A stretch of 64,000 nt of DNA. Source: Candidatus Kapaibacterium sp. (GTDB taxonomy: Bacteria > Bacteroidota > Ignavibacteria > Kapaibacteriales > UBA4661). How positions within the stretch are numbered: position 1 is the first letter of the stretch; every line of letters begins with the position of its first letter. The notes under the pieces are model-generated. The model was not told where the DNA came from. It saw only the letters and a program-made list of their open reading frames with translations, and made no database searches. The position numbers and the translations under genes were made by a program. Of this stretch, positions 1-64,000 are shown piece by piece. Where the stretch lies: contig RDXM01000106.1 of the NCBI GenBank assembly GCA_004292595.1, forward strand, positions 4,946 through 68,945, given 5' to 3'.

Positions 1-826
1 CGCGGTCAATCATAATAATTTCGTTATGCCCGACCTCGCGCACAAACTCTGCACTCACAATATCCAATGCGCAGGTTTCGGAAACCACAAAATACGCATA
101 TTCTTTCGTGCCATTTGCCTGTTCAACAAGTTTTCGCCCAATGCAGAGCGGACGGAAACCATGCGGGTCGCGGGCAGCAAAGAGCGCGTTTTCCGTCAGC
201 ACCACGAGCGAATACGCGCCTCGTGCGCCTTGCAAGGATTCTTTCAACTGAAGTGGCTGCGTTTTAGCTTTGCTGCGAGCAATGAGATGGAGGAAAATTT
301 CGCTATCGGTTGTGGTCTGAAAAATTGCACCGTCATTTTGCAAACGCTCGCGTAAGAGGCGAGTATTGGTCAGGTTTCCATTGTGTGCAAGGGCGATATT
401 TCCCGCACGATATTTTATCCAAAACGGCTGGATATTCGCAATTTTCGAGCTGCCTGTTGTGGAATAGCGATTATGCCCAACAGCCGCCGAGCCGCGTAAC
501 TGCTCGGTCAGCAGCCCTGCATCCGAAAAAACATCCAGCACCAAACCTTCGCCTTTGTGCGCGGCAAAGCGCACACGGTCATCGTCATTGTGCAAAGCCG
601 CTACAATTCCCGCCGCTTCTTGCCCGCGATGCTGCAAGGCGTGAAGCGCGTAGTAGGTCATCAGCGCGGCTTCGGGATGATTGAACACGCCCACAACCCC
701 GCAATTACACTGGGGTTTGTCGAGGAGGGCGAGTTCTTCTTGGGAAAATACTGGTTGTTTACCATGCTGCGAGGCGCATGAAATCTGTCCTGTGGGAGAA
801 GATAATAAATGTGATGTGATAGCCAT
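1..826 (-). CDS. purF: amidophosphoribosyltransferase (glutamine PRPP amidotransferase), 5' part only. The gene runs off the window start.
   Basis: Manual translation of the minus strand gives ...QCNCGVVGVFNHPEAALMTYYALHALQHRGQEAAGIV...NIQPF...LAHNGNLTN...GAIFQTTTDSEIFLHLIA...RPLCIG...YFVVSETCALD. This matches the Ntn glutaminase domain of PurF, including the nucleophile Cys. It is absent from the ORF track because the stop lies beyond position 1. The start codon is uncertain; an in-frame ATG lies at 824-826. Confidence 0.7.
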   Translation of the reverse strand, partial: MAITSHLLSSPTGQISCASQHGKQPVFSQEELALLDKPQCNCGVVGVFNHPEAALMTYYALHALQHRGQEAAGIVAALHNDDDRVRFAAHKGEGLVLDVFSDAGLLTEQLRGSAAVGHNRYSTTGSSKIANIQPFWIKYRAGNIALAHNGNLTNTRLLRERLQNDGAIFQTTTDSEIFLHLIARSKAKTQPLQLKESLQGARGAYSLVVLTENALFAARDPHGFRPLCIGRKLVEQANGTKEYAYFVVSETCALDIVSAEFVREVGHNEIIMIDR

Positions 827-1017
827 GAATATCGAAAAGTAAGACGAAAAGTGAACGATAATAAAAAATAACCACTATAAAAATACAAAAAAGTCTAACA
901 ACGCAGGACGTAAAAATGCAGCAAGCAAGCGCCAAAGAATTCTTGGAAAATAGCGGTATTTCAGGCATATTCGGCGCAGCAAAAATGTTTAGATTTTCTC
1001 CATAACAAAAAAATCGC

Positions 1018-1452
1018 ATGAAAAATATATGGCTTATCATCGGCGCAGGCGGCAGCTTTCTTGTCGCAGTATTACACGTGTTTGTGATTGTACAAGGTGC
1101 GGAAGCCTATCGCTATTTCGGCGCAGGTGAAGAATTTGCACGAGCCTCCGACGCTGGTTTGCTGTTTCCCGCCATTGCAACAAGCGTGATTGTGCTGATA
1201 TTCAGCGTTTTAGGCGTGTACGCGCTTTCAGGCGCAGGTGTGGTGCGGGCATTGCCATTTTTCCGCGCTGTCATTCTTTTCACTGGAACCATGTACACCC
1301 TACGTGGATTGGCACTGGTGGTCGAACTCAGTGCCGCGCTAAATCTCTTTGCGTGGCGTGATGGTATTCGTGCGCAAGACCCGTACTTCTCGCTTGTTTC
1401 CTTGTGTTTAGGACTGATTCATCTGTGGGGCTGGCGAATGCTGCGTTCCTAA
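1018..1452 (+). CDS. hypothetical integral membrane protein, about 4 TM helices
   Basis: ORF of 144 aa with four hydrophobic segments. It is followed directly by a hairpin with flanking A and T tracts. Confidence 0.45.
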   Translation: MKNIWLIIGAGGSFLVAVLHVFVIVQGAEAYRYFGAGEEFARASDAGLLFPAIATSVIVLIFSVLGVYALSGAGVVRALPFFRAVILFTGTMYTLRGLALVVELSAALNLFAWRDGIRAQDPYFSLVSLCLGLIHLWGWRMLRS

Positions 1453-1457
1453 AATGA

Positions 1458-1494
1458 AAAACTCTTGCTGCATTTTTTGCACAAGAGTTTTTTC
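1458..1494. terminator. bidirectional rho-independent terminator candidate
   Basis: aaaaaCTCTTGctgcattttttgcaCAAGAGtttttt: a stem flanked by an A tract and a T tract, lying between convergent genes. Confidence 0.45.
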
Positions 1495-1542
1495 AATTTT
1501 CTGCAACACCAGTATTGATGCGCTCTTTGAATCATACATTCC

Positions 1543-3246
1543 TTAAAAATTCACTGCCAAACCCAGTCTGCCAAACGCACCGATATTCACAATGCCGCCA
1601 TCTATCGTCAAACCTGGAATTGCGCCTGGGTCGATTGGGGGTTCTGTGCCGTTCCGTCCCGTATAATGCCCGCCCGCGCTCAGTTCTAAAAACACCCCAA
1701 CTTGACGAGTGAAATTATACTGAAAACCCCCCAGCAAACCAACATACAAGCGCACGGGAGTAAAATTACTCAGCATCGTACCAATCGGCAGCCCCACGTA
1801 GGCATCAAGAGTTTGATTGCGCACAAAATGGTACGCTGGGCGCACGGTGAGAAAATGATAATCTGTGTAGCGAATCCTCGTTGTGGTGGTGGTTGTGGTC
1901 TGAATGCCTGTTCCTGTGGTTATTCGCGTTGTGTCGTTGATGTTTGGTCCTGGAAAATAGCCATACATCAAGCCTAAAGAAAACTGCGGCGATACATAAA
2001 AATCGCCTGAAATACTAAGCATTGGGAAAGAAACATCGCCCGAACCGCCTGTAAATCCTGTGGGAAAAGTACTCGGTGCGATAATTGTTGCCGGGATACC
2101 CATAATTGGACGATTCAGCGCGAAGCCCGCACCAATGCCCACGCGCAGCGTAAAGATGGGCAAGGCAGTGTCTTTGACAACAGCACGTGCGGTATCGCGT
2201 TTTATGGCTGGTGGCGGCGGAACAGGTTTTTTATCCGTTTGATAGGGTGCAAATTCGCCTTGCGGCTTGTCGCCCGTGCTTCGTTGTGGCATCGTGCGGG
2301 CAATTCCGCCCGGAGGATTGCTGCTGGTGGTCGGTGCTGTGGTCGTGCCTACGGGAGAGCGGCTCGCACTCGCTCCAGCACTGGGTTGTACGTTGTCCAA
2401 ATTTTTAATGCGCTCTTCCAATGCCGCCAAGCGTGCCGTCAGCTGTGCATTCAAAGCGCGTTCTTGCTCAAGGGGCGATAGTGATGGTGTACGCGACGGC
2501 GCATTCGAGCTAGCCGGCGGCGCAGAACGTGGCGGTAAATCACGCGGACGTAAGTTCTGCGGCGGTACTGACGAAGTTGGTGGCGCAGTGCGGCGTGTGT
2601 TTGGATTGAGACTGGTGCTGGTATTGGCGTTCAGTGCTGCATCGCCGCGTGAGGCGGGCATGGGCTGAAGGCGCGAGGCATCATCGCTCATCATGTTATC
2701 CAAGAGCATTTGCGTTGAATTGCGACTGGACTGCGGCGAGCGCGATTTGATGATGTCGTTAAAAATGTCCGAAGCCCGTTGCAATGCCGCGAGTGCTGCT
2801 TGGCGGTCGCCCATATCGCGGTAAACTAATCCCAAGTATTCGTAGCCTGTTGCTTGCCAATAGCGGTTGCCAGAGCGCGTTGCTCGCTCAATTCCCTCAT
2901 TGATATTTTTCTGCGCAAGGTCGTAATTACGTGCCTCGCGGTAGGTATTACCCATTTTGAGCAAACGCATTGTTTCCTCATTGTTTCCGCGCTCGCTTGC
3001 TCGCTCGTTTGCGCGGTCGCTTGTTTGCGCTGGTGGTCGTGCCGTCGCAGAGCGCGTCGGAACTGGTCTCGCGGGACGGCTCTGCGCCCATAGTTCCGAA
3101 GAAGCACAACAGCACACAAGCGCAAATGCGAGTGCGAGTGCAAAAATATTGAGACAACTCGGCACAAAGCGCAGGCGTGACAACGAGGATTCATGCGCAA
3201 AGCGTGGCGCAAAAAAGCGCGGCGAGGAAAAAGATATGAACTTCAT
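1543..3246 (-). CDS. secreted protein with a TPR region, coiled coil, Pro/Ser/Thr-rich linker and a C-terminal outer-membrane beta-barrel
   Basis: The N-terminus carries a signal-like hydrophobic segment. A TPR-like block follows (YREARNYDLAQ...YWQATGYEYLGLVYRDMGDRQAALAAL), then a leucine-zipper coiled coil and a long low-complexity P/S/T linker. The C-terminus has alternating-hydrophobic beta strands ending ...GLAVNF with a terminal aromatic residue. It is a paralog of the ORF at 3534-4835. Confidence 0.55.
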   Translation of the reverse strand: MKFISFSSPRFFAPRFAHESSLSRLRFVPSCLNIFALALAFALVCCCASSELWAQSRPARPVPTRSATARPPAQTSDRANERASERGNNEETMRLLKMGNTYREARNYDLAQKNINEGIERATRSGNRYWQATGYEYLGLVYRDMGDRQAALAALQRASDIFNDIIKSRSPQSSRNSTQMLLDNMMSDDASRLQPMPASRGDAALNANTSTSLNPNTRRTAPPTSSVPPQNLRPRDLPPRSAPPASSNAPSRTPSLSPLEQERALNAQLTARLAALEERIKNLDNVQPSAGASASRSPVGTTTAPTTSSNPPGGIARTMPQRSTGDKPQGEFAPYQTDKKPVPPPPAIKRDTARAVVKDTALPIFTLRVGIGAGFALNRPIMGIPATIIAPSTFPTGFTGGSGDVSFPMLSISGDFYVSPQFSLGLMYGYFPGPNINDTTRITTGTGIQTTTTTTTRIRYTDYHFLTVRPAYHFVRNQTLDAYVGLPIGTMLSNFTPVRLYVGLLGGFQYNFTRQVGVFLELSAGGHYTGRNGTEPPIDPGAIPGLTIDGGIVNIGAFGRLGLAVNF

Positions 3247-3306
3247 AGATGCTTGAATTCAAGAGGTTTGGTCGAATTGAACTACAAGAAAGTAGGCAAA
3301 AAAATA

Positions 3307-3501
3307 GGTAACTGGTCAGGTCTCAGCCATGAAGAGGGGACGCAGATGAAGATGATTGGATTGATGAAGATGATAGTGATAAAAAAAGAAGAGCGTCAAT
3401 GCAGACTTCATCCGTTGTTGATATTTTCTGCATTTTCGTCATCTTCATCCATTCAATCATCTTCATCTGCGTCCAAAAAAAATCACGACCTGACCAGTTA
3501 C
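3307..3501. repeat. 195-bp near-perfect palindrome with terminal inverted repeats GGTAACTGGTCAGGTC (family 2, MITE-like)
   Basis: GGTAACTGGTCAGGTC at 3307-3322 is the reverse complement of GACCTGACCAGTTAC at 3487-3501. The inner arm ggacgcagatgaagatgattggattgatgaagatga (3338-3373) pairs with the arm at 3438-3474 with 2 mismatches. The element sits in the gap between two paralogous genes. Confidence 0.55.
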
Positions 3502-3533
3502 AAAAATAGTAGAATGCTGAAGGCAGAACAGTA

Positions 3534-4835
3534 TTACTTCTTGCCAATCAAGAAACAGAAATACGCGCCTTCGTTGTCGCAATCGTACATCGTTACCAAG
3601 AATGTATGTGTGCCGCCATATTCATTGCTCCAGCCTATTTTCGCTAATGCCTCGCGGGTATTGGGCTTGCGAGAGAGCGTTTCGATGGGCTGTGCGCTGG
3701 TATCGGTTGATTGCGTTTGAGTCTGATTTTGCCCTGACGTTTGCGAGGATGTATTTTGCTGCTGATTTTGCTGCTGATTTTGCTGCCCGTTGTTGGACTG
3801 ATTGACCGTAGAGCTAGAATCAGTGCGCTGTCCAGCACTTGCTTCGTTGGGATTGAAGCGAATATCCTTGCGCTCAAGCACTACGCCTTGCGAATTGATG
3901 ATGCGCACGTCCAAATCACGCGCCTTCTGCGTACAGGCATCGCCCAAAATGAGGTATTGTCCAATCGGCACGTTGATTTCAATTTTCGTGGATTCGCCGC
4001 GCTTCAAGTAGCCAACAATCACCGTCCCGTCCACTCGCGCATTGCCGCCTTGCAAGCGGACTGCGCGGTCATTGATACCAAAATCTAAAGGCGCAAAACC
4101 GTTCATCCAGAGCGTACTTTCGCGGTATTTTGCGGTCGCTTCTAGCTCACGCTTACACTCGCTCATATCCAGCGACGACGAGCTTTTGAGCGACATGACG
4201 CTGCTGGATTCCAGTTGTTTTATGCGTCCTTCCAATTCTGAAATTTTTGATTGCAGCATCCGATTTTCATTTTGCAAGCGCGTGTTTTCGTCCTGCAAGC
4301 GTGTGTCGGTGGCGCTGACGGGCGGCGGTGTTGCCATTGCCATTGAGTTCTGCGCAGACATGGACGGCGGCGGCGCGGATGCACCCTGCTCTACATCAGC
4401 AATCACGGCGCGGAGAGCGTCATCGCTGCCTTGTCCGTTGCGCATCGTTACAATGCGGTCGTAGAGCGAAGCCGCTGTACGCAAGTATTCAAGCGCGAGC
4501 TGACGGTCGCCCATATCGCGGTAGAGCAAGCCCAAATACTCATATCCGACAGCCTCCCAGTACGTGCCGCTTCGTCCGCCCCGCACCATATCTATCCCAC
4601 GCTTGATGTAGTATTGCGCGAGGTCGTAGTTGCGAGCTTCGCGGTAGCTATTGCCCAATTTCAAATACCGAACACCCAGATTTTCTGCATTCACTCCGCC
4701 CGTGCGGCGATAGGTGGTCGGGGCATCGTTTGGCGGTGCATCTTGCCCCCAAAGCGTCCTTGGCTGGAAAGCAAGCACCGAAGCGGCAAGTGCCAATCCC
4801 GTACAAAGCGTTGATACTGTGTGCAACATTTTCAT
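3534..4835 (-). CDS. secreted TPR/coiled-coil protein, paralog of 1543-3246, with a different C-terminal domain and a Q/N-rich tail
   Basis: It begins with a signal peptide (MKMLHTVSTLCTGLALAASVLA). It shares with its neighbour the block LGNSYREARNYDLAQYYIKRGID...YWEAVGYEYLGLLYRDMGDRQLALEYL, followed by the coiled coil ENTRLQNENRMLQSKISELEGRIKQLE. The C-terminal domain is unrelated to the neighbour's. An NQQQNQQQN low-complexity stretch is present. Confidence 0.55.
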   Translation of the reverse strand: MKMLHTVSTLCTGLALAASVLAFQPRTLWGQDAPPNDAPTTYRRTGGVNAENLGVRYLKLGNSYREARNYDLAQYYIKRGIDMVRGGRSGTYWEAVGYEYLGLLYRDMGDRQLALEYLRTAASLYDRIVTMRNGQGSDDALRAVIADVEQGASAPPPSMSAQNSMAMATPPPVSATDTRLQDENTRLQNENRMLQSKISELEGRIKQLESSSVMSLKSSSSLDMSECKRELEATAKYRESTLWMNGFAPLDFGINDRAVRLQGGNARVDGTVIVGYLKRGESTKIEINVPIGQYLILGDACTQKARDLDVRIINSQGVVLERKDIRFNPNEASAGQRTDSSSTVNQSNNGQQNQQQNQQQNTSSQTSGQNQTQTQSTDTSAQPIETLSRKPNTREALAKIGWSNEYGGTHTFLVTMYDCDNEGAYFCFLIGKK

Positions 4836-5017
4836 AGACCTTTTCTCTGGAAACCACCCTGCTTTAGCGGGTGGAGGAAAGAGCAGCGAAATAGGTGCGG
4901 TTTTGCGGAGTCACACGGCTGCCGTGGCGGAGCAAACGCGCAGTTTTTCGCTTTCTTCTGTTAGTGATTGAATTAGTTGGTTTATTTTCAACATTTTTAA
5001 CTTGGTGTTTCGCTATC

Positions 5018-6304
5018 TCACACCGCATACCGATAGCCATCGCAACGCTGGACAATCTTGCAATATTTGTAGCTCACGCCTTGAACAGTGCCGTTTTTAT
5101 CCGTAATATTAAAACTACCTGACGACCGCACCGCCACTTTGCCCTCGTGTGTTCCACGCTTTGCACCGCTTGGAACTACCGCTTTGACCATATCGCCTGT
5201 TTGAAATCCTTTGACACTTTTTGCGCCCTTCGCACTCGTGCGTGGAAAGCCGTATTTGTCCACACGGCACATTTGGCGATTGCCCCAGCCTTGCGCTGTA
5301 ATGGTGAGCGGGCGCATTCCTGCGTCTATTCGTACTGCTTCGCCGCTTGCACCAACACACGCCGCATCTATCCAATGCGCTTTTGCGTACCCTTGGCGGT
5401 TGCGATTGTACTTTGTTCGCCCGCCACTACCAAGCTCAACGGGCAAACCAAATAATTGCAAACGATTATACAATTCCCATCGTGGTGCGTTCACCGCCGC
5501 CGTGTCTTTGAGCGGCATTCGTGCTTGCTTGTGCAGATGTTCGTGTCCAAATTCTTCCGCCGTTTGTGTGCCTTTGCGCTCGTTGCATTTGCGACAAGCA
5601 AGCGTCAGGTTTGACACGCGATTTGAGCCGCCACGTGCTTTCGGAATGATATGCTCTACCTCAAGCGGAACATCCTTTGCCGTGCAGTATGCGCACCTGC
5701 GCTGCCATTTTTCCAGCAAATATTCCCGCACTTCGTAGCCTTGTAACGCGCCTTGCTGGTATTCTACACCTGAAATTTCCGCATCCTGCATCTTCTGTGT
5801 GTCGAAGCGCACGAGTTCTTGACTCATGCTTTTTACGGGCGACAACCGCGTGAGGCGTTGCACCCACGTTGTTATGTTTGCCAAACGGCTTTCGAGCGAT
5901 GGCGGCAGCCAAGCACCACGATTACCGTGGCGTGGGCGTGTTCGGTTCAAAAAACGTGGTTTGCGATAGCGTGTGTGGCGATTGCGCCGTCCGCGTCGCA
6001 CACCGCGCCGTTGCTCCAATGCTTCGTGGACGCGCTGCCCTCGGTGTGTGAGTTCGGCAGCAAACACTACCTCGCCCGTCGTTTCCTCTACCAGAGCAAT
6101 ACCTGTAGTTTTGCTTCCTGGGTCGAGTTTTGCCCGCAACGCTCGTGGCGTTGCATCGGGATAAGAACGCTTCAAAATAATCGTAAACGGAAACCTCCGA
6201 TAGACTGCCGCTTTGCCTTCGCCAAGCAGCATACGCGCTCGCTTGGGGCGACACGGTGCAAGAGGTCGTTTGTCCGTATCTAGCACAAAAACTTTTTGCA
6301 TCAA
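5018..6304 (-). CDS. iscB: IscB, an OMEGA-class RNA-guided endonuclease of the RuvC/HNH type that is ancestral to Cas9
   Basis: The 428-aa protein shows the full IscB domain order. The N-terminal PLMP-like domain reads VFVLDTDKRPLAPCRPKRARMLL. RuvC-I is KLDPGSKTTGIALV. An Arg-rich bridge helix follows (RRGVRRGRRNRHTRYRKPRF). RuvC-II is EISGVEYQQGALQGYEVREYL. The HNH domain is CAYC...EVEHIIPKARGGSNRVSNLTLACRKCNERKG. RuvC-III is AKAHWIDAACVG. A C-terminal TAM-interacting-like beta domain completes the protein. Confidence 0.85.
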   Translation of the reverse strand: MMQKVFVLDTDKRPLAPCRPKRARMLLGEGKAAVYRRFPFTIILKRSYPDATPRALRAKLDPGSKTTGIALVEETTGEVVFAAELTHRGQRVHEALEQRRGVRRGRRNRHTRYRKPRFLNRTRPRHGNRGAWLPPSLESRLANITTWVQRLTRLSPVKSMSQELVRFDTQKMQDAEISGVEYQQGALQGYEVREYLLEKWQRRCAYCTAKDVPLEVEHIIPKARGGSNRVSNLTLACRKCNERKGTQTAEEFGHEHLHKQARMPLKDTAAVNAPRWELYNRLQLFGLPVELGSGGRTKYNRNRQGYAKAHWIDAACVGASGEAVRIDAGMRPLTITAQGWGNRQMCRVDKYGFPRTSAKGAKSVKGFQTGDMVKAVVPSGAKRGTHEGKVAVRSSGSFNITDKNGTVQGVSYKYCKIVQRCDGYRYAV

Positions 6305-6560
6305 AAATACTCCTTAAAGAGTGTCGCGGCTTGCACCGCGTAATGGTCGCCTCGACAATGTTTTAACGGCTTTTTGCACTCAACACACTGGCTTACACCG
6401 TCCGCCTGTTTAATGTTGAGCGACAGAGCGTAAGACTGGCAAGCATCCTACGGTGTCCTGACCGAAAAAACGTAGATTACTCTCTACAAGAGCAATCTGA
6501 GTCTGGTCAATGTCGGCTTGTATTTCCTACAAGCCACCCGTCTTTAGCCGGTGGTGATTG
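6305..6560 (-). ncRNA. candidate omega-RNA (IscB guide RNA scaffold) in the iscB 5' leader
   Basis: About 250 nt of non-coding sequence lie between the iscB start codon and the left-end hairpin. The region is rich in local stems, for example gtcGCGGCttgcaCCGCgtaatggtcgcctcGAC and the terminal CCACCC/GGTGG hairpin. The position matches where IscB omega-RNAs are known to be encoded. The guide segment would lie at or beyond about 6555. Confidence 0.4.
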
Positions 6561-6836
6561 ACAATGTGCATCTCCGAAAACTGTGAAAAAGTATGTGTAA
6601 TTGATTGCGTGTAGAAATGATACATGATGCACTTTAGAGGATTCAAACATTGTGCCAATCGCTGCAAAGGCTCGTAAAATCTGGATAAAAAAAGCACAAA
6701 AAAAACGCACAAAAAAAAACGCACAAAAAAGGACGTACAAAAAAAGCTGGACAAAGAGCCTCGAAAAACCTCTTTGATAACCACAACTTTTTTGTACGTC
6801 CTGAATGTAATAATTTTCTGTTTCGTTTTCGCTTTT

Positions 6837-7436
6837 TTAGTGTGTTTCGCCTTCAATCGAAGCAAGCGTATGATTTTTTGCTCGCGATTCAGCTGCCATG
6901 CGCTCTTTATAGGAAAGCACTTTCGTTTGAAGTGCTTCATCGCTCGCGCCCAGAATCTGCACTGCCAGCAAGCCCGCATTCTTGCCCGCACCAATCGCTA
7001 CCGTCGCAACAGGTACGCCGCCGGGCATCTGCACAATCGAGAGCAGCGAATCTACGCCCGCAAGCGTTTTCGTGAGAATCGGTACGCCAATCACAGGCAA
7101 CGGCGAATACGCAGCCACCATACCCGGCAAATGTGCCGCGCCACCCGCACCCGCAACAATCACCCGAATCCCGCGTGAATGTGCATTTGTAGCGTAATCA
7201 GCCATATCCGCAGGTGTGCGGTGCGCCGAAATAACGCGCATTTCGTAGGGAATACCAAAATCGCGGCAAACCTGCGCCGCTTCTTGCATCGTGGGCAAAT
7301 CGGAATCGCTTCCCATGATAATTCCAACAAGTGACGAGGGCAATTCTTCGGAATTGCGCTCTACAAGCGGCTCTGCGACTTGTATTGCCAGCGAAAGAGG
7401 AACGGGTTTGTTCATACGGTCTTCAAAATTTTTCAT
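6837..7436 (-). CDS. purE: N5-carboxyaminoimidazole ribonucleotide mutase
   Basis: [39 protein letters not shown]...[18 protein letters not shown]...[10 protein letters not shown]. The first 35 aa appear to be an N-terminal extension, so the true start may be an internal codon. Confidence 0.85.
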
Positions 7437-7480
7437 AGAATCATGAGAGAGTCAATATTCGTCAAAGCAATACAATTCAA

Positions 7481-7834
7481 TTACTTGTTCTGAATTTCTT
7501 GCTTCTTTTCCTGTTGTGGGTGCTGCTTTTGTTCTTGCTTTTGTTCTTGTTCGCCAATGCGCCGAGCGCGATTTCGTGCGCTGTCGAGGATTTGCCGCAA
7601 GCGTTCTGGTTTCCCAGCTAATTCCTGAAAACGCTGCCGAAAAGAAAATTCGGTAAATCCGTGCTGTTTCAACACCTCCGCAACCCGCTTATTTGCTTGG
7701 TTGCTATCAAGAAATTGCTCCCGCGCAATAATCACTTCCGTGTAGGTTTGCATAAAAATTTCATCGTCATTCGACCACCGCGAACACGCCGCCAGAGCGC
7801 AGCACAACACGATTCCAAGCAATATTCGTTTCAT
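7481..7834 (-). CDS. hypothetical lipoprotein
   Basis: Signal peptide with lipobox (MKRILLGIVLCCALAACS) and an E/Q/K-rich C-terminus. Confidence 0.45.
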   Translation of the reverse strand: MKRILLGIVLCCALAACSRWSNDDEIFMQTYTEVIIAREQFLDSNQANKRVAEVLKQHGFTEFSFRQRFQELAGKPERLRQILDSARNRARRIGEQEQKQEQKQHPQQEKKQEIQNK

Positions 7835-7846
7835 GTATTATCCTGA

Positions 7847-8539
7847 TTATCTTTGTATTCGTTCGTGCGCAAAAGCGAGTATTTGCGCCACTTGCTGGTC
7901 AATCGAAAGAGCGGACGTGTCAATTTCAATCGCATCGGTGGCTTTGGTAAGCGGGCTGATTTCGCGCTCAGAATCTTGACGGTCGCGCTCGCCGAGCTGG
8001 GCGCACATTTCATCAAGCGTGATGTTTGCTGCGCTCGCGCCAGCACCAAGCTCCGCCAAACGCCGCCGCGCCCGCTCTTCTAGCGACGCAACAAGGAAAA
8101 TCTTGAGTTCTGCTTGCGGAAAAACGACCGTGCCAATATCGCGCCCGTCCATGACCACGCCGCCTGCGCTGCCCAGTTCGCGCTGCCGCTCGACCATTGC
8201 AGAGCGCACCACGCCGAGTGCGCTCACGCCGCTCACGGCTTCGGTTACTTCATGCGAGCGTATTTCCGCGCTTACGTCTTCGCCATTCAGCAACGTGCGT
8301 TGTCCGTCGGTGCTTGGTAAAAGCTCAATTCGTGCGCTCTGCAATATTGCTTGCAGAGCGTCGTTGTGAATTGCCGCACCCGCTCGCAAGGCTGCAAGCG
8401 TGATTGCGCGGTACATTGCGCCTGTGTCGATGTACACGTAGCCGAGCGTGTGTGCTATGTTGCGGGCAGTGGTGCTTTTTCCCGAACCCGCCGGACCATC
8501 CAGCGCAATAATGATGCGCCGTTCAGAAGATTGTGGCAT
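7847..8539 (-). CDS. cmk: cytidylate kinase
   Basis: IIIALDGPAGSGKSTTARNIAHTLGYVYIDTGAMYRA: a P-loop with the CMP-kinase signature. Confidence 0.9.
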   Translation of the reverse strand: MPQSSERRIIIALDGPAGSGKSTTARNIAHTLGYVYIDTGAMYRAITLAALRAGAAIHNDALQAILQSARIELLPSTDGQRTLLNGEDVSAEIRSHEVTEAVSGVSALGVVRSAMVERQRELGSAGGVVMDGRDIGTVVFPQAELKIFLVASLEERARRRLAELGAGASAANITLDEMCAQLGERDRQDSEREISPLTKATDAIEIDTSALSIDQQVAQILAFAHERIQR

Positions 8540-8716
8540 TGGTGTTTACGGTATGTTTACGGTGTGTTCACAGTGTCAGTTGTAGTCAATTATTCCAGCA
8601 AACAAGCCGCTAAGTTACGAGAATTTTCAGAATTGCGCCGTAAAATTTTGAGCATGGTTTTTGCATCATTACCACCGTTACTTTGTTCAATACCTTTACA
8701 AACTTCTCCTTCTCGC

Positions 8717-11700
8717 ATGAAACCTCGCTTTTGCGGCACTCGCACGTGCATTTATCTTTTCGCGCTTGGTTGTCTCATTTTAGAATGCGCCTTTGGTCTC
8801 AGTCTTGGAATGATACGACCAGCAATGGTGAATGCTTCCCCGCGCAAAAACACTGCAAACACAAGCAATGACAATGCTTTGAAGCAATCGCACGAGCAAA
8901 CAATCTACGTGAAAATGCGCCCGCGCATTCACTCGGAAAGACTGGCACGGAAATGGCTTCAATCCTTTCTGCGGAGCGTTTTTGTACAAGTTTCTGCGCC
9001 ATCGTTCTTTGAAAATAACAGAAATACTATTCTTCCTACACAGCAGCATTTCTTCAAGAGTGGCACAGACATTCTTGTCTGTGAGCGTTGGCGCGGGATG
9101 CTAGCGGAAACACAGACAAGAATGTCTGTGCCACGGAAGCCTGATTTTACAGGGCTTTCAGAACCTCTCTCATTTGCCCAAGGCGTAATCGCAGAAAGCA
9201 TTCACACCTTTCGGCTTGGAAACGCCGTCATTGCTCGCTTTCAGCTTCCGCAGAATGTTTCTACGGAAAAATTATGCAGTGTGCTGGAAGAGCAGCGCGA
9301 GTGCGTAGAATACGCCGAAAGCGCACAAACACTCGCTCCTCGCCAAATTCAAACACCAACACAAGTAACCGACCCGCTTGCCGCGCAGCAATATCACCTC
9401 GACCGCATCCAAATGCGTGAAGCATGGACAGCCGCATGGAATCAGGCTTCTGGCTCTTCCGCTCGGCAGCCCGATAGCAGCATGGTAATTGCCGTTGTGG
9501 ATACAGGCGTGGATTGGGAGCATGAAGAATTAGCGGCAAATATTTGGACAAATCCCGCCGAAAGCGGCATGGATGCAAGCGGACGCGACAAACGCTTCAA
9601 TGGCATTGACGACGACCGCAATGGGAAAATTGACGATTGGCACGGTTGGGATTTTGTCGGTAGCATTTCCGAAGATGAGCGCGAGGCAGGCTTATTTCGT
9701 GAAGATAACGACCCCAAACCCCGCATCAACGCTACTCTCGACCCCGCAGAGCAGTTGCAACACGGCACACACGTCGCTTCCACACTCGCTGCGCTGATGG
9801 ACAATGGCAAAGGCGGCGTAGGAATCGCGCCACGATGCCGCATTCTGCCGATAAAATGCTCGACCGATGGCTCGCGTGTTGGCGGGATTTCCCGTCCTTA
9901 CGAAGCGGTGCTGTATGCTGCGCAAATGGGCGCGAAAATTATTGTGTGTAGCTTTGGAGGCGGCGTATTTAGTCGCTTCGAGCAGGAAGTCATTCACACC
10001 GTGAATAGTATGGGCGCACTCGTCGTTGCCGCCGCAGGAAACGACGCACAAGTGAGCGACAATGCGGACTTTCCCGCTTCCTACGACAAAGTATTGTGTG
10101 TTGGTGCGAGTTTGCAGAGCGACATTGCTGCTTCGTACAGCAATTACGGCTTGAAAGTTCATGTGTTTGCACCTGGCGACCGCATCACCAGCGCGATTAT
10201 TGGCAACAGATATAGCAACGAATGGTCGGGAACATCAATGGCAGTGCCGATTGTAGCGGGTGTGGCAGCACTGGTGCGCCTTCAAAACCCCGCGTGGTCG
10301 CCCGAAGCGGTGATTCAGCAGATTCGTGCAAGCTCAGACAATGTTCTTACAAACCAAAGAACCACGCGCCCTCTGGGCTATTTCGGTAGAATAAACGCGC
10401 TCAAAGCACTCACGACGCACCCTCCGGGACTAACGATTGCAGAAACAAGCATTAGTGCGGCAGGTGGCGTGATGAACGATGCCGTTCCAACACAGGTAAC
10501 GATTCGCTGCCGCAATCTTCTCCAAGCCGCACAAAATGTACGTTTGCTGCTGGTTTCGCTGGACAATCGCGCAAGTATTGTTGGTGAATTGCAAACGCTC
10601 GGAAGCATTGCAAACAACGACGAAAAAACGGCGCAATTCAGCATTCAACTTGAACCAAGCGCATTTCAAGGTGCGGCGCAAACCACGCAAAACGGCACGA
10701 TTGCTCGTACGGCGGAGTTTGCACTGGTGATGCTTGCAGATAATCAAATTGGCAATGAGAATTACTCGAATTACGAGCGCGTCTCCCTTCCGTATTCACT
10801 TCGTCCGCAGAATGGCGCACAAATACTGGCTTCCGCGCAATTAAACTTCGGAACTGCCGATGTTGTAAACAGCACACTCAGTTCTTTGCCAAGTTCTTTG
10901 CCAACATTTACCAAAACAGCGAATCTCACCCTGAGAAATTTCGGCACAGAAAGCTGTACGCTTCTTTCCATGCAGCTTTCGGGCGTGAATCCATCAGATT
11001 TTTCAGCGCAAATGCCCGCTTCTCCGCTCGCTGCGGGAGCGACGGCGCAAGTTCCTATTCAATTTCGTTCTCAACAAGCAATGGCGGGGCTTCGCACGGC
11101 GCGAATCACAACAGAAGTGCAATCAGCGCAGGCGGGAACGCAAGGGAATACGGGCTTTGGCAGTACAAGTTTTGGCAGCATTCAAGGCGGGTATGATTTT
11201 TCGAGAGAACGCGAGCAGTACCGCGAAATCACGGATGGAAACTCGCTTCGCCCCACGCCAACAGCACCATTGGACGATATTCAAACAGACGTGAATCTTG
11301 GTTTTTCGTTCGCAATCAACGGCACACGCTACGAGCGTGTAACGGTCAGCTCGAACGGTTTTTGCGCTTTCGCGCCCGCATCAACGCTTGTTTCGCAAAG
11401 TACGCCCGTTTTTTCGCCATTAAGCACAAGTCTCCGCGCAAATGCGTATATTGCAGCCTTCGCCCGCGACCTTGTTGCTGCCGCGCCGAATGCGAGTATC
11501 AGCACGAAAACCGAGGGTGCTGCACCGAATCGGGTCTGCATTCTGCAATGGCAAAATATGAACGCCATGCAAACGGCAAAACGCTCTGCACGCGAGACGG
11601 ATACTGCTCTTACGGTTTCAATGCAACTCCGATTCTATGAAAATTCCAATGTGATTGAATGCGTTTTTGGCAAATGCCGCGCAAGCAGGTTTTTCGATGG

Positions 11701-12310
11701 CGAATGCGGTGTTCGCGGCACGGAAATACAGCCAAGCATCGCGCTACAAGGCGCATCAATACACGATGTTCAGAGTCGGCGCGTGTCGGATGATATTTCG
11801 GCTTCGTGGGCAAATTCGGTAGAATCGCGCTCGCACGAGGACAAATGCGAAATAACGCCACGTCTCGCGCCAGAAGAAGGCACGATTTTTCGCTGGACAC
11901 CGCGCCTTGCAACGTCTCCACGTGTGCGCACGGCACAGACGTTTCTCCGCCAAACCGACCTTCGCGTGAACGTTCCCGCGCTGCAAATGACTTCTGTTTT
12001 TCAGCAAAATACACCACAACGTCAGGAAAATGATGAATACAGAATTTCACCAAACCCCGCCCGCGATGAAGCAACGGTGCGCTTTGTCGCCGAATCTGGC
12101 ATGACGCTCACGTGTTCGGTGAAAAATAGTCTTGGCGCGGAAGTCTGGCAAGAGCGCATTAATGCTCATGCGGGCGAGAATTTCTTCGTTTTGCCCGTGC
12201 GAAGTTTTGCAAGCGGCGTGTATTTTGTAACCATCATAAAACCCTTGAATGCCGCAGTGTATCAAAGGTTACAGCAAAGATTACAGCAACGTTTAGTTGT
12301 TGTGCATTAA
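8717..12310 (+). CDS. secreted subtilisin-like serine protease (peptidase S8) with an I9 propeptide and a C-terminal T9SS sorting domain
   Basis: A signal peptide starts at the ATG at 8717 (MKPRFCGTRTCIYLFALGCLILECAFG). The listed ORF start at 8351 is a spurious upstream extension. The S8 catalytic triad motifs are present: AVVDTGVDWEHEE (Asp), HGTHVAST (His) and GTSMAVPIVAGVAAL (Ser). The C-terminus carries a Por_Secre_tail (ISPNPARDEATVRF...GVYFVTII). Confidence 0.8.
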   Translation: MKPRFCGTRTCIYLFALGCLILECAFGLSLGMIRPAMVNASPRKNTANTSNDNALKQSHEQTIYVKMRPRIHSERLARKWLQSFLRSVFVQVSAPSFFENNRNTILPTQQHFFKSGTDILVCERWRGMLAETQTRMSVPRKPDFTGLSEPLSFAQGVIAESIHTFRLGNAVIARFQLPQNVSTEKLCSVLEEQRECVEYAESAQTLAPRQIQTPTQVTDPLAAQQYHLDRIQMREAWTAAWNQASGSSARQPDSSMVIAVVDTGVDWEHEELAANIWTNPAESGMDASGRDKRFNGIDDDRNGKIDDWHGWDFVGSISEDEREAGLFREDNDPKPRINATLDPAEQLQHGTHVASTLAALMDNGKGGVGIAPRCRILPIKCSTDGSRVGGISRPYEAVLYAAQMGAKIIVCSFGGGVFSRFEQEVIHTVNSMGALVVAAAGNDAQVSDNADFPASYDKVLCVGASLQSDIAASYSNYGLKVHVFAPGDRITSAIIGNRYSNEWSGTSMAVPIVAGVAALVRLQNPAWSPEAVIQQIRASSDNVLTNQRTTRPLGYFGRINALKALTTHPPGLTIAETSISAAGGVMNDAVPTQVTIRCRNLLQAAQNVRLLLVSLDNRASIVGELQTLGSIANNDEKTAQFSIQLEPSAFQGAAQTTQNGTIARTAEFALVMLADNQIGNENYSNYERVSLPYSLRPQNGAQILASAQLNFGTADVVNSTLSSLPSSLPTFTKTANLTLRNFGTESCTLLSMQLSGVNPSDFSAQMPASPLAAGATAQVPIQFRSQQAMAGLRTARITTEVQSAQAGTQGNTGFGSTSFGSIQGGYDFSREREQYREITDGNSLRPTPTAPLDDIQTDVNLGFSFAINGTRYERVTVSSNGFCAFAPASTLVSQSTPVFSPLSTSLRANAYIAAFARDLVAAAPNASISTKTEGAAPNRVCILQWQNMNAMQTAKRSARETDTALTVSMQLRFYENSNVIECVFGKCRASRFFDGECGVRGTEIQPSIALQGASIHDVQSRRVSDDISASWANSVESRSHEDKCEITPRLAPEEGTIFRWTPRLATSPRVRTAQTFLRQTDLRVNVPALQMTSVFQQNTPQRQENDEYRISPNPARDEATVRFVAESGMTLTCSVKNSLGAEVWQERINAHAGENFFVLPVRSFASGVYFVTIIKPLNAAVYQRLQQRLQQRLVVVH
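9059..9134. repeat. family 1 palindromic repeat copy in inverted orientation, lying in frame within the S8 protease propeptide
   Basis: agTGGCACAGACATTCTTGTCTGTGagcgttggcgcgg...CACAGACAAGAATGTCTGTGCCAc. It translates in frame as GTDILVCERWRGMLAETQTRMSVPRK, between I9 propeptide segments. Confidence 0.6.
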
Positions 12311-12337
12311 CCTTAGAATGAGTTGCTCAAAGTCAAT

Positions 12338-12429
12338 AGTGGCACAGGCATTCTTGCCTGTGTTTGTCGCCTAAAACCAGTACCAACACTCACAGACAAG
12401 CTGAGGGAATCCCTCAGGTCTGTGCCACC
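12338..12429. repeat. family 1 palindromic repeat copy, carrying an internal 18-bp palindromic insertion
   Basis: agTGGCACAGGCATTCTTGCCTGTGtttgtcgcctaaaaccagtaccaacactCACAGACAAG[ctgagggaatccctcagg]TCTGTGCCAc. Confidence 0.6.
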
Positions 12430-12436
12430 TCTGTAC

Positions 12437-12552
12437 ACGACAAAACCTCTGAAAGGTGCATAAAATCAGACTTCAGTGGCTTGAGGCTTCTTGCCTGTGT
12501 TTGTCGTCTGAAACCCGCACCAACACTCACAGACAAGAATGTCTGTGCCACT
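12437..12552. repeat. family 1 palindromic repeat copy with an extended left arm, in tandem with the previous copy
   Basis: acacgacaaaacctctgaaaggtgcataaaatcagaCTTCAGTGGCttgaggcttcttgcctgtgtttgtcgtctgaaacccgcaccaacactCACAGACAAGAATGTCTGTGCCACt. Confidence 0.6.
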
Positions 12553-12646
12553 ACAAAAATATTTTGAACCTCGAAGGCATTTTTCGTTGCAACCCTCATT
12601 GTATCAACAATTTCTCAAACCTTTTCACCTTTTTTGGAGAATATTT

Positions 12647-13993
12647 ATGAACTCCCTCGTACCCTCGTCCCTGCTTGGGCGTGCCGTTGGGCTTCTTGCA
12701 GGTGCAATCGCGCTTGTTTCCTTGTCATTGACGGCAAGCTACGCGCAAAACAGCGCAAAATCACGTGTTTCGATTGAAGTTGTGCGCGAAGGCAAGAATA
12801 CGTCTGCCGCGAATGATTCCACGTTTGCTGGAACGCTTTTGCTGCGCGAGCGCACGGTGAGTCTCTTCCGCCGCGACTCTGCATTTCAAACTGGCTCTGT
12901 TGCTATTCGCCGCAATGGTGGCGATTTGGAGCAGCTTTTGGTCGTTGCCTATTCCGCAGAATATCTGGATTCGCTTGGGAATCTTTTGCCAAACACCAGC
13001 ACAAGTCCAATAAATTTGCCGCAACCCTTGCCAAGCGGCGCGGTTACCTCTCCGCCAATGCCCGCACCAACGCCCGTTTCTATCAATACCTTTCAAGGCG
13101 ACCTTTCGCCAACAACCACCGACCCAAATGGCAATCGCATTTCGTTCCCGCTCGGCAGCGTAACCTTGCCGAACACCGCGAACATTCTTCCTGGTCAAAC
13201 ACAAATATTATTGCGCTTTCAAGCCCGTTGGTCTGACCAATCGCTGCAACCGCGCACTGCTGGTTTGCAAGGTCGTCGCTTTGTGCGTATCCGCCTTTTG
13301 CAAGCCTTGGGCAATTCATATGAACTCGGCGCGACGCTTGCAACGGTGGTGCTTGACGACCCGCTTCGCGTTGGTCCCGTGATTATGAATGCCATTCAGG
13401 ACAAAAATTTAGCGCGAAATGTGAGCGATGTGATCGAATTGGAGTCGCCAATGTTCCGCTCTGACGGGCTTCCTGGCACGGTTTTCTATGATGAAAACTA
13501 CAATGCCATGACGTACACCACGTTTTCGTCGGATGCTTCGAGCGTGAGCGTGCAAGCACTCCAGTCAGATACACGCTTTGGTGGTCGTCCGTCGCTGTTT
13601 TATGTAGTGCAGCCAGGCGCAGTGCTGGGCAGTCGCATAACTCTGACAGTGATTGCGAATGACGGTACAGGAATGCTTGCGCGAGACGAGTTTGATGTTA
13701 CGGTTGTTCAAAACACAACGTCGGTAAAAAGCGATGAGCAAGCACAATTTGTGGCATCTCCCAACCCAACAACAGAGCGGCTTTCGGTCAAATCTACCGC
13801 AAAAGCAACGGGTATTATTCGCACAAAAATCTCCTCGCTCTTGGGCGAAACCTTACACGTTGCCGAGCAGTCAATTTCGGCAGGCGCGGAATACCGCCAA
13901 GAGCTTGATTTGAGCAGCTTCCCAAGCGGTGTGTATATGGTGGAAGTGCAGGACGGCGCGTCGCGCAGTGTTCGCAAGGTTGTTAAGCAATAA
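12647..13993 (+). CDS. secreted protein of unknown function with a T9SS C-terminal sorting domain
   Basis: A signal peptide (MNSLVPSSLLGRAVGLLAGAIALVSLSLTASYAQ) begins at the ATG at 12647. The listed ORF start at 12539 lies inside the repeat. The C-terminus reads ASPNPTTERLSVKS...SGVYMVEVQDGASRSVRKVVKQ, which is Por_Secre_tail-like. Confidence 0.6.
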   Translation: MNSLVPSSLLGRAVGLLAGAIALVSLSLTASYAQNSAKSRVSIEVVREGKNTSAANDSTFAGTLLLRERTVSLFRRDSAFQTGSVAIRRNGGDLEQLLVVAYSAEYLDSLGNLLPNTSTSPINLPQPLPSGAVTSPPMPAPTPVSINTFQGDLSPTTTDPNGNRISFPLGSVTLPNTANILPGQTQILLRFQARWSDQSLQPRTAGLQGRRFVRIRLLQALGNSYELGATLATVVLDDPLRVGPVIMNAIQDKNLARNVSDVIELESPMFRSDGLPGTVFYDENYNAMTYTTFSSDASSVSVQALQSDTRFGGRPSLFYVVQPGAVLGSRITLTVIANDGTGMLARDEFDVTVVQNTTSVKSDEQAQFVASPNPTTERLSVKSTAKATGIIRTKISSLLGETLHVAEQSISAGAEYRQELDLSSFPSGVYMVEVQDGASRSVRKVVKQ

Positions 13994-14023
13994 TTGTTTG
14001 AATTTTATAGATTGAAAAACGCG

Positions 14024-14060
14024 CAACGCCTGTTAGAATCACGGTTCTAACAGGCGTTAT
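14024..14060 (+). terminator. rho-independent terminator
   Basis: AACGCCTGTTAGAAtcacggTTCTAACAGGCGTT followed by a U-rich tract, directly after the stop codon. Confidence 0.6.
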
Positions 14061-14104
14061 GCGTTTTAAAATGCTGTGTAAAAATAATGATACCAAATTT
14101 AATA

Positions 14105-14211
14105 GACTTTCGCAAAATACGTGGAGTGCGGAATGTATTTCGCATATTTACTAGCTTCTCGTGTGATTACGGAATAAATTCCACACTCCAAGAGGCTCAT
14201 TTGCGAAAGTC
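14105..14211. repeat. family 3 MITE-like element with a perfect 12-bp terminal inverted repeat, GACTTTCGCAAA
   Basis: GACTTTCGCAAAatacgtGGAGTGCGGAATgtatttc...ggAATaaATTCCaCACTCCaagaggctcaTTTGCGAAAGTC. A second copy lies at 33470-33562. Confidence 0.55.
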
Positions 14212-14334
14212 CTAACTCTATCGTCCAACCCCCCTTGCTCAAGAGCGTTGGTTTCTTCAGCAATACGCGCCGCTCCAGTAGCGGCAGAGCGAATCTGCAC
14301 TTCAGAGCCTCATCTTTCAGATTTCATCCTTTCT

Positions 14335-15078
14335 TCAATGCGTCAACGCCCAAACGAGGATGTTTACACCAAACTTCAACGCTTCCAAGCGTTTTTCGGG
14401 CGGGTCGTTGTGGACATCTTTATCTGCCCAGCCGTCGCTAGGATTGCTTTCGTAGGTGTAGTACACGCACAAACGTCCTTTGTGGAACAGCCCGAAGCCT
14501 TGCGGCGGCTTGTTATCGTGTTCGTGGGTTTTCGGAACGCCGTTTTGAAATTTGAAAAAGCTCGAATACAAGCCATGCGAAAAAGGCAGTTCGGCAAACT
14601 TTTGTTCGGGAAAAATCTTTTGCATTTCCTTGCGAATCGAAGCATCCATACCGTAATCATCATCAATGTACAGAAAACCGCCATTTTCCAAGTACGCGCG
14701 GAGATTGCGCACTTCGCGGTCGGAGAAATTCACGGTGCCATGTCCAGTGAGAAAGAGGACAGGGTAGAGAAAAACGTTGTCGGAGGATAAATCAACCGCC
14801 TCGAAGCCAGGCGCAGTCTCAATTCCCGTCTGTTCTTGGAAAAAGCGCAGCACGTTAACTTCGGCAGAAGCATCGTTGTACCAATCGCCACCGCCGCCGT
14901 ACTTCACGCGCGGGAGCTTGAGTGCGCTTGTAAGGCGCGTACTTACTGGCTCGCTGGCAATGCGCGGTGCGCCCGTAATCTGCACATTTCCGCCCTGCCC
15001 GCCTATGATGCGGACTTGAGGGAAAAGAGTATAAGAGGAAAGAAGGAAAATGCTGAGAAAGCAAGGAATACGGCGCAT
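14335..15078 (-). CDS. secreted hypothetical protein, possibly of the DUF4159 family
   Basis: The signal peptide MRRIPCFLSIFLLSSYTLFPQ begins at the ATG complementary to 15076-15078. The listed upstream extension translates the repeat. Motifs LFLTGHG...LRAYLENGGFLYIDDDYG are present. The family assignment is from memory only. Confidence 0.4.
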   Translation of the reverse strand: MRRIPCFLSIFLLSSYTLFPQVRIIGGQGGNVQITGAPRIASEPVSTRLTSALKLPRVKYGGGGDWYNDASAEVNVLRFFQEQTGIETAPGFEAVDLSSDNVFLYPVLFLTGHGTVNFSDREVRNLRAYLENGGFLYIDDDYGMDASIRKEMQKIFPEQKFAELPFSHGLYSSFFKFQNGVPKTHEHDNKPPQGFGLFHKGRLCVYYTYESNPSDGWADKDVHNDPPEKRLEALKFGVNILVWALTH

Positions 15079-15130
15079 GGTGGAGGCAGAGAGAGTGAGG
15101 GGAGAAAAATTGATGATGTGTGGTGAGGTT

Positions 15131-15218
15131 TCAGGCTTCAGTGGCTTGAGACATTCCTGTCTGTGTTTGTCGCCTGAACCCTTCACCAACACTCACAGAC
15201 AGGAATGTCTGTGCCACT
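15131..15218. repeat. family 1 palindromic repeat copy
   Basis: tcaggCTTCAGTGGCttgagacattcctgtctgtgtttgtcgcctgaacccttcaccaacactCACAGACAGGAATGTCTGTGCCACt. Confidence 0.6.
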
Positions 15219-15251
15219 ACGGAAGATTTTTATGGTACAGAGGAAAATGAC

Positions 15252-16166
15252 TTAGAAAAAATGCAACCAACCGTGCGTATCATTACCATCTTTCACGACA
15301 GCATCCATGCGGTCTTTGAGCATTTTCGTCATTTCACCAATTTTCCCTTTGCCAACGTCCAGTTTATCCACCGAGCGCACCCAGTTGATTTCCACTGCCG
15401 TGCCAGCAAGGAAGATTTCATCGGCAGTATAGACCATGCCGCGTGGGAGCAGGGTTTCTTTCACGGTAATTCCTGCCTCTTTCGCCAATGCAAGCACCGT
15501 GTCGCGTGTGATACCCATAAGCAATGAATCGTTTATTGGCGGCGTGTAAAGGATGCCATCTTGCACCATGAAGACGTTTGCGCCGCTTGCTTCCGAGACG
15601 TTCCCGTCGATATCCAGCGTCAATGCTTCGTCGTAGCCGTTGCGGACGGCTTCCATTTTCATAAGCTGGGCGTTCATGTAGTTGCCGCCCGCTTTGGCGA
15701 GCGCGGGCATGGTGTTTGGCGGCAGACGATTCCACGTGGAAATGCACATATTCGCGCCGCGCTCGGCTGCTTCGCCTAAGTACGCGCCCAGTTCCCATGC
15801 GGCAATCGCGCATTCAGTAGGACAGTTTATCGGCGAAATGCCCATTTCACCATAGCCACGAAAAATAATTGGACGCAAATACCCCGCTAAAAGATTATTT
15901 TTCTTCAACACGCCCACACACGCCTCTTCGAGCGTTTCAATACTGTACGGCATTTCCGTATGGTAAATGCGCAAAGAACGCTCCAAACGCTTGATGTGGT
16001 CGCGCAAGCGGAAAATTGCTGCGCCGCGCTTGGTTTCGTAGGAGCGAATGCCCTCGAACCAACTTGTGCCATAGTGAATCACGTGTGCGAGAACGTGGAC
16101 GGTTGCGTCTTTCCACTGAACGTACTCGCCGTTCATCCAAATAAGTCCGCTTTCGGGTAATTTCAT
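15252..16166 (-). CDS. ilvE: branched-chain amino acid aminotransferase
   Basis: WMNGEYVQWKDATVHVLAHVIHYGTSWFEGIRSY...: a fold-type IV PLP enzyme, 304 aa. Confidence 0.85.
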   Translation of the reverse strand: MKLPESGLIWMNGEYVQWKDATVHVLAHVIHYGTSWFEGIRSYETKRGAAIFRLRDHIKRLERSLRIYHTEMPYSIETLEEACVGVLKKNNLLAGYLRPIIFRGYGEMGISPINCPTECAIAAWELGAYLGEAAERGANMCISTWNRLPPNTMPALAKAGGNYMNAQLMKMEAVRNGYDEALTLDIDGNVSEASGANVFMVQDGILYTPPINDSLLMGITRDTVLALAKEAGITVKETLLPRGMVYTADEIFLAGTAVEINWVRSVDKLDVGKGKIGEMTKMLKDRMDAVVKDGNDTHGWLHFF

Positions 16167-16221
16167 ACTTTCCCTTTATTGAATTTTATAGAGTGCTTGA
16201 AAAATATACGAATAAGCATAT

Positions 16222-16299
16222 AGTGGCACAGACATTCCTGTCTGTGTTTGTCGCCTAGAACCAGCACCAATACTCACAGACAAGAATGTCTGTGCCACT
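16222..16299. repeat. family 1 palindromic repeat copy
   Basis: agTGGCACAGACATTCCTGTCTGTGtttgtcgcctagaaccagcaccaatactCACAGACAAGAATGTCTGTGCCACt. Confidence 0.6.
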
Positions 16300-16339
16300 A
16301 TTGGTTTAGTCTACTGAATTTGGTCAGTAAAGCAGCGTA

Positions 16340-17614
16340 TTACAACGCTGCAATGCCCTCTGCTACTCGCCTGCCAGAGACCATCGCGCCGTGAATGGAA
16401 GCCGTATCGCGGTGGTCTCCTGCAACAAAAAGACGCGGCGAAAGCTGCACGGGGCGTTCTGTGGGCGAGAGTGCGGGCGGTTCTTGGCTTGGCAGCGCGT
16501 GTTCAATGCGATAGGTGCGCAAGTGCCGCCAGTCCTGCACGTGCTTCCCAAAAACATTCTGGCATTCTTGACGCACCGCATTCAACAAAGTTTCATCATC
16601 GGTCTTGGGAATGCCAATGATACTAGTGGAAATCAAAAATTCCCCGTCTGGTGCGTACAATGGCGCGACCAAGTTCGGAACGCACATATTATTCACCAAG
16701 CCGCGCCCAGTTCCGTTCAGAACCAGCATCTGAGCTTGTACGGGCGGTTCTTTTGCGGCAAAATAGACCGTCGTTGTGCCACAACTTTTTGGCGCAGAGA
16801 CCGCTTCTTTGCTGAGTTTTGCGGCTGTCTGCCAATCACTGGCAATTACGACGTGGCGGGCTTGCACAGTTTCGCCAGAATTAAGCACCACATTCATTCC
16901 TTTGTTCATTCCAGAAGCCTCATCATTGCTTGTTTCTTCCAAATAATTCACGGGAGAATTGAGGCGAACTTTGCTCGCATCTAGTCTGGAAGTCATCTGC
17001 AAGGGAATCTGCTCCATTCCTGCGGCGGGAAGCGTTGCCTGCCCAAGCGCAAACATTCGGAAGAGAAATTCAAACATTCGGCTGGAGGTTTGCAATTTCA
17101 TATCGAAAAAAACACCGCCGAAAAAAGGCTGGAAGAAGCGTTCTATCATGCGTTCGCTAAAGCCGTATTCGCGCAAGTACGCTGCCGTTGTGCGCTCGCG
17201 TCCTTGCAATGCCGCATCAAAGCTCATTTTCGTCAATGTTTGTTGCAAGGTGAGAATACGGAGTTTATCGGCAAACGAGCCAATCGGTGCGAACAAGGTT
17301 TCAAGCGCGTTCTGGGGATGCTTGAGCGGATTAGCAATCGTTGTGAAGCGGTCGCCGAGCCAAATTTTCGCGCCCGCATCGAAAGCGCGGAGATTGAGTG
17401 CGCCGTAGTCCAGAACCCGCTTGGCTTCTGGGTATTCAGAGAGAAGAATTTGAAAGCCTCTGTCGAGCAAAAAACCGTCCAGATGGTCAGTCGCAACGCG
17501 CCCACCGACGCGCCCTGTACTTTCCAGAATAACGTAATCAATGCCACGCTTTGCAAGCTCGGCAGCGCACGCCAAACCCGCTACACCAGCACCAATGATA
17601 CAAACATCAAGCAT
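16340..17614 (-). CDS. NAD(P)/FAD-dependent oxidoreductase of the amine-oxidase / CrtI-like fold
   Basis: The N-terminus has a Rossmann dinucleotide-binding motif, MLDVCIIGAGVAGLACAAELAKRG...ESTGRVGGRV. The C-terminus reads FVAGDH...GAMVSGRRVA. Confidence 0.7.
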   Translation of the reverse strand: MLDVCIIGAGVAGLACAAELAKRGIDYVILESTGRVGGRVATDHLDGFLLDRGFQILLSEYPEAKRVLDYGALNLRAFDAGAKIWLGDRFTTIANPLKHPQNALETLFAPIGSFADKLRILTLQQTLTKMSFDAALQGRERTTAAYLREYGFSERMIERFFQPFFGGVFFDMKLQTSSRMFEFLFRMFALGQATLPAAGMEQIPLQMTSRLDASKVRLNSPVNYLEETSNDEASGMNKGMNVVLNSGETVQARHVVIASDWQTAAKLSKEAVSAPKSCGTTTVYFAAKEPPVQAQMLVLNGTGRGLVNNMCVPNLVAPLYAPDGEFLISTSIIGIPKTDDETLLNAVRQECQNVFGKHVQDWRHLRTYRIEHALPSQEPPALSPTERPVQLSPRLFVAGDHRDTASIHGAMVSGRRVAEGIAAL

Positions 17615-17826
17615 AATTTTTCACCATCGAAATTCTACAAATGAAAAGTTGTGGAGCGCAATGCCGCATCAATGCGCATGAGAGCGAAGAATGTATTTTG
17701 GAAACAGCACGGCTAAATTTACGCAGAATCTTGGCAGTATGCAATTACGATGGCAGAAAATCTCTGTTTTTGATTTGATGAGTTTGCACGAAAGGTTTTA
17801 TGCGACCTCTGAGTCAAAATCACGGC

Positions 17827-18555
17827 TCAATGTTTGTAATACCACGCTGCAAGCCGCTTCGGATGGACTCCCGCACGGTACAAGAGTTGCAGCAGAATGT
17901 TTCCCGTTGCGCGTTTCCAATAGCCTTCTTGCTCGTAGCGTCGCGCGGAGGTAAACACGGGCGCATCAATCACCCTGAAGCCCGCGTCTTTATTCACTCG
18001 CTGAACAAATTCCATATCCTCCATAAGCGGAAAATCTTCGCGGAAACCGCCCTCGTGCTGGAAGAGTTCTTTACGAACAAAAATTGCTTGGTCGCCAAAG
18101 GGAAGTTTCAGGAAACGGCATCGTTGCTGCACGTACCATTCCAAATACCGATACCGCGAGCGTTCATGCGCTATGCGAAAGGTGAATGCGCCAGAGGTGA
18201 GTTGGTGGTGGATGGTTGTTTGTGCAGGAATGATGCGGGCTTCGTGGAGAAATGTTTCGTAGGAGCTTGGTGGCAAATCCGTATCAGCATGAAGGAATAA
18301 TAGCCACGAGCCTTGTGCTGATGCGGCTCCTGCGTTCATTTGCTTGGCACGCCCACGCTCGGCTTGCAGCCATCGGCAGTTGGAAAAATGCTCAGAACAG
18401 GCTTGCAGCAATGCTTGTGTGCCATCGGTGCTGCCGCCATCAACAAAAATACATTCTGCCTGTGCGAGCAAAGACAGCGAAGCCGCAAGCGTGTGGACAC
18501 GTGCGGCTTCGTTCAAGGTTGGAATGATAATCGAAACAATACTTTCTGTCGCCAT
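17827..18555 (-). CDS. family 2 glycosyltransferase (TIGR04283-like)
   Basis: SIIIPTLNEAARV...FVDGGSTDGT...LFLHADTDLP: a GT-A fold with the DxD motif. Confidence 0.7.
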   Translation of the reverse strand: MATESIVSIIIPTLNEAARVHTLAASLSLLAQAECIFVDGGSTDGTQALLQACSEHFSNCRWLQAERGRAKQMNAGAASAQGSWLLFLHADTDLPPSSYETFLHEARIIPAQTTIHHQLTSGAFTFRIAHERSRYRYLEWYVQQRCRFLKLPFGDQAIFVRKELFQHEGGFREDFPLMEDMEFVQRVNKDAGFRVIDAPVFTSARRYEQEGYWKRATGNILLQLLYRAGVHPKRLAAWYYKH

Positions 18556-18576
18556 GAGCGTTCCTTAAATATCGTC

Positions 18577-19365
18577 TTATTCGTTGATGCTCCAATCGTA
18601 TTCGGTGTAGTTTACCGAAAAATTGTTCGCGTTTGCAAGCAGCATATCTCCTTGTTCTTTGGGCAAAAAGCGGGCGATGTACTGCAAGGGCGTTTTGCCC
18701 GTTTTTTCAAAATCGCCTTTGAACCAGTTGAAGATATTCGAGATATTACAGGATTTCTTGCTAAAATCAAAGGTATTTTTCTTGGTTTGCGCAAGGAAAT
18801 CACGCCCTTGGTCTTCGAGTTGCTCGTTCAATTTGTCCGCTTGAAACGCCTCGTTCCTCAGCGGCGGACAACTTTTCGCCGCGCAGACCATCGCAAAATG
18901 CACACGTGGGTCGCCTTTGGGACGAATGATGTCATTTTCAACGCCGTTGAGCGAATATTTTTTACCGTTAATTTCCACGAGCTGCTTGTCCCAAATCGTA
19001 CTTTTGGCAATCGTGGCAATAATCAAACCGCCCGCGCCGCTCGGAAAATTCAAATCCGTAATGCTCTTGAGCGGATAATGGTCGCACATCACCTTCAGCG
19101 TGAAGGCATTATAGACATTCAGCCAGAAAGCAAGCTCTTCCTTGCCTGAAAGCGTTTTGGGGTCGGTTTTGCTGAGTTGCTGAAGGTAATCCGTGAAGCG
19201 TTTGTCGTTTTTGATTGCTTTGTAATTTACCCGTCCGTCTTTGACGTGTTCGCTCAAAAGGGCTGAATAGCCCGTATTATCAATGCTTGCGAGCGGTCGT
19301 GCGAACGCGCTCAACGCCGAAAGCAGCGCGATTGCACAAACGCAAGAAAAAGAATGCGACATCAT
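18577..19365 (-). CDS. DUF547 domain protein with a signal peptide
   Basis: FWLNVYNAFTLKVMCDHYPLKSI...RVHFAMVCAAKSCPPLRNEAF is characteristic of DUF547. The N-terminus carries a signal peptide. Confidence 0.65.
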   Translation of the reverse strand: MMSHSFSCVCAIALLSALSAFARPLASIDNTGYSALLSEHVKDGRVNYKAIKNDKRFTDYLQQLSKTDPKTLSGKEELAFWLNVYNAFTLKVMCDHYPLKSITDLNFPSGAGGLIIATIAKSTIWDKQLVEINGKKYSLNGVENDIIRPKGDPRVHFAMVCAAKSCPPLRNEAFQADKLNEQLEDQGRDFLAQTKKNTFDFSKKSCNISNIFNWFKGDFEKTGKTPLQYIARFLPKEQGDMLLANANNFSVNYTEYDWSINE

Positions 19366-19895
19366 ACAATAATGAAAAAGTGAATGAAAACCGAGGTTGT
19401 TTGGATAATACGCAAGAATGCGGGAAACGGATTGAAAATGAGCAAAATGTTCTGAAAATTATATCAGAATCATCGTCACTGACCTTGAAAGCAAAAATGC
19501 TTGAATGGTAGATTCTATCTTGCTTGTAGAGAATGGACTTGTAAAGAGCAAAAATTGAAAAATAGGCTTACAAGGCAGATTATATCGTGCTTTGAAGCAC
19601 TTTAAAAAGAAATTCTGGCTGAAAAATCCTTAAAAACCGCTCTGTTGCTTGGCTTTGGCGAAAGACAACAAACATTGCGAAAAATAATTGAAACTTTTTT
19701 GCAGAACAAGCGTTTAGATGAAAGTACACGGTAATTTCACATCATCATTCTGCGTCAAATGGGTTTCATTGCACAAGTCTGGTATGGTCGTTGTTGAAAA
19801 AATGTCGGAAAAATGCTGATATTCCGTGTGCAACATTAAATTCGCTGTTGCTGTATTTCTTTGATTTTTCTGTTTTTGAACGAAGGTGATTGTCT

Positions 19896-20081
19896 ATGGA
19901 ACTTTTCAAAAAAATCGCGCTTGTTGTTGGAGCATTTGTCATTGCGGGATTTATTCTCAAAATTATCTTCGGTATTTTGGGAGCGGTCTTTTCTTTGATT
20001 TTCTCCATCAAAGGCTTACTTCTGATTGCCGCAATCGCGCTGCCAATCTATCTTTTCGCGGAAAAGAAGTTTTTGCGCTAG
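19896..20081 (+). CDS. small hydrophobic membrane protein, hypothetical
   Basis: About 61 aa, almost entirely two TM helices. Its end overlaps the coaE stop codon on the opposite strand. Low confidence. Confidence 0.3.
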   Translation: MELFKKIALVVGAFVIAGFILKIIFGILGAVFSLIFSIKGLLLIAAIALPIYLFAEKKFLR

Positions 20082-20746
20082 TTTTTCGCGGTAAATTTTT
20101 GACGAATATCATCCAAGCAGCTCATCGTTGCTTGCTCTGCGTCGTTGCGCGAGCCGTCGTTATTGATAACGAAATTGGCTCGCGCTTTTTTTTCTTCTGC
20201 GGGCATCTGCGCGAGAATGCGCTTCCGTGCTTCTTCGGGCGGGATATTGCGCCCTTCTGCGAGGCGCTGGATACGAATTTCTTCCTGCGCATCCACCACA
20301 ATCACGGCATCGTACACCACATCTGCACCTGTTTCAAAGAGCAATGCTGTTTCATTAAACACAAGCGTTTCTCCCTTTGCAAAGCACGATTGTACGCGCT
20401 CTGCAACTGCTTTCCAGACAGCAGGATGCACAATCGCGTTCAAGCGGACAAGTGCTTCAGCGTGTGCGGGACTTGCGCCGAAGACGAGTTCCGACATTTT
20501 TGCACGGTTCAGCGTTCCGTCCGCGTGATACATTTCCCCAAACTCCGCATTAATACTCGCTTTCACGGCTGCATCGCTGTTCGTAAGTTCTCGCCCAATA
20601 TCATCGGCACTCAGCACCGTATAGGCATTTGCGCGGATAATCTCGGCAATGGTGCTTTTTCCCGAACCGATTCCGCCTGTAATGCCGATAAATGCTTGCG
20701 TTGGAGCGGTTTTGATGTTTTGAAAATGTTGGAAATTCATAGCCAT
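20078..20746 (-). CDS. coaE: dephospho-CoA kinase
   Basis: FIGITGGIGSGKSTIAEII: a P-loop in the CoaE context, about 220 aa. Confidence 0.8.
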   Translation of the reverse strand: MAMNFQHFQNIKTAPTQAFIGITGGIGSGKSTIAEIIRANAYTVLSADDIGRELTNSDAAVKASINAEFGEMYHADGTLNRAKMSELVFGASPAHAEALVRLNAIVHPAVWKAVAERVQSCFAKGETLVFNETALLFETGADVVYDAVIVVDAQEEIRIQRLAEGRNIPPEEARKRILAQMPAEEKKARANFVINNDGSRNDAEQATMSCLDDIRQKFTAKN

Positions 20747-20962
20747 TGAAAGAAAAACACAACAGTTATACCGTTTTGACTATATTTTGAATACTTTGAT
20801 TTTAGCAAGGCAGCATGCTGCCTTGTTTCGGAGAATTGAAAGTATTCATTTTACAATCGAAACGGTGTCGTGCATCTGTTTGAAAATTGTGATTTTTGAA
20901 AGATAGGAAAAGAATGAAATGAAACAAAAAAAACAAGGGTCGTGTCCTAAAAGTGTTGCTAA

Positions 20963-21085
20963 GTTAAGTACGTGACTAAATATAGTTGAGGATGCTTCGA
21001 CAGGCTCAGCATGAGGTCGGAGGCGGTCTTGACCCTGAGCTTGTCGAAGAGTATAATGCAAACTATATTAAGCGACGTACTTAAC
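20963..21085. repeat. 123-bp nested hairpin element, either a structured RNA or a MITE-like sequence
   Basis: The outer arm gttaagtacgtgactaaatatagtt pairs with aactatattaagcgacgtacttaac with 2 mismatches. The inner arm cgacaggctcag...ctgagcttgtcg also pairs. The element lies in the AT-rich leader of the M1 peptidase gene. Confidence 0.4.
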
Positions 21086-21109
21086 TTGAATTCAAGGGAT
21101 GCAATTTGG

Positions 21110-21145
21110 TATGAAGTTTGCACCAACACTTACAGGCAAGAATGC
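21110..21145. repeat. family 1 palindromic repeat, right half only (truncated copy)
   Basis: gcaccaacacttACAGGCAAGAATGCCTGTGCCACt. The left hairpin is absent. Confidence 0.5.
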
Positions 21146-21203
21146 CTGTGCCACTAAGGTTTTTAGAAACTACATTTTTGCCATTTATACTTTTCCGTTC
21201 ACT

Positions 21204-24200
21204 ATGCTCCGTTTCGCTACTTTTTGCTTTTTTTTTGCTACAATCAACATCCTCCAAGCCCAGCAACCAAGCGGATTTCCCGCAGACATGGAATCCCGCT
21301 TGCAACAGGAACGCCTCGCAGGACTCGTCCACACCATACACGTAACGGTGAATGATGACGACTACACCTTCAAAGGCACATCGCGCGTTGAGTTCACGAA
21401 CAACACGCCCGACACGCTGCGCCAAATCTTCTTCCACGCACATTTCAACGCTTTTCAGCCGAATAGTTTGACGGCAAAGCGCGTGGCGGCAATCGGTCCG
21501 AACCGCTTAAAACCTGAAACCTTTGCGAATTTGAAACCCAGCGAAATTGGCAAATTAGAAATATTGCCCGGAACAAGCACCGTAGCCGGTATCGGTGCGG
21601 CGTTCACGGTAGAACGCTTGGGGACGATTATTCGACTGGATTTGTCCAAACCGCTTTTGCCCGGGGAGCGCACCACGCTTGAGTTTGCGTTTGAGGGACA
21701 AGTGCCAGTGCAGGTGCGGCGTTCAGGGCGCAATAATGCTCAGGGTGTGCGCTATTCGATGGCGCAATGGTTTCCGAAATTGTGCCAATACGACCAGCAC
21801 GGCTGGCAAAATAACCAGTTTGTGCTGCGCGAATTTTACGGCGTGTGGGGCAAGTACGATGTGAAAATTACGCTGCCCGCAAAGTACGTCGTGGGCGCGT
21901 CGGGCGACCTCCAAAACCCGCTTGAAATGGGATACGGCTACGAATTCGACCGCGATTCGGTGAAACTTCCTGCGCCTGACAGCGAAAAGCCGCAAGGCAC
22001 AAAAACATGGCACTTCGTCGCCTTTCCCGTGCATGATTTCGCGTGGGTGGCGGATGCGGACTACATTCACCGCGTTGTGAAAATGCCTACTTCTTCAGCA
22101 ATTTCACCAAACATGACCTTTCACATTCTTACCAAACCCAAGTACGATGCGGTCTGGAAGAATGCGACGGACTGGCTGCCGCGTATTTTCCACTTTTTGG
22201 GCGAAAAATATTTGCCGTATCCGTACAAACAATTCACCTGTACGCAAGCGGGCGACGGCGGTATGGAGTACCCGAACCTAGTAATGATACGCTCTTCGGA
22301 CTACAACGGCACATTGGGAACAGTCGCGCACGAGGCGATTCACCAATGGTTTTACGGCATGGCGGCGAACAACGAAACCAAACACGCGTGGATGGACGAA
22401 GGCATCACGGATTATCTCACGGACCGCATTATGTCGGAAGAGTTCAACATTGACGAACAGACGCACTCTACGTGGCTTGAAAACGCGCTTATTCCGCGTC
22501 GCAAGGATGCGTTGGAATCGAACCGCGCATTTCTCCGCGTGTACGCGCTTGGCTACGACGAACCGCTCTCTATCCCGCATGACCGCTTCAACGAGGACAT
22601 GACCGCCGTGATGGTCTATCGCAAAGGTTCGGCGTGGATGCGGCAGTTTGAGTATTCGTTTGGAAAAAATAAAATGGATGAATTACTCAGGAATTATCAG
22701 GGTTTGTGGCGATTCCGTCATCCGTATCCGCCAGATTTTGAGAAAATTGCGTCGGAAACCTTCGGACAGCGCATGGATGAAGTCTTTGACACGTTCTTGC
22801 GTGGAACAGAACTGCCCGACTACACGCTCCAATCCTTGCGTTCTGAGCCGACAAGCGACGGCAAATACAAAAACACGTTGCAGCTAACGAAGCGAGAACG
22901 CGCCCACGTACCGCTCAATCTCTACGCAAGTGATGGTGCGGGTTCTGTGGCTAAAATTCATATTCCGAGCGATATGCTGAATGCGCCGAATAAGGACACA
23001 AGCCGCCTCGCACCTTGGTTTTGGGCAGCAGGCGACTACACGGCGGAGTTTATCACGCCGCGCCCCATAACGAGTGTTCGACTGGACACCGCAGGAAATC
23101 TGCTTCGGAACGACCTTACGAAAAATCAAATTCAAGCTGGTGGATTATTTCCCGCAATGCCAGAAGTGAAACTTGGCTTTATGACGCGCTTCGATGAAGC
23201 ACAGCCGCTTGATTATTATGGCGTGTCGGTGCGCCCTTCGGTGTGGTACGACCCGCTTGGGGGCTTACAGCTTGGGGTTCGGGCGGATGGTGTTGGTGGT
23301 TACAATACGCCGAAACTCACGGCTGGGGCGTATTACAATTTGGGGAATCAGCGTTTTGATTGGCAGCTAGGATATTCACAAATGCTGGGCGGTGCAGGTG
23401 CGTCGGGAACTGCGCAAGTAGAGGCTCGTTTTTTTAGTATGGACGGCGTTACGGCATTCACAAACCGTATTCTGACTGATGTTCGACCTGTGCGCTATGC
23501 GCGTGAAAATTTGCAGATTAGTTCGATTTATACAGATATTTGGAACTTCCGCGACCCGTCGCATTATGGCGGGGAATTGTTCATACGCAATGAGCAGTTT
23601 ATACGGTTTGGAACAGTTGCCGAACAGCGTTGGAAGACAGGTTTTACGCAGATGGAAGCGAATTTTGCAATCACTTTATCGGGCAATGTATCGGTACGTC
23701 CGCAAATTCGTTTTGAATGGGCAGAAAACCTTGTAAGCGGCAATATTGCTGTGCTTTCGGCACGATTATTTGGCAATCTTTCCTTAGGAACGCCGTTTGC
23801 AACGCGCTATTCACTGCAAAGTGGCACAGCCATTGAACGCTTTGAAAATATTCCGTCGCGCTTCACGCGCTTTGCCGCATACAGTCTGGGTTTACCCGTC
23901 TTTACGCCTGGCGGAGCAGGTTTTGTGCGCTCTACGCCCGAACTTATGGAAGGAATTGCTGCCGTTAATCTCTTTCTTGGCAATCGCACACTGCGACAAT
24001 CTTTCGGTTTAGACCTCATCGGTGTTGATGCTCTGAAGCCTGGAATATGGCTGGCGGCTGGGCTTGCGGCGGCGGAGTTTGGCAGAAATTCAGGCAGTTT
24101 GCTGAATACATTCCACTTCGATTCTGGCATTTCCCTCAGCATCAATCTCGCCGATACACGCTCGGCAGGCAGGTATCTTTTCATGTTCCAAGATGAAGTA

Positions 24201-24305
24201 TCGTTGACCGCCTACGTGCCGCTTGTTTCCTACATTCCTGGGCGGAATTGGGTGCTTGGCTACGACGGTGTGCGCATTGGCGTAAGTACGACGATTCCGC
24301 GATAA
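21204..24305 (+). CDS. secreted M1-family zinc metallopeptidase with a long C-terminal extension, possibly an outer-membrane beta-barrel
   Basis: The signal peptide MLRFATFCFFFATINILQAQQ begins at the ATG at 21204. A GDGGMEYPNLVMI motif is present, and the gluzincin signature HEAIHQWFYGMAANNETKHAWMDEG fits HExxH-x18-E. The C-terminal 450 aa show alternating-hydrophobic beta patterns. Confidence 0.7.
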   Translation: MLRFATFCFFFATINILQAQQPSGFPADMESRLQQERLAGLVHTIHVTVNDDDYTFKGTSRVEFTNNTPDTLRQIFFHAHFNAFQPNSLTAKRVAAIGPNRLKPETFANLKPSEIGKLEILPGTSTVAGIGAAFTVERLGTIIRLDLSKPLLPGERTTLEFAFEGQVPVQVRRSGRNNAQGVRYSMAQWFPKLCQYDQHGWQNNQFVLREFYGVWGKYDVKITLPAKYVVGASGDLQNPLEMGYGYEFDRDSVKLPAPDSEKPQGTKTWHFVAFPVHDFAWVADADYIHRVVKMPTSSAISPNMTFHILTKPKYDAVWKNATDWLPRIFHFLGEKYLPYPYKQFTCTQAGDGGMEYPNLVMIRSSDYNGTLGTVAHEAIHQWFYGMAANNETKHAWMDEGITDYLTDRIMSEEFNIDEQTHSTWLENALIPRRKDALESNRAFLRVYALGYDEPLSIPHDRFNEDMTAVMVYRKGSAWMRQFEYSFGKNKMDELLRNYQGLWRFRHPYPPDFEKIASETFGQRMDEVFDTFLRGTELPDYTLQSLRSEPTSDGKYKNTLQLTKRERAHVPLNLYASDGAGSVAKIHIPSDMLNAPNKDTSRLAPWFWAAGDYTAEFITPRPITSVRLDTAGNLLRNDLTKNQIQAGGLFPAMPEVKLGFMTRFDEAQPLDYYGVSVRPSVWYDPLGGLQLGVRADGVGGYNTPKLTAGAYYNLGNQRFDWQLGYSQMLGGAGASGTAQVEARFFSMDGVTAFTNRILTDVRPVRYARENLQISSIYTDIWNFRDPSHYGGELFIRNEQFIRFGTVAEQRWKTGFTQMEANFAITLSGNVSVRPQIRFEWAENLVSGNIAVLSARLFGNLSLGTPFATRYSLQSGTAIERFENIPSRFTRFAAYSLGLPVFTPGGAGFVRSTPELMEGIAAVNLFLGNRTLRQSFGLDLIGVDALKPGIWLAAGLAAAEFGRNSGSLLNTFHFDSGISLSINLADTRSAGRYLFMFQDEVSLTAYVPLVSYIPGRNWVLGYDGVRIGVSTTIPR

Positions 24306-24376
24306 CGCACCGTTGGAAAAACAAGGTTCTTTCAGTAGATTTGAAATACGATATTTCCCACTATTTTTTGTATCAA

Positions 24377-24718
24377 ATGCTTCCAAAACGTGGTGAAATC
24401 TGGCTTGTCGAGTTCGACCCTCAGCGTGGTGCGGAGATTGCGAAAAAACGCCCTGCTGTTGTCTTGTCCGTAGATAGCATCGGGCATTTACCATTGCGTA
24501 TGGTCGTTCCATGCACCGATTGGAAACCTGAGTTTGAGTCGTATTCGTGGTTTATCGCTCTTCAAGGCACAGCGAGTGGACTTCGTAAGCCAAGCGGCGC
24601 GGATGCTTTTCAATGCAAAAGTTTTTCACTTGACCGTTTTGTGAAAAAACTTGGTTCTGTTACACCGAGCGAACTGAATGAAATTGCGCTTGCCGTTGGC
24701 TTGTGTATTGGGCTTTGA
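24377..24718 (+). CDS. MazF/PemK-family endoribonuclease toxin
   Basis: KRGEIWLVEFDPQRGAEIAKKRPAVVLSVDSIGHLPLRMVVPCT is the PemK/MazF signature. The upstream extension of the listed ORF (24248) overlaps the peptidase gene and is unlikely to be real. Confidence 0.7.
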   Translation: MLPKRGEIWLVEFDPQRGAEIAKKRPAVVLSVDSIGHLPLRMVVPCTDWKPEFESYSWFIALQGTASGLRKPSGADAFQCKSFSLDRFVKKLGSVTPSELNEIALAVGLCIGL

Positions 24719-24747
24719 TTCAATTCTCTTCTTATTTTTGTACCATT

Positions 24748-25086
24748 ATGGCTACTCTGCATTCCTCCTCAAAAAGTCTTGCACAACAGACAAAAGATGC
24801 TGTGCCAATAACCATTCGCCTTATGCCAGAGGAGAAGGCGGCATTCCGCAAACTTGCTCAAGCAAAAGGACTTTCCTATAGGCGACTGCTCATGGAGCTT
24901 GTTCATACTGCGCAAGGCACCGATGCGCAACCGCACTCAGGAGTACCACGACCATCGGAACTCTATAAATTGTCTCGACAAGAACGTGATTCTATCTTGC
25001 AAAAACAGAGTATTGCGGCTGCGAGTTTGTATGCACAGCATCCTGAACTTATTGCCGATGGCAGTGATGACGTGATTGAGTATTAG
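24748..25086 (+). CDS. ribbon-helix-helix (CopG/ParD-like) protein, putative antitoxin, with a C-terminal extension
   Basis: Beginning at MATLHSS..., the sequence ITIRLMPEEKAAFRKLAQAKGLSYRRLLMELV matches RHH motifs. It lies immediately downstream of the mazF-like gene. Confidence 0.45.
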   Translation: MATLHSSSKSLAQQTKDAVPITIRLMPEEKAAFRKLAQAKGLSYRRLLMELVHTAQGTDAQPHSGVPRPSELYKLSRQERDSILQKQSIAAASLYAQHPELIADGSDDVIEY

Positions 25087-25099
25087 AGGTGATATTTTC

Positions 25100-25963
25100 C
25101 TACTGCTTCGCATGAATCGACCACAGGAGCTTGTTTTTCAGCAAATCATAGTACGAATTTTCCACGCGCTTCAGGAGCTTCACAACGCGCTCTGATTTGC
25201 GAATAACAACGCGCTCCTGCGGCTCAAGCGGCGTAAGATGCTGCCCGTCGGCAACAAGGCTTGTAATGCCACTTTCCGCGCCAGTGGTGAGCATAATTTC
25301 GAGCGTGTCGGGAATAACTAAGGGGCGCATATTCAGCGAGTGCGGCGAAACGGGCGTTAGCACAATCACGTGGCAATTCGGCGCGATGATTGGACCACCA
25401 CTTGAGAGCGAGTACGCCGTTGAACCCGTCGGCGTGGCAATAATCAAGCCGTCAGCGTGGTATTCTGCGACGGGAACATTATCAATCACCGCATCAATGG
25501 TAATCATGCGGGCAAAATCGCGTTTGTGAATCACGAAATCGTTCAGCGCGTAGAGCATCGTATTATTTGCCTTTGTTTCAAGAATGGTGCGGTCTTCAAT
25601 GATAAAATCTCCTTTCAAAAGCGCATTAAAACCATCTTCCAATTCCTTCACCGAGTATTCCGCCAAAAAGCCCAGCTTCCCAAGATTCACGCCCATTATC
25701 GGCAATTCCGCCGCGAGAAATTCCTTTGCCGCACCCAGCATCGTGCCATCGCCGCCAAAAGAAACGATTGCATCCACGTACTTGTCGAAATGTGCGTATT
25801 CATGCGCTTCAGCGAGCTTTTTTGCTTCCGCACTAAAGAGCGCGTGAACTTCTGGCGACACATAACAACTCATACCCCTCTCGCGGGTAATCCGCGCCGC
25901 CGCTTCCGTGCAGGCGATTGCTTCGGGTTTGGTGGTGTTTACAAAAAGTCCGATGTTTTTCAT
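25100..25963 (-). CDS. nadK: NAD kinase
   Basis: GGDGTMLGAAKEF...PIMGVNLGKLGFLAE (GGDG and NE/D motifs). Confidence 0.85.
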   Translation of the reverse strand: MKNIGLFVNTTKPEAIACTEAAARITRERGMSCYVSPEVHALFSAEAKKLAEAHEYAHFDKYVDAIVSFGGDGTMLGAAKEFLAAELPIMGVNLGKLGFLAEYSVKELEDGFNALLKGDFIIEDRTILETKANNTMLYALNDFVIHKRDFARMITIDAVIDNVPVAEYHADGLIIATPTGSTAYSLSSGGPIIAPNCHVIVLTPVSPHSLNMRPLVIPDTLEIMLTTGAESGITSLVADGQHLTPLEPQERVVIRKSERVVKLLKRVENSYYDLLKNKLLWSIHAKQ

Positions 25964-26171
25964 ACTATTGGGAAAAAGTGAGTTTTTATGCGGGTTCTGG
26001 GGTTATGCCAGCATCAATAGCAAATTTAGGAAAAATGTGCGAGAAAAATGTGCGAAAAACACGGGGAAGTTCCCAAGAAAAAAGCCTTGCAATGCGAAGA
26101 CTACAAGACCTTACGAGAACGGAAATCTATTGCTTGGAAACATCAATAACTTTTATTGCTCGCAATTTTTC

Positions 26172-26948
26172 TTATTTCTCTTTCCCTTCCCAGCGCAAGC
26201 CTTCGCATGGAATGTAGCTTTCGCTCACGTGTTCATCCATGACGCGGCAAAAATGCCCTGTTGCATCGAAGTAACGGCAGGTGGCGCAGAGCGAGTTTTG
26301 CTCTAAATGCTCGGTTTGTGATTTGAAGCGTTGGTACTGCAAGTACGCTGGATACGCCACCAAAAGCCAGAACACGCCTAAGCCCGCGTACCAATACTCG
26401 TACAAGCGATACCGCTCCACAACGAACCACGTAAGCGCAACAAGAACAGCAGTTTTTATCAAGCCCCACAGTAAAATTGAACCAACGGTAATTTCTGGTA
26501 CAGGACTGTACACAAGCTGCGATGAGCCTTTCGTGCCTTTACTGCTATTGCTTTCATCTTCCTCCGCATAGAAACGCGAGTGTTCAAGCGTATCATCGAC
26601 GAGTTTATCAATGTCGTCGGTGTTTTTATTGTCGATAACGTCAGCATCTCTGCGGTTAAGGGGGTGTTTTGGTTCGTCGTCGTCGGTGCTTTTCGGGCGT
26701 GATTGAAATGCGTGTGGATGCAGCTCGCGCTCGTCGAGGTCGCTGATTTTTGTGTCAATTCCCAAGCTCCGAAGCTCAATTCCACCAATCATTTTGCCAC
26801 GATGTAAGCCCGTAATGCCGCTTTCAGAGCGACTTTTGGGCGATTGCGTTGGTAATGAAGAAGATTGCTCGGAAAGACCAGTCGTGATGCTGCTTGCAGG
26901 ATATTTTCCCGTCAGCTTGAACCAGAAGGAAGCGAAGAATTGACGCAT
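26172..26948 (-). CDS. hypothetical membrane protein with a C-terminal Cys cluster
   Basis: Two TM helices and an acidic low-complexity region. The C-terminus reads CATCRYFDATGHFCRVMDEHVSESYIPCEGLRW. Confidence 0.4.
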   Translation of the reverse strand: MRQFFASFWFKLTGKYPASSITTGLSEQSSSLPTQSPKSRSESGITGLHRGKMIGGIELRSLGIDTKISDLDERELHPHAFQSRPKSTDDDEPKHPLNRRDADVIDNKNTDDIDKLVDDTLEHSRFYAEEDESNSSKGTKGSSQLVYSPVPEITVGSILLWGLIKTAVLVALTWFVVERYRLYEYWYAGLGVFWLLVAYPAYLQYQRFKSQTEHLEQNSLCATCRYFDATGHFCRVMDEHVSESYIPCEGLRWEGKEK

Positions 26949-27204
26949 AAAATGTGAGGAAGAGCGTGGGAAAGCAGTGCTTTGAAGCCCGTTTTGCGCT
27001 TTACGAAAGCGTAACGCGGGAGAAGGTGAGAATGTAGAGATTTTTTTGTGTAATCCTCGTTATCCGCGTATATTACGGGGATTTGTCGGCATTTAAAATA
27101 CGATACCTTGAGCATTTACGCAAATGTGCGAGGTTTGTTCCCATTTGTTTGCAATCATTTTTGTCACCCATTTCGCAATTACCTCTCTCCACCCCGTTCA
27201 CACC

Positions 27205-30200
27205 ATGACAACAGAATCTCACCATACCAACGCCAGTAACCACGACGGATTGAACGAATTTGGCGAATACACGCACGTCATTGTGCGCGGCGCGAAAGAG
27301 CATAATTTGAAAAACGTTTCGGTGGATATTCCTCGCGAGCAGCTTGTCGTGATGACGGGTTTGTCGGGTTCGGGGAAATCTTCGCTCGCCTTCGATACCA
27401 TCTACGCTGAAGGGCAACGCCGCTACGTGGAATCGCTCTCGCCCTACGCTCGGCAGTTCTTGGGCGCAATGGAAAAGCCTGATGTAGAGTCGATTGAAGG
27501 CTTGTCGCCCGCGATTTCGATTGAACAAAAAACTGTTGGCTCGAATCCTCGCTCGACCGTCGGCACGGTGACAGAAGTGTATGATTACATCAGGCTTCTG
27601 TACTCAAAAATCGGCGTGCAGCATTGCGTGGAGCATCCCGACATTCCTGTAAAAAAGCAAAGTTTCGACCAAATTATTGCAAGCATTCTCGCGCTGGGTA
27701 TGAGTGCGAAATTGTACATTCTCGCGCCGATTGTGCGCGGGCGCAAAGGGCATTACCGCGAGCAGTTTGAACAGCTTCGCAGACAAGGCTACACGCGGGT
27801 TCGCGTGGATGGGCGTTTGCAGGAAATCACCGACGGAATGCAGCTTTCACGCTATCAAATTCACACTATCGAAGTTGTGATAGACCGACTTGCCGCAGAC
27901 CCCGCACAGGAACAGCGTTTGCGGGATTCCTCCTCGCTTGCAATGAAAATGGGCGAAGGCGTAATGACGGTGCTTGTGGAGGAGCAGGCGAAAGAAGAAG
28001 GCGGCAAAACGGGCGTGATTGGGCTGCCAGAGCGCAAAGAAATGTTTTTCAGCCAAGCCAACGCCTGCCCAATGTGCCAGCGTTCCTACGAGCTTCTTGC
28101 GCCGAATGCTTTTTCCTTCAACTCGCCTTTTGGTGCGTGTCCGTCGTGCGAAGGCTTGGGTGAAATTCGAGATTTCAACACCGCACTTTTTAGCCCTGAA
28201 AAACATCTTACGTTGGAAGAAGGAGGCATCGCTCCGCTAGGAAAGAAGCGCGATACGTGGCTTTGGCGGCAAGTGGAAGAGGTGGCAAAACATTTCAATA
28301 TCAAAACCACAAAACCCGTTTCTAAGCTCACCGAAGACGAATGGAATATTTTGCTGAACGGCGCTGGCAAGGAAATTTTTTCGATAAAACATACGTTTTC
28401 TAATGGGCGCACAAGCACCTACAAACAACGCTTTGACGGCATTCTCGCCTTTTTGAAAGACCAATACGACAAGACCAATTCCAGCGCGATTCGTGGCAAC
28501 ATTGAGCAGTATATGTCGTCTGTACCGTGTCCGACGTGTAGTGGCGGGCGTTTGAAGGCAGAAAGCCTGAACGTTCGCGTGGGCGGATTGACGGTTACTG
28601 ATATTAGCAAAATGTCCGTGAGCGAAGCATTGGCGCACTTTTCAGCAGTGACGCTCTCGGAACGCGAAGAAGTTATTGCGCGGTTAATTTTGAAAGAAAT
28701 TACCTCGCGTTTGTCATTTTTGGAGGAAGTTGGGTTGCAATACCTGACCATTTCCCGCGCAGCCCGCACACTCTCTGGCGGCGAGGGGCAACGTATTCGC
28801 CTCGCGTCGCAGATTGGCTCGCAGCTGACGGGCGTGATGTATGTGTTGGACGAACCCAGTATTGGTCTGCATCAGCACGATAATCGCAAATTGATTGGTT
28901 CGCTAAAAAAGCTCCGCGACTTAGGAAATACGGTGATTGTGGTCGAGCATGACCGAGAAATGATTGAAGAAGCAGATTTTGTGATTGACTTAGGACCTCG
29001 TGCTGGCGTTCACGGTGGTGAAATGATGTTTGCTGGAACACCTGAGGAACTCACGAAACTCGAAGGCTCGACAACGGCGGATTACCTTGCGGGACGGCAA
29101 GTTATTCCCTACGCAACGCCCGAAGAACGCCGCGTGGGAAGCGGCAAGGAAATCGTGCTGGAAGGCGCGAAAGGCAATAATCTGCACAATGTCGCGCTCC
29201 GCATCCCGCTTGAAACCTTCACGTGTATTACGGGCATGAGCGGAAGCGGGAAATCCACGCTTGTGTACGACACGCTGTTTCCGATTTTGGCGCGGCATTT
29301 CACCGAAACCGTGATTGTTCCCTTGGAGTACGATACTATCACGGGTTTGGAGCATATTGACAAAGTAATTGATATTGACCAATCACCGATTGGGCGTACA
29401 CCCCGCTCCAATGCTGCCACCTACACGGGTTTGTTTACGCTGGTGCGCGACCTTTTTGCGCAGTTACCCGAGTCGAACATTCGCGGCTACAAGCCTGGAC
29501 GTTTTTCTTTTAATGTCGAAGCGGGCAGAGGCGGCGGGCGTTGCGAGGCGTGCGAGGGCGATGGCATGAAGAAAATTGAAATGAATTTTTTGCCCGATGT
29601 CTATGTTCCGTGCGATGTGTGCAACGGCAAACGCTATAACGCCGAGACTTTGCAGGTGAAATACAAGGGAAAATCTATCGCCGACGTGCTGGCAATGACG
29701 GTGGAAGAAGGAGTTTCATTTTTCAAGGATATTCCAAAAATTTACCGTAAAATTGAAACATTAAACGAAGTCGGGCTAGGCTACATCACACTTGGACAAT
29801 CGGCGACGACACTTTCTGGCGGCGAGGCGCAGCGCGTGAAATTGGCAACCGAACTCGCCCGCGTCAGCACGGGAAAGACGCTCTACATCTTGGACGAACC
29901 CACGACGGGCTTGCATTTCGAGGATGTGCGAATTTTGATGGAATTGTTGCATAAATTGGTCGAAAAGAAAAATACGGTTGTGGTAATTGAACACAACTTG
30001 GATGTGATAAAAACGGCGGATTGGGTGGTGGATGTTGGTCCGCAGGGCGGAAAGTTGGGTGGGCGGATTATTGCCGAAGGTACGCCCGAAGCGGTTGCGG
30101 CTGTTTCAGAATCGTACACAGGGAAATATCTCACCGAAGAGTTTGAGCGTGATGCACGTTTACGCGCAAATGGCGTAACGACGGCGGTTTCGCGGAATGT

Positions 30201-30357
30201 AACGAAATCTTCATCAGAAAAATCTGTGAAATCGGCTTCAGCGAAAAAAAATGGAATAGTGATTGATGCTGAAAATGGTGAAAGCGAATCAAAAGCGGCA
30301 ACTCCGAAGAAAATAACAACAGCAAAAACGAAGACAACAAAAAAGACGAAAACGTGA
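27205..30357 (+). CDS. uvrA: excinuclease ABC subunit A with a Lys-rich C-terminal tail
   Basis: [55 protein letters not shown], two ABC modules and zinc fingers (CPMCQRSY...CPSCEGLG). The final 60 aa or so are K/T/A-rich (...[16 protein letters not shown]). Confidence 0.9.
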
Positions 30358-30989
30358 ATAGAGCAACAAAATATCTTTCCGCAATATTGTCCACAGTTCG
30401 CACCAAAGCGGTGGTGTGGTGTGGTGTGGTGGTGATATTTTTTGCAGTGGCTCCATCCATGCACGGTAGTATTGATGAGGCGTTGAAGCTGATAGAAGCA
30501 AAAACAACGGGATCACAGCAAATCGCCGCCGAAGAGGAAAAACTTCAAGCCTTATATGTTTGGCAATTTTTGCAGTTTATTGAATTTCCTACACCTACAA
30601 CCCCACAAGAGCCGTTTATTGTGGGTGTTTTGGGCATTACCCGTGTAGAGAATTATTTGCAAGAAGTGGTACGGCAAAAGCAACTTGGCGAAGGCAGAAG
30701 TGTAGAAGTACGCCGTTTGGGGAGTGTTGAGGATGCGCTTCGTTGCAATACAATTTTCATTGCGCCAGGCGAAACAATTCGCACAGCACAGCTCTTGGCG
30801 AAAACGCGCAGTAAGCCTATTCTCACGATTGGGCGCGACGATGGGTTTCTTGACAAAGGCGGCTTGATAAATTTTTATGTGGAAAACGCCAAAGTCCGCT
30901 TTGAATATAACGCCGAAGAAATCCCATCCTCCAAACTCCGCTTCAGTTCTAAGCTCTTGCGCTTGGGGAAATCGGTATCGAAAAAGTAA
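30354..30989 (+). CDS. YfiR-like periplasmic protein (DUF4154 family)
   Basis: TM/signal N-terminus, then PFIVGVLGITRVENYLQ...GRSVEVRRL...LRCNTIFIAPGE...KGGLINFYVENAKVRFEYNAEEIPSSKLRFSSKLLRLGK. Its start overlaps the uvrA stop by 4 nt. Confidence 0.55.
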   Translation: MNRATKYLSAILSTVRTKAVVWCGVVVIFFAVAPSMHGSIDEALKLIEAKTTGSQQIAAEEEKLQALYVWQFLQFIEFPTPTTPQEPFIVGVLGITRVENYLQEVVRQKQLGEGRSVEVRRLGSVEDALRCNTIFIAPGETIRTAQLLAKTRSKPILTIGRDDGFLDKGGLINFYVENAKVRFEYNAEEIPSSKLRFSSKLLRLGKSVSKK

Positions 30990-31088
30990 AGTACTGCAAA
31001 GCCCGTATTTGCTTGATTCTGTGAAATTCATTCCTCTTTTGATTTTGCTCCCGCCGTTATGTCATCCTCTATCCTTTCATCATCAGAA

Positions 31089-31652
31089 ATGCACCGCAAG
31101 CTCCGCCACGACGAACTTCTTCAGCAGCGCCGCTCGCTAGAAGGCATTCATGCCGAAACGCGGCATCCCATCTCGCTTTTGCTATATAACATTCGCAGTT
31201 TGTACAATGTCGGTTCGCTTTTTCGCACGGGTGATGCAGGTTTCATCACGAAGTTGTATTTATGCGGCTACACGCCGCACCCGCCGCGTAAGGAAATTGA
31301 GAAAACGGCTCTGGGCGCGGTAGATACTGTGCCTTGGGAATATTCGCCCGACGCGAAGCTGCTCATTCCTCGTCTCCGTGCCGAAGGCTTGAACGTGATG
31401 GCACTAGAAATGACGACACAGAGCCGCCCCGTGTATTCCTTACAGCGCGAAGATTATCCGTTGTGTTTGGTGCTGGGGAATGAAATTACGGGCGTGGATG
31501 ACGATGTTTTAGAGCTTTGCTCTGGCGCGGTGGATATTCCGATGTATGGCGTAAAACACTCGCTCAATGTTGGTGTGGCGGGCGGTATTGCGCTCTTTGA
31601 AGCGGTGCGGGCGTGGAAGGATTTTTCTTCGATGCCCGTGGCGCATTTGTGA
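31089..31652 (+). CDS. SpoU/TrmH-family RNA 2'-O-methyltransferase
   Basis: IRSLYNVGSLFRTGDAGFITKLYLCGYTP...CLVLGNEITGVDDDVLELCSGAVDIPMYGVKHSLNVGVAGGIALFE are SPOUT motifs. The start is either 31059 or 31089. Confidence 0.7.
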   Translation: MHRKLRHDELLQQRRSLEGIHAETRHPISLLLYNIRSLYNVGSLFRTGDAGFITKLYLCGYTPHPPRKEIEKTALGAVDTVPWEYSPDAKLLIPRLRAEGLNVMALEMTTQSRPVYSLQREDYPLCLVLGNEITGVDDDVLELCSGAVDIPMYGVKHSLNVGVAGGIALFEAVRAWKDFSSMPVAHL

Positions 31653-31653
31653 G

Positions 31654-31923
31654 CTACAAGACGACGACGAATCCCACCAAGCCCGACGAACTCTTGCGGT
31701 TCATACGGTTGATAGCATTTAGCTCTTGCTCTTGTTCCTCAAACGACATGGCGGCAAATTTATCGGCAAAAGCAACCATACCGCGATACATATTGATAGT
31801 GCTGGCTTCGTAGTTGCTGTATTCCTTCACCATTTCTGGGTCGCCTGCATCTAGGCGGGCAAGCTCGCTCCGCAATTCGTCAGATTCGCTTTTGATAGAT
31901 TCTCGTGTTGCAAGTCTTGGCAT
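31654..31923 (-). CDS. small hypothetical protein
   Basis: ORF of 89 aa with coiled-coil-like, charged composition. No recognisable family. Confidence 0.25.
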   Translation of the reverse strand: MPRLATRESIKSESDELRSELARLDAGDPEMVKEYSNYEASTINMYRGMVAFADKFAAMSFEEQEQELNAINRMNRKSSSGLVGFVVVL

Positions 31924-32001
31924 GGGAGATGATTATGATTTTTACGACTATCACTATACTAAAAATGGATAAAAATTGCATATCGAAACGTGAAGGAGTT
32001 G

Positions 32002-32034
32002 AGATGTAGTCCACCTTGAAGGTGGACTACATCT
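32002..32034. other. strong stem-loop with a 14-bp perfect stem
   Basis: AGATGTAGTCCACCttgaaGGTGGACTACATCT, inside a 370-bp AT-rich non-coding region upstream of the HsdR_N-like gene. Confidence 0.4.
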
Positions 32035-32300
32035 GAAGCACCAAACCTTTTTCAGTATAATCATCAAACTCCGTACTGACAAAAAACGATGTGCTTCCAG
32101 CAGTAACAGTCAAAATGATATTGAATTTACCAAGTATTTATACCTGTCGTGCTTTCGCTCGTAACGGTAAAGTAAAACGTAGAAAATTTCTCCACAAGCT
32201 AATATTTTTCTCTTCCACAAAAAATCTTTTTGAAGAGAAAACAAGATTTTTCTAGCTTTCCGTCCAATAAATTCTTCTCAAAACCATTCCTTTTCTTGCC

Positions 32301-33464
32301 ATGACGACCGCACCTGCACCAAGCGCAAACAGCGAACCCAAGCGCGATGTTTTCAAAGAGCAATTAGCACAAATTCAAAAGCACGTCCAGGCCTTTCACG
32401 CCGACATCCTGACTGAAGAAGGTGCAAAGACAGCCTTTATCTTACCCTTTATCAACTTTGTGCTGGGCTATGATATTTTCAATCCGCTTTCGGTTATGCC
32501 AGAGTACAACGCGGATGTGGGTATGAAAAAAGGTGAAAAGGTAGATTACGCCATTTTGATGAATGGTACGCCCGTGATTTTGATTGAGTGCAAGCAAGCA
32601 TCGGATACGCTTTCGGTGGATAATGCAGCGCAGTTGTATCGGTATTTTTCGGTAACCCCCGCAAAAATTGCTATTTTGACAAATGGTGTGCAGTACAAGT
32701 TCTTTTCGGACACAGAGGAAATCAACAAGATGGACTTGAAGCCGTTTCTGGAATTTGATATGCGCACTTTGGACATGACCAATGCAGCGATACTTGACCA
32801 GATTCGGAGCTTTAGCCGAGAGCATTTTAAGATTGACGAAGCAGGACGCATGGCGATTGAAATGAAGTATGCCGAAGGCATCAAGCAGTTTTTATTCAAG
32901 CAAGTGCAAGAGCCGAGCGACGACTTTGCGGCAACACTTTTAGGTGCGGTCTATCCTGGACGGCGCACCGCCAAAGCGATTGAGCAGTTTCGACCTGTTG
33001 TACAAAAGGCGTTTCTGGGCTTTCTCGAAGAGCGTGTCGCGCAGGTGGTGAGAGCAATGAACATTGCTGCCCACAACTCCCAATACGCCAAAGAAAATGG
33101 CATGGACACGGTTGTGAATGTCGTTGGCGATGCAGCAACGGGCAAAGAAATTATCACAACCGTCGAGGAGTTGGAAGGATTTTACTTGGTGAAAAGTCTT
33201 TTGACAGCGATTGTTTTACCAGAAAGAGTAAGCTACAAAGACACACTATCGTACTGCGCTGTGATTTTGGACAACAATGTTCGCAAAACTATCTGCCGTT
33301 TGTACTTTAACAACACTGAAAAAAAGCAAATTGGTGTGTTCGAGGCAAATACCGAAAAGAAATACGACATTCAAACGCTATCGGATGTGTACAAATTTGC
33401 CGAACCTATCCTAACAATGGCACGGTATCACGACCAGAAAACGATGCCGTCTGCTGCTGTCTGA
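32301..33464 (+). CDS. stand-alone protein with an N-terminal HsdR_N-like (PD-(D/E)xK restriction-endonuclease-like) domain
   Basis: EEGAKTAFILPFINFVLGYD...KVDYAILMNGTPVILIECKQASDTL...AQLYRYF..AKIAILTNGVQYKFF matches the type I R-subunit N-terminal nuclease fold. No helicase domain is present. Confidence 0.55.
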   Translation: MTTAPAPSANSEPKRDVFKEQLAQIQKHVQAFHADILTEEGAKTAFILPFINFVLGYDIFNPLSVMPEYNADVGMKKGEKVDYAILMNGTPVILIECKQASDTLSVDNAAQLYRYFSVTPAKIAILTNGVQYKFFSDTEEINKMDLKPFLEFDMRTLDMTNAAILDQIRSFSREHFKIDEAGRMAIEMKYAEGIKQFLFKQVQEPSDDFAATLLGAVYPGRRTAKAIEQFRPVVQKAFLGFLEERVAQVVRAMNIAAHNSQYAKENGMDTVVNVVGDAATGKEIITTVEELEGFYLVKSLLTAIVLPERVSYKDTLSYCAVILDNNVRKTICRLYFNNTEKKQIGVFEANTEKKYDIQTLSDVYKFAEPILTMARYHDQKTMPSAAV

Positions 33465-33469
33465 GTGAG

Positions 33470-33562
33470 GACTTTCGCAAAATACGTGGAGTGCGGAATA
33501 TGTTTCATGCTTCGCATACTGTGCTGGCTTCTGATGCGACTGCGAAATACATTCCGCACTCC
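33470..33562. repeat. family 3 MITE-like element, degenerate copy
   Basis: GACTTTCGCAAAatacgtGGAGTGCGGAATatgtttc...gcgaaatacATTCCGCACTCC. The left end is intact and the right end is eroded. Confidence 0.5.
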
Positions 33563-33608
33563 AAATCATGCTCATTATGTCATGCTCATATGCGAACGTC
33601 ATATGAGC

Positions 33609-35705
33609 TTACACATAGCCTTGCTGCTGCAAGCGAAAAAGCTCGGCATAGCGTCCATTTTTTGCAAGTAATTCTGTATGCGAGCCGATTTCAAGCGGGG
33701 TTCCGCCTTCCAAAACTAAGATTCTATCTGCCATGCGCACCGTTGAAAAACGATGCGAAATAAGAACCGCCGTTTTTCCGTGCGTGAGTTCCGCAAAGCG
33801 TTGAAATACCTCGTGTTCGGCGCGTGCGTCGAGCGCGGCGGTGGGTTCGTCCAATATCAGTACCTCTGCATCGCGCATATATGCTCGCGCCAGCCCAAGT
33901 TTTTGCCATTCACCGCCCGACAAATCCACGCCTTTTTGGAAATATCGCCCAACCATTTGCTGATAGCCGTCGGGAAGCCGCTTGATAACGGAATCCGCGA
34001 GGCTTTGTGCGGCTGCGTGGTCTATTCGTGCTTGATTTTCGCGCTCCTCAATCCGCCCAACCGTGATATTGAGCGCGGCTTGCATTTGATAGCGGATAAA
34101 ATCTTGAAAAATCACTCCAATTCCTGAGCGCAAACTTTCCACGTCGTACTCACGCAAATCCCGCCCGTCCAAGAGAATACGCCCTTCGCTGGGGTCGTAC
34201 AGTCGCGCAAGCAGTTTGACTAAGGTTGTTTTTCCTGCGCCATTTTCGCCCACCAACGCCAGTTTTTCTCCTGCCTTCAGGTGAAACGAAACATTACGCA
34301 ATGCCCAGCGTTCTGAATTGATGTACTTAAATCCAACATTTTCAAAGACAAAACCGTTGCGCAAGGGACGCGGTGCAAGAATAGTGCTGTTTGGCACACG
34401 AGGGCTGGAAGCAAGGTTTTGTGAGCTTTGGAGGGAATTTGTGGTCGAAGCGTGGGGTACACTCAAATTGCCCGCAACCTGAGCGGTGATGCGTGCTTGG
34501 AGCTTAAAAAAGTCAAATAAATCTTGCAAATACATCGCACCTTCGGCAATGCTTGCAAACCGCCCCAATACGCCTTCCAGCGTACCGCGCAAGCTCCGAA
34601 ACGAGCCAGCAAGAAAGGTCATATCGCCCAGCGAAAGCTGTCCGCGCACGGTCTGGACGATGATAAACGTATATGCGCCGTAGTAGCCCGCCGTTCCCAA
34701 AATAGCCAGCACACCGCCCCAGAAGGCGCGTCCAGCCGCAAGTAAGCGATTTTCTGCATAGTAGCTGTCCGCAAGCTCTTTGTAGCGCGAGGCGAGATAA
34801 TCCGCCAGTCCGAAGATTTTTATTTCTTTTGCTGTTTCGTCGCTCGCACCGATGTAGCGCAGATAATCAAGTTCGCGGCGCTTTGGTGTCCAAGCATTCA
34901 TAAGCGAGTAACTGCGCTGGTTGAAACGGGTTTCGCTGATAAATGCTGGAATGACGGTGAGAAAAAGCAACAAAATGAGCCACGGGGAAAAAACGACAAG
35001 ACTTATCGCCAAAACCAGCATGGACACTGCATCCTGCACCTGCGCAAGTGATTGCGTCATGAGCGAAATCCGCGAAGTGGTCTGCCGACGCGCTTTTTCC
35101 AGTTTGTCATAAAACGTGGAATCCTCGAACATCTCCAAATCTAGCGTCGCTGCGTGGCGCATGAGCATCACGGAGGATTCATTGGTGAACTTATCGCCTA
35201 GCATACTATCCAAGAAAGCAATGGTGCGGTTTAGCAGGTCGGAGGCGATTGCTAAAGCAAACTCTGCGCCGACGAGCAACCATAAATGCTGCATTTCCAC
35301 GCTTGCAAAAAGCTGTTCGAGCGGCAAGGGAATATTGCTGGGAATATTGCTGGAAATATTGCTGGGAACGCCCGTCGTTGCTGGTGTTTGGGTGTGAATG
35401 AATTGTATTTGCACAAGGCGCACAATTTCATCCACAATCAATTTTCCAATAAACAACATGGAGGTCGGCACTGCCGCTCTGAGAAGGCGCAAAAGCATGG
35501 TAGAGAGCATCATTGCTGGGCTGACACGCCAAATCAGAGCGAAGAATTTGGGTAAATTGCGCAAGGCAACAAAGCGTTCGCGGTAGGTATTTGCTCGTCC
35601 CTGAGGTGCAGTATTGCTTGCGGGGCGAGTCAGAAGCATTTCGAGAATTTTTGTGAACATATGAGGAAGAAATAATAAATTTTTCAGTGATAAGCAAGGA
35701 TTCAA
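33609..35705 (-). CDS. ABC transporter, fused permease/ATPase exporter (MsbA-like)
   Basis: Six TM helices, then an ABC domain with GENGAGKTT, LSGGEWQKLGLARA and ILDEPTAALD motifs. An in-frame tandem-repeat insertion (SNISSNIPSNIP) lies in a TMD loop. The start may be 35639. Confidence 0.8.
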   Translation of the reverse strand: MNPCLSLKNLLFLPHMFTKILEMLLTRPASNTAPQGRANTYRERFVALRNLPKFFALIWRVSPAMMLSTMLLRLLRAAVPTSMLFIGKLIVDEIVRLVQIQFIHTQTPATTGVPSNISSNIPSNIPLPLEQLFASVEMQHLWLLVGAEFALAIASDLLNRTIAFLDSMLGDKFTNESSVMLMRHAATLDLEMFEDSTFYDKLEKARRQTTSRISLMTQSLAQVQDAVSMLVLAISLVVFSPWLILLLFLTVIPAFISETRFNQRSYSLMNAWTPKRRELDYLRYIGASDETAKEIKIFGLADYLASRYKELADSYYAENRLLAAGRAFWGGVLAILGTAGYYGAYTFIIVQTVRGQLSLGDMTFLAGSFRSLRGTLEGVLGRFASIAEGAMYLQDLFDFFKLQARITAQVAGNLSVPHASTTNSLQSSQNLASSPRVPNSTILAPRPLRNGFVFENVGFKYINSERWALRNVSFHLKAGEKLALVGENGAGKTTLVKLLARLYDPSEGRILLDGRDLREYDVESLRSGIGVIFQDFIRYQMQAALNITVGRIEERENQARIDHAAAQSLADSVIKRLPDGYQQMVGRYFQKGVDLSGGEWQKLGLARAYMRDAEVLILDEPTAALDARAEHEVFQRFAELTHGKTAVLISHRFSTVRMADRILVLEGGTPLEIGSHTELLAKNGRYAELFRLQQQGYV

Positions 35706-35828
35706 ATTACCTTCTTTCCATGAAAAACGACGCGCAAAACGTCGTATTTGTTTGGTTACTCATGGAATTTTCAATAAGTTGCTGTCTGTTCAAGGGCGCA
35801 AAATAGTGGGTTTTCATGTCGGTACTCC

Positions 35829-37007
35829 TTGTCTGGCTCAGATATCACGTCATTTTCTACAATTACCATGACACCGCAGCATCACAACCTCGTTCGTAAA
35901 GGATTTTTTTCCATTCTGTGGACGTTTGTTTTTTTTCTTCTCACTTCTACGTGTTGTCTTGTCTATTTTTCTTCAACCGCATATGAGTTTGCCGACCTTG
36001 CCATGATGGACGGTACGCTGGATGAATCTAATCAGCCGATGCCCGATAAGGAGCAGTTCCGCAACACAGGCGCACGTATGGCATATGCCTACGCAACCAT
36101 GCACGAATCGGATATTTTTGCGGGACTCTTCATCTTTAGTTTTGCCGTATCATTATTTGCGGGCTATGTGGGTATTCTGCCCGGTACGGACGACGAAAGT
36201 ATGCAGTTTTTTATGGAGCGTGGCGCAGAAGACGCATCAATGCTGGCATTGTCGCCGTATTGCCCAAATTGCGGAACGTCCTTACAGCAGGACTGGAACT
36301 TTTGCTCGCAATGCGGACAAGAGCGCACCGTAGCGCAAGAACTAACGCTTGGGAACTTTGTGCGCTCGACGATTCCCGATATTTTGAACATTGACGGTAA
36401 ATTTTTTCATACCGTGCAGCTTCTCTTGACCAAGCCTGGATTTCTCACGCTTGAGTATTTGCAAGCAAAAAAAGCAAGCTATACGCTTCCTACGCAGCTC
36501 TATTTTGTTATTGCGGCGGCATTCTTTGTTGTAAGTATCAATTTAGATTTTAGTACTGATGTTCTCTACCAACAAGCACCGCAGCTTGCGGAATTGATTA
36601 CCCAAAAAGCGCAGGAAAATAATCTTCCCATTGAAATCATTAAGCAACGTGTAGATAATACATTAGAGAATTTTATTCCCATCTATACCTTTTTTATGGT
36701 GATTATGTTTGCGGCGTGTTTGAAAGTTCTTTATCCGCATTGGTACTACGTTGAGCATCTCGTCTTTTCCTTGCATTTTATCGCATATTTTCTCATTCTT
36801 TGGATGGGTCTTATTATCGTTGCGGCGCGGTTTCCCGCATTGGATAACTTTGCGGTATTCTTGCCGCTTCCGTATTTGTTCTTTTGTTTGAAGAATGTAC
36901 ATTTTTCAAGTGCAAAATGGAAGTTTTTTCCAGCAATGATATTCTTCTTTGTTCTCTTTCTTCTGTACATTGCCTTTTCTCTGTACATCGGCATCTTAGT
37001 TTTGTAA
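35829..37007 (+). CDS. DUF3667-domain membrane protein with a zinc ribbon
   Basis: CPNCGTSLQQDWNFCSQCGQERT, then RSTIPDILNIDGKFFHTVQLLLTKPGFLTLEYLQAKKASYTLPTQLYFVIA, which is DUF3667. An unusual 150-aa N-terminal extension carries 2 TM helices. An internal start near 36210 is possible. Confidence 0.55.
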   Translation: MSGSDITSFSTITMTPQHHNLVRKGFFSILWTFVFFLLTSTCCLVYFSSTAYEFADLAMMDGTLDESNQPMPDKEQFRNTGARMAYAYATMHESDIFAGLFIFSFAVSLFAGYVGILPGTDDESMQFFMERGAEDASMLALSPYCPNCGTSLQQDWNFCSQCGQERTVAQELTLGNFVRSTIPDILNIDGKFFHTVQLLLTKPGFLTLEYLQAKKASYTLPTQLYFVIAAAFFVVSINLDFSTDVLYQQAPQLAELITQKAQENNLPIEIIKQRVDNTLENFIPIYTFFMVIMFAACLKVLYPHWYYVEHLVFSLHFIAYFLILWMGLIIVAARFPALDNFAVFLPLPYLFFCLKNVHFSSAKWKFFPAMIFFFVLFLLYIAFSLYIGILVL

Positions 37008-37058
37008 GAGTTTGGTAAAATTACGACGTACTACGAATCTTCAATCTTTTGTATTACC

Positions 37059-37973
37059 ATGAAAAATCGCACACTTATTTTTGCCTTCTTTGTTTTTGCT
37101 ATTGTTGCGCTGGCTATCATTGGCTCGCTCTTTCGCGCCCGCTCCGACCAAGCAAAAAAGCTCGAAGTTCAAGGGCGAGAACTCGTTGCTTTTTCTGCTG
37201 AGAAGGACAGTATTACGCAGGTGCTGGCAGATGCAACGCAGTCTATCAATAATGTGTACAATCAAGTATCTAATGTAGCAGGCGCGGTTGCAATTTCGCG
37301 GACGCTTGAAAACATTGATAACGTGAACTACAAAAGCGAGGTAGCATCGAAGCTCGTAGGTATTAGCGATATGGTCAATAGCTATAAAAATCAAATGAAA
37401 ACTGCCGAATCCCGCGTGATATCCTTGAAGCAGCGCAACGCAGGGTTCGCACAAAAACTTGTTGTGCTGGAGGAAACCGTCAAAAAACTCCAAGAAACGA
37501 TTGCGCAGCAAGAAATACGCATTACGCAGCTTTCGGATGAACTCAACATCACCCGCGCCGAGCGCGACCGCTACCGTGCCGATGCCTTAGCAAAAGCAAA
37601 ATCGCTCTTAGCAAAAGAAAAAGAGCTTGAAGCAACAACCGAAGAACTCAACACCGCATTTTTCATCATTGGCAAAACAGACGACCTCGCAAAGCAAGGC
37701 TACATCGAAAAGAAAGGCTCGGTGCTGATTTTCGGTGGTGCGTGGAAGCCGTCGGATTCCTTGAAAGTGGATTCCAATTTCCAACAAATCAATATCACGA
37801 AAACACTGGAATTGCCGATGAAATCAAAATTTTATCGTCTTGTCTCCGCCCACGACCAGCGTTTGCTCGCGCCACAGCCCAATGCGTCGGAAGTTTTGCC
37901 GTATATGCTGAAAATCAGTAAACCAGAGAAGTTTTGGGCGCAGTCTAAAATTTTGATTATCACCGAAGATTGA
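37059..37973 (+). CDS. membrane-anchored coiled-coil protein with a conserved C-terminal domain, paralog of 51998-52942
   Basis: N-terminal TM helix, a long coiled coil, and a C-terminal block FFIIGKTDDLAKQGYIEKKGSVLIFGG...INITKTLELP...KFWAQSKILIITED shared with the second locus. Confidence 0.5.
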   Translation: MKNRTLIFAFFVFAIVALAIIGSLFRARSDQAKKLEVQGRELVAFSAEKDSITQVLADATQSINNVYNQVSNVAGAVAISRTLENIDNVNYKSEVASKLVGISDMVNSYKNQMKTAESRVISLKQRNAGFAQKLVVLEETVKKLQETIAQQEIRITQLSDELNITRAERDRYRADALAKAKSLLAKEKELEATTEELNTAFFIIGKTDDLAKQGYIEKKGSVLIFGGAWKPSDSLKVDSNFQQINITKTLELPMKSKFYRLVSAHDQRLLAPQPNASEVLPYMLKISKPEKFWAQSKILIITED

Positions 37974-37986
37974 GGAAATTGCGTTC

Positions 37987-38922
37987 ATGAACTATGCAAA
38001 ATTTTACCTTGTTCTTCTTCTTGCTCTTCTCGGAAAGCTCTCTATTGCGCCACTTTTCGCAGACAAAACCTTCGGGAGCAAGGACAATCCTATCCGCTTG
38101 GCTCTTGTGCCTTCGCAGGAAGCAGGCAAGGTGATAAGCAATGCTGAAAAGCTCCTTGAGCATCTGCACACAAAAACAGGCTATTACTTCACGGCGTATA
38201 TGCCCGCAAATTACATCGTTGCCATTGAAGGATTTGGCTCGTCGAAGGTTGATATTGCGATGGTAACAACCTTTAGCTATCTTTTGGCAAATCAAAAATA
38301 TGGCGCGACGGCAGTGCTAAAGATTGTGCGTCGCAATGGCGATACCTGCTACGGCGGGCAGTTTCTCGCTTTGAAAGGCAGTAACATTCGCTCTATTAAA
38401 GACTTGCACGGCAAGCGTGTTGCCTTTACCGACCCCGCCTCTGGCTCTGGCTACGTTCTTCCGAAAGCAATGCTGAAAAAGCTCGGTGTGCAGCCCGCCC
38501 AGGAAGTCTTTGCTCAACGCCACGACAACGTTGTGATGATGATTTATCAACGCCAAGTGGATGCGGGCGCAGCCTACTACTCTGCGCCAGACCAGAAAAC
38601 AGGCGAGCTTCAGGACGCACGTGCGCTGGTGAAAAAGCAGTATCCCGACGTAGCAGAAAAAGTTGTGAATATCGGTTATACGGATAAAATCACAAACGAC
38701 CCGATTAGCTTTCGCCGCGATTTTCCGCCCGATATGAAAGCACGTATTGTGAAGGCATTGGTTGATTACGCAAACTCACCCGAAGGAAAGCCGATTATGA
38801 TTCATCTCTACGGCATTGAAGGCTTGCTTCCAACAACAGATGCCGACTACGACGGGCTTCGCACCATGCTCAAAGAACAAGGCATGGACGTAGAAGAGCT
38901 TGTGAAAAAAACAAACAAATAA
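37987..38922 (+). CDS. ABC transporter substrate-binding protein of the PhnD/SsuA phosphonate-type family
   Basis: A signal peptide, then IRLALVPSQEA...VDIAMVTTFSYLLANQKYGATAVLKIV...KGSNIRSIKDLHGKRVAFTDPASGSGYVLP. Confidence 0.7.
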   Translation: MNYAKFYLVLLLALLGKLSIAPLFADKTFGSKDNPIRLALVPSQEAGKVISNAEKLLEHLHTKTGYYFTAYMPANYIVAIEGFGSSKVDIAMVTTFSYLLANQKYGATAVLKIVRRNGDTCYGGQFLALKGSNIRSIKDLHGKRVAFTDPASGSGYVLPKAMLKKLGVQPAQEVFAQRHDNVVMMIYQRQVDAGAAYYSAPDQKTGELQDARALVKKQYPDVAEKVVNIGYTDKITNDPISFRRDFPPDMKARIVKALVDYANSPEGKPIMIHLYGIEGLLPTTDADYDGLRTMLKEQGMDVEELVKKTNK

Positions 38923-38940
38923 TTTCCTCATGCTTATCTC

Positions 38941-39417
38941 ATGAAAAACTTCTTTACAAACCGCATCATTCCGTGCTTGTGCGTCTGCGTCATGGCAAGT
39001 ATTTCCGTGCAAGAAGCATCTGCTTTCTTCACGCCACCGTTGCTTGCAGCCCGCGCCACAACTGCATATCAGCAGCTTTCTTTCCGTACGCTTCGCACCT
39101 ATCTTCCGGGCAAGAAGCCGCCGCAAGAAATCATGGAATTGAATGGCAAAAGCGTTGAAATTATGGGCTTTATGGCGGCACTGACGCAGCTAGAAGAGAT
39201 TGATGAATTTGTGCTTTCTTCTTCACCGCCAATGAATTGCTTTTGCCATCCGCCGCTTCGGGTAAACGAGGTGATTTTTGTGCAGATGAAAAAAGGCAAA
39301 AAAACTGATTACAAAGGTGGCGTGGTGCGCATTCGCGGCAAACTTGTTGTCAATACCAGTGTTACCGACGAATTTGCCGATATTATGTACACCGTCGAAT
39401 GCGATGAAGTATTGTAA
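38941..39417 (+). CDS. DUF3299-like secreted protein
   Basis: Signal peptide, then FVLSSSPPMNCFCHPPLRVNEVIFVQMKKGK: a buried Cys/His motif typical of DUF3299, which is often found next to ABC substrate-binding protein genes. Confidence 0.45.
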   Translation: MKNFFTNRIIPCLCVCVMASISVQEASAFFTPPLLAARATTAYQQLSFRTLRTYLPGKKPPQEIMELNGKSVEIMGFMAALTQLEEIDEFVLSSSPPMNCFCHPPLRVNEVIFVQMKKGKKTDYKGGVVRIRGKLVVNTSVTDEFADIMYTVECDEVL

Positions 39418-39526
39418 AAAGCATTGTCAATATGTTTGACTCGCGCAATTTTTCCAGTTGGAAGCCGCTTCGGAAGGAGTTTCCAACTTTTTTCTTTTCT
39501 TCCCTTCAGAATATTCACACCTTTCC

Positions 39527-40933
39527 ATGAAAAAATCTCCTCGTCCCGCACCCAAAACGGGCATTATTTCTCGTAGTGGCGGCAAAACATCCTTCCGCAA
39601 ACTCGACCCCAATGCGCCTCCCAAAAGCCGCACCAAACCTACTCGCGCTGGCGAATCCCCTCGCTCCCGCACCGCTCGACCCGATACAGACGACGAAACA
39701 AAGCCCGCTCGCAAAACCAGTGCGCCCGCACGAAAGCTCTATGGTGATAAAAAATCTGAAGGCAAGAAATTCGGGGACAAGAAGTTTGGTGAGAAGAAGT
39801 TTGGCGAGAAAAAATTTGACGACAAAAAATCTGCTGAGAAGAAGTTTGGTGAAAAGAAATTTGAGGATAAAAAATTTGAGGATAAAAAATTTGAGGATAA
39901 AAAATTTGGTGAGAAGAAGTTTGATGATAAGAAGCTCGGCGAGAAGAAGTTTGGCGAAAAGAAATTCGGTGAGAAACGATTTGAAGGGAGGAAGTTTGAA
40001 GGTAAGAGGGTTGAAAATGAACACTTTAGCACGAAAAAATCAGATCGAACAAGCCACAAAGCCGTTTCAGAAGCTGCCGCGTCCGCCAAATCCAGTCCGC
40101 AAGCGGGCAAGGGTGGGAAGCGACCACCAAGCACGAAAGCCAGCAACACTGCGCTTCTGCGCTTGAATAAATACATTGCCGATGCAGGTATTTGTTCGCG
40201 GCGGCAGGCAGATGAGTACATTGAGCAAGGCAGGGTCAAGGTCAATGGCAAATTGGTAACCGAACAGGGAATGAAGGTGCATCTTGCTGACCTCGTAACG
40301 GTAAACGGCGAGCCAATAAATGCGGAAAAGCATCTAACATACGTCGTACTGAACAAGCCAAAAGATTATATCACAACGACCAGCGACGAAAAAGGGCGCA
40401 AAACCGTGATGGAGCTTATTCCTTTGAAACAACGTATTTATCCCATTGGTAGGCTCGACCGTCATACGACGGGCGTTCTTTTGCTGACCAACGACGGGGA
40501 TTTAGCGCACCGTCTCATGCACCCAAGTTATGAAGTATCAAGGATTTATCGTGTGTATATTGACAAACGCCTCACGCAAAACGATATGCGCAATATTTCC
40601 AAAGGTGTGAAAGTAGAGGACGAAAACGGTGATTTTTATATTTCTGGCGAGTGTAACATTGCCATTGACCCCGAAGACCCACGCGCCGTTACGGTGGAAC
40701 TTGCTGAGGGAAAAAACCGTGAGGTACGGCGTATTTTTGCGGCTCTGGGCTATGAAGTGGAAAAGCTCGACCGCAAGGCATATGCAGGTATTTCCTCGCG
40801 TGGGCTGGGACGCGGCGAGTATCGCCATCTTTCGCCACTGGAAGTACGGGCTTTGGAGCAGTTAGTCAAACTCGACCACCGCTTAGAAAACGCCACGACT
40901 GCTGCGAAAACCCGCACAAAAGCTCGGCGGTGA
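39527..40933 (+). CDS. rluB: 23S rRNA pseudouridine synthase (RluB/RsuA family) with a long Lys-rich N-terminal tandem-repeat extension
   Basis: An S4 domain (LLRLNKYIADAGICSRRQADEYIEQGRVKVNGK) and the catalytic motif IYPIGRLDRHTTGVLLLTNDGDLAHRLMHP. The N-terminal 200 aa consist of (E/D)KKFG pentapeptide repeats. The start at 39527 (MKKSPRP...) is preferred over 39458. Confidence 0.8.
   Translation: MKKSPRPAPKTGIISRSGGKTSFRKLDPNAPPKSRTKPTRAGESPRSRTARPDTDDETKPARKTSAPARKLYGDKKSEGKKFGDKKFGEKKFGEKKFDDKKSAEKKFGEKKFEDKKFEDKKFEDKKFGEKKFDDKKLGEKKFGEKKFGEKRFEGRKFEGKRVENEHFSTKKSDRTSHKAVSEAAASAKSSPQAGKGGKRPPSTKASNTALLRLNKYIADAGICSRRQADEYIEQGRVKVNGKLVTEQGMKVHLADLVTVNGEPINAEKHLTYVVLNKPKDYITTTSDEKGRKTVMELIPLKQRIYPIGRLDRHTTGVLLLTNDGDLAHRLMHPSYEVSRIYRVYIDKRLTQNDMRNISKGVKVEDENGDFYISGECNIAIDPEDPRAVTVELAEGKNREVRRIFAALGYEVEKLDRKAYAGISSRGLGRGEYRHLSPLEVRALEQLVKLDHRLENATTAAKTRTKARR
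39745..40015 (+). repeat. about 17 tandem copies of a 15-bp unit (GAGAAGAAGTTTGGT-like) encoding (E/D)KKFG repeats inside rluB
   Basis: Direct repeats are visible in the DNA (gagaagaagtttggcgagaaaaaatttgacgacaaaaaa...). They are translated as KKFGDKKFGEKKFGEKKFDDKK... The antisense ORF at 39515-40024 is an artefact of this repeat. Confidence 0.7.
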
Positions 40934-40965
40934 AGGCTTTCTACAAAGGATTTTTGCAACGTGTT

Positions 40966-41041
40966 TTCGGGAAACCCGTTACCGCGAAACCCGTTCTACG
41001 CTTAGGAAAGCGTAGGACGGGAAAGACCTGACCAGTTACGA
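40966..41041. repeat. family 2 repeat, truncated copy (right half only)
   Basis: gggaaacccgttaccgcgaaacccgttctacgcttaggaaagcgtaggacgggaaaGACCTGACCAGTTAC matches the right half of the copy at 45801-45945. Confidence 0.5.
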
Positions 41042-41047
41042 CTAATT

Positions 41048-42313
41048 TTAACTATCGTACCGGCGGCGCATTTGGCGGAAGAAATTCATCACCAAACCCA
41101 GCATTGCCAAATTGATAACGAGCGATGTACCGCCTGCACTCATAAACGGCAGAGGAATCCCAATGACGGGCAATAATCCCAACGCCATACCGATATTGAC
41201 AAACGTGTGGTAGGTCCAAATCGCCGCAATCCCAGCAATTATCGTGCTTTCAAAGCGACGCTGCACAAGTTCTGCGATGCTTACTAAACGCATACATAAG
41301 CCTGCAAGCAAGGCAAGAACAAGCGTTCCGCCGACAAATCCAAATTCTTCCGTTGGTACGCAATAAATAAAATCCGTCCATTGCTTGGGAATGTAGCGAA
41401 GTTGGGTTTGCGTGCCTTGTTGGAAGCCGCGTCCCCACAAGCCTCCACTTCCTACTGCCATTTTTGATTGCATCACGTTGTAGCCTTGACCGCGTGGGTC
41501 TTTGTTGGGGTCGAGGAGAATTTCAATCCGTGTTTTTTGGTATGGTTTCAGCACATTATTTACCACCCAAGGCATCCCGTAGCCCGCACCAACACTGAGC
41601 GCAATCACCACAGCCGTAACGATAACGGTGCGCCGAAAAGCAAACACACCCAAACTAATCAACACGAGTGTCATAATCAATGTTTGCTGCCCAAATAACG
41701 CTGCCACTGCCGCAATCGGCGGTGCGACAAGCGCGTAGAGCAGGAATAAATCTGCTCCGCCCCAGAGAACGATTCCCAAAAACATTCCCATAAAAACTGT
41801 CGCAGAGCCATAGTCTGGTTCGAGAATTATCAAGCCAACTGGTGCGGCAATGTAGAGAAAAACAGTAAATAAATCGCGCAAGGTGTGTAAATTCACATTC
41901 GGACGTGCCATGTAGAGCGCGATTGCCATGAGCGTACAGACTTTCGCCACTTCCGATGGCTGAAACGTTACTGGTCCGAGCGGAAGCCAGTTTTTTTGAC
42001 CATTGACTGTTTTTCCAACGAACAGCACCGCGCCCAACAACGCAAGAGAAATGCCGTACAAAAATGGCGAAGCTACTTCGAGCCAGCGCGTCGGGATGTA
42101 GATAATTCCTACCATAATTGCCACACCGACAAGCGTAAATATGCCTTGTCGGATAAAATAGGTCGGCATACCAGCATTGACCGTCGCACTGTAAATAGAT
42201 ACCAAGCCAATGATACAAAGAGCGAAAACGCAAAAAAGCGAGAACCAATCCACCACGCTTGCGCCCTCTCGTTTGCTGCCGATGCGCTCACCAAGATATG
42301 TTATTTGTGCCAT
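41048..42313 (-). CDS. rodA: FtsW/RodA/SpoVE-family peptidoglycan glycosyltransferase, probably RodA
   Basis: Ten TM helices with motifs GQKNWLPLGPVTFQPSEVAKV and IPTEEFGFVGG, typical of SEDS proteins. Confidence 0.75.
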   Translation of the reverse strand: MAQITYLGERIGSKREGASVVDWFSLFCVFALCIIGLVSIYSATVNAGMPTYFIRQGIFTLVGVAIMVGIIYIPTRWLEVASPFLYGISLALLGAVLFVGKTVNGQKNWLPLGPVTFQPSEVAKVCTLMAIALYMARPNVNLHTLRDLFTVFLYIAAPVGLIILEPDYGSATVFMGMFLGIVLWGGADLFLLYALVAPPIAAVAALFGQQTLIMTLVLISLGVFAFRRTVIVTAVVIALSVGAGYGMPWVVNNVLKPYQKTRIEILLDPNKDPRGQGYNVMQSKMAVGSGGLWGRGFQQGTQTQLRYIPKQWTDFIYCVPTEEFGFVGGTLVLALLAGLCMRLVSIAELVQRRFESTIIAGIAAIWTYHTFVNIGMALGLLPVIGIPLPFMSAGGTSLVINLAMLGLVMNFFRQMRRRYDS

Positions 42314-42394
42314 AAAAGAAAAAATGAGTAATGAACTTTATCTAAGTTAGTCAATATAGCGAGCAAGATTACGCTGAAGGCTCATAAAATCTGC

Positions 42395-42476
42395 CTTCAG
42401 TGGCACAGACATTCTTGTCTGTGATTCTTCAAACTCTGATAAGGACTCACAGACAAGAATGTCTGTGCCACTGAGG
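42395..42476. repeat. family 1 palindromic repeat copy with a divergent core
   Basis: CTTCAGTGGCACAGACATTCTTGTCTGTGattcttcaaactctgataaggactCACAGACAAGAATGTCTGTGCCACTGAGG. Confidence 0.6.
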
Positions 42477-42531
42477 AATTAACTTGGATAAAGTTTAATG
42501 AACAGTAATAAACCTCGCAATATCTCTAGCA

Positions 42532-45078
42532 TCAATTCCGAAATACTTCGCTCAGTGCCTCGCTAATATGACCCACAGCCACAATGCGCAAACCTGCAAG
42601 CGTTTGCTCGTTCATTTCCAACAAATCAACTTCATTTTCTTTGGGAATAAGCACGGTCGTAATTCCTGCGTGCTTTGCTGCGAGCAGTTTTTCTGTAAGT
42701 CCGCCGATAGCAAGCACATTGCCGCGCAGCGTTACCTCGCCCGTCATCGCAATATCGCCTCGCGCTGGACGCTGCGCGGCGGCAGAAATCAGTGCCATCG
42801 TCATCGTAATTCCCGCCGACGGACCATCTTTTGGAATTGCGCCCTCAGGCACGTGGATGTGAATTTCTCGCTCCTGAAGCGCATCGTTGCTCATGCCGAG
42901 CTTTTCTGCATTTGCCCGCACATATGACAATGCCGCCATTGCGGATTCTTTCATCACATCGCCGAGCTTGCCGGTCAGGGTCAGTTTTTCTTTGTTGGAC
43001 GATGGCATAATCGTTACTTCGACGGGCAAAATATCGCCACCTAAGCTCGTCCAAGCAAGCCCAGTAACAACGCCAATTTTATCGCTCAATTCCTTCTCGC
43101 GCCTCCGATTGACGGGCGTTTTGAGGTATTCATGTACCAATGCTCCTGTAATCTCACGTTCCACTGTGCGCACTTGCTCACGAGCCTTGATTTTATGGGG
43201 ATGTGAAAGGACTTCTGCTTCGCTGGAGGTGAGTTCTACAACCTCTGCAATTTCTGGATGCAATGCTTTCTTGCGTGGGCGTTTTGTGCTTGCCGATTCT
43301 TTGTGCCGTGCTTCGTCGGTCATGTCTTGTTCGGTTTTGCTCAAATCAAACACAATGTTTCGTGCGGTTTTGCGAATCACAGCAGCAATTTGGCGTTCTA
43401 AATTCCGCACACCTGCTTCTTTGGTATAGCTGCGAATAAGTTCCAAAACGGCATCCTTGGTAAATTTCACAGGAAATTCCTGAACGCCGTGCTTTTCTAA
43501 TTGTCGCGGAATCAAGTGTTGATGCGCGATTTGCTCTTTTTCAAACTCTAAATAGCTCGAAAGCTCAATAATTTCCATGCGGTCTAAGAGCGGCGCAGGA
43601 ATATCGTATTTCACGTTTGCCGTCGCAATAAACAGCACTTTGGAAAGGTCGTAATCCACTTCAAGATAATGGTCGTTGAACGCTGAATTTTGCTCGGGGT
43701 CGAGAACTTCCAACAGCGCGGCGGAGGGGTCGCCACGAAAATCGGTTACCATTTTATCAACTTCATCCAGCAAAATGACGGGATTCACTGTGCCAGCACG
43801 TTTCATGCTTTGGATAATGCGTCCGGGCATCGCGCCAATGTAGGTGCGGCGGTGTCCGCGAATTTCTGCCTCGTCGCGCACACCACCAAGCGACATTCGC
43901 ACAAATTTCCGTCCCAGCGCACGAGCAATAGAGCGGGCGAGCGAGGTTTTTCCCACGCCTGGAGGTCCAGAAAAGCAAATAACCTGCCCTTGCACACCCT
44001 TGACTAAGCTGAGAACCGCAATATATTCGATAATTCGTTCTTTAATTTTTTCTAAACCAAAATGGTCTTCATCCAAAATGGTGCGGACGTGCATAATATT
44101 CAGGGTGTCGGCGGTGGCATAGCTCCACGGCAAGGCTGCAACAAGCTCCAAATAATTGCGCAGTACGCCGTATTCGGGCATCATAGGCTGCGTTTTTTTC
44201 AATTTCTCAAATTCTTCATCAATTTTTTTGCGCGTTTCGGGCGGCATATTTGTGTTATCAAGGTCTTCGCGGATTTTGGTCAATTCCGGAAACGCATCGC
44301 CTTCGTCCTCTTCTAGTTCTATTTGCAGAGCGCGAATCTGCTCTTGAATAAAGTAGCGTTTTTGCGTTTTTTGTATTGTTTCCTGCACTTTATCATCAAT
44401 ATCCTGCTCGAGGCGTAGCACTTCTAGCTCGGCGGTCAGCAAGGCAACCAGCACAAAATACTGCTCTTGCAGCGTGAACTTATCCAAAATTGCTTGCTTT
44501 TCATCAATCGCCGTTTCGATATTCGCTGCCGCGTAGTAGAGCCGCCGGACGGGGTCTTGGAGGTTGTCGAATGCGGTCAGCACTTCTGGTGGAATGCCGC
44601 GATTTGTGCGAACATATTGTTTGAAAAAATCGCCCGCATGGCGCATCATTGCTTGCAGTTCGGGATTGTCATCTTCTTCGCTTGGCGGAACAATTTCCAC
44701 ATCCGCTTCCATGAAATTTTCTTCTTCGGTGAATTCAATCACACGTCCCTGCACAACGCCATCAACGAGGATTTTGATAAGATTATTCGGCAAGCGCACA
44801 ATTTGGATAATCTTTGCAATCGTGCCAGCTTCGTAAATATCACCCGGACGCGGGTCTTCGGCGAGGGGATTGCTTTGTGCAGAGAGAAAAATATATTTCT
44901 CGCGTTTCAATGCTTCCGAGACCGCTTGCAATGACGATTCTCGCCCAATCAGCACGGGAAAAATCATATGCGGATAGACAATGACCTCGCGCAAAGGTAG
45001 TACAGAAAGCCGCTTTGGGATTTCCGTTGTCAAGACATTCTGCAATGCGGGGTTTTCCTTGATGGATTTCTTTTTCAT
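42532..45078 (-). CDS. lon: ATP-dependent protease Lon
   Basis: LON N-terminal domain, AAA+ motif [22 protein letters not shown], and protease domain [16 protein letters not shown] with the catalytic Ser and Lys. The probable start is MKKKSIKE at 45078. Confidence 0.9.
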
Positions 45079-45285
45079 GACGGATATTCTCGAATTCAAA
45101 ATTGAGATGAACAAAAAACAGTGCAAGACCGCAATTTACGCTTTTTATGCAAAGAACATGGAGTCTAAATGCTGTTTGGTGGAAAGAATTACGAAGAATT
45201 ATGCTGAGATTGGCTGCTAAAACCTCATCGTGTCTGCACGTGCGTATCGTTCCTAGAGCAATCAAATACTATTGCCACAAAAGAG

Positions 45286-45322
45286 AACCGCCGCTTGAAA
45301 TCTGGGTTTCAAGCGGCGGTTT
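45286..45322. other. 16-bp-stem hairpin, first copy of a duplicated stem-loop
   Basis: AAACCGCCGCTTGAAAtctggGTTTCAAGCGGCGGTTT is repeated almost identically at 45968-46004. Confidence 0.5.
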
Positions 45323-45384
45323 GCGAATGTTGGGAAATGAATGTATTTTTGATGTATTCGCATTGTCATCAACTATCTCACGCC

Positions 45385-45792
45385 ATGACGTTTACCTTTC
45401 CCATCGAAACCTACGCGCTTCTTGAGAAACAAATCGGTCAGGAAGCCGCATTACACATTGCTCGCTCAATGGAGCAGGCGGCAAATGCTTTTGCCCAAGA
45501 AGCACAGAATGTTGCCCAACAAAAGAAGATTGAAATTCGGGATGAAATGAGCAAAGAACTTGCCTCGAAGGCAGATGTAGCACTAGTGCGGGTAGAACTT
45601 CAAGCAGTTGAGAATAAACTTCAAGGCAAAATTGATACGCTCGAAGCACGATTGTCAGGTAGAATTGATGCCGTCGAAGCCCGTCTTGACCGCAAATTGA
45701 CAATTTACATGATTGTCATTCTTTGCGCTATTTTCATCACCAACCAAGATACGGTCTCGTTTTTGCTGCGATTGCTGGGTGTGCTGAAGTAA
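45385..45792 (+). CDS. small coiled-coil protein with a C-terminal TM helix (DUF1640-like)
   Basis: MTFTFPIETYALLEKQIGQEAA... repeated ELQAVENKLQGKIDTLEARLSGRIDAVEARLDRKL heptads, then IVILCAIFI. The family assignment is from memory. Confidence 0.4.
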   Translation: MTFTFPIETYALLEKQIGQEAALHIARSMEQAANAFAQEAQNVAQQKKIEIRDEMSKELASKADVALVRVELQAVENKLQGKIDTLEARLSGRIDAVEARLDRKLTIYMIVILCAIFITNQDTVSFLLRLLGVLK

Positions 45793-45800
45793 CGAAAGAA

Positions 45801-45945
45801 GTAATTGGTCAGGTCTTGGTCTTCCCGTCCTACCGTTTCTGAACGGTAGAACGGGTTTCACGGCACTGTTTTTTGGGAAAACCGTTATCGCGAAACCCGT
45901 TCTACGCTTAGGAAAGCGTAGGACGGGAATACCTGACCAGCTACC
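45801..45945. repeat. family 2 MITE-like element, full copy of 145 bp
   Basis: Terminal inverted repeats of about 30 bp: GTAATTGGTCAGGTCTTGGTCTTCCCGTCCTAC ... GTAGGACGGGAATACCTGACCAGCTACC. An internal palindrome gtagaacgggtttc/gaaacccgttctac is present. Confidence 0.6.
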
Positions 45946-45967
45946 AAAAAAATTTGGTATAAAACGC

Positions 45968-46004
45968 AAACCGCCGCTTGAAATCTGGGTTTCAAGCGGC
46001 GGTT
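45968..46004. terminator. duplicated 16-bp-stem hairpin (second copy), likely a bidirectional terminator for the lipoprotein gene
   Basis: Same sequence as 45286-45322, located just 3' of the minus-strand gene at 46033-46536. Confidence 0.5.
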
Positions 46005-46032
46005 TGTGTTTCTGTAAAGCGAGGAAGATGCT

Positions 46033-46536
46033 TTATCGCACTGTTAAAATTACTGTTCCCGCGCCAGAAACACCCGAACCAGAGAAGGACTCTCCACCTG
46101 CGGTTACAGCACTTCCAACCAAGAAAATACGGGAGTTCGGTGCTGCTGTTGTGGGAATCGTATAGGTAAGATTTTGTGTTACCCTGTTCGGCGACGGGCT
46201 GATGTTTACCGCAACATTGCTAACGCGGGTGCGAGAAACGCTTGCCGTTGTGCTTGGACCAATCTGCGTGTACAGATTTACTGCCGTTACTGGTGATTCA
46301 AGTGTTGTGTACGTCATTACAAACGTGAGTTGTGTTCCTGCGGCGGCAGTGAGTGCCGCTACCTGTGCATTGTTTGTGGGATTGACGACGGTAAATGTCC
46401 GAATAATCGCCACTGGACCGCCAATATCAACCACGCCATTCCAAGGGTTATTCGGTGCATAGCAAGAATTGAGCAGCGTAGAGCCGACAATCACGCTAAA
46501 AATACCGACGATACAAAGATTTGAAAAACGTTTCAT
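46033..46536 (-). CDS. hypothetical lipoprotein downstream of susD (accessory protein of a polysaccharide-utilisation-like locus)
   Basis: Lipoprotein signal MKRFSNLCIVGIFSVIVGSTLLNSC followed by a T/S/A/V-rich beta-rich body. Confidence 0.5.
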   Translation of the reverse strand: MKRFSNLCIVGIFSVIVGSTLLNSCYAPNNPWNGVVDIGGPVAIIRTFTVVNPTNNAQVAALTAAAGTQLTFVMTYTTLESPVTAVNLYTQIGPSTTASVSRTRVSNVAVNISPSPNRVTQNLTYTIPTTAAPNSRIFLVGSAVTAGGESFSGSGVSGAGTVILTVR

Positions 46537-46599
46537 AGTTATTGAGAATCAAGAGAAATTCAAAAAATGGTAATTGAGAATACCGATGCAAGCTAGATA

Positions 46600-48168
46600 C
46601 TACGGGCGGTCTCGCCACATCTTTTCAGCAGCGTAGGCAGCATTTGTACCTGTCCAATTCGCACGGAACGCTTGGGCATTGCGTGTCTGCTCGCTTGTCG
46701 GATAAATTGCCCGTTGAATCCAGCGTCCTTGCAAATCAGGATTGTGTCCCAAAGGCAAACGCAAGTTCGGGAAAACACTCGCATTGTAATCATAACGACG
46801 CATATCAACCCAAACTTCAGGGTTTAGGAAGATAGTTTTGAATTTTTCCATCATAATCGTGCTGAGGCGCACACTGTCAGCAGACGGAATTTGACGCAAG
46901 TATGTATCCACCGTTGTTGCAGCGATACCCATTTTCGTCATGTTTGCGCGAATGCCATCCACAAGTGCTGTTCGTGCTGCTGCTGGCGCACCGAGCGAGG
47001 TCGGAGTGCCGCCCGCTTCTAAGAAGAGTGCTTCCGCTTCGATAAACTTTGATTCCGCAAAGGTCAAGATTTGGAGCGGGTTAGAGGGATACCACGAAAG
47101 CGGTGTGATGTACGCATTTGCTGTTCTGCCCATGGTGGTTGTTCCGTTGCCATTGACTGCACCGATAAAACTCGTCAAAAGCTGGTCGCTGTTGGTCGTA
47201 GGCGTTCCGCGTGCGATGAGCGGCAAACGCGGGTCGTTCATTGCAACCATTGAACTCATGTAATAATCCGAGAACAAAATGGTGAAAATGCGCCCTTGCA
47301 CAGTCTCGTTCGCATTTTGCAACAGCAAACTCGGAACAGCTGCTGCTGCAAACGGAACATCGAAATCATCCGCATTACTCCGCAATGTGCCAGCACGGAG
47401 TGCAGTCAAAGCATTGGTAGCCGCTTGGCGAGAGCCTTTTGCCGTCAGATGAATTGCATTTCGCGCGAGCAGCGTATTTGCTACTCTGCGCCAACGGTCA
47501 GAGCCAGCCGTTCCGCCGCGAAAAACGAGATCGTCATTGCCAGGAACAGGGCTAATCGGCACAGGGCGCGGATTGCCTTCCAAAAGCGTTATCGCCTCAC
47601 GCAAAAGCGTGTCCATACGTCCGTACAGTTGCTGTTGCGTATCGTAGGAAGGCGTGAAATTTGCTTGCCCTTGAAACGCTTGCGAAAATGGAATATTCTC
47701 CCAAAAATCGGTTGCGTAGCTAAGATTAACGGCTTGCAAAATGTTGAAAACAGCTCGGTAGTGTGGTGCTTGCACGACTGTATCACGCGCAAGGAGCGAA
47801 GCGCGGGAAAGCGTTGTGAGAGCATCCAGATAAATGCTCTGCCATGCAGAATTAGAGCCGTCGCCGCTTGTAATGTGGGAATCAGCGCCGCCCGCCTGTT
47901 GCCAAGCGGTTTGCTGCGACCATTGACTTGCCAAAAATGCGACACGATATTGGCTGTTCGCCGTAAAAAGAATCGTACTCGGAAGGAGCGATTGAATCGT
48001 AACTTGCGAGGGCGCAGGGCGCGTGGGATCCACATTCACATTACCGCCGACGTAGCTTTCGCAAGCACTGAACGTCATGCTCACGACTGCTCCGAGAGCG
48101 AATGCCGCTTTTCGCCAGCCCGAACGCATACTGCCGGAAGCAAGAAAAGAACGTTTGAACGTATTCAT
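46600..48168 (-). CDS. susD: SusD/RagB-family nutrient-binding outer-membrane lipoprotein
   Basis: Lipoprotein signal (...VVSMTFSAC). Size and TPR-like composition fit the family. It lies immediately downstream of susC. Confidence 0.75.
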   Translation of the reverse strand: MNTFKRSFLASGSMRSGWRKAAFALGAVVSMTFSACESYVGGNVNVDPTRPAPSQVTIQSLLPSTILFTANSQYRVAFLASQWSQQTAWQQAGGADSHITSGDGSNSAWQSIYLDALTTLSRASLLARDTVVQAPHYRAVFNILQAVNLSYATDFWENIPFSQAFQGQANFTPSYDTQQQLYGRMDTLLREAITLLEGNPRPVPISPVPGNDDLVFRGGTAGSDRWRRVANTLLARNAIHLTAKGSRQAATNALTALRAGTLRSNADDFDVPFAAAAVPSLLLQNANETVQGRIFTILFSDYYMSSMVAMNDPRLPLIARGTPTTNSDQLLTSFIGAVNGNGTTTMGRTANAYITPLSWYPSNPLQILTFAESKFIEAEALFLEAGGTPTSLGAPAAARTALVDGIRANMTKMGIAATTVDTYLRQIPSADSVRLSTIMMEKFKTIFLNPEVWVDMRRYDYNASVFPNLRLPLGHNPDLQGRWIQRAIYPTSEQTRNAQAFRANWTGTNAAYAAEKMWRDRP

Positions 48169-48219
48169 GAGATTTCTATAAAATTTGAATGATAAACAAA
48201 AGTAGCTGTGAAGCCAACC

Positions 48220-51200
48220 TTAGAAGGTCAAGCTGATACCAAACGCATAACTGCGGGTTGCGGGAGTATTACGACCCACAAAGCCCACATTGTTGCTACC
48301 TGCACCAAAGGCAAGATTATCGGGGTCAAAACCGTAAAACGGTGTTGTTACCCAAAGGTTGTTGCCGGTCAAGGTTACGCGGAAGGCTTTGATAAAGCTG
48401 TCGTCGCCAAGAATTGTGCGCGGCAGATTGTAGGTCAGCGAAACGTTGCGCAGGCGAATCCATGAAGCGTCTTGGAAGTTGAACGGGTACGCATCAATCA
48501 CGCGCCCGAAGCTGCGATAGAGCAGGTTTGTGGTATTGATACCAGCTTGTGTCCAGAGTACGGGCGTTGTATTCGTTTCGCCCGCTTCATTCACACCGCG
48601 AAAGACCATGTTTTGGAAACGTGGCTCCGTCCAAGCACTGATGCCGTTGCGGAAGCGATTACGCTCTGCCATGTCATGCACGATGCCGCCTTGACGGAAT
48701 TCCAGCAAGAAGGAAAGCGAAAGTCCATTCCATGAGAACGTATTGGTGATGCCGCCTTGCCAATCGGGAAGTGCATTACCAACTTTCACCTGACGACCAA
48801 CATTCACCGTCGGAAAGCCGTCAGCACTCACAATGACGCGCCCTTGAGCATCGCGGCGGAAGTCCAAACCGTATAAATCACCGACAGCAGGCTCAGGATT
48901 TTCGGGTGTTGGGCGGGTTGCTTTGGAAAGTGCCACGCCAACGTTATCGAAGAAGACAATTTCGTTGATACCTTCGGCGATACTTGTTACCGCACCGCGC
49001 AGACGCGACCAGTTCAGGGTAACATCCCATGAAAAATCGCTGGTCAAAATCGGCGTTGCCGTCAGCAAGACTTCAATACCAGTATTGCGAATGCTGCCGC
49101 CGTTGATGAGGAACGTGTTATATCCGCTTGATTGCGAAACAGGCAGATTCACGATTTGGTCGCGGATATCTTGAACAAAGTATGCCACGTCCAAGCCCAA
49201 ACGACGCTCGAAGAATTTCGCTTCCAAGCCAAATTCCAAGCCTGTTGTGCGCTCAGGGCGAAGATTGGTGCTGCCTGCACTTGGCGAAACGCGGTAACCA
49301 AGCAAGAATGTATTCGTTTGCGGGTTATTGAAAGGAAAACCCGTTGCTACGTCGTAGTATTCACCGATGCGATACGGACCAATGCCGTCTTTACCGACTT
49401 CCGCCCATGAAGCACGAAGTTTACCAAAACTGAACCATTCCATACCTGCATCGCCTTTGAAGAGTTCGCTAAAGACAAATCCCAAACTTGCCGAAGGATA
49501 GAAGAATGAACGATTTTGCGCGGGAAGCGTGGAAGACCAGTCATTGCGAGCAGTCAAATTCAAGAAAAGCATATCTTTGTAGCTGAGACGAGCATCGGCA
49601 AAAACGCCGACCAAACGCTGAATCGCAAACTCGCGTGTATTGAAGCGGTTAATGGTATTGCTGATATCCAAAAAGCCGCTAATACCCAAACGCTCGCCGC
49701 GAGCAAAAATGCCGCTTGTTTCAATATCGGTGATTGCATTACCAACGGTGAAAGAAACGTCCAAGTCATCGAATTTTTGTGCTGCGGTAACCAATAACTG
49801 AGAATTAATTTCACGGCGGTTGATGCTTTGCTCAATGATAAAGCCGTTCAATGCTTGCGCAGGACCAACTTCTGGTGGCGCAACACGACGACGGGCATCG
49901 TTGTAATAGTCCATCGTGAACTGATACATAACCGTAAGCCAGTCAAACGGCTTGTAATCAAGTTTAACATCCCCAAAAACGCGGTTTACGTTGTCGGAAA
50001 GAGGGCTGCGAAGCGCGTAAAATAATGGGCTGTCAATAACACCATCGGTAAAATTGATGTTCGTGATACGCCCATCGGGAGTACGAATTGGGCGATACTG
50101 CTCGGTAACGCGCTGTCCAACAGGCGATGCGGCAATGGCAGCATCGTTAATGTCGTAAGAAGGAATCCAGAAATTAAGCGCAGAGAAGATAGAACGGTCG
50201 CCACCAGACGGGCGATTACCGCCTGAGTTAGAATAATTTACCGAGCCGCTAAAGCTGAGTTTATCATCGAAATCATTCGAGGCACGAAGGCTGACGGTTG
50301 TGCGCTGGAAATCTGTTCCTGGCACAATACCGACTTGATCCATCCGCGAAAGAGACATAAAGTATTTCGTATTTGCCGTGCCGCCGGAGATGCTCAAATT
50401 CTGGTCGTAACGCTGTCCTGTACGGAAGAAGTTACGATAGTTGTCAAAAAATTGGTCGTTACCGCCCGTGAGAGCGCGCGGCAGACCAAATGACCAGAAA
50501 TTTGTGCGGGTGTCCGATGTGTCAGCACCGCCGCCTTGCCCCCATTTGCGCTGAACAAGCGGTGTCATGCCAACTTCATCAAAGGTAGCGTTAGAACTGA
50601 AATTGATTTGTGTTTTTCCCGTCAATCCCTTTTTGGTGGTGATAATCACAACACCATTGGCTGCACGCAAGCCGTAGAGCGCGGTTGCAGCCGGACCTTT
50701 GAGAATGTTGATAGATTCAATGTCGTCGGGGTTAATATCCGCCGCACGGTTGGTGAACGCGAACTGTTCCGCACTGCTGGGCGAGTTGCTGCCTGTGCTG
50801 GGAAGCACGTTGCCAGCTTGTGTGTCATTGCTAATCGGAATACCATCCACGACAAAAAGCGGTTGGTTATTCGCGCCCGGAGAAAGCGAGGAAATACCAC
50901 GAATGATAATCTGCGAACCCGCACCAACGCCGCCACCTGAGCCGGTAATCGTTACGCCCGCCACGCGCCCTTGCAAGCCCGCCACGACGTTTGGTTGATT
51001 TGTTCTCTTAATTTCCTGTGCGCCAATTTCCTGCACCGAGTAACCAAGAGCTTTTTTCTCTTGCTTCACGCCGAAAGCAGTAACAACAACGTCGTCGAGA
51101 GATTTTGCATCAAGTTCGAGGCGCACATCAAGCGTTGTACGGTCGCCGACGGTAATTTCTGTCGGCACATAACCGACGGAATTGAACACAAGTGCTGATG

Positions 51201-51408
51201 CGCCTTCGGGCAAGGTAATTTTGTATTGCCCGCGAGCATCGGAAAATGCTCCAACTTTTGTACCTTTTGCGACAACACGCGCTCCACGTAATGGCGCACC
51301 GTCGTCGGCAGAGATAATACGACCCGAAACTGTCTTTTGTGCAAAAGCAGTAAAGCTACACACACACACAAGCAGTATCGGCACTATACTGAGAAACAAT
51401 CGTTTCAT
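48220..51408 (-). CDS. susC: SusC/RagA-family TonB-dependent outer-membrane transporter
   Basis: Signal peptide MKRLFLSIVPILLVCVCSFTAFAQ. A CarbopepD_reg-like domain (TVSGRIISADDGAPLRGARVVAKGTKVGAFSDARGQYKITLPEG) and a TonB plug (LQGRVAGVTIT). The C-terminus ends ...AFGISLTF. Probable start at 51408. Confidence 0.85.
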   Translation of the reverse strand: MKRLFLSIVPILLVCVCSFTAFAQKTVSGRIISADDGAPLRGARVVAKGTKVGAFSDARGQYKITLPEGASALVFNSVGYVPTEITVGDRTTLDVRLELDAKSLDDVVVTAFGVKQEKKALGYSVQEIGAQEIKRTNQPNVVAGLQGRVAGVTITGSGGGVGAGSQIIIRGISSLSPGANNQPLFVVDGIPISNDTQAGNVLPSTGSNSPSSAEQFAFTNRAADINPDDIESINILKGPAATALYGLRAANGVVIITTKKGLTGKTQINFSSNATFDEVGMTPLVQRKWGQGGGADTSDTRTNFWSFGLPRALTGGNDQFFDNYRNFFRTGQRYDQNLSISGGTANTKYFMSLSRMDQVGIVPGTDFQRTTVSLRASNDFDDKLSFSGSVNYSNSGGNRPSGGDRSIFSALNFWIPSYDINDAAIAASPVGQRVTEQYRPIRTPDGRITNINFTDGVIDSPLFYALRSPLSDNVNRVFGDVKLDYKPFDWLTVMYQFTMDYYNDARRRVAPPEVGPAQALNGFIIEQSINRREINSQLLVTAAQKFDDLDVSFTVGNAITDIETSGIFARGERLGISGFLDISNTINRFNTREFAIQRLVGVFADARLSYKDMLFLNLTARNDWSSTLPAQNRSFFYPSASLGFVFSELFKGDAGMEWFSFGKLRASWAEVGKDGIGPYRIGEYYDVATGFPFNNPQTNTFLLGYRVSPSAGSTNLRPERTTGLEFGLEAKFFERRLGLDVAYFVQDIRDQIVNLPVSQSSGYNTFLINGGSIRNTGIEVLLTATPILTSDFSWDVTLNWSRLRGAVTSIAEGINEIVFFDNVGVALSKATRPTPENPEPAVGDLYGLDFRRDAQGRVIVSADGFPTVNVGRQVKVGNALPDWQGGITNTFSWNGLSLSFLLEFRQGGIVHDMAERNRFRNGISAWTEPRFQNMVFRGVNEAGETNTTPVLWTQAGINTTNLLYRSFGRVIDAYPFNFQDASWIRLRNVSLTYNLPRTILGDDSFIKAFRVTLTGNNLWVTTPFYGFDPDNLAFGAGSNNVGFVGRNTPATRSYAFGISLTF

Positions 51409-51602
51409 TGGATAGACCTTTCTTTGGGTGAAAAAATATGGTGATTGAGGCGACGGTATTGGCTGTTGCACGAAGAAAACAAGCCGTCTGCAAAAGAAGC
51501 GCAAAAAATACTCTGAAATATCCTGAGAAGCAAGTATTTTCGGACTGTTTGGCGGAATAATTTGTTAAAAATCCACAGAAAACGAAATATCAAATAATCA
51601 CT

Positions 51603-51887
51603 ATGAATGAACATCGTTTGTACATCGTTTTGGGCTTATTGTTGCTCGTTATGGGTGCGCTTGCCGTGCGCAGACGAGATATTATCGGCTCGGTAGCCTT
51701 TTTGATTGCTGGAATGGGTGTGTTAATCAACGGCATCAATTCGCTACGCAAGCGCGTGATTCCGCAGTATTCGCTCGCAATGCAACGCCTTCGTATCGGT
51801 GTTCTGCTCTTCAGCATTCTTGCGGCTATTGTGATTATTATTTTGGAAGAAACTGTCGAAAAGTTTGGCGGAATGATGTGGCGATAA
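51603..51887 (+). CDS. small hypothetical membrane protein
   Basis: 94 aa with 3 hydrophobic helices and no recognisable family. Confidence 0.3.
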   Translation: MNEHRLYIVLGLLLLVMGALAVRRRDIIGSVAFLIAGMGVLINGINSLRKRVIPQYSLAMQRLRIGVLLFSILAAIVIIILEETVEKFGGMMWR

Positions 51888-51997
51888 GCTGCAAAAACAT
51901 TGAAAAACAAAGAAGGTCTGACGCTCTACTCGGCATCAGACCTTCTTTGTTGTATGAATATGTTGTATGAACAGAACAAACATTGGAAGAAATGGTT

Positions 51998-52942
51998 CTA
52001 TCCGTCAATCTGTACAATCAAATAGCGCGAGGTTTGCCAGAATTTTTTCGGGTCGGTAATCGTGATAAGTTTTTTATCATCCGACACTTTGAGGAGCTGC
52101 GGATTGTGCGGCGACACAATTTCTGTAAAATTCGCAGGCAAAGTAATTTCGGTTTGGCGTGTGATATTGATTGCCGTAAACGCGCTGGTATTCAAATTTT
52201 CATTCGGAACATTTTTCCCGCCAATAAAGCCCAGCACTGCGCCCTTGCGGTCGATAATTTTATTTTGCTGCAAGAACGTCTGCGTCCCGACCACGTAGTA
52301 ACAGGTGTTTCCTTCTTCGGTGAGCGTATTTACTTGGTCGTTCAGCACTGTTTTTTCTTCCGTCAGCGTGGCTACTTTGCCTGTCAATTCAGAAACTTTA
52401 CCATTCAAGGTAACGATTTCTTCTTTTTGATTTTGGATAATATTGTTCAAGTCCGCAATGACTTGTTCGTAGCTGGCAATTTGGTTCGCAAATTTCGTAT
52501 TACTTTTCTTCAATTCCTGAATCCGCGATTGGCTTTCTTTCAAGCGTTTTTCGTTGTCGCTCATGCGCTTGGAAAGAAGCTGAATCTTCTTGGTAATTTC
52601 TTGGCGATAATCGGGTGATTTTTGCTCAATGCTGCGGGAATTCAATTCACCAGAAAGCGACGAAAGCTCCGTATAAACCTCGCTGATAAACTTTGTACTT
52701 TCAACAACTTCATTGAACAAGCTATCTTTTTCGCTGGCTGTAACGCTCAAACGCCGTACTTCATCGGCAAGTTCTTCACGAGTTTTATTGGCAAGGCGCG
52801 GATCTTCGATGATTGGCTCGCTATCTCGTTTATCCTTGCAATGTGTGAGTGTGAGCATTCCCAAAACAAGCAAGAATGCGGCAAGCGGTCGCCGAAGGCT
52901 CTGTCGAGTAGCAAAATGGGGGAAAATATTCATAATGCCCAA
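51998..52942 (-). CDS. coiled-coil lipoprotein, paralog of 37059-37973
   Basis: Lipobox (LTLTHC), a long coiled coil, and a shared C-terminal domain (CYYVVGTQTFLQQNKIIDRKGAVLGFIGG...INITRQTEITLP...KFWQTSRYLIVQIDG). Confidence 0.5.
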   Translation of the reverse strand: MGIMNIFPHFATRQSLRRPLAAFLLVLGMLTLTHCKDKRDSEPIIEDPRLANKTREELADEVRRLSVTASEKDSLFNEVVESTKFISEVYTELSSLSGELNSRSIEQKSPDYRQEITKKIQLLSKRMSDNEKRLKESQSRIQELKKSNTKFANQIASYEQVIADLNNIIQNQKEEIVTLNGKVSELTGKVATLTEEKTVLNDQVNTLTEEGNTCYYVVGTQTFLQQNKIIDRKGAVLGFIGGKNVPNENLNTSAFTAINITRQTEITLPANFTEIVSPHNPQLLKVSDDKKLITITDPKKFWQTSRYLIVQIDG

Positions 52943-53041
52943 ATGTAAAAAAGTGAAAAGGAAGAGTGAGTAGTTGGCTTGAAAAAATGAGGGATGAAAT
53001 CTGAGGGATGAAGTGCATTATGATGCGCTCTATATCTCATC

Positions 53042-54205
53042 TTACACTTCATTGCGCTCGGCAATCTCTGCTCCACGTTTCGGGATAGCCACCTGCGGCG
53101 TTTGGCGAAGGATTGTGATAAACGCGAGCGACAATATAACAATACCGAGCAAAGCAACCAAAAAGGCTTGAAAAAGTGTGATACTTTGCGGCGGCAATTC
53201 GCCGTTTTGCTGCGGCGCAAAGAGCGCGACAATAGCAATGGCATTGCTGAGAAAGTGAGCAACTATCGGCAGTGCGAGGCTTTGGGTGTAATATGCCAAA
53301 AAGCCCAAATACGCACCAATGAGCATAAGCGGCACGAGCGAAAGCGGATTAAAATGCAATGCACCAAAAATGACCGCCGTGATAGCAATAGCGCGGCGTA
53401 CAGAATACACTTCCTCCAAAGAACGCTGAAATAAGCCACGAAAAAGGAACTCTTCGGCAAAGGCTGGCACAACTGCGCCAATGATGAGCGCACGAAGGGC
53501 TTGCCATGCCGTTGTTCCAGCAAAAAAGTCGCGGTATGCCTGCTCGACGAGTTCCGACCAGTGACGTAATTGCTCAAAAAAGCTCGGCGCAATTATGGGA
53601 ATCATCCGCTCTTGCATAACCACAAACCCAGCATCGAAAAGCTGCACACCAAACACGCCCAGCAATCCGACGCACCACTGCACAAGCGTAATTTCCCCGC
53701 CAAAGCGCATCAAACCCTCCATGCGGAGCGGCGAATAGCGCATCACAAAAAGCGCAGGAATAAGCATGAACAGCACCTGCCCAACGCCCTGCGCAATCGC
53801 TGCCATTGTGATAGACTGGGAACGCATTGCCGAATGCAACGCACCGCCAGCAAACTGATACATCAAATAAATGCCAAACACCGCAACAAAGGCATATTTT
53901 GCGTGCGCAAACGGCTCATCTTGCTCTGGAGCAGTCAGAATGCGGTCATTCGAGGCAAGAAGTGGCTGAATCTCGCGTGGAATCTCGCTTTGCGGAGCTT
54001 CATGGTGAGAAGTTTCATGGTGAGAAGTTTCATGGTTCGGAACTTCATCTTGAGGTATCTCGTTTGGCGGGGTTTGGTGTTCTGGTAATGGCACAGCCGC
54101 ATCGCTCGCGCTGGTACTGTTCTCCAGAGCTTTTTTGTTGATTCTCTCATGGGCTTGGTCGCTGTGATGGTCGTCATCAAAAGGGCGTTCCTGCGATTCA
54201 CTCAT
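53042..54205 (-). CDS. CPBP-family (CAAX/Abi) intramembrane metalloprotease with a His-rich N-terminal repeat
   Basis: Motifs EEFLFRG, FGALHF and HFLSN correspond to the EExxxR, FxxxH and HxxxN signatures. The N-terminus is cytoplasmic and carries HETSHHETSHHE repeats. Confidence 0.7.
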   Translation of the reverse strand: MSESQERPFDDDHHSDQAHERINKKALENSTSASDAAVPLPEHQTPPNEIPQDEVPNHETSHHETSHHEAPQSEIPREIQPLLASNDRILTAPEQDEPFAHAKYAFVAVFGIYLMYQFAGGALHSAMRSQSITMAAIAQGVGQVLFMLIPALFVMRYSPLRMEGLMRFGGEITLVQWCVGLLGVFGVQLFDAGFVVMQERMIPIIAPSFFEQLRHWSELVEQAYRDFFAGTTAWQALRALIIGAVVPAFAEEFLFRGLFQRSLEEVYSVRRAIAITAVIFGALHFNPLSLVPLMLIGAYLGFLAYYTQSLALPIVAHFLSNAIAIVALFAPQQNGELPPQSITLFQAFLVALLGIVILSLAFITILRQTPQVAIPKRGAEIAERNEV

Positions 54206-54445
54206 GCGGGCAAGGGATTATTGAATGAGTATGTTTTGAATGAATATCTGAAGAAGAGAACAGAGGCAATTTTTTAAAGCAAAAGCAGATTTGGTGCGGC
54301 TTGTGAGGCTTGTTGTCTGTATTGCAACCGCTTCTAAAAAAACAAGTTCCGTTACCCTAAAAGATAACGGAACTTGAGAATCTTTACACAAAGGAAGATA
54401 GCAAACTCCGAGAACATGAGCAAATATCTTTCCTTTCTCTTTTTC

Positions 54446-55414
54446 TTATCCTTTTGCTGGTGCGTGCGAATGGTGATGATGCCCGTGAGCGTGATGATGA
54501 CCATGCTCAGACGGGATTGCACCTTTGTCCATTGCCGCAACTTCGCGGGCTGCTGCTTCGCGAGCCATACGCTCCAAGCGCATAGAACTGCGGCGGACGG
54601 AAGGAACAACCGGCGCAACGAGATAGGTGCGAATCATGTAGGGCCAGAAACCACGCTCTTTCAGCGAATCATCAATCAAGTGGTCAATTTTTGCGTGCAA
54701 TGCTGGAACCTCGCTCCAATGCGTGTTTGCGCGGATATGATGTGCCGTGTGCAAGCCGTTATTGAAGAGTGTCCAGTTGGTGAACTTACTCACAAAATTG
54801 CGCGAGTGATTATATTCTGATTCCTCGTCCGCATGAACGTGCTGAATATAATTAAACACTAACACAGTAAAGGTCGAAACTTGTTGCGGAATAATGATAT
54901 ACAACAATGCTTTTTGCCAATCCAGATACAATGCCGTTCCAATAAATGCCACAAGTGCAATACCTTGACCCATCGAAATCAAAAACTTTGAACGATTGCG
55001 CGTCCAGAGGTCTTGCAAATATGCGGTAATCGGGAACTTTTGGAAATAGCTGCTTACGGCGGGGTAGGTAATCACCGTGCCTAAATTATTTTTTTCGCTG
55101 TAGCGATAGGTTATCGTGTAATCACCTTCGCGGTTGGTGTAGTGATGGTGATTGCGGTTGTGCGTCGGAATCCACGCAAAGACGGGGAAACCATAAAAAA
55201 GCGTAATCCAATAATCGGTGATGTGGTTCAAAGTTTGATTTTTCCACATCGGAACGTGGTTGTGGTTGTGGGCGATAACTGCTGCCGTAATTGCGAGATA
55301 CAGCGTGAGAAAGTAGAGAATCGGGTTAAAACCGATAGTCCAATTCGTTGCGAGCATGGCAATCATTGCGGTCAAAAAGGCGAGGCTGCGCCAGTCGGAT
55401 TTGTATTTGAGCAT
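54446..55414 (-). CDS. membrane fatty-acid desaturase family protein (di-iron, histidine-box)
   Basis: Three His boxes (HNHNH, HNRNHHH, HTAHHI), a multi-TM topology and a His-rich C-terminal tail (HGHHHAHGHHHHSH). Confidence 0.65.
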   Translation of the reverse strand: MLKYKSDWRSLAFLTAMIAMLATNWTIGFNPILYFLTLYLAITAAVIAHNHNHVPMWKNQTLNHITDYWITLFYGFPVFAWIPTHNRNHHHYTNREGDYTITYRYSEKNNLGTVITYPAVSSYFQKFPITAYLQDLWTRNRSKFLISMGQGIALVAFIGTALYLDWQKALLYIIIPQQVSTFTVLVFNYIQHVHADEESEYNHSRNFVSKFTNWTLFNNGLHTAHHIRANTHWSEVPALHAKIDHLIDDSLKERGFWPYMIRTYLVAPVVPSVRRSSMRLERMAREAAAREVAAMDKGAIPSEHGHHHAHGHHHHSHAPAKG

Positions 55415-55481
55415 ATGATGAAAAAAAATGAAGAAAAATGGGATGGTAGTGCGAGATAATCGAAATAAACGTCTTGAAGGC

Positions 55482-57500
55482 TTATTTCACCACCGACAAG
55501 CGTGTAACGACGCTGCCTCCGGTGCTATTGCCCAAGCGCACAATGTACGTGCCTTGTGGAAGATTTTCTGTGTCAATCGCCATCGTGTGTTTGCCTGTGG
55601 TATATTGCTGCGCTGCGGAAGTCCACACGGTGCGCCCTTGCGCGTCAATTACCTGCACCGAAGCGTTCATGGTCTCGTTCAGCGCGAAGTTCAGTGTTGC
55701 TTGGTCGCGGGCGGGGTTTGGCGAAATGGGAGAGATGGTCATTCCTTGCGATTGCACCGTCAGACCGCCATTATCGCGGACAGAAAGAGCAATCGTTGGC
55801 ATCATAAAGCTGCGTCCCACATTGCCTGCACTGGCTGTGCTGTCATTCACAACAACAAGCAGACCAAGCGACGGACCTGCTTGGTTGCGCAAGGGCGAAA
55901 TAAAGCCCGTTGCTGCAACGAGAATGCGCTTGCCGCCTAAGCCTTGCCGTGCAAATTCTGCGCTAAACGTCCCAAGAATATTGGTCGTGCCAACTTGGCG
56001 GACATCGAAGGTGTAATCCGAAAGGGGCAAATTAGCATTGATACCCGATGCTGCGTAACTGAGCGGGCGTACGGTTTCGGTAAAGCCACGAAGCACGATT
56101 TCAAGCGGTCCGGCATCGGTTACGGCGTTTACAAAACGAACGCGAACATTAGAATTTGCAACGCTCGTTGTTGTATCAATAATGGGCAAAATGGTCAAAC
56201 TCGTGCTGCGTCCTTCGGGATTGCGAGCAAAGCGCGTTGTGTCTAAAACACCCATTGCGATTGCCCAGTTCCCGCCTGCTTGCAAGCCATAGCCCGTAAA
56301 GCCGCGAAGCGTTGGCGTGGGAGCAGCTTGGTTCGGTGGAGTGATATTCAAACTAAAGTTGTTCATGTTTACTACCTGCGAAAGAGGCAACAATGTGCCA
56401 ATGCTGGTAATTGCTGGCGTTGCGCTGCGGAAAGGGAAATTATTGACAAGCGGGAAAAATTGAAAGGTCGGTGGCATAAGTGCCATTGTTCCCAACCATA
56501 CGCCAACACTAGAAGCGGCGGGGTCTGCAGCCGCATGAATGGCTTGCAAACTCACGGGCGCAAGGCGTGTTGTTCCGAAAGGATTTTGCGCGGGCGTGGG
56601 CGGCGTGGTTGTTTGTAGTGCCGTTGCTACGCCTGTGCTGGTGTGCGGTACGGCGAGCATCCCGAAAGCTGGTCCGTTGCGGTTTGTCGTCGGGTTGAAA
56701 AAGCCCGTTGTGGTCAGCACCACGCGCTGTCCTGCGGCGTTCAACTGTGAGCGAAGCGGCAAGCGGAACGAATTGACAAGCGTCGCGCCGTTGTTTGTAT
56801 AGACATCAATCGTGTAATCGTCGGTGGGAATCACATCGCCAATAAGACTTGTATAGCCCATACCATTTACCACAATGCGCCCAAGTTCGCGGACAACAAA
56901 GTCCATACCGGGCGCATCCGTTGTCGCATTAAAGTAAATGAGGCGTGTAAAATTTTGTGGGAAAGCAAGCGTATCGCCGCCAATCGTGTAGATGTTCAAA
57001 CCGCGAGCAATGCCTTGCGGATTCGGTGCGTAGGCAGTGGTATCGCTCAAACCCGCGATAAACACGTAGTTCGCGCCATTAAGCAAGCGAATACCCGTTG
57101 CTGCACGGAGAACGTCCGTCGTGCCGTTGGTGCTTGTTACGCGGGTGATGTTTGTGGCAATAGGAACATTGGCAAGAGGAGCCAATGAAGGAACAACGGG
57201 CGGAAAGCCAGAAATGGCGGGCGTTGCAGCGCGAAAAGAAATATTTTGCGATACTGGCGCGAACACTGTGCTTCCGCCAGTGGGAAGCCCTGCCCAAAAC
57301 GCAACGGGACTCAGCGTGGCTTCGGGTGCGAGGTGAATAAGCTGGAACGTAACTGGCTGCTGTTGCTGTGCTGCCACGCGCGGCACAAAACAGCAAAACA
57401 TCAGCATTGATGCGGCAAATACGGCGGCAAAGCGTAGGGTGCGAGAATGCACGGCGCGAAGGCGCGCGGTCGAGAGCGATGGTCGTTGGACGTTGTTCAT
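55482..57500 (-). CDS. secreted repeat protein of unknown function with a T9SS C-terminal sorting domain
   Basis: Signal peptide, internally repeated beta-rich modules, and a C-terminus ISPISPNPARDQATLNF...GTYIVRLGNSTGGSVVTRLSVVK. Confidence 0.6.
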   Translation of the reverse strand: MNNVQRPSLSTARLRAVHSRTLRFAAVFAASMLMFCCFVPRVAAQQQQPVTFQLIHLAPEATLSPVAFWAGLPTGGSTVFAPVSQNISFRAATPAISGFPPVVPSLAPLANVPIATNITRVTSTNGTTDVLRAATGIRLLNGANYVFIAGLSDTTAYAPNPQGIARGLNIYTIGGDTLAFPQNFTRLIYFNATTDAPGMDFVVRELGRIVVNGMGYTSLIGDVIPTDDYTIDVYTNNGATLVNSFRLPLRSQLNAAGQRVVLTTTGFFNPTTNRNGPAFGMLAVPHTSTGVATALQTTTPPTPAQNPFGTTRLAPVSLQAIHAAADPAASSVGVWLGTMALMPPTFQFFPLVNNFPFRSATPAITSIGTLLPLSQVVNMNNFSLNITPPNQAAPTPTLRGFTGYGLQAGGNWAIAMGVLDTTRFARNPEGRSTSLTILPIIDTTTSVANSNVRVRFVNAVTDAGPLEIVLRGFTETVRPLSYAASGINANLPLSDYTFDVRQVGTTNILGTFSAEFARQGLGGKRILVAATGFISPLRNQAGPSLGLLVVVNDSTASAGNVGRSFMMPTIALSVRDNGGLTVQSQGMTISPISPNPARDQATLNFALNETMNASVQVIDAQGRTVWTSAAQQYTTGKHTMAIDTENLPQGTYIVRLGNSTGGSVVTRLSVVK

Positions 57501-57740
57501 AGAAGTATCCTTTTCTTTCTAATGGTTCTTTCCGAAGGTGGACAAAATCTTGAAATATAAGACGAAAATAGCAAAATAGTTGATGTGTAAACTATATGCC
57601 GTACTTGTTCAAATATACGAAGAACTGCACTCAATAGCCACTTTTCCGTAGTATTTTCGTGGAAAATAGTCATTGGTTCGTTAAAAGAAACGGGGCAGGA
57701 AACCAAAAGAGCGTACAAAAAGCACGTATTTACTGAGTAT

Positions 57741-60275
57741 TTACTGAATCGCTGCATCAGCAAAGGTTAATGCTCCTACGCCGCGTGGCGTGGCAAGCCA
57801 GGGACCCTCATACACCGTGCAGGGCGCATTGTCGCTTGCTGCATAGCACTTCTCTGGAATATAGCTTATCGTTTTGGCTTGCTGTGCGCTGGCAAATTTC
57901 ACAAACACCATATTCTTCTCCGAGCGTACCGATACTGCTTTTGCGGGTTTTTCGTCCAATAAAAATCCATCCTGCGCCAAGCTGCGTATTTTTCCGCCAA
58001 TGCTTGTATCTGCGCCGCAAATGAGCGCGTCGTTTGTTGCAAAGGTAAGCGCGATTTCATTCCGCGAAGCATTTGTCCATGCGGCTTTCAGGAGACGTGG
58101 CGAGGAAATGCCGAGTGTATCGGGCGAGCGGTAAAAATCACGCGCAACGAGCGCGGAAAGCTGCTTGCCAAGCGCAATGTAGCCTGCATTGCCGTAATGA
58201 CAACCGTCGTGTGCGGGAATAGGCGCAGAGGCAGCGATGACTTCCACGTCGGCATAGCGCACAGGGAAGCGTCCTTGCGCATCGCGGAGGAGATGTTGCG
58301 TGGACTGCCCGCACGCGGAAGGGCGAATCTGCACAGCATAGATTTTCTGTAATGCTGGATAGTGTGCTTTCCACATTGTACGAAGCGAATCGAATTTTTC
58401 TGCGTATTTCGCGGCAACGTCTGCCTCGCCTTGATACCACATCATTCCTCTTGCAGCAGCTTTCATACCAGAATATTCCAGCATGATTTTTAGTTGTCCA
58501 CCGAGCGTGAACGGGTCGTTGGTGTCGTTTTTTGCAGAAGAGTAATGATTCTCAATCTTTGAACCGTTGAATGCACCATTGATGAGAGCAATCGGCACGG
58601 CAGAACGCTGTAAAAGGTTTTCCATGAGCGCACTAGCAAGCGTATTGCGCGTTGTGGGCGGCATTGTCCAAAATGTTTCGCTAGTATTGATACTGAAACT
58701 GCGCAAATACTCGCTTTCGTGTGCTGTGTATTCCGCGCCGAAAATAGCGTTGGATTGACCGCTAACCATAAAAGCATCGCCGCAAACGATGCTGTCCCGC
58801 ACTGCGAGCAGCGTGTCGCGCTGGGCATTTTTCACGCCGAGTTCAAAGCGGTAAAGTGCTTTTTCCGCATGGATATTGGTGCTGAGGGAAAAAGGTGCGC
58901 GGCGGACGCTATCGTTGATGTTTTCATAGCGAAGTGCCTCGGCGAAACGACGCATCAATACTGCATTTTTGAAGACCCGCACGTACACGGAATCGTAGCC
59001 TGTATGAGCGATTGTACCTTGAAGTGGCACTTGTGCAGAGTCATTTGTAGCGCGAGGATAGAATTGCAGATTGTGCGGGAATTTCCAATACTCAGGGTGC
59101 AGACAGAGCGTGGTTTTGGTGCGGAAATCAGTGTTGAGCATTTCTTTGAGGCTGGTAAATCCTTGCGCAAATGCGAGAATATTCGCCTCTGGAATGCCAA
59201 GAACTCCTGCCTTCTGAATGTCGTTCTGCCACGCCGTTTGACCTAACATCATTGTCGATAAACCACGAATAACAAACATTACTGCGTGCGAATGCACACT
59301 GACACCAAGCGAAACGCTCGAAACCGACAAATCAAGTAGCGACCCCATTTGGTTCGTGATGCTGACATCGCTTGGATTATCCGTAAAAAAAATATTACAA
59401 TCCTTGACAGCCTCCGCATATTGCGTATTGCGGAAATACGCTTCGGCACGAAATCCACGCGCCTTGATGTTGGAGGGGTCTTTTGCCAATACGTCCGTAA
59501 ACTGCTCAATGGCTTCCTGAAAGGCTTGTGTGCGAAGAGCGATAGACCCAAGCAATATTCGTTCTAACGGCTCATTTGGGCGCAACTGAATTTTCTTTTG
59601 AATGACTGCTTTTGCCTTATCGAATTTTTTTGTCAGAAGATAGACCTGTCCCAAGTTATGTAATGCGTTGTAATTATTAGGTTCTATCTGCAAAATTGCT
59701 TGTAAATCACCTTCCGCTTCCTGTGTGCGTCCTGTTTGTGTGTATAAAAAATTCCGCGCTTCGAGGGCAGGTAAATACTTTGGCTCAAGTTTCAGTGCTG
59801 TGTTGATGTGGTAGAATGCTTTTTCTATATTTCCTTTTTGCACGTACATCACCCCGCAGTTGTAGTGCGCGTCGGTATTTTTTGGAGTAATTTTCAAAAC
59901 ATATTCAAAATCGGCAATACTGGCATCGTGCCGTTTCAGGCGGAGATACGCCAGTCCACGCACAAAGTACGGTTGAGGATTTTTCTTGTTGAGGCTGATA
60001 GCCTTATCCATATCGCGCACACTGGCTTCGGGACGAGACAGTTCTAAATTCACCGCTGCACGACCAATAAGAACCATTTCATTCGTTGGTAAGGCTTGCA
60101 CCAACGTATTGAAGTCCTGCAATGCCTCTGCAAACTTTTGTTGTTGCATAAAAGCATTGGCACGCTCGTACAGAGCTTGTATTTGCTGATTACTGAGTTT
60201 TGGTGTTTGGGCAAGAGTCATCGCTGGTTGCCAGATAACACAACATACCAATAACAGAAGTATTCGTTGGTGCAT
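57741..60275 (-). CDS. secreted TPR-repeat protein fused to a sialate-O-acetylesterase-like (SASA/DUF303, SGNH) domain
   Basis: Signal peptide and at least 8 TPR motifs in the N-terminal half. The C-terminal half has a GQSN motif (FMVSGQSNAIFG) and other SASA-like blocks. Confidence 0.55.
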   Translation of the reverse strand: MHQRILLLLVCCVIWQPAMTLAQTPKLSNQQIQALYERANAFMQQQKFAEALQDFNTLVQALPTNEMVLIGRAAVNLELSRPEASVRDMDKAISLNKKNPQPYFVRGLAYLRLKRHDASIADFEYVLKITPKNTDAHYNCGVMYVQKGNIEKAFYHINTALKLEPKYLPALEARNFLYTQTGRTQEAEGDLQAILQIEPNNYNALHNLGQVYLLTKKFDKAKAVIQKKIQLRPNEPLERILLGSIALRTQAFQEAIEQFTDVLAKDPSNIKARGFRAEAYFRNTQYAEAVKDCNIFFTDNPSDVSITNQMGSLLDLSVSSVSLGVSVHSHAVMFVIRGLSTMMLGQTAWQNDIQKAGVLGIPEANILAFAQGFTSLKEMLNTDFRTKTTLCLHPEYWKFPHNLQFYPRATNDSAQVPLQGTIAHTGYDSVYVRVFKNAVLMRRFAEALRYENINDSVRRAPFSLSTNIHAEKALYRFELGVKNAQRDTLLAVRDSIVCGDAFMVSGQSNAIFGAEYTAHESEYLRSFSINTSETFWTMPPTTRNTLASALMENLLQRSAVPIALINGAFNGSKIENHYSSAKNDTNDPFTLGGQLKIMLEYSGMKAAARGMMWYQGEADVAAKYAEKFDSLRTMWKAHYPALQKIYAVQIRPSACGQSTQHLLRDAQGRFPVRYADVEVIAASAPIPAHDGCHYGNAGYIALGKQLSALVARDFYRSPDTLGISSPRLLKAAWTNASRNEIALTFATNDALICGADTSIGGKIRSLAQDGFLLDEKPAKAVSVRSEKNMVFVKFASAQQAKTISYIPEKCYAASDNAPCTVYEGPWLATPRGVGALTFADAAIQ

Positions 60276-60318
60276 GATGATGGATAATAAGGAAAGTTTT
60301 ACACGAAAAAACCTTTGT

Positions 60319-60436
60319 ACACGACAAAACTTATGAAAAGCGCGTAAAATCAGGCTTCAGTGGCACAGGCATTCTTGCCTGTGTTCATCGCTTGAACCTC
60401 GCACCAACACTCACAGACAAGAATGTCTGTGCCACT
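60319..60436. repeat. family 1 palindromic repeat copy with an extended left arm
   Basis: acacgacaaaacttatgaaaagcgcgtaaaatcaggCTTCAGTGGCACAGGCATTCTTGCCTGTGttcatcgcttgaacctcgcaccaacactCACAGACAAGAATGTCTGTGCCACt. Confidence 0.6.
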
Positions 60437-60496
60437 ATGGAAAAAATTTTGTCGCGTACTCGTATGACGACGTTGAAAAATTTGAATGGACAAGCG

Positions 60497-61402
60497 TTAA
60501 TTTTTACGACTTACGAAATAATCCCACGCTGCTTTTGCTACGTCGGCAATGATTTTTTCATTTGTTTTGAAATCTTCTTTGGAATTGGTCACAAAAACGC
60601 TGATGAAAAAATGTTGTCCGTTTGGTAAAAATACAATGCCAATATCGTTCACGGCGGCGGTGATGCCATCCTTGTTTGCGCCCGACCAGCCTGTTTTATG
60701 CGCAACAACGGTACCGCTTGGGAGCTGCCCTTTTAGCCTGTCCTTGCCTGTTTCTGTTTGCTTCATCACCTTCCAAATGAAGCTATGGCTTTTTGCGGAA
60801 AGAAATTTATTTTTATTGCCATAAAAACTTGCCAGCACGTGGTTTGCAGCTTTTGGTGTTGTCCAATTTTGAAACTGCAAATCCCAATTATTTTGCATTG
60901 TTTCTTCGTTGATTTTTATGGCAATATCGGTGAAATTATTTTTGGCAAAATAGCGTTCAACGACGTGCGGACCGCCCAGAAGCCTGAGCAGTGCATCGCA
61001 TCCAGCATTATCGCTTTGAGAAACCGTGTATTCAATAACTTCTGCAATGGTAAGGTTTGCTCCTTCGGGATATTTTTCCCTGATTGGGCTATACAGCCCT
61101 GGCAGCAAGTCTTTCCCTTTGATACTTATTTTTTGCTTCAATGAAAATTTCCCTCTGTCAATCTCCGACAGCAACGCCAGCGCAATGTGAAACTTGAACA
61201 CGCTTTGCATTGGGAAATGCTGTTCGCCGTTCAGAAAGAGCGTGTCTTTGCCATTCTTATCCATAATTGCAACGCCGACGGTTGCGTTTTTTGTTGCAAC
61301 GATAGTTTGTATTGTTTGGCGCAGCGCTTCGGTTGTTTGGGCAAATATTTGTGAAGTGCTACAAATGAGGAATAGTGCGGCGAGAGAGAGGGATTTGGTC
61401 AT
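60497..61402 (-). CDS. class A beta-lactamase
   Basis: Signal peptide MTKSLSLAALFLICSTSQIFAQ and the class A motifs SVFK (SxxK), SDN, E...N and KTG (AHKTGWSG). The ORF-track start at 61516 is an upstream extension. Confidence 0.75.
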   Translation of the reverse strand: MTKSLSLAALFLICSTSQIFAQTTEALRQTIQTIVATKNATVGVAIMDKNGKDTLFLNGEQHFPMQSVFKFHIALALLSEIDRGKFSLKQKISIKGKDLLPGLYSPIREKYPEGANLTIAEVIEYTVSQSDNAGCDALLRLLGGPHVVERYFAKNNFTDIAIKINEETMQNNWDLQFQNWTTPKAANHVLASFYGNKNKFLSAKSHSFIWKVMKQTETGKDRLKGQLPSGTVVAHKTGWSGANKDGITAAVNDIGIVFLPNGQHFFISVFVTNSKEDFKTNEKIIADVAKAAWDYFVSRKN

Positions 61403-61463
61403 GATGGAATGTCTGCAAGTGTAAAAGTTGCGGAAAATATTTTGACAATAGGCGAAACGGTCT

Positions 61464-61802
61464 TCACAAGAAAATCTCAAGGCAATCATTTTCGGTGCTG
61501 GTAAGAAAATCGGCAATACGAGAGCGATTCTTCAAAAGAATATCTGCCAACAAGGCTGTGGAGCAGTTTCCAACCCGCAGCCAAATTACTTTCGGAGGCG
61601 TTCCGTACTGCTGCCACAAGTAATGAAAATCTGCATCAAGCGTTACAACCGCATCAAAACTTGCTTCACGCGCAGCCATGAAGACAACGTAGTCATTCTC
61701 ATTTATTAAGCCAATATCCTTCACGTGCTGAACCTCTGGAAAGACAGTTTGTATGCGCCCTACAAGCCGATACGAGATATTTTGGTCGAGCAGAATTTTC
61801 AT
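61464..61802 (-). CDS. DUF5615-family PIN-like toxin
   Basis: MKILLDQNISYRLVGRIQTVFPEVQHV... matches the DUF5615 pattern. It overlaps the upstream DUF433 gene by 4 nt, in the typical operon arrangement. Confidence 0.55.
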   Translation of the reverse strand: MKILLDQNISYRLVGRIQTVFPEVQHVKDIGLINENDYVVFMAAREASFDAVVTLDADFHYLWQQYGTPPKVIWLRVGNCSTALLADILLKNRSRIADFLTSTENDCLEIFL

Positions 61803-62023
61803 GCTGCATACGCGATACGTTGCTGCTGGTTTGCGGCAAATTGCAAAGCAACCGTAATATCTTCGCGGGTAAGTTCAGGAAAATCCATCAAAATATCGTC
61901 AAAGGTCATGCCCGCAGCCAGCCAGCGAAGAATATCTTCCACTGTTATCCGCATCCCGCGAATACAGGGCTTTCCACCGCGTTTTCCTTCTTCGATGGTG
62001 ATGATGTTTTGGTAAAGAATCAT
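61799..62023 (-). CDS. DUF433-family antitoxin-like protein
   Basis: GKPCIRGMRITVEDILRWLAAGMTFDDILMDFPELTREDITVALQFAA matches the DUF433 signature. The upstream ATG at 62095 would overlap hicB. Confidence 0.55.
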   Translation of the reverse strand: MILYQNIITIEEGKRGGKPCIRGMRITVEDILRWLAAGMTFDDILMDFPELTREDITVALQFAANQQQRIAYAA

Positions 62024-62075
62024 AGTGTTGCCTCTTTGCTCGGTGAGAACATCAAATGAGAATAAAAGTATTGAT

Positions 62076-62351
62076 TTATGCGAGTTCTGGCACATTCACC
62101 GTAACGTGCGTGAGAATATCATCGGGCGAAAGTTCGAGTTCGCCGGAATGAAGGTGGTATTGCAGACTTTTGGGTTCGGGTATTTCGCCGCCCTCTTCAA
62201 GCGTATATTCTACCCATAGTGCAATCGCCTCTTGCATAAGCTGCAAGGTTTCATCTATGGTGTCGCCTGTCGCTATGCAAGCAACGTCATCTAAACAGTA
62301 TGCCGAATAGTTGTTTTCGGCACGTTCAATGACAATGAGAAAAGATGTCAT
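62076..62351 (-). CDS. hicB: HicB-family antitoxin
   Basis: UPF0150-like N-terminal domain (FLIVIERAENNYSAYCLDDVACIATGDTIDETLQLMQEAIALWVE), lying immediately downstream of hicA. Confidence 0.6.
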   Translation of the reverse strand: MTSFLIVIERAENNYSAYCLDDVACIATGDTIDETLQLMQEAIALWVEYTLEEGGEIPEPKSLQYHLHSGELELSPDDILTHVTVNVPELA

Positions 62352-62371
62352 ATATCCTCCAAGCGTTATCG

Positions 62372-62566
62372 TTACTTGAGTCCAGTTTGTTTATAGATTT
62401 GCTTTTCTGTCGGTTTAGGCATATCACCATTCTCTTTTCCCGCAACGACTGTTGTTTTGCCCGTAACAGGGTTCTTGAAAATCCGATGACTACCGTTCAT
62501 CCGCACAAGTTGCCAGCCGTTTGCCTCCAACTTGCGAATCATTTCTTTCACCTTGATTGCGCTCAT
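62372..62566 (-). CDS. hicA: HicA-family mRNA interferase toxin
   Basis: KVKEMIRKLEANGWQLVRMNGSHRIFKNPVTGKTTVV: a dsRBD-like YcfA/HicA fold with the catalytic His. Confidence 0.7.
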   Translation of the reverse strand: MSAIKVKEMIRKLEANGWQLVRMNGSHRIFKNPVTGKTTVVAGKENGDMPKPTEKQIYKQTGLK

Positions 62567-62572
62567 ACAACC

Positions 62573-64000
62573 TCACTCCGCATAATACTCCTGCAACGAC
62601 CGCACCCGCACTACATCCGACGCACGAACATTCTGCAAGCCCTTCAGCGAAGCCTGTGCTGCTGCCAGCGTCGTGATAAACGGCACTTTGAATTTCATCG
62701 CAGCCCGCCCCATGACTTGCTCGTCCACGCGAGAATTTTCGCCCTTTGGCGTATTGATAACGAGGTTGATAGAGCCTTGTTCGATATAATCAATGACGTT
62801 TGGGCTGCCTTCGTAGTATTTCAGCAGCGTGGAAGCAGGAACGCCGTGTTGTTTCAGCCACGCAGCCGTGCCGGAAGTGGCAAAAATTTCAAAGCCAAGT
62901 TCGTTATAGCCTTTGATGATTTGAGCCGTGCGCGAGGTTTTATCGCGGTCGCAGAGCGAGGCAAATATGCGCCCCGTGTCGGGGATATTGATGCCCGCAG
63001 AGATATTCGCTTTTATCATTGCCGCCGCAAAATCGCGGTCAATGCCCATCACTTCGCCTGTGGAGCGCATCTCGGGACCCAAGTAAATATCAGCCTTCGG
63101 GAACTTATTGAACGGAAACACCGATTCCTTAATCGCCACGCGGCTTGCCGAGAGAGAAAATTCCTCAATCGGTGGAACACCTGCATCGCCGAACTTTTTG
63201 CCCGTCATTACGTGCGTTGCAATTTGCGCAAGTGCCACACCACGCGCCTTCGAGACAAAAGGAACCGTCCGCGAAGCACGAGGATTGACTTCCAGCACAT
63301 ACAATTCATCTTCCTGCAAGGCAAATTGAATATTCATTAAGCCCACCACATTCAGTGCTTTCGCCAGTTTGCGGGTATATTCCACGATGCGGTCAAACTG
63401 CTCGTTGGTGATATTGTACGGCGGCAGTACGCATGACGAATCACCCGAATGCACACCCGCTTCTTCGATGTGCTGCATCACCGCACCAATAATGACGCGC
63501 TCTCCGTCGGAAACGGCATCAACATCGAACTCGTAGGCATTCTCCAAAAATTGGTCAATCAAAATCGGGCGCTCTGGCGAAACGTTGATGGCGCGGCTCA
63601 TGTACTCCCGCAAGGAATCATCGTGGTAGCAAATCTGCATTGAGCGTCCGCCAAGCACGTAGCTTGGGCGCACAAGCGCGGGATAACCAATCCGCGCGGC
63701 AATTTCCAACGCCTCTTCAACCGTAGTAGCCGTGCCGTATTTGGGGCAGGGAACGCCAATCTTGTCAATCAGCGCACCAAAGCGTTTGCGGTCTTCGGCA
63801 AGGTCAATACCTTCAGGCGATGTGCCTAAAATTTTGAAACCCGCTTCGTCAATCGCGTGGGCGAGTTTGAGCGGCGTTTGTCCGCCGAAGGTAACAATCA
63901 CGCCGTCCGGCTGCTCGTGTTCCAGCACGTTCAGCACATCTTCCAGCGTGAGCGGCTCGAAATAGAGTTTGTCGGTGATGTCGTAATCCGTCGAAACAGT
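62573..64000 (-). CDS. carB: carbamoyl-phosphate synthase large subunit, C-terminal part. The gene continues beyond the window end.
   Basis: A second ATP-grasp half (VIVTFGGQTPLKLA...GYPALVRPSYVLGGRSMQICY...LEVNPRASRTVPFVSKA) and a C-terminal MGS-like allosteric domain (FATSGTAAWLKQHGV). The frame is open to position 64000. Confidence 0.85.
   Translation of the reverse strand, partial: TVSTDYDITDKLYFEPLTLEDVLNVLEHEQPDGVIVTFGGQTPLKLAHAIDEAGFKILGTSPEGIDLAEDRKRFGALIDKIGVPCPKYGTATTVEEALEIAARIGYPALVRPSYVLGGRSMQICYHDDSLREYMSRAINVSPERPILIDQFLENAYEFDVDAVSDGERVIIGAVMQHIEEAGVHSGDSSCVLPPYNITNEQFDRIVEYTRKLAKALNVVGLMNIQFALQEDELYVLEVNPRASRTVPFVSKARGVALAQIATHVMTGKKFGDAGVPPIEEFSLSASRVAIKESVFPFNKFPKADIYLGPEMRSTGEVMGIDRDFAAAMIKANISAGINIPDTGRIFASLCDRDKTSRTAQIIKGYNELGFEIFATSGTAAWLKQHGVPASTLLKYYEGSPNVIDYIEQGSINLVINTPKGENSRVDEQVMGRAAMKFKVPFITTLAAAQASLKGLQNVRASDVVRVRSLQEYYAE

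What the first reader, a model, noticed from the sequence alone, without database searches (positions are those of the whole stretch)
9059..9134. Palindromic repeat inserted in frame inside the I9 propeptide of a secreted T9SS subtilase
The family 1 copy at 9059-9134 lies inside the coding region of the S8 protease (8717-12310) without breaking the frame. It is translated as ...GTDILVCERWRGMLAETQTRMSVPRK.... Sequence with I9-propeptide character lies on both sides (IYVKMRPRIH... before, NAVIARFQLPQ...ECVEYAE after). The element therefore adds about 25 residues to the inhibitory propeptide rather than sitting in a leader. In-frame tolerance of a MITE inside a protease pro-domain is unusual. It could alter propeptide folding or autoprocessing, or mark a recent insertion that is still being purged.
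Basis: seen in the sequence. Interest (0 to 1): 0.7.

Follow-up and report, generated by a model that had tools for sequence, protein, structure and literature searches.

The report
REP doublet translated inside a protease pro-region
A small mobile palindromic repeat (a REP doublet, or REPIN) sits in frame inside the disposable pro-region of a secreted subtilisin-like protease and has been kept there in two related species; this is real, but it is a further example of a phenomenon already described for such repeats.

Summary
At 9060-9134 two perfect 24-nt inverted arms with a 27-nt spacer lie inside the open frame of an S8 protease (ATG 8717 to stop 12310).

The repeat is a REP doublet (REPIN), not a generic MITE. 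Each arm is GTGG plus an 8-bp hairpin. The same unit flanks REP-associated tyrosine transposase genes in related genomes.

The doublet is the core of a longer element of about 141 nt (about 9037-9177, 47 codons). The pro-region carries about 66 residues more than orthologues that lack the element, not 25.

AlphaFold models place the insert in the alpha1-beta2 loop of a beta-alpha-beta-beta-alpha-beta pro-domain. That domain is I9-like in topology but gives no Pfam I9 match.

A sister species (89% nucleotide identity across the gene region, dS 0.37) has the element at the same site with both arms unchanged. It differs nearby only by in-frame indels. Codons upstream of the element are under purifying selection. 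So the element is translated, and the insertion is old rather than on its way out.

Orthologues at 56% identity or less lack the segment.

In-frame intragenic REP dimers are already documented (Di Nocera 2013; Rickettsia RPEs). This is a new member of a known kind.

Side result: the same REP core occurs across at least five phyla, including in frame in a Gemmataceae valS gene.

The parts
8717..12310 (+). Gene for a 1197-aa secreted subtilase. Order of parts: signal peptide, pro-domain carrying the insert, S8 catalytic domain, beta-rich middle region, T9SS C-terminal sorting domain.
   Evidence: Open frame. Pfam Peptidase_S8 at residues 255-554, E 2.6e-42. Orthologue in L001 called from the same ATG. 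Whole-gene dN/dS 0.118. D262, H349 and S507 are invariant in the alignments.
8717..8848 (+). Inferred Sec signal peptide (residues 1-44: MKPR..., a hydrophobic helix, then VNA|S).
   Evidence: AF2 helix at residues 8-26. Orthologues have equivalent hydrophobic N-termini. dN/dS 0.17. The cleavage site was read by eye; no signal-peptide predictor was available.
8900..8980 (+). Pro-domain beta1 (residues 62-67, TIYVKM) and alpha1 (residues 75-88, RLARKWLQSFLRSV), upstream of the insert.
   Evidence: AF2 elements E62-67 and H75-88. The spacing matches E71-77 and H86-96 of the insertion-free orthologue P0002. IYVKMRPRI aligns with the conserved IYLKTKQRI.
8981..9036 (+). About 19 further extra codons (SVFVQVSAPSFFENNRNTILP region) of unknown origin, just upstream of the element.
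   Evidence: Absent from orthologues at 56% identity or less. No other copy in the window or in 120 fetched loci. Holds the 12-nt and 3-nt in-frame indels relative to L001. AF2 pLDDT below 50.
9037..9177 (+). Full inserted repeat unit (about 141 nt, 47 codons; ends uncertain by about 6 nt). It has degenerate outer inverted repeats and the REP doublet at its core, and is read in frame as TQQHFFKSGTDILVCERWRGMLAETQTRMSVPRKPDFTGLSEPLSF.
   Evidence: Alignment to six full-length copies. Only 2 of its 6 frames are open, one of them the frame in use. dN/dS 0.71 over codons 107-157. For the non-arm codons my hand calculation gives about 1.2.
9060..9083 (+). Left REP unit: GTGG followed by the hairpin CACAGACA-TTCT-TGTCTGTG.
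   Evidence: Variants elsewhere show compensatory GAC..GTC to GGC..GCC changes and GTGG/GTAG alternation.
9084..9110 (+). Spacer of the doublet. It is the family's canonical 28-nt spacer in reverse orientation and forms a further 8-bp inner stem.
   Evidence: Spacer comparison. Fold. 5 of 27 positions differ from L001.
9111..9134 (-). Right REP unit, the exact reverse complement of the left one. It contains the in-frame ATG at 9122.
9200..9322 (+). Remainder of the pro-domain: beta2, beta3, alpha2 and beta4, ending in the conserved VEYAE.
   Evidence: AF2 elements E162-167, E170-176, H183-191, E197-202 at pLDDT about 70-77. They align with all orthologues. dN/dS 0.155.
9479..10378 (+). Peptidase S8 catalytic domain.
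   Evidence: Pfam PF00082. Foldseek matches to subtilisins, thermitase and deseasin. dN/dS 0.045.
12044..12241 (+). T9SS type A C-terminal sorting domain.
   Evidence: NCBIfam TIGR04183 scores 24.1 bits against a cut-off of 23. Pfam Por_Secre_tail scores 25.9 bits, below its cut-off of 27.
12339..12551 (.). Two further family copies in the spacer downstream of the protease gene: 12339-12428, whose right hairpin loop is expanded, and 12476-12551.
   Evidence: The orthologous spacer in L001 holds only a degenerate remnant.
15141..15217 (.). Intergenic family copy with a degenerate left arm.
16223..16298 (.). Intergenic canonical doublet with a 28-nt spacer.
21131..21154 (-). Single REP arm at the 5' edge of the open frame 21090-24305, probably in the 5' untranslated region.
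   Evidence: The orthologous arm in L008 differs at 3 of 24 positions, including one compensatory pair, and the surroundings are full of indels.
42400..42471 (.). Intergenic doublet with a 24-nt spacer.
60360..60435 (.). Intergenic doublet within a full-length unit that has outer inverted repeats.

Best explanation
A non-autonomous REP-doublet element (a REPIN at the core of a unit of about 141 nt) inserted into the DNA that encodes the alpha1-beta2 surface loop of the protease's N-terminal pro-domain. Elements of this kind are mobilised in trans by a REP-associated tyrosine transposase (RAYT). The insertion happened in the common ancestor of this organism and the MAG GCA_013298775.1.

The gene encodes a Kapabacteria-type, T9SS-secreted S8 subtilase. 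The inserted length is a multiple of three, and the frame in use has no stop codon. The REP arms themselves are stop-free in all six frames. So the gene stayed open.

The whole pro-protein, with 47 element-encoded residues, is translated and exported. I infer that the extra loop is discarded with the pro-domain on maturation, which would explain why it is tolerated.

The peptide encoded outside the arms drifts freely. The two 24-nt arms are held constant at the nucleotide level. The likely causes are the constraints that keep REP units uniform (RAYT recognition or gene conversion) or a use of the -56 kcal/mol hairpin in the mRNA.

Shown: the anatomy, family membership, conserved position, open frame, and selection pattern.
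Inferred: translation, export, removal with the pro-domain, and the reason for arm conservation.
For: Family identity:
- The arm is GTGG plus an 8-bp hairpin. Variants carry compensatory stem changes and GTAG/GTGG alternation.
- Doublets have a modal 28-nt spacer in the sister genome.
- There are 12 arms in the 64-kb window and 43 in 125 kb of the sister genome.
- Of the 8 repeat loci in the window, 6 others are intergenic and one (a single arm at 21131) sits at the 5' edge of an ORF. Only the protease copy lies deep inside a gene.
- In L026, ORF 1018-1464 scores 85.8 bits against NCBIfam NF047646 'REP-associated tyrosine transposase' (cut-off 80). It is flanked by the same arms at 921, 973 (+) and 1482 (-).
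- RAYT homologues in Pirellulales, Tepidisphaeraceae and Xenobia are flanked on both sides by REP variants that share the core CAGRCATTCYTGYCTG with covarying outer stems. In the Chlorobi locus one such unit lies just downstream of the gene.

Insertion:
- The segment is absent from 14 orthologues at 42-57% identity and present in the 91% orthologue at the identical site.
- AF2 places it between alpha1 and beta2, with pLDDT below 50-63 across it. The insertion-free orthologue has a confident beta-alpha-beta-beta-alpha-beta domain with a 7-residue loop there.

Coding:
- dN/dS is 0.17-0.27 upstream, 0.155 downstream and 0.045 in S8. Fisher p = 3e-6 for codons 1-106.
- Indels nearby are in frame.
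- The other two frames of 8717-9036 hold 6 and 3 stops.
- No terminator-like site lies at the element.

Arms:
- 0 of 48 nt changed, against 10-15% divergence around them (P = 0.006 to 0.0004).
- An orthologous non-coding arm changed at 3 of 24 positions.

Mobility:
- Presence/absence differences of other copies between the two genomes.

Precedent:
- Intragenic REP dimers encoding 20-30 residues are described (PMC3733652).
Against: - No transcript, ribosome-profiling or protein data exist for this organism. Translation through the hairpin is inferred from evolution only.
- No orthologue with a clean empty site at intermediate distance was found. The exact insertion boundaries, and the origin of the about 19 extra codons at 8981-9036, remain open.
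- No RAYT gene was found in the 64-kb window or in the fetched loci of the sister genome. The link to a transposase rests on other genomes.
- The pro-domain's inhibitor/chaperone role and its removal are assumed from what is known of subtilases. Pfam I9 does not match.
- The comparison behind the claim of nucleotide-level constraint on the arms is small: 0/48 against 3/24.
Confidence: 0.8

Rival explanations
1. The repeat lies in the 5' untranslated region. Translation would start downstream of it, for instance at the in-frame ATG 9122 inside the right arm. The same arm ATG heads a mechanically listed ORF at 12539. The upstream open frame would then be accidental.
For: The arm carries an ATG that is in frame here. 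At other loci the doublet sits just upstream of genes. Di Nocera et al. note that many REPs annotated at N-termini are really extragenic.
Against: - A protein starting at 9122 or later would lack a signal peptide and beta1 of the pro-domain. All orthologues have both upstream of the equivalent point.
- Codons 1-106 are under purifying selection in this frame (p = 3e-6).
- Indels nearby are multiples of three.
- The other frames are closed.
- The independent gene call in L001 uses the same ATG.
Confidence: 0.06
2. The gene is decaying or already non-functional. The insertion would have crippled pro-domain folding, and the frame is open only because too little time has passed.
For: The insert is large (about 66 residues) for a domain of about 70 residues. 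It is predicted with low confidence. The element-encoded, non-arm codons evolve neutrally.
Against: - Whole-gene dN/dS is 0.118 and the S8 domain 0.045, over dS 0.37 accumulated after the insertion.
- The catalytic D, H and S residues are intact.
- 1,190 codons remain open in two species.
- The pro-domain flanks are themselves constrained (dN/dS 0.155-0.27).
Confidence: 0.05
3. The hairpin has been co-opted. The perfectly conserved 24-bp stem in the coding region would act at the RNA level, for example as a translational pause about 115 codons in, or as a double-strand RNase site that sets protease output. It would be kept for that reason rather than merely tolerated.
For: Both arms are unchanged (0/48) while the spacer (5/27), the flanks and an orthologous non-coding arm (3/24) changed. 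The predicted stability is -56.5 kcal/mol, z = -8.
Against: REP units are kept uniform genome-wide for reasons unrelated to the host gene. The comparator sample is tiny. Nothing links the structure to expression. This reading extends the main explanation rather than excluding it.
Confidence: 0.12
4. Assembly artefact: a dispersed repeat wrongly placed or collapsed into the gene during metagenome assembly.
For: REP-rich genomes fragment and mis-join at repeats. Many RAYT homologues sit on contigs under 2 kb.
Against: Two independent assemblies of two species show the same element at the same codon. The copy has its own distinctive features, namely degenerate outer repeats and a spacer variant, and its flanks have diverged between the two.
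Confidence: 0.02

Closest known systems
Intragenic GTAG-type REPs (Di Nocera, De Gregorio & Rocco 2013, BMC Genomics 14:522, PMC3733652)
   Same: A GT[A/G]G-tagged short palindrome. It is mostly extragenic, often occurs as inverted dimers with 20-100-nt spacers, and is occasionally entirely inside ORFs, where dimers encode 20-30 residues. The paper reports the GTGG variant of the tag for Opitutus terrae. It lists repair genes and aminoacyl-tRNA synthetase genes as recurrent hosts, which matches the valS case I found in L065.
   Different: This particular REP sequence is not among the REP-encoded peptides searched in that paper's supplement. The host lineage (Kapabacteria) and host gene (pro-region of a T9SS subtilase) are new. 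Here the dimer sits inside a longer 141-nt unit with its own outer inverted repeats.
REPIN-RAYT systems (Bertels & Rainey 2011, PMC3116915; Bertels et al. 2017, PMC5581495)
   Same: Two inverted REP units form a long hairpin. There are many near-identical copies. A single Y1 (HUH) transposase gene is flanked by the REPs. Copies differ in presence between close relatives.
   Different: Described REPINs are by definition extragenic, and the best-studied ones are proteobacterial. Here the core of the REP unit is shared across at least five phyla. The RAYT of this genome itself was not seen. The paper notes slowly evolving, widely scattered RAYT groups. Assigning this RAYT to one of those groups was not tested.
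Rickettsia palindromic elements (RPE; Ogata et al. 2000 from my own knowledge; reviewed in PMC10969869)
   Same: Palindromic mobile elements of about 100-150 bp inserted in frame in protein-coding genes, translated, and located where the fold tolerates them.
   Different: No sequence relationship was tested or is expected. No RAYT association is described for RPE-1. RPEs are frequent inside genes of one genus. Here only 1 of the 8 repeat loci in the window lies deep inside a gene, and none of the other arms in the fetched loci of the sister genome does.
Subtilase N-terminal pro-peptide (MEROPS I9 / Pfam PF05922 Inhibitor_I9)
   Same: It lies between the signal peptide and the S8 domain. Predicted topology is beta-alpha-beta-beta-alpha-beta, and it ends in a conserved strand (VEYAEP) just before the mature domain.
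   Different: No Pfam I9 match. No significant profile match to solved structures or to the BPN' pro-peptide. Inhibitor or chaperone activity and cleavage were not tested.

Membership tests
REP / REPIN (RAYT-associated repetitive palindromes) | A unit of about 20-40 nt made of a 5' GT[A/G]G tetranucleotide followed by a short palindrome | tested here: met
   The unit is GTGG + CACAGACA-TTCT-TGTCTGTG. GTAG variants and compensatory stem changes are seen among 227 arms.
REP / REPIN (RAYT-associated repetitive palindromes) | Many dispersed copies, mostly between genes | tested here: met
   12 arms at 8 loci in 64 kb, with 0 expected by chance. 43 arms in 125 kb of the sister genome. Only the protease copy lies deep inside a long open frame in these two low-GC genomes.
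REP / REPIN (RAYT-associated repetitive palindromes) | Inverted doublets with a short spacer that can fold into one long hairpin | tested here: met
   Doublets have modal spacers of 28 nt (Kapabacteria) and 11 nt (Planctomycetota). The protease copy folds at -56.5 kcal/mol with a 24-bp stem.
REP / REPIN (RAYT-associated repetitive palindromes) | A cognate Y1/HUH transposase gene (RAYT) flanked by the same REPs | tested here: met
   Met in related genomes. L026 ORF 1018-1464 scores 85.8 bits against NF047646 (cut-off 80) and lies between arms at 921/973 (+) and 1482 (-). Similar arrangements occur in L108 and L119-L121, and L118 has one REP unit downstream of the gene. Not found in this window or in the fetched parts of the sister genome, so the RAYT of this organism is unseen.
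REP / REPIN (RAYT-associated repetitive palindromes) | Evidence of movement or turnover (presence/absence between close relatives) | tested here: met
   The doublet at L001 5791-5866 (within about 340 nt) is absent at window 7478-7523. The two window copies at 12339-12551 face only a degenerate remnant in L001.
MITE in the strict sense (terminal inverted repeats plus target-site duplication) | Terminal inverted repeats | tested here: met
   Outer repeats GTACACGACAAAA / TTTTGTCGTGTAC are present in six full-length copies and degenerate in the protease copy.
MITE in the strict sense (terminal inverted repeats plus target-site duplication) | Target-site duplication | tested here: inconclusive
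   No direct repeat is evident by eye at the ends of the aligned full-length copies. No empty site is available for the protease copy.
Subtilase with I9 pro-peptide | S8 catalytic domain with the Asp-His-Ser triad | tested here: met
   PF00082 at E 2.6e-42. D262, H349 and S507 are invariant.
Subtilase with I9 pro-peptide | Sequence match to Inhibitor_I9 (PF05922) | tested here: not met
   No hit at E<=0.1. The profile of insertion-free pro-domains found no subtilase pro-peptide in the PDB sequences. hhalign to the BPN' pro-peptide gave probability 0.5%.
Subtilase with I9 pro-peptide | beta-alpha-beta-beta-alpha-beta fold directly N-terminal to the catalytic domain | tested here: met
   Predicted only. 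P0002: E71-77, H86-96, E104-107, E110-115, H121-129, E135-140 at pLDDT 73-85. Window protein: same order, with the insert after the first helix.
Subtilase with I9 pro-peptide | Autocatalytic removal and temporary inhibition | not testable with these tools
   Needs biochemistry.
T9SS cargo protein | C-terminal sorting domain | tested here: met
   TIGR04183 scores 24.1 against a cut-off of 23. Pfam PF18962 scores 25.9, just below its cut-off of 27.
T9SS cargo protein | N-terminal Sec signal peptide | tested here: inconclusive
   Basic N-terminus, predicted helix at residues 8-26, and a VNA|S site read by eye. No signal-peptide predictor was available.
Rickettsia palindromic elements | In-frame residence in protein-coding genes, with the encoded peptide at a tolerant site | tested here: met
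Rickettsia palindromic elements | Sequence homology to RPE families | not tested
   No RPE sequences were at hand. The host phylum and the unit sequence make membership unlikely.

The most novel reading that the evidence does not exclude
Two linked readings are not excluded.

(1) The perfectly preserved 24-bp stem inside the coding region is used by the host. It could act as a translational pause or as a double-strand RNase target that tunes output or export of a potentially harmful protease.

(2) This REP family, whose core is shared by RAYT loci in Planctomycetota, Acidobacteriota, Verrucomicrobiota, the Chlorobi/Kapabacteria group and other phyla, and whose unit is stop-free in all six frames, is a cross-phylum lineage of elements that can take up in-frame residence even in essential genes (valS in a Gemmataceae).
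Probability: 0.15. Interest if true: 0.65.

Novelty: new member of a known kind. Interest (0 to 1): 0.4.

Why it matters
- The case is dated and documented. A REP doublet has survived inside a gene over species-level divergence (dS 0.37) while the gene stayed under strong purifying selection. So such insertions can be long-lived protein 'decorations' rather than transient damage.
- The site suggests a simple rule for where they are tolerated: a surface loop of a domain that is discarded after folding.
- For annotation, it warns against trimming such genes to a start codon downstream of the repeat.
- The side result may deserve its own study. One REP core is shared, together with its transposase, across several phyla and is also found in frame in valS. 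REPIN-RAYT systems are usually described as lineage-bound and extragenic.

Tried and rejected
- Exact-protein look-up of the window's protease: not on record.
- Rfam: no family for the element. Only chance hairpin matches to microRNA models, far below their thresholds. Nothing for the conserved leader at 8520-8740.
- Full-text search for the arm sequence: 0 papers. The REP-encoded peptides are absent from the supplement of PMC3733652.
- I9 by sequence: Pfam, a PDB profile search and hhalign were all negative. Foldseek on the full model returned only catalytic domains.
- Search for a protein recurrently encoded next to the arms, by all-against-all BLAST of 1,543 neighbouring ORFs in 118 sequences: nothing recurrent.
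- Origin of the extra codons at 8920-9036: no similar sequence in any fetched DNA.
- Terminator or promoter created by the element: none on the coding strand.
- Stop-free arms as an adaptation: rejected as evidence. By my rough estimate about 1 in 10 random 24-mers would be stop-free in all six frames.
- Counting arms inside long open frames in high-GC genomes: unreliable, because spurious open frames are common there. Only valS in L065 was verified. The UvrA-like frame in L058 is left as a candidate, because the arms fall between ATPase modules and could lie between genes.
Full report
**1. The observation**

Window 9060-9083 and 9111-9134 are perfectly complementary 24-nt arms, GTGGCACAGACATTCTTGTCTGTG and its reverse complement, separated by 27 nt. 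The arm occurs 12 times in the window at up to 3 mismatches. Dinucleotide-preserving shuffles give none.

The 1197-aa product has a Peptidase_S8 domain at residues 255-554 (E 2.6e-42). It also has a T9SS C-terminal sorting domain at 1110-1175. That domain is above the NCBIfam cut-off and just below Pfam's. No Inhibitor_I9 match was returned.

**2. What the repeat is**

Each arm is itself GTGG followed by an 8-bp hairpin (CACAGACA TTCT TGTCTGTG). Among 227 arms collected from the window and 117 fetched loci, the common variants differ by compensatory changes in the stem (GAC..GTC to GGC..GCC). The tetranucleotide alternates between GTGG and GTAG. That is the signature of GTAG-type REPs. The inverted doublet is the REPIN arrangement (PMC3733652, PMC3116915).

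The spacer of the protease copy is the family's usual 28-nt spacer (TTTGTCGCCTAAAACCCGCACCAACACT) in reverse orientation, so this is an ordinary family member.

There a 148-aa ORF (1018-1464) scores 85.8 bits against NCBIfam NF047646 'REP-associated tyrosine transposase' (cut-off 80) and 36.5 bits against Pfam Y1_Tnp. It is bracketed by the same arms at 921 and 973 (+) and 1482 (-).

Homologues of this transposase at 50-60% identity are found in MAGs labelled Chlorobi, Pirellulales, Tepidisphaeraceae and Xenobia. I fetched four of these loci. Three are flanked on both sides by REP units with the same core CAGRCATTCYTGYCTG and covarying outer stem pairs. The Chlorobi locus has one such unit just downstream of the gene.

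No RAYT gene lies in the window or in the fetched pieces of the sister genome. The element has no Rfam family, and no paper in the library holds its sequence.

**3. The insert is larger than 76 nt**

Several copies share, outside the doublet, the inner flanks ...TTTCTTCAAT|AGTGGCAC and GTGCCACT|GAAGCCTGATTTTA...TTTCAGAG. They also share the outer inverted repeats GTACACGACAAAA / TTTTGTCGTGTAC. The protease copy retains recognisable but degenerate versions: TACACAGCAGCATTTCTTCAAG on the left and GGAAGCCTGATTTTACAGGGCTTTCAGAACCTCTCTCATTTGC on the right. This places the unit at about 9037-9177, which is 141 nt or 47 codons, with ends uncertain by about 6 nt.

A further 19 or so codons just upstream (8981-9036) are also absent from distant orthologues. 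They match nothing else that I fetched, and their origin is unexplained.

**4. Where it sits in the protein**

The database holds one close orthologue: P0001, 91% identical, from GCA_013298775.1. It also holds a series at 42-57% identity, named Kapabacteria where named. The distant ones share IYLKTKQRI, then a helix, two strands, a helix, and VEYAEP before the catalytic domain. They lack the repeat-encoded segment.

AlphaFold2 on the insertion-free P0002 gives E71-77, H86-96, E104-107, E110-115, H121-129, E135-140 at pLDDT 73-85. On the window protein it gives E62-67 and H75-88. Then come residues 89-161 at low confidence, with a weak helix over the doublet-encoded residues 116-136. After that come E162-167, E170-176, H183-191 and E197-202.

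By register, the insert occupies the alpha1-beta2 loop: 73 residues against 7. The pro-domain is therefore I9-like in position and predicted topology, but not by any sequence test.

**5. Is it translated?**

The syntenic locus L001 carries the same element at the same codon. Between the two genomes:

| Region | dN/dS |
|---|---|
| Whole gene (dS 0.37) | 0.118 |
| Codons 1-45 | 0.17 |
| Codons 46-106 | 0.27 |
| Rest of the pro-domain | 0.155 |
| S8 domain | 0.045 |

For codons 1-106, the excess of synonymous over non-synonymous change gives Fisher p = 3e-6.

The only length differences near the element are 12 nt and 3 nt. The other two frames of 8717-9036 contain 6 and 3 stops. The independent gene call in L001 starts at the same ATG. 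A protein starting after the repeat would lack both the hydrophobic N-terminus and beta1.

I therefore regard the leader hypothesis as very unlikely. No direct expression data exist.

**6. How the element itself evolves**

Over codons 107-157, dN/dS is 0.71 with a halved dS. From the numbers I calculate about 1.2 for the non-arm codons, which is neutral peptide drift. The 48 arm nucleotides show no change at all. Given 10-15% divergence around them, that has P = 0.006 to 0.0004. The spacer differs at 5 of 27 positions.

One orthologous non-coding arm serves as a comparator (window 21131 against L008). It changed at 3 of 24 positions, including one compensatory pair.

Other copies differ in presence between the genomes, so the family has been active or decaying since the split. 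The insertion in the protease is thus old, and its arms are held at the nucleotide level. Whether this reflects REP homogenisation or a role for the mRNA hairpin cannot be decided here. The hairpin is -56.5 kcal/mol, z = -8, with no terminator tail.

**7. Why an open frame is not improbable**

The arm has no stop codon in any of its six frames. The doublet is open in 3 of 6 frames, and the 141-nt unit in 2 of 6. A stop-free 24-mer is not rare by chance, by my rough estimate about 1 in 10. So this explains tolerance without implying adaptation.

**8. Comparison with what is known**

Di Nocera et al. 2013 (PMC3733652) describe GTAG-tagged REPs in eight phyla, including the GTGG variant in Opitutus terrae. 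They report REPs entirely inside ORFs, with dimers encoding 20-30 residues. Recurrent hosts include uvrA and tRNA-synthetase genes. They caution that many N-terminal cases are really extragenic.

A 2024 review calls in-frame fusions by intragenic MITEs 'not unusual' and cites the Rickettsia palindromic elements as the extreme (PMC10969869).

The present case is therefore a new member of a known kind. It is new in host lineage, in host gene and site, and in being datable and demonstrably under selection on both sides.

**9. Seen along the way**

These span Planctomycetota (including the isolate Gemmata algarum JC673 and the SH248 chromosome), Acidobacteriota, Verrucomicrobiota, Eisenbacteria and the Kapabacteria/Ignavibacteria group.

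In a Gemmataceae MAG (L065), a doublet lies in frame in valS. It adds VAQAFLPVQADPAQARMPVPL inside the anticodon-binding domain. Pfam domains lie on both sides in the same frame, and the segment is missing from solved ValRS structures. A UvrA-like frame in L058 holds two single arms, but this case is not resolved.

The window also carries an IscB-like ORF with a HEARO RNA.

**10. Verdict**

But it is a REPIN within a longer unit, it adds 47 (in all about 66) residues, it is old rather than on its way out, and the phenomenon is already described. Interest is moderate (0.4).

Noticed in passing
window 5018-6562 (-): A HEARO (IscB omega) RNA at 6340-6562 (Rfam RF02033, 145 bits against a gathering score of 83) lies directly upstream of a 428-aa ORF at 5018-6304. 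By eye the ORF has HNH-type motifs (CAYC...HIIP...CRKCN). It looks like an IscB-type IS200/IS605 relative. BLAST finds no counterpart of this stretch in the 20.8-kb sister locus L001.
   Followed up: partly
L002-L117 (genome-contig loci): The exact 24-nt REP arm (GTGGCACAGRCATTCYTGYCTGTG) is present in more than 116 stretches of genomes from Planctomycetota, Acidobacteriota, Verrucomicrobiota, Eisenbacteria and Kapabacteria/Ignavibacteria, including cultured isolates. Doublet spacers are typically 11 nt in Planctomycetota and 28 nt in Kapabacteria.
   Followed up: partly
L026 921-1505; L108 2146-2841; L118-L121 around 1325-2067: RAYT genes (NF047646 above cut-off in L026) are flanked by this REP or by variants with the same core and covarying outer stem pairs: GGCAGACA..TGTCTGCC in Pirellulales and Tepidisphaeraceae, GACAGACA..TGTCTGTC in Xenobia. 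The Chlorobi locus L118 has one related unit downstream of the gene. The transposases are 50-60% identical across these groups.
   Followed up: partly
L065 2397-2457 (Gemmataceae MAG GFS_2344): A REP doublet of the same family lies in frame inside valS. It adds about 21 residues (VAQAFLPVQADPAQARMPVPL) within the anticodon-binding domain. The segment is absent from solved ValRS structures 4xkz and 1gax.
   Followed up: yes
L058 336-359 and 2319-2342 (Planctomycetaceae SH248 chromosome): Two single REP arms are read as KKTQTRMSVPP and KKTQTGMSVPL inside an 1838-codon open frame with UvrA domains. Each sits just before a P-loop module. It is unclear whether they are linkers of a fused protein or lie between same-frame genes.
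   Followed up: partly
window 21131-21154; L008 6780-6803: A single REP arm lies at the 5' edge of the 1071-codon frame 21090-24305. It is in frame with two upstream ATGs, but the region is full of indels relative to the orthologue, so it is probably a 5' untranslated region. The orthologous arms differ at 3 of 24 positions, including a compensatory pair.
   Followed up: partly
window about 8555-8665: The spacer between cmk and the protease gene contains a block of about 110 nt that is about 96% identical to the sister genome, more conserved than the adjoining coding sequence. There is no Rfam match. It could be a promoter or leader.
   Followed up: partly
L001 5680-6020; L001 150-400; L011 2800-3050: Some doublets sit inside a second, different longer unit with its own outer inverted repeat (GCTCAATGATTTCAGTTGGAAAGAATCC ... 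CCAGCTGAAATCATTTAGTAC). So the REP doublet is embedded in at least two kinds of composite element.
   Followed up: no
window 12391-12428: In one copy, the loop of the right-hand REP hairpin is expanded by a further small palindrome (CTGAGGGAATCCCTCAG). This looks like a nested insertion or loop expansion.
   Followed up: no

What the first reader, a model, noticed from the sequence alone, without database searches (positions are those of the whole stretch)
24377..25086. Reverse-order MazF-like toxin followed by an extended ribbon-helix-helix protein
The PemK/MazF-type endoribonuclease gene (24377-24718) has no upstream partner. Its start directly abuts the peptidase gene. It is followed after 30 bp by a 112-aa protein whose N-terminus is a clear RHH (ITIRLMPEEKAAFRKLAQAKGLSYRRLLMELV). 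That protein has a roughly 50-aa C-terminal extension of unknown nature. Canonical mazEF and pemIK operons put the antitoxin first. A toxin-first MazF module with a C-terminally extended RHH partner is atypical. It might represent a distinct TA or defence-associated arrangement, or the RHH might be a regulator rather than an antitoxin.
Basis: partly seen in the sequence, partly recalled or inferred. Interest (0 to 1): 0.5.

Follow-up and report, generated by a model that had tools for sequence, protein, structure and literature searches.

The report
MazEF toxin-antitoxin pair, gene order swapped
This is an ordinary MazF-type toxin-antitoxin pair in a Kapaibacterium genome whose two genes sit in the reverse of the usual order, a rare arrangement for this family that does not amount to a new kind of system.

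Summary
mazF (24377-24718) has no upstream partner and is followed after 29 bp by a 112-aa ribbon-helix-helix (RHH) protein (24748-25086). One detail is wrong: mazF lies 71 bp after the peptidase gene and does not abut it.

The downstream protein is the cognate antitoxin, not an odd regulator. The closest MazF relatives outside this lineage (66-68% identical) carry the same protein, with the same RHH and the same C-terminal end (…PELIADGSDDV.EY). There it sits in the canonical upstream position, overlapping or nearly touching mazF.

The "extension of unknown nature" is a portable C-terminal tail that travels with this MazF clade. It was found upstream of mazF in 78 of 80 independent metagenome loci, attached to five different N-terminal parts. 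It was never found as the only partner downstream.

Toxin-first order is confined to one narrow lineage with five sequence versions. Wherever the upstream flank is visible, the pair follows the same M1-peptidase gene. Both genes are under purifying selection. In one relative mazF is broken while the antitoxin is intact.

Verdict: a real type II MazEF module with a rare, lineage-specific gene-order swap. How its expression is controlled remains inferred. No defence link was found. Interest is modest.

The parts
24306..24376 (+). 71-bp spacer between the stop of the M1-peptidase gene and the mazF start; presumed promoter/operator region (inferred)
   Evidence: Sequence read. It contains TAGATTTG (24336-24343), a match to the Bacteroidota -7 consensus TAnnTTTG. 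The match is kept in L009 and has one mismatch in L003. There is no sigma-70-type hit on the + strand and no inverted repeat. Function not shown.
24377..24718 (+). mazF: PemK/MazF-family endoribonuclease toxin, 113 aa
   Evidence: Pfam PF02452 at E 1.3e-19 over the full profile length. PDB MazF9 at 2e-12 and E. coli MazF at 1e-7. Arg25 and Thr47 align with E. coli MazF Arg29 and Thr52 (the catalytic role of those residues is from my knowledge of the literature). dN/dS is 0.04-0.08 against orthologues.
24719..24747 (+). 29-nt T-rich spacer between mazF and the antitoxin gene, so the two are not translationally coupled; possible antitoxin-specific promoter (speculative)
   Evidence: TATTTTTG at 24733-24740 lies 7 nt before the ATG but is not conserved as an exact match in orthologues. 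Canonical-order relatives instead have a 4-nt overlap or a 1-2-nt gap.
24748..25086 (+). Antitoxin gene, 112 aa plus stop
   Evidence: 100% identical to a hypothetical protein, EAZ92_08425, of a Candidatus Kapaibacterium sp. metagenome-assembled genome (MAG). Homologous to the upstream partners of the nearest canonical-order MazFs. dN/dS is 0.12-0.25 within the toxin-first lineage.
24802..24918 (+). Ribbon-helix-helix DNA-binding/dimerisation domain (residues about 19-57: strand VPITIRL, then helices 27-40 and 44-57)
   Evidence: Family-level Pfam hits to NikA-like (4e-08), RHH_10, ParD and RHH_1. PDB profile hits to MazE7, Mnt and ParD, all weak. AlphaFold2 helices. Fold matches to Arc, CopG, NikA, VapB26 and TacA.
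24943..25083 (+). C-terminal tail that travels with MazF (residues about 66-112: PSELYKLSRQERDSILQKQSIAAASLYAQHPELIADGSDDVIEY), presumed to neutralise the toxin; a predicted short helix and a long helix, then an acidic end finishing in Tyr
   Evidence: Tail HMM scores 96 bits here. The same module is found in partners of 78 of 80 related MazF loci, with RHH, Phd/YefM, AF2212-like, HTH_3+Peptidase_M78 or no N-terminal domain. AlphaFold2 gives H69-74 and H77-97 and a low-confidence end. No Pfam model and no PDB relative. Binding to MazF is inferred, not shown.
21099..24305 (+). Context only: M1-family peptidase gene whose 3' end is the conserved upstream neighbour of the toxin-first module
   Evidence: Pfam Peptidase_M1 at 6.8e-12. 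The same neighbour is seen in L010/L011. By nucleotide alignment of the gene's 3' end it is also seen in L003 and L009. No evidence of a functional link.

Best explanation
This is a type II MazEF-family toxin-antitoxin module whose two genes have changed places. MazF is a ribosome-independent endoribonuclease. The downstream 112-aa protein is its cognate antitoxin. The antitoxin's N-terminal RHH domain dimerises and presumably binds the module's own promoter. Its C-terminal helix plus acidic, Tyr-terminated tail presumably wraps the MazF dimer and blocks its RNA groove, as solved MazE tails do.

The swap happened once, in a narrow Kapaibacterium-related lineage, from an ancestor with the usual antitoxin-first order. 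The pair has since been inherited vertically next to an M1-peptidase gene.

Shown here:
- the identity of both proteins;
- homology of the antitoxin to upstream partners elsewhere;
- association of the tail with MazF;
- conservation of the arrangement and purifying selection on both genes.

Inferred:
- physical neutralisation and autoregulation;
- that antitoxin excess is secured without translational coupling, for instance by an extra promoter in or after mazF, as in mqsRA, rnlAB and hicAB.
For: (1) The toxin is a full-length PemK/MazF with the catalytic Arg and Thr positions conserved.

(2) The nearest MazFs outside the lineage are P0005 (68% identical) and the L013 MazF (66%). Each has an upstream partner overlapping by 4 nt or separated by 2 nt. 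Those partners align end to end with the window's downstream protein, with 18 invariant columns including the terminal D-G…Y.

(3) A tail HMM finds the C-terminal module next to 78 of 80 related MazF genes, on five kinds of N-terminal scaffold and also alone. The tail, not the RHH, is what tracks MazF.

(4) Toxin-first order recurs in five diverged versions (window, L003/4, L008/10-12, L009, L016), with dS of 0.75-1.9. dN/dS is 0.04-0.08 for the toxin and 0.12-0.25 for the antitoxin. The toxin is more conserved than the antitoxin (about 85% against 52% identity to L010), as is usual for TA pairs.

(5) In L009 mazF has lost its 5' end and is frameshifted while the antitoxin gene is intact. That is the expected order of decay for a TA pair.

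(6) The window holds no second mazF or tail-bearing gene.
Against: There is no experimental or structural evidence of binding or toxicity.

The tail has no solved or curated relative. Its only link to a named antitoxin family is one weak NCBIfam MazE hit in a distant member (E 0.004).

No operator-like repeat was found upstream of mazF. The candidate -7 boxes are poorly conserved, so the regulatory part is conjecture.

The broken mazF in L009 shows that the module is dispensable in at least one relative.
Confidence: 0.85

Rival explanations
1. The downstream RHH protein is only a transcriptional regulator. MazF here is a solitary toxin controlled at the level of expression or by a factor encoded elsewhere, as M. 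xanthus MazF is controlled by MrpC.
For: The RHH domain is a DNA-binding fold. Binding to MazF has not been shown. Solitary MazF is a known situation (reviewer discussion in PMC2701414).
Against: The conserved and MazF-linked part of the protein is the C-terminal tail, not the RHH. The tail occurs with Phd/YefM, AF2212-like and HTH+ImmA scaffolds and on its own, always beside MazF. The same protein occupies the classical antitoxin slot in sister lineages.
Confidence: 0.05
2. The pair is an inert relic of a rearrangement, for example the inner T-A of a decayed A-T-A-T tandem, and no longer works as an addiction or stress module.
For: Tandem arrangements exist in the clade: L032 has A-T-x-A'. 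L009 carries a broken mazF. L010 carries a MazE-like C-terminal remnant right after the antitoxin gene. All of this shows that this site collects TA debris.
Against: Both window genes are intact. The catalytic residues are kept. dN/dS is far below 1 across genomes that are saturated or nearly so at synonymous sites.
Confidence: 0.07
3. The module is a phage-defence (abortive infection) unit, or is functionally coupled to the adjacent M1 peptidase, for example through protease-gated release of the toxin.
For: The module sits directly after the M1-peptidase gene in every relative where the flank is visible. Many relatives fuse the same tail to an ImmA/IrrE-type metalloprotease, so protease-linked control of this MazF clade exists elsewhere.
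Against: PADLOC gives nothing significant. No defence or mobile-element genes flank it in the window. Synteny within one narrow lineage is explained by vertical descent. The canonical-order relatives are not next to a peptidase. On an unaided reading of the sequence, the M1 peptidase starts with what looks like a signal peptide; no signal-peptide prediction was run. If it is exported, it would not meet a cytoplasmic antitoxin.
Confidence: 0.03

Closest known systems
Canonical-order sister modules of the same family (metagenome loci L001/L002 with P0050+P0005; L013/L014 with P0051)
   Same: The toxin is homologous (66-68% identity). The antitoxin is homologous too, with the same RHH, the same linker-helix-tail layout and an almost identical C-terminal end.
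   Different: There the antitoxin is first and is translationally coupled (4-nt overlap or 2-nt gap). Here the toxin is first with a 29-nt spacer, in a different genomic neighbourhood.
Mycobacterium tuberculosis MazEF9 (MazF-mt1; PDB 5HJZ, 6KYT)
   Same: It is the best solved relative of the toxin (E 2e-12). The antitoxin chain of the complex (6kyt_C) appears among the RHH fold matches of the window antitoxin model, although at low probability (0.25, rmsd about 15 A).
   Different: No detectable sequence similarity in the antitoxin tail.
E. coli MazEF / ChpBIK and plasmid Kis-Kid/PemIK
   Same: Same toxin fold and catalytic positions (35% identity, Arg29/Thr52 aligned). The same logic of an acidic C-terminal antitoxin tail ending in an aromatic residue (comparison from my knowledge of the MazE sequence).
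   Different: Their antitoxins use an AbrB/SpoVT-type DNA-binding domain, not RHH, and the antitoxin gene comes first.
Reverse-organised type II systems (higBA, hicAB, mqsRA, rnlAB, brnTA)
   Same: The toxin gene precedes the antitoxin gene. Those systems secure antitoxin excess through extra antitoxin promoters, and their toxins destabilise operator binding instead of acting as corepressors (review PMC7167474). This is the best available model for how the window's module could be regulated.
   Different: Their toxin folds (RelE-like, HicA, MqsR, RnlA, BrnT) and their antitoxins are unrelated. No internal promoter has been demonstrated here.
PemK_toxin T->A pairs recorded in TASmania (S5 Table of PMC6504116)
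   Same: A database-level record shows that toxin-first PemK pairs exist at trace frequency, including one with an RHH_1 partner: T23->A42, 0.56% of that cluster's pairs.
   Different: These are only counts of predicted gene pairs. No analysis, lineage or partner homology is given, so whether any belongs to this family is unknown.

Membership tests
PemK/MazF toxin family (Pfam PF02452) | Significant full-length match to the family profile | tested here: met
   E 1.3e-19, 70.8 bits against a cut-off of 23.1, profile positions 1-105 of 109. PDB MazF9, MazF, MazF7 and Kid matched at 2e-12 to 2e-4.
PemK/MazF toxin family (Pfam PF02452) | Catalytic Arg and Thr/Ser positions (E. coli MazF Arg29, Thr52) conserved | tested here: met
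   Arg25 (…KKRPAVV) and Thr47 (…VVPCT) align with them. Arg25 is invariant across 25 clade members. The role of these residues is taken from the literature as I recall it.
PemK/MazF toxin family (Pfam PF02452) | Sequence-specific endoribonuclease activity and growth inhibition | not testable with these tools
   Needs expression and RNA cleavage assays.
Type II toxin-antitoxin module of the mazEF type | Two small co-directional adjacent genes, one a toxin and one a DNA-binding protein with a separate C-terminal toxin-binding part | tested here: met
   113 aa and 112 aa, 29 nt apart, on the same strand. RHH plus tail architecture. The tail tracks MazF in 78 of 80 loci.
Type II toxin-antitoxin module of the mazEF type | Antitoxin gene upstream of, and usually overlapping or abutting, the toxin gene | tested here: not met
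   The order is toxin then antitoxin, with a 29-nt spacer. This is the one organisational feature that departs from the family norm.
Type II toxin-antitoxin module of the mazEF type | Antitoxin binds and neutralises the toxin and autoregulates the operon | not testable with these tools
No operator repeat was found.
MazE/AbrB-SpoVT-type antitoxins (Pfam MazE_antitoxin) | Swapped-hairpin AbrB-like N-terminal domain | tested here: not met
   No MazE_antitoxin or AbrB hit at E up to 0.1-1. The N-terminal domain is RHH.
Ribbon-helix-helix (Arc/MetJ/CopG) superfamily | N-terminal strand-helix-helix matching RHH profiles and folds | tested here: met
   Five of 7 family members hit NikA-like (best 4e-08) and RHH_10. 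AlphaFold2 helices 27-40 and 44-57. Top fold matches are Arc, CopG, NikA, VapB26 and TacA, with TM relative to the target up to 0.8. The window protein alone stays below Pfam cut-offs.
Known reverse-order TA families (HigBA, HicAB, MqsRA, BrnTA, RnlAB) | Toxin belongs to the RelE/HigB, HicA, MqsR, BrnT or RnlA fold | tested here: not met
   The toxin is PemK/MazF only. The gene order is shared but the proteins are not.
Catalogued anti-phage defence systems (PADLOC-DB 2.0) | Significant match of either protein to a defence-system model | tested here: not met
   The only hit is mad7 at E 0.048 for MazF. The antitoxin has none.

The most novel reading that the evidence does not exclude
The order swap has rewired control of a MazEF module. 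The antitoxin would be made from its own promoter or a near-leaderless transcript starting in the 29-nt spacer. mazF would be transcribed from the 71-bp region or by read-through from the M1-peptidase gene. The module would then behave like mqsRA or hicAB, with the toxin displacing the repressor, instead of showing the conditional cooperativity of classical mazEF. That would make this a natural experiment on whether gene order dictates TA regulatory logic, with canonical-order sister modules of the same proteins available as controls.
Probability: 0.2. Interest if true: 0.45.

Novelty: new variant of a known kind. Interest (0 to 1): 0.3.

Why it matters
The module adds little to what is known about how MazEF systems work, but it is a clean natural pair of controls. 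The same toxin and the same antitoxin family exist in both gene orders, which lets one test directly how gene order affects the toxin/antitoxin ratio, translational coupling and autoregulation.

The side result may be more useful. A widespread C-terminal tail that travels with this MazF clade has no Pfam model and no solved relative. It is fused to at least five different N-terminal modules, including an XRE-ImmA/IrrE metalloprotease. A profile for this tail would improve the annotation of many 'hypothetical' partners of MazF.

Tried and rejected
- Sigma-70 promoter and intrinsic terminator scan of 23900-25400. It found no + strand promoter and no terminator, and the counts were at chance level.
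- Bacteroidota -7 motif TAnnTTTG. There is one match before each gene, but the window-wide count is at chance (49 against 43.6 expected) and the matches are poorly conserved in orthologues. I kept them only as speculation.
- Near-perfect 11-12-nt inverted repeat inside mazF (24619-24652). As RNA it folds no better than shuffles (z -0.24). It decays without compensation in orthologues, and its conservation is explained by the conserved peptide KSFSLDRFVKKL. Rejected as a demonstrated element.
- Rfam scan (E up to 1) and a tandem-repeat search of 23800-25600, run to exclude an RNA antitoxin. Both found nothing.
- PADLOC. Nothing significant.
- PDB sequence and profile searches with the antitoxin and with a 24-sequence tail alignment. 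They gave only weak RHH hits and nothing credible for the tail.
- AlphaFold of a MazF-linker-MazF-linker-tail fusion with a paired alignment.
- Literature searches for a described toxin-first mazEF/pemIK. I found reverse order described only for other families, plus trace T->A counts in a TASmania table.
- Word-index and exhaustive protein searches with the full antitoxin. The full-length RHH+tail family is tiny: 8 clusters among 5.8 billion and 4-5 representatives among 1.8 billion. The tail had to be traced through MazF neighbours instead.

Full report
**What is in the sequence**

On the + strand, an ATG at 24377 opens a 113-codon ORF that stops at 24716-24718. An ATG 29 nt later, at 24748, opens a 112-codon ORF that stops at 25084-25086. 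The preceding gene is a 1068-codon M1-family peptidase that stops at 24305, so mazF follows it by 71 bp and does not abut it. Downstream lies a convergent NAD kinase gene (25100-25963, minus strand), followed by a 258-aa ORF with no Pfam match and then, by my reading of its sequence, uvrA. The window is 100% identical at protein level to a Candidatus Kapaibacterium sp. MAG, phylum Bacteroidota in the NCBI taxonomy.

**The toxin**

The first ORF is a full-length PemK/MazF protein. It matches Pfam PF02452 at E 1.3e-19. Its best solved relatives are M. tuberculosis MazF9 (2e-12), E. coli MazF (1e-7), MazF7 and Kid. Arg25 and Thr47 align with Arg29 and Thr52 of E. coli MazF. I recall those two as the catalytic pair. 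Arg25 is invariant in an alignment of 25 clade members.

**The downstream protein**

On its own, this protein gives only sub-threshold RHH hits. At family level the RHH call is solid.
- Five of seven homologues hit NikA-like (best 4e-08) and RHH_10, and some hit ParD or RHH_1.
- An AlphaFold2 model (mean pLDDT 69) has the two RHH helices at residues 27-40 and 44-57. A poorly ordered linker (58-68) follows, then a short helix (69-74), a long helix (77-97) and a low-confidence acidic end.
- The model's best PDB fold matches are all RHH proteins: VapB26, NikA, Arc, CopG, TacA and the MazE of MazEF-mt1. Foldseek E-values are not significant for so small a domain.

**The key result: the same protein is the upstream partner elsewhere**

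The full-length family is tiny. It has eight clusters among 5.8 billion proteins and four or five representatives in the exhaustive search.

Two of its members lie upstream of their MazF in the classical antitoxin slot. P0050 sits in L001/L002 and overlaps mazF by 4 nt. P0051 sits in L013/L014 and is separated from mazF by 2 nt. Those MazFs are the closest relatives of the window's toxin outside its own lineage, at 68% and 66% identity. The partners align with the window protein from the RHH strand to the last residue. Compare …AQHPELIADGSDDVVEY with the window's …AQHPELIADGSDDVIEY. The window's pair is therefore an ordinary antitoxin-toxin pair with its two genes permuted.

**What the C-terminal extension is**

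I built an HMM of the last 45 or so residues and iterated it over all ORFs of 80 metagenome loci fetched with a MazF alignment. Those MazFs are 46-64% identical to the window's.

| Finding by HMM among the 80 loci | Loci |
|---|---|
| Tail-bearing ORF immediately upstream of mazF | 71 |
| Tail-bearing ORFs on both sides (L032) | 1 |
| Nothing recognised | 8 |

On inspection, six of the eight unrecognised loci also have an upstream ORF with a recognisable tail. The other two are cut by contig ends. The final count is 78 of 80 with the tail upstream and none with it only downstream.

The tail follows a loose pattern: L.KLP..ER..IL..QA..AA..Y, then an acidic stretch with aromatic residues. It is attached to several different N-terminal parts:
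- RHH domains;
- a Phd/YefM domain;
- an AF2212-like domain;
- a roughly 400-aa HTH_3 plus Peptidase_M78 (ImmA/IrrE) protein;
- nothing at all.

It has no Pfam model and no relative in the PDB. One distant member weakly touches an NCBIfam MazE model at E 0.004. The part of the partner protein that tracks MazF is therefore the tail. This is what one expects of a toxin-neutralising segment, and it argues against the reading that the protein is only a regulator.

**How far the toxin-first order extends**

Toxin-first order was found in five sequence versions:
- the window;
- L003/L004;
- L008/L010/L011/L012;
- L009;
- L016.

Where the upstream flank is present, mazF follows the 3' end of the same M1-peptidase gene. 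This holds for the window, L010/L011, L003 and L009. The downstream neighbours all differ.

Synonymous divergence among these versions is high, with dS from 0.75 to 1.9. Both genes are nevertheless under purifying selection, with dN/dS of 0.04-0.08 for mazF and 0.12-0.25 for the antitoxin. The toxin is more conserved than the antitoxin, at about 85% against 52% identity to L010. That asymmetry is the usual pattern in TA pairs.

In L009 the 5' end of mazF is deleted and the remainder is frameshifted, while the antitoxin gene is intact. A broken toxin beside an intact antitoxin is the expected order of decay. The canonical-order relatives are the nearest outgroups. The simplest history is therefore a single swap in the ancestor of this lineage. 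A tandem A-T-(x)-A' locus such as L032 shows one easy route: duplication followed by loss of the outer copies.

**How it probably works**

The protein-level mechanism is that of MazEF and is inferred by homology and gene association. The open question is regulation.

Canonical relatives couple toxin translation to antitoxin translation through a 4-nt overlap or a 1-2-nt gap. The toxin-first versions have spacers of 29-96 nt. Reverse-organised systems studied in E. coli (mqsRA, rnlAB, hicAB) use extra promoters to supply the antitoxin, and their toxins displace the antitoxin from the operator (PMC7167474).

In the window, one match to the Bacteroidota -7 consensus TAnnTTTG lies before each gene, at 24336-24343 and 24733-24740. 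The window-wide count of this motif is at chance, and the matches are not well conserved in orthologues. Neither an operator-like repeat nor a terminator was found. I treat a separate antitoxin promoter as a reasonable but untested idea.

**How unusual it is**

Reviews and surveys list reverse order for higBA, hicAB, mqsRA, rnlAB and brnTA, and a candidate GNAT family has also been proposed. I found no description of a toxin-first mazEF.

TASmania's supplementary table shows that A->T pairs dominate the three PemK_toxin clusters I examined. In cluster T23, the main A->T pair makes up 99.24% of pairs. In cluster T122, the main A->T pair makes up 93.15%. The T->A pairs in these three clusters are rare. 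One with an RHH_1 partner is 0.56% of one cluster. One with RelB is 0.01%. A doubtful one with ParBc is 3.76%.

The arrangement is therefore rare, but it is visible at trace level in databases. It is a variant in organisation, not a new system. Nothing ties it to defence: there is no PADLOC match and the neighbours are housekeeping genes.

**Verdict**

It is wrong in treating the extended RHH protein as something unusual or possibly not an antitoxin. My confidence that this is a MazEF-family TA pair with the downstream protein as antitoxin is about 0.85. Novelty is a new variant of a known kind, and interest is about 0.3.

Noticed in passing
L029 709-1920, L030 1277-2482, L039, L041, L045 and about 17 further loci (list): In about 22 of 80 related loci the protein upstream of MazF is a roughly 400-aa fusion. 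It combines an XRE-type HTH (HTH_3), an ImmA/IrrE Zn-metalloprotease domain (Peptidase_M78, HExxH motif) and the same MazF-linked C-terminal tail. In effect this is a protease-containing antitoxin for MazF. Makarova et al. 2009 list COG2856-Xre with RelE and PIN toxins, not with MazF.
   Followed up: partly
L010 2790-2918 (also L011 and L012): A 42-aa ORF overlaps the end of the RHH antitoxin gene. Its sequence is MKLLRIELEPTADALDEILARITPENLHSETDWGAAEGKELW. It looks like the C-terminal toxin-binding tail of E. coli-type MazE (…[21 protein letters not shown], from my memory of that sequence). It is probably a remnant of a second, AbrB-type mazE.
   Followed up: no
L009 2090-2468: mazF is a pseudogene here. 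About 55 nt covering the start codon and the first dozen codons are deleted, and there is a 1-nt insertion. The downstream antitoxin gene (P0048) is intact.
   Followed up: yes
L015 118-468 (P0056): This 116-aa protein has a different, unannotated N-terminal half but the same tail as the window antitoxin (…PSELHKLPLHERNAILQ…ANPELIADGSDDVNVY). A 274-aa protein follows it, and the same protein also follows the antitoxin in L010 (3004-3828). No mazF is visible on this short contig.
   Followed up: no
L032 84-1232: This locus has a tandem arrangement: antitoxin (AF2212-like domain plus tail), mazF, an 88-aa ORF, then a second tail-bearing ORF. It shows a possible intermediate on the way to a gene-order swap.
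   Followed up: partly
L003 866-2384: In this relative, two more TA-like pairs follow directly after the mazF-antitoxin pair: UPF0175/DUF3368, and BrnT with a 135-aa partner. The site downstream of the peptidase gene acts as a small TA island with variable content.
   Followed up: no
window 24619-24652: There is a near-perfect 11-12-nt inverted repeat (AAGTTTTTCAC … GTGAAAAAACTT) inside the 3' third of mazF, about 100 nt before the antitoxin start. As RNA it is no more stable than shuffled sequences (z -0.24), and it is only partly kept in orthologues. It is probably a by-product of the conserved peptide KSFSLDRFVKKL.
   Followed up: partly
window 21099-24305: In the 1068-aa peptidase, Pfam covers only residues 385-566 (Peptidase_M1). 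The N-terminus looks like a signal peptide, and the last 450 or so residues have no annotated domain.
   Followed up: no
window 26172-26948 (minus strand): This 258-aa ORF lies between the NAD kinase gene and uvrA and has no Pfam match. It has a low-complexity acidic middle and a Cys-rich C-terminal end (CATCRYF…C…C).
   Followed up: no
L001 237-737: A hicA-hicB pair, a naturally toxin-first family, lies about 2 kb upstream of the canonical-order mazEF relative.
   Followed up: no
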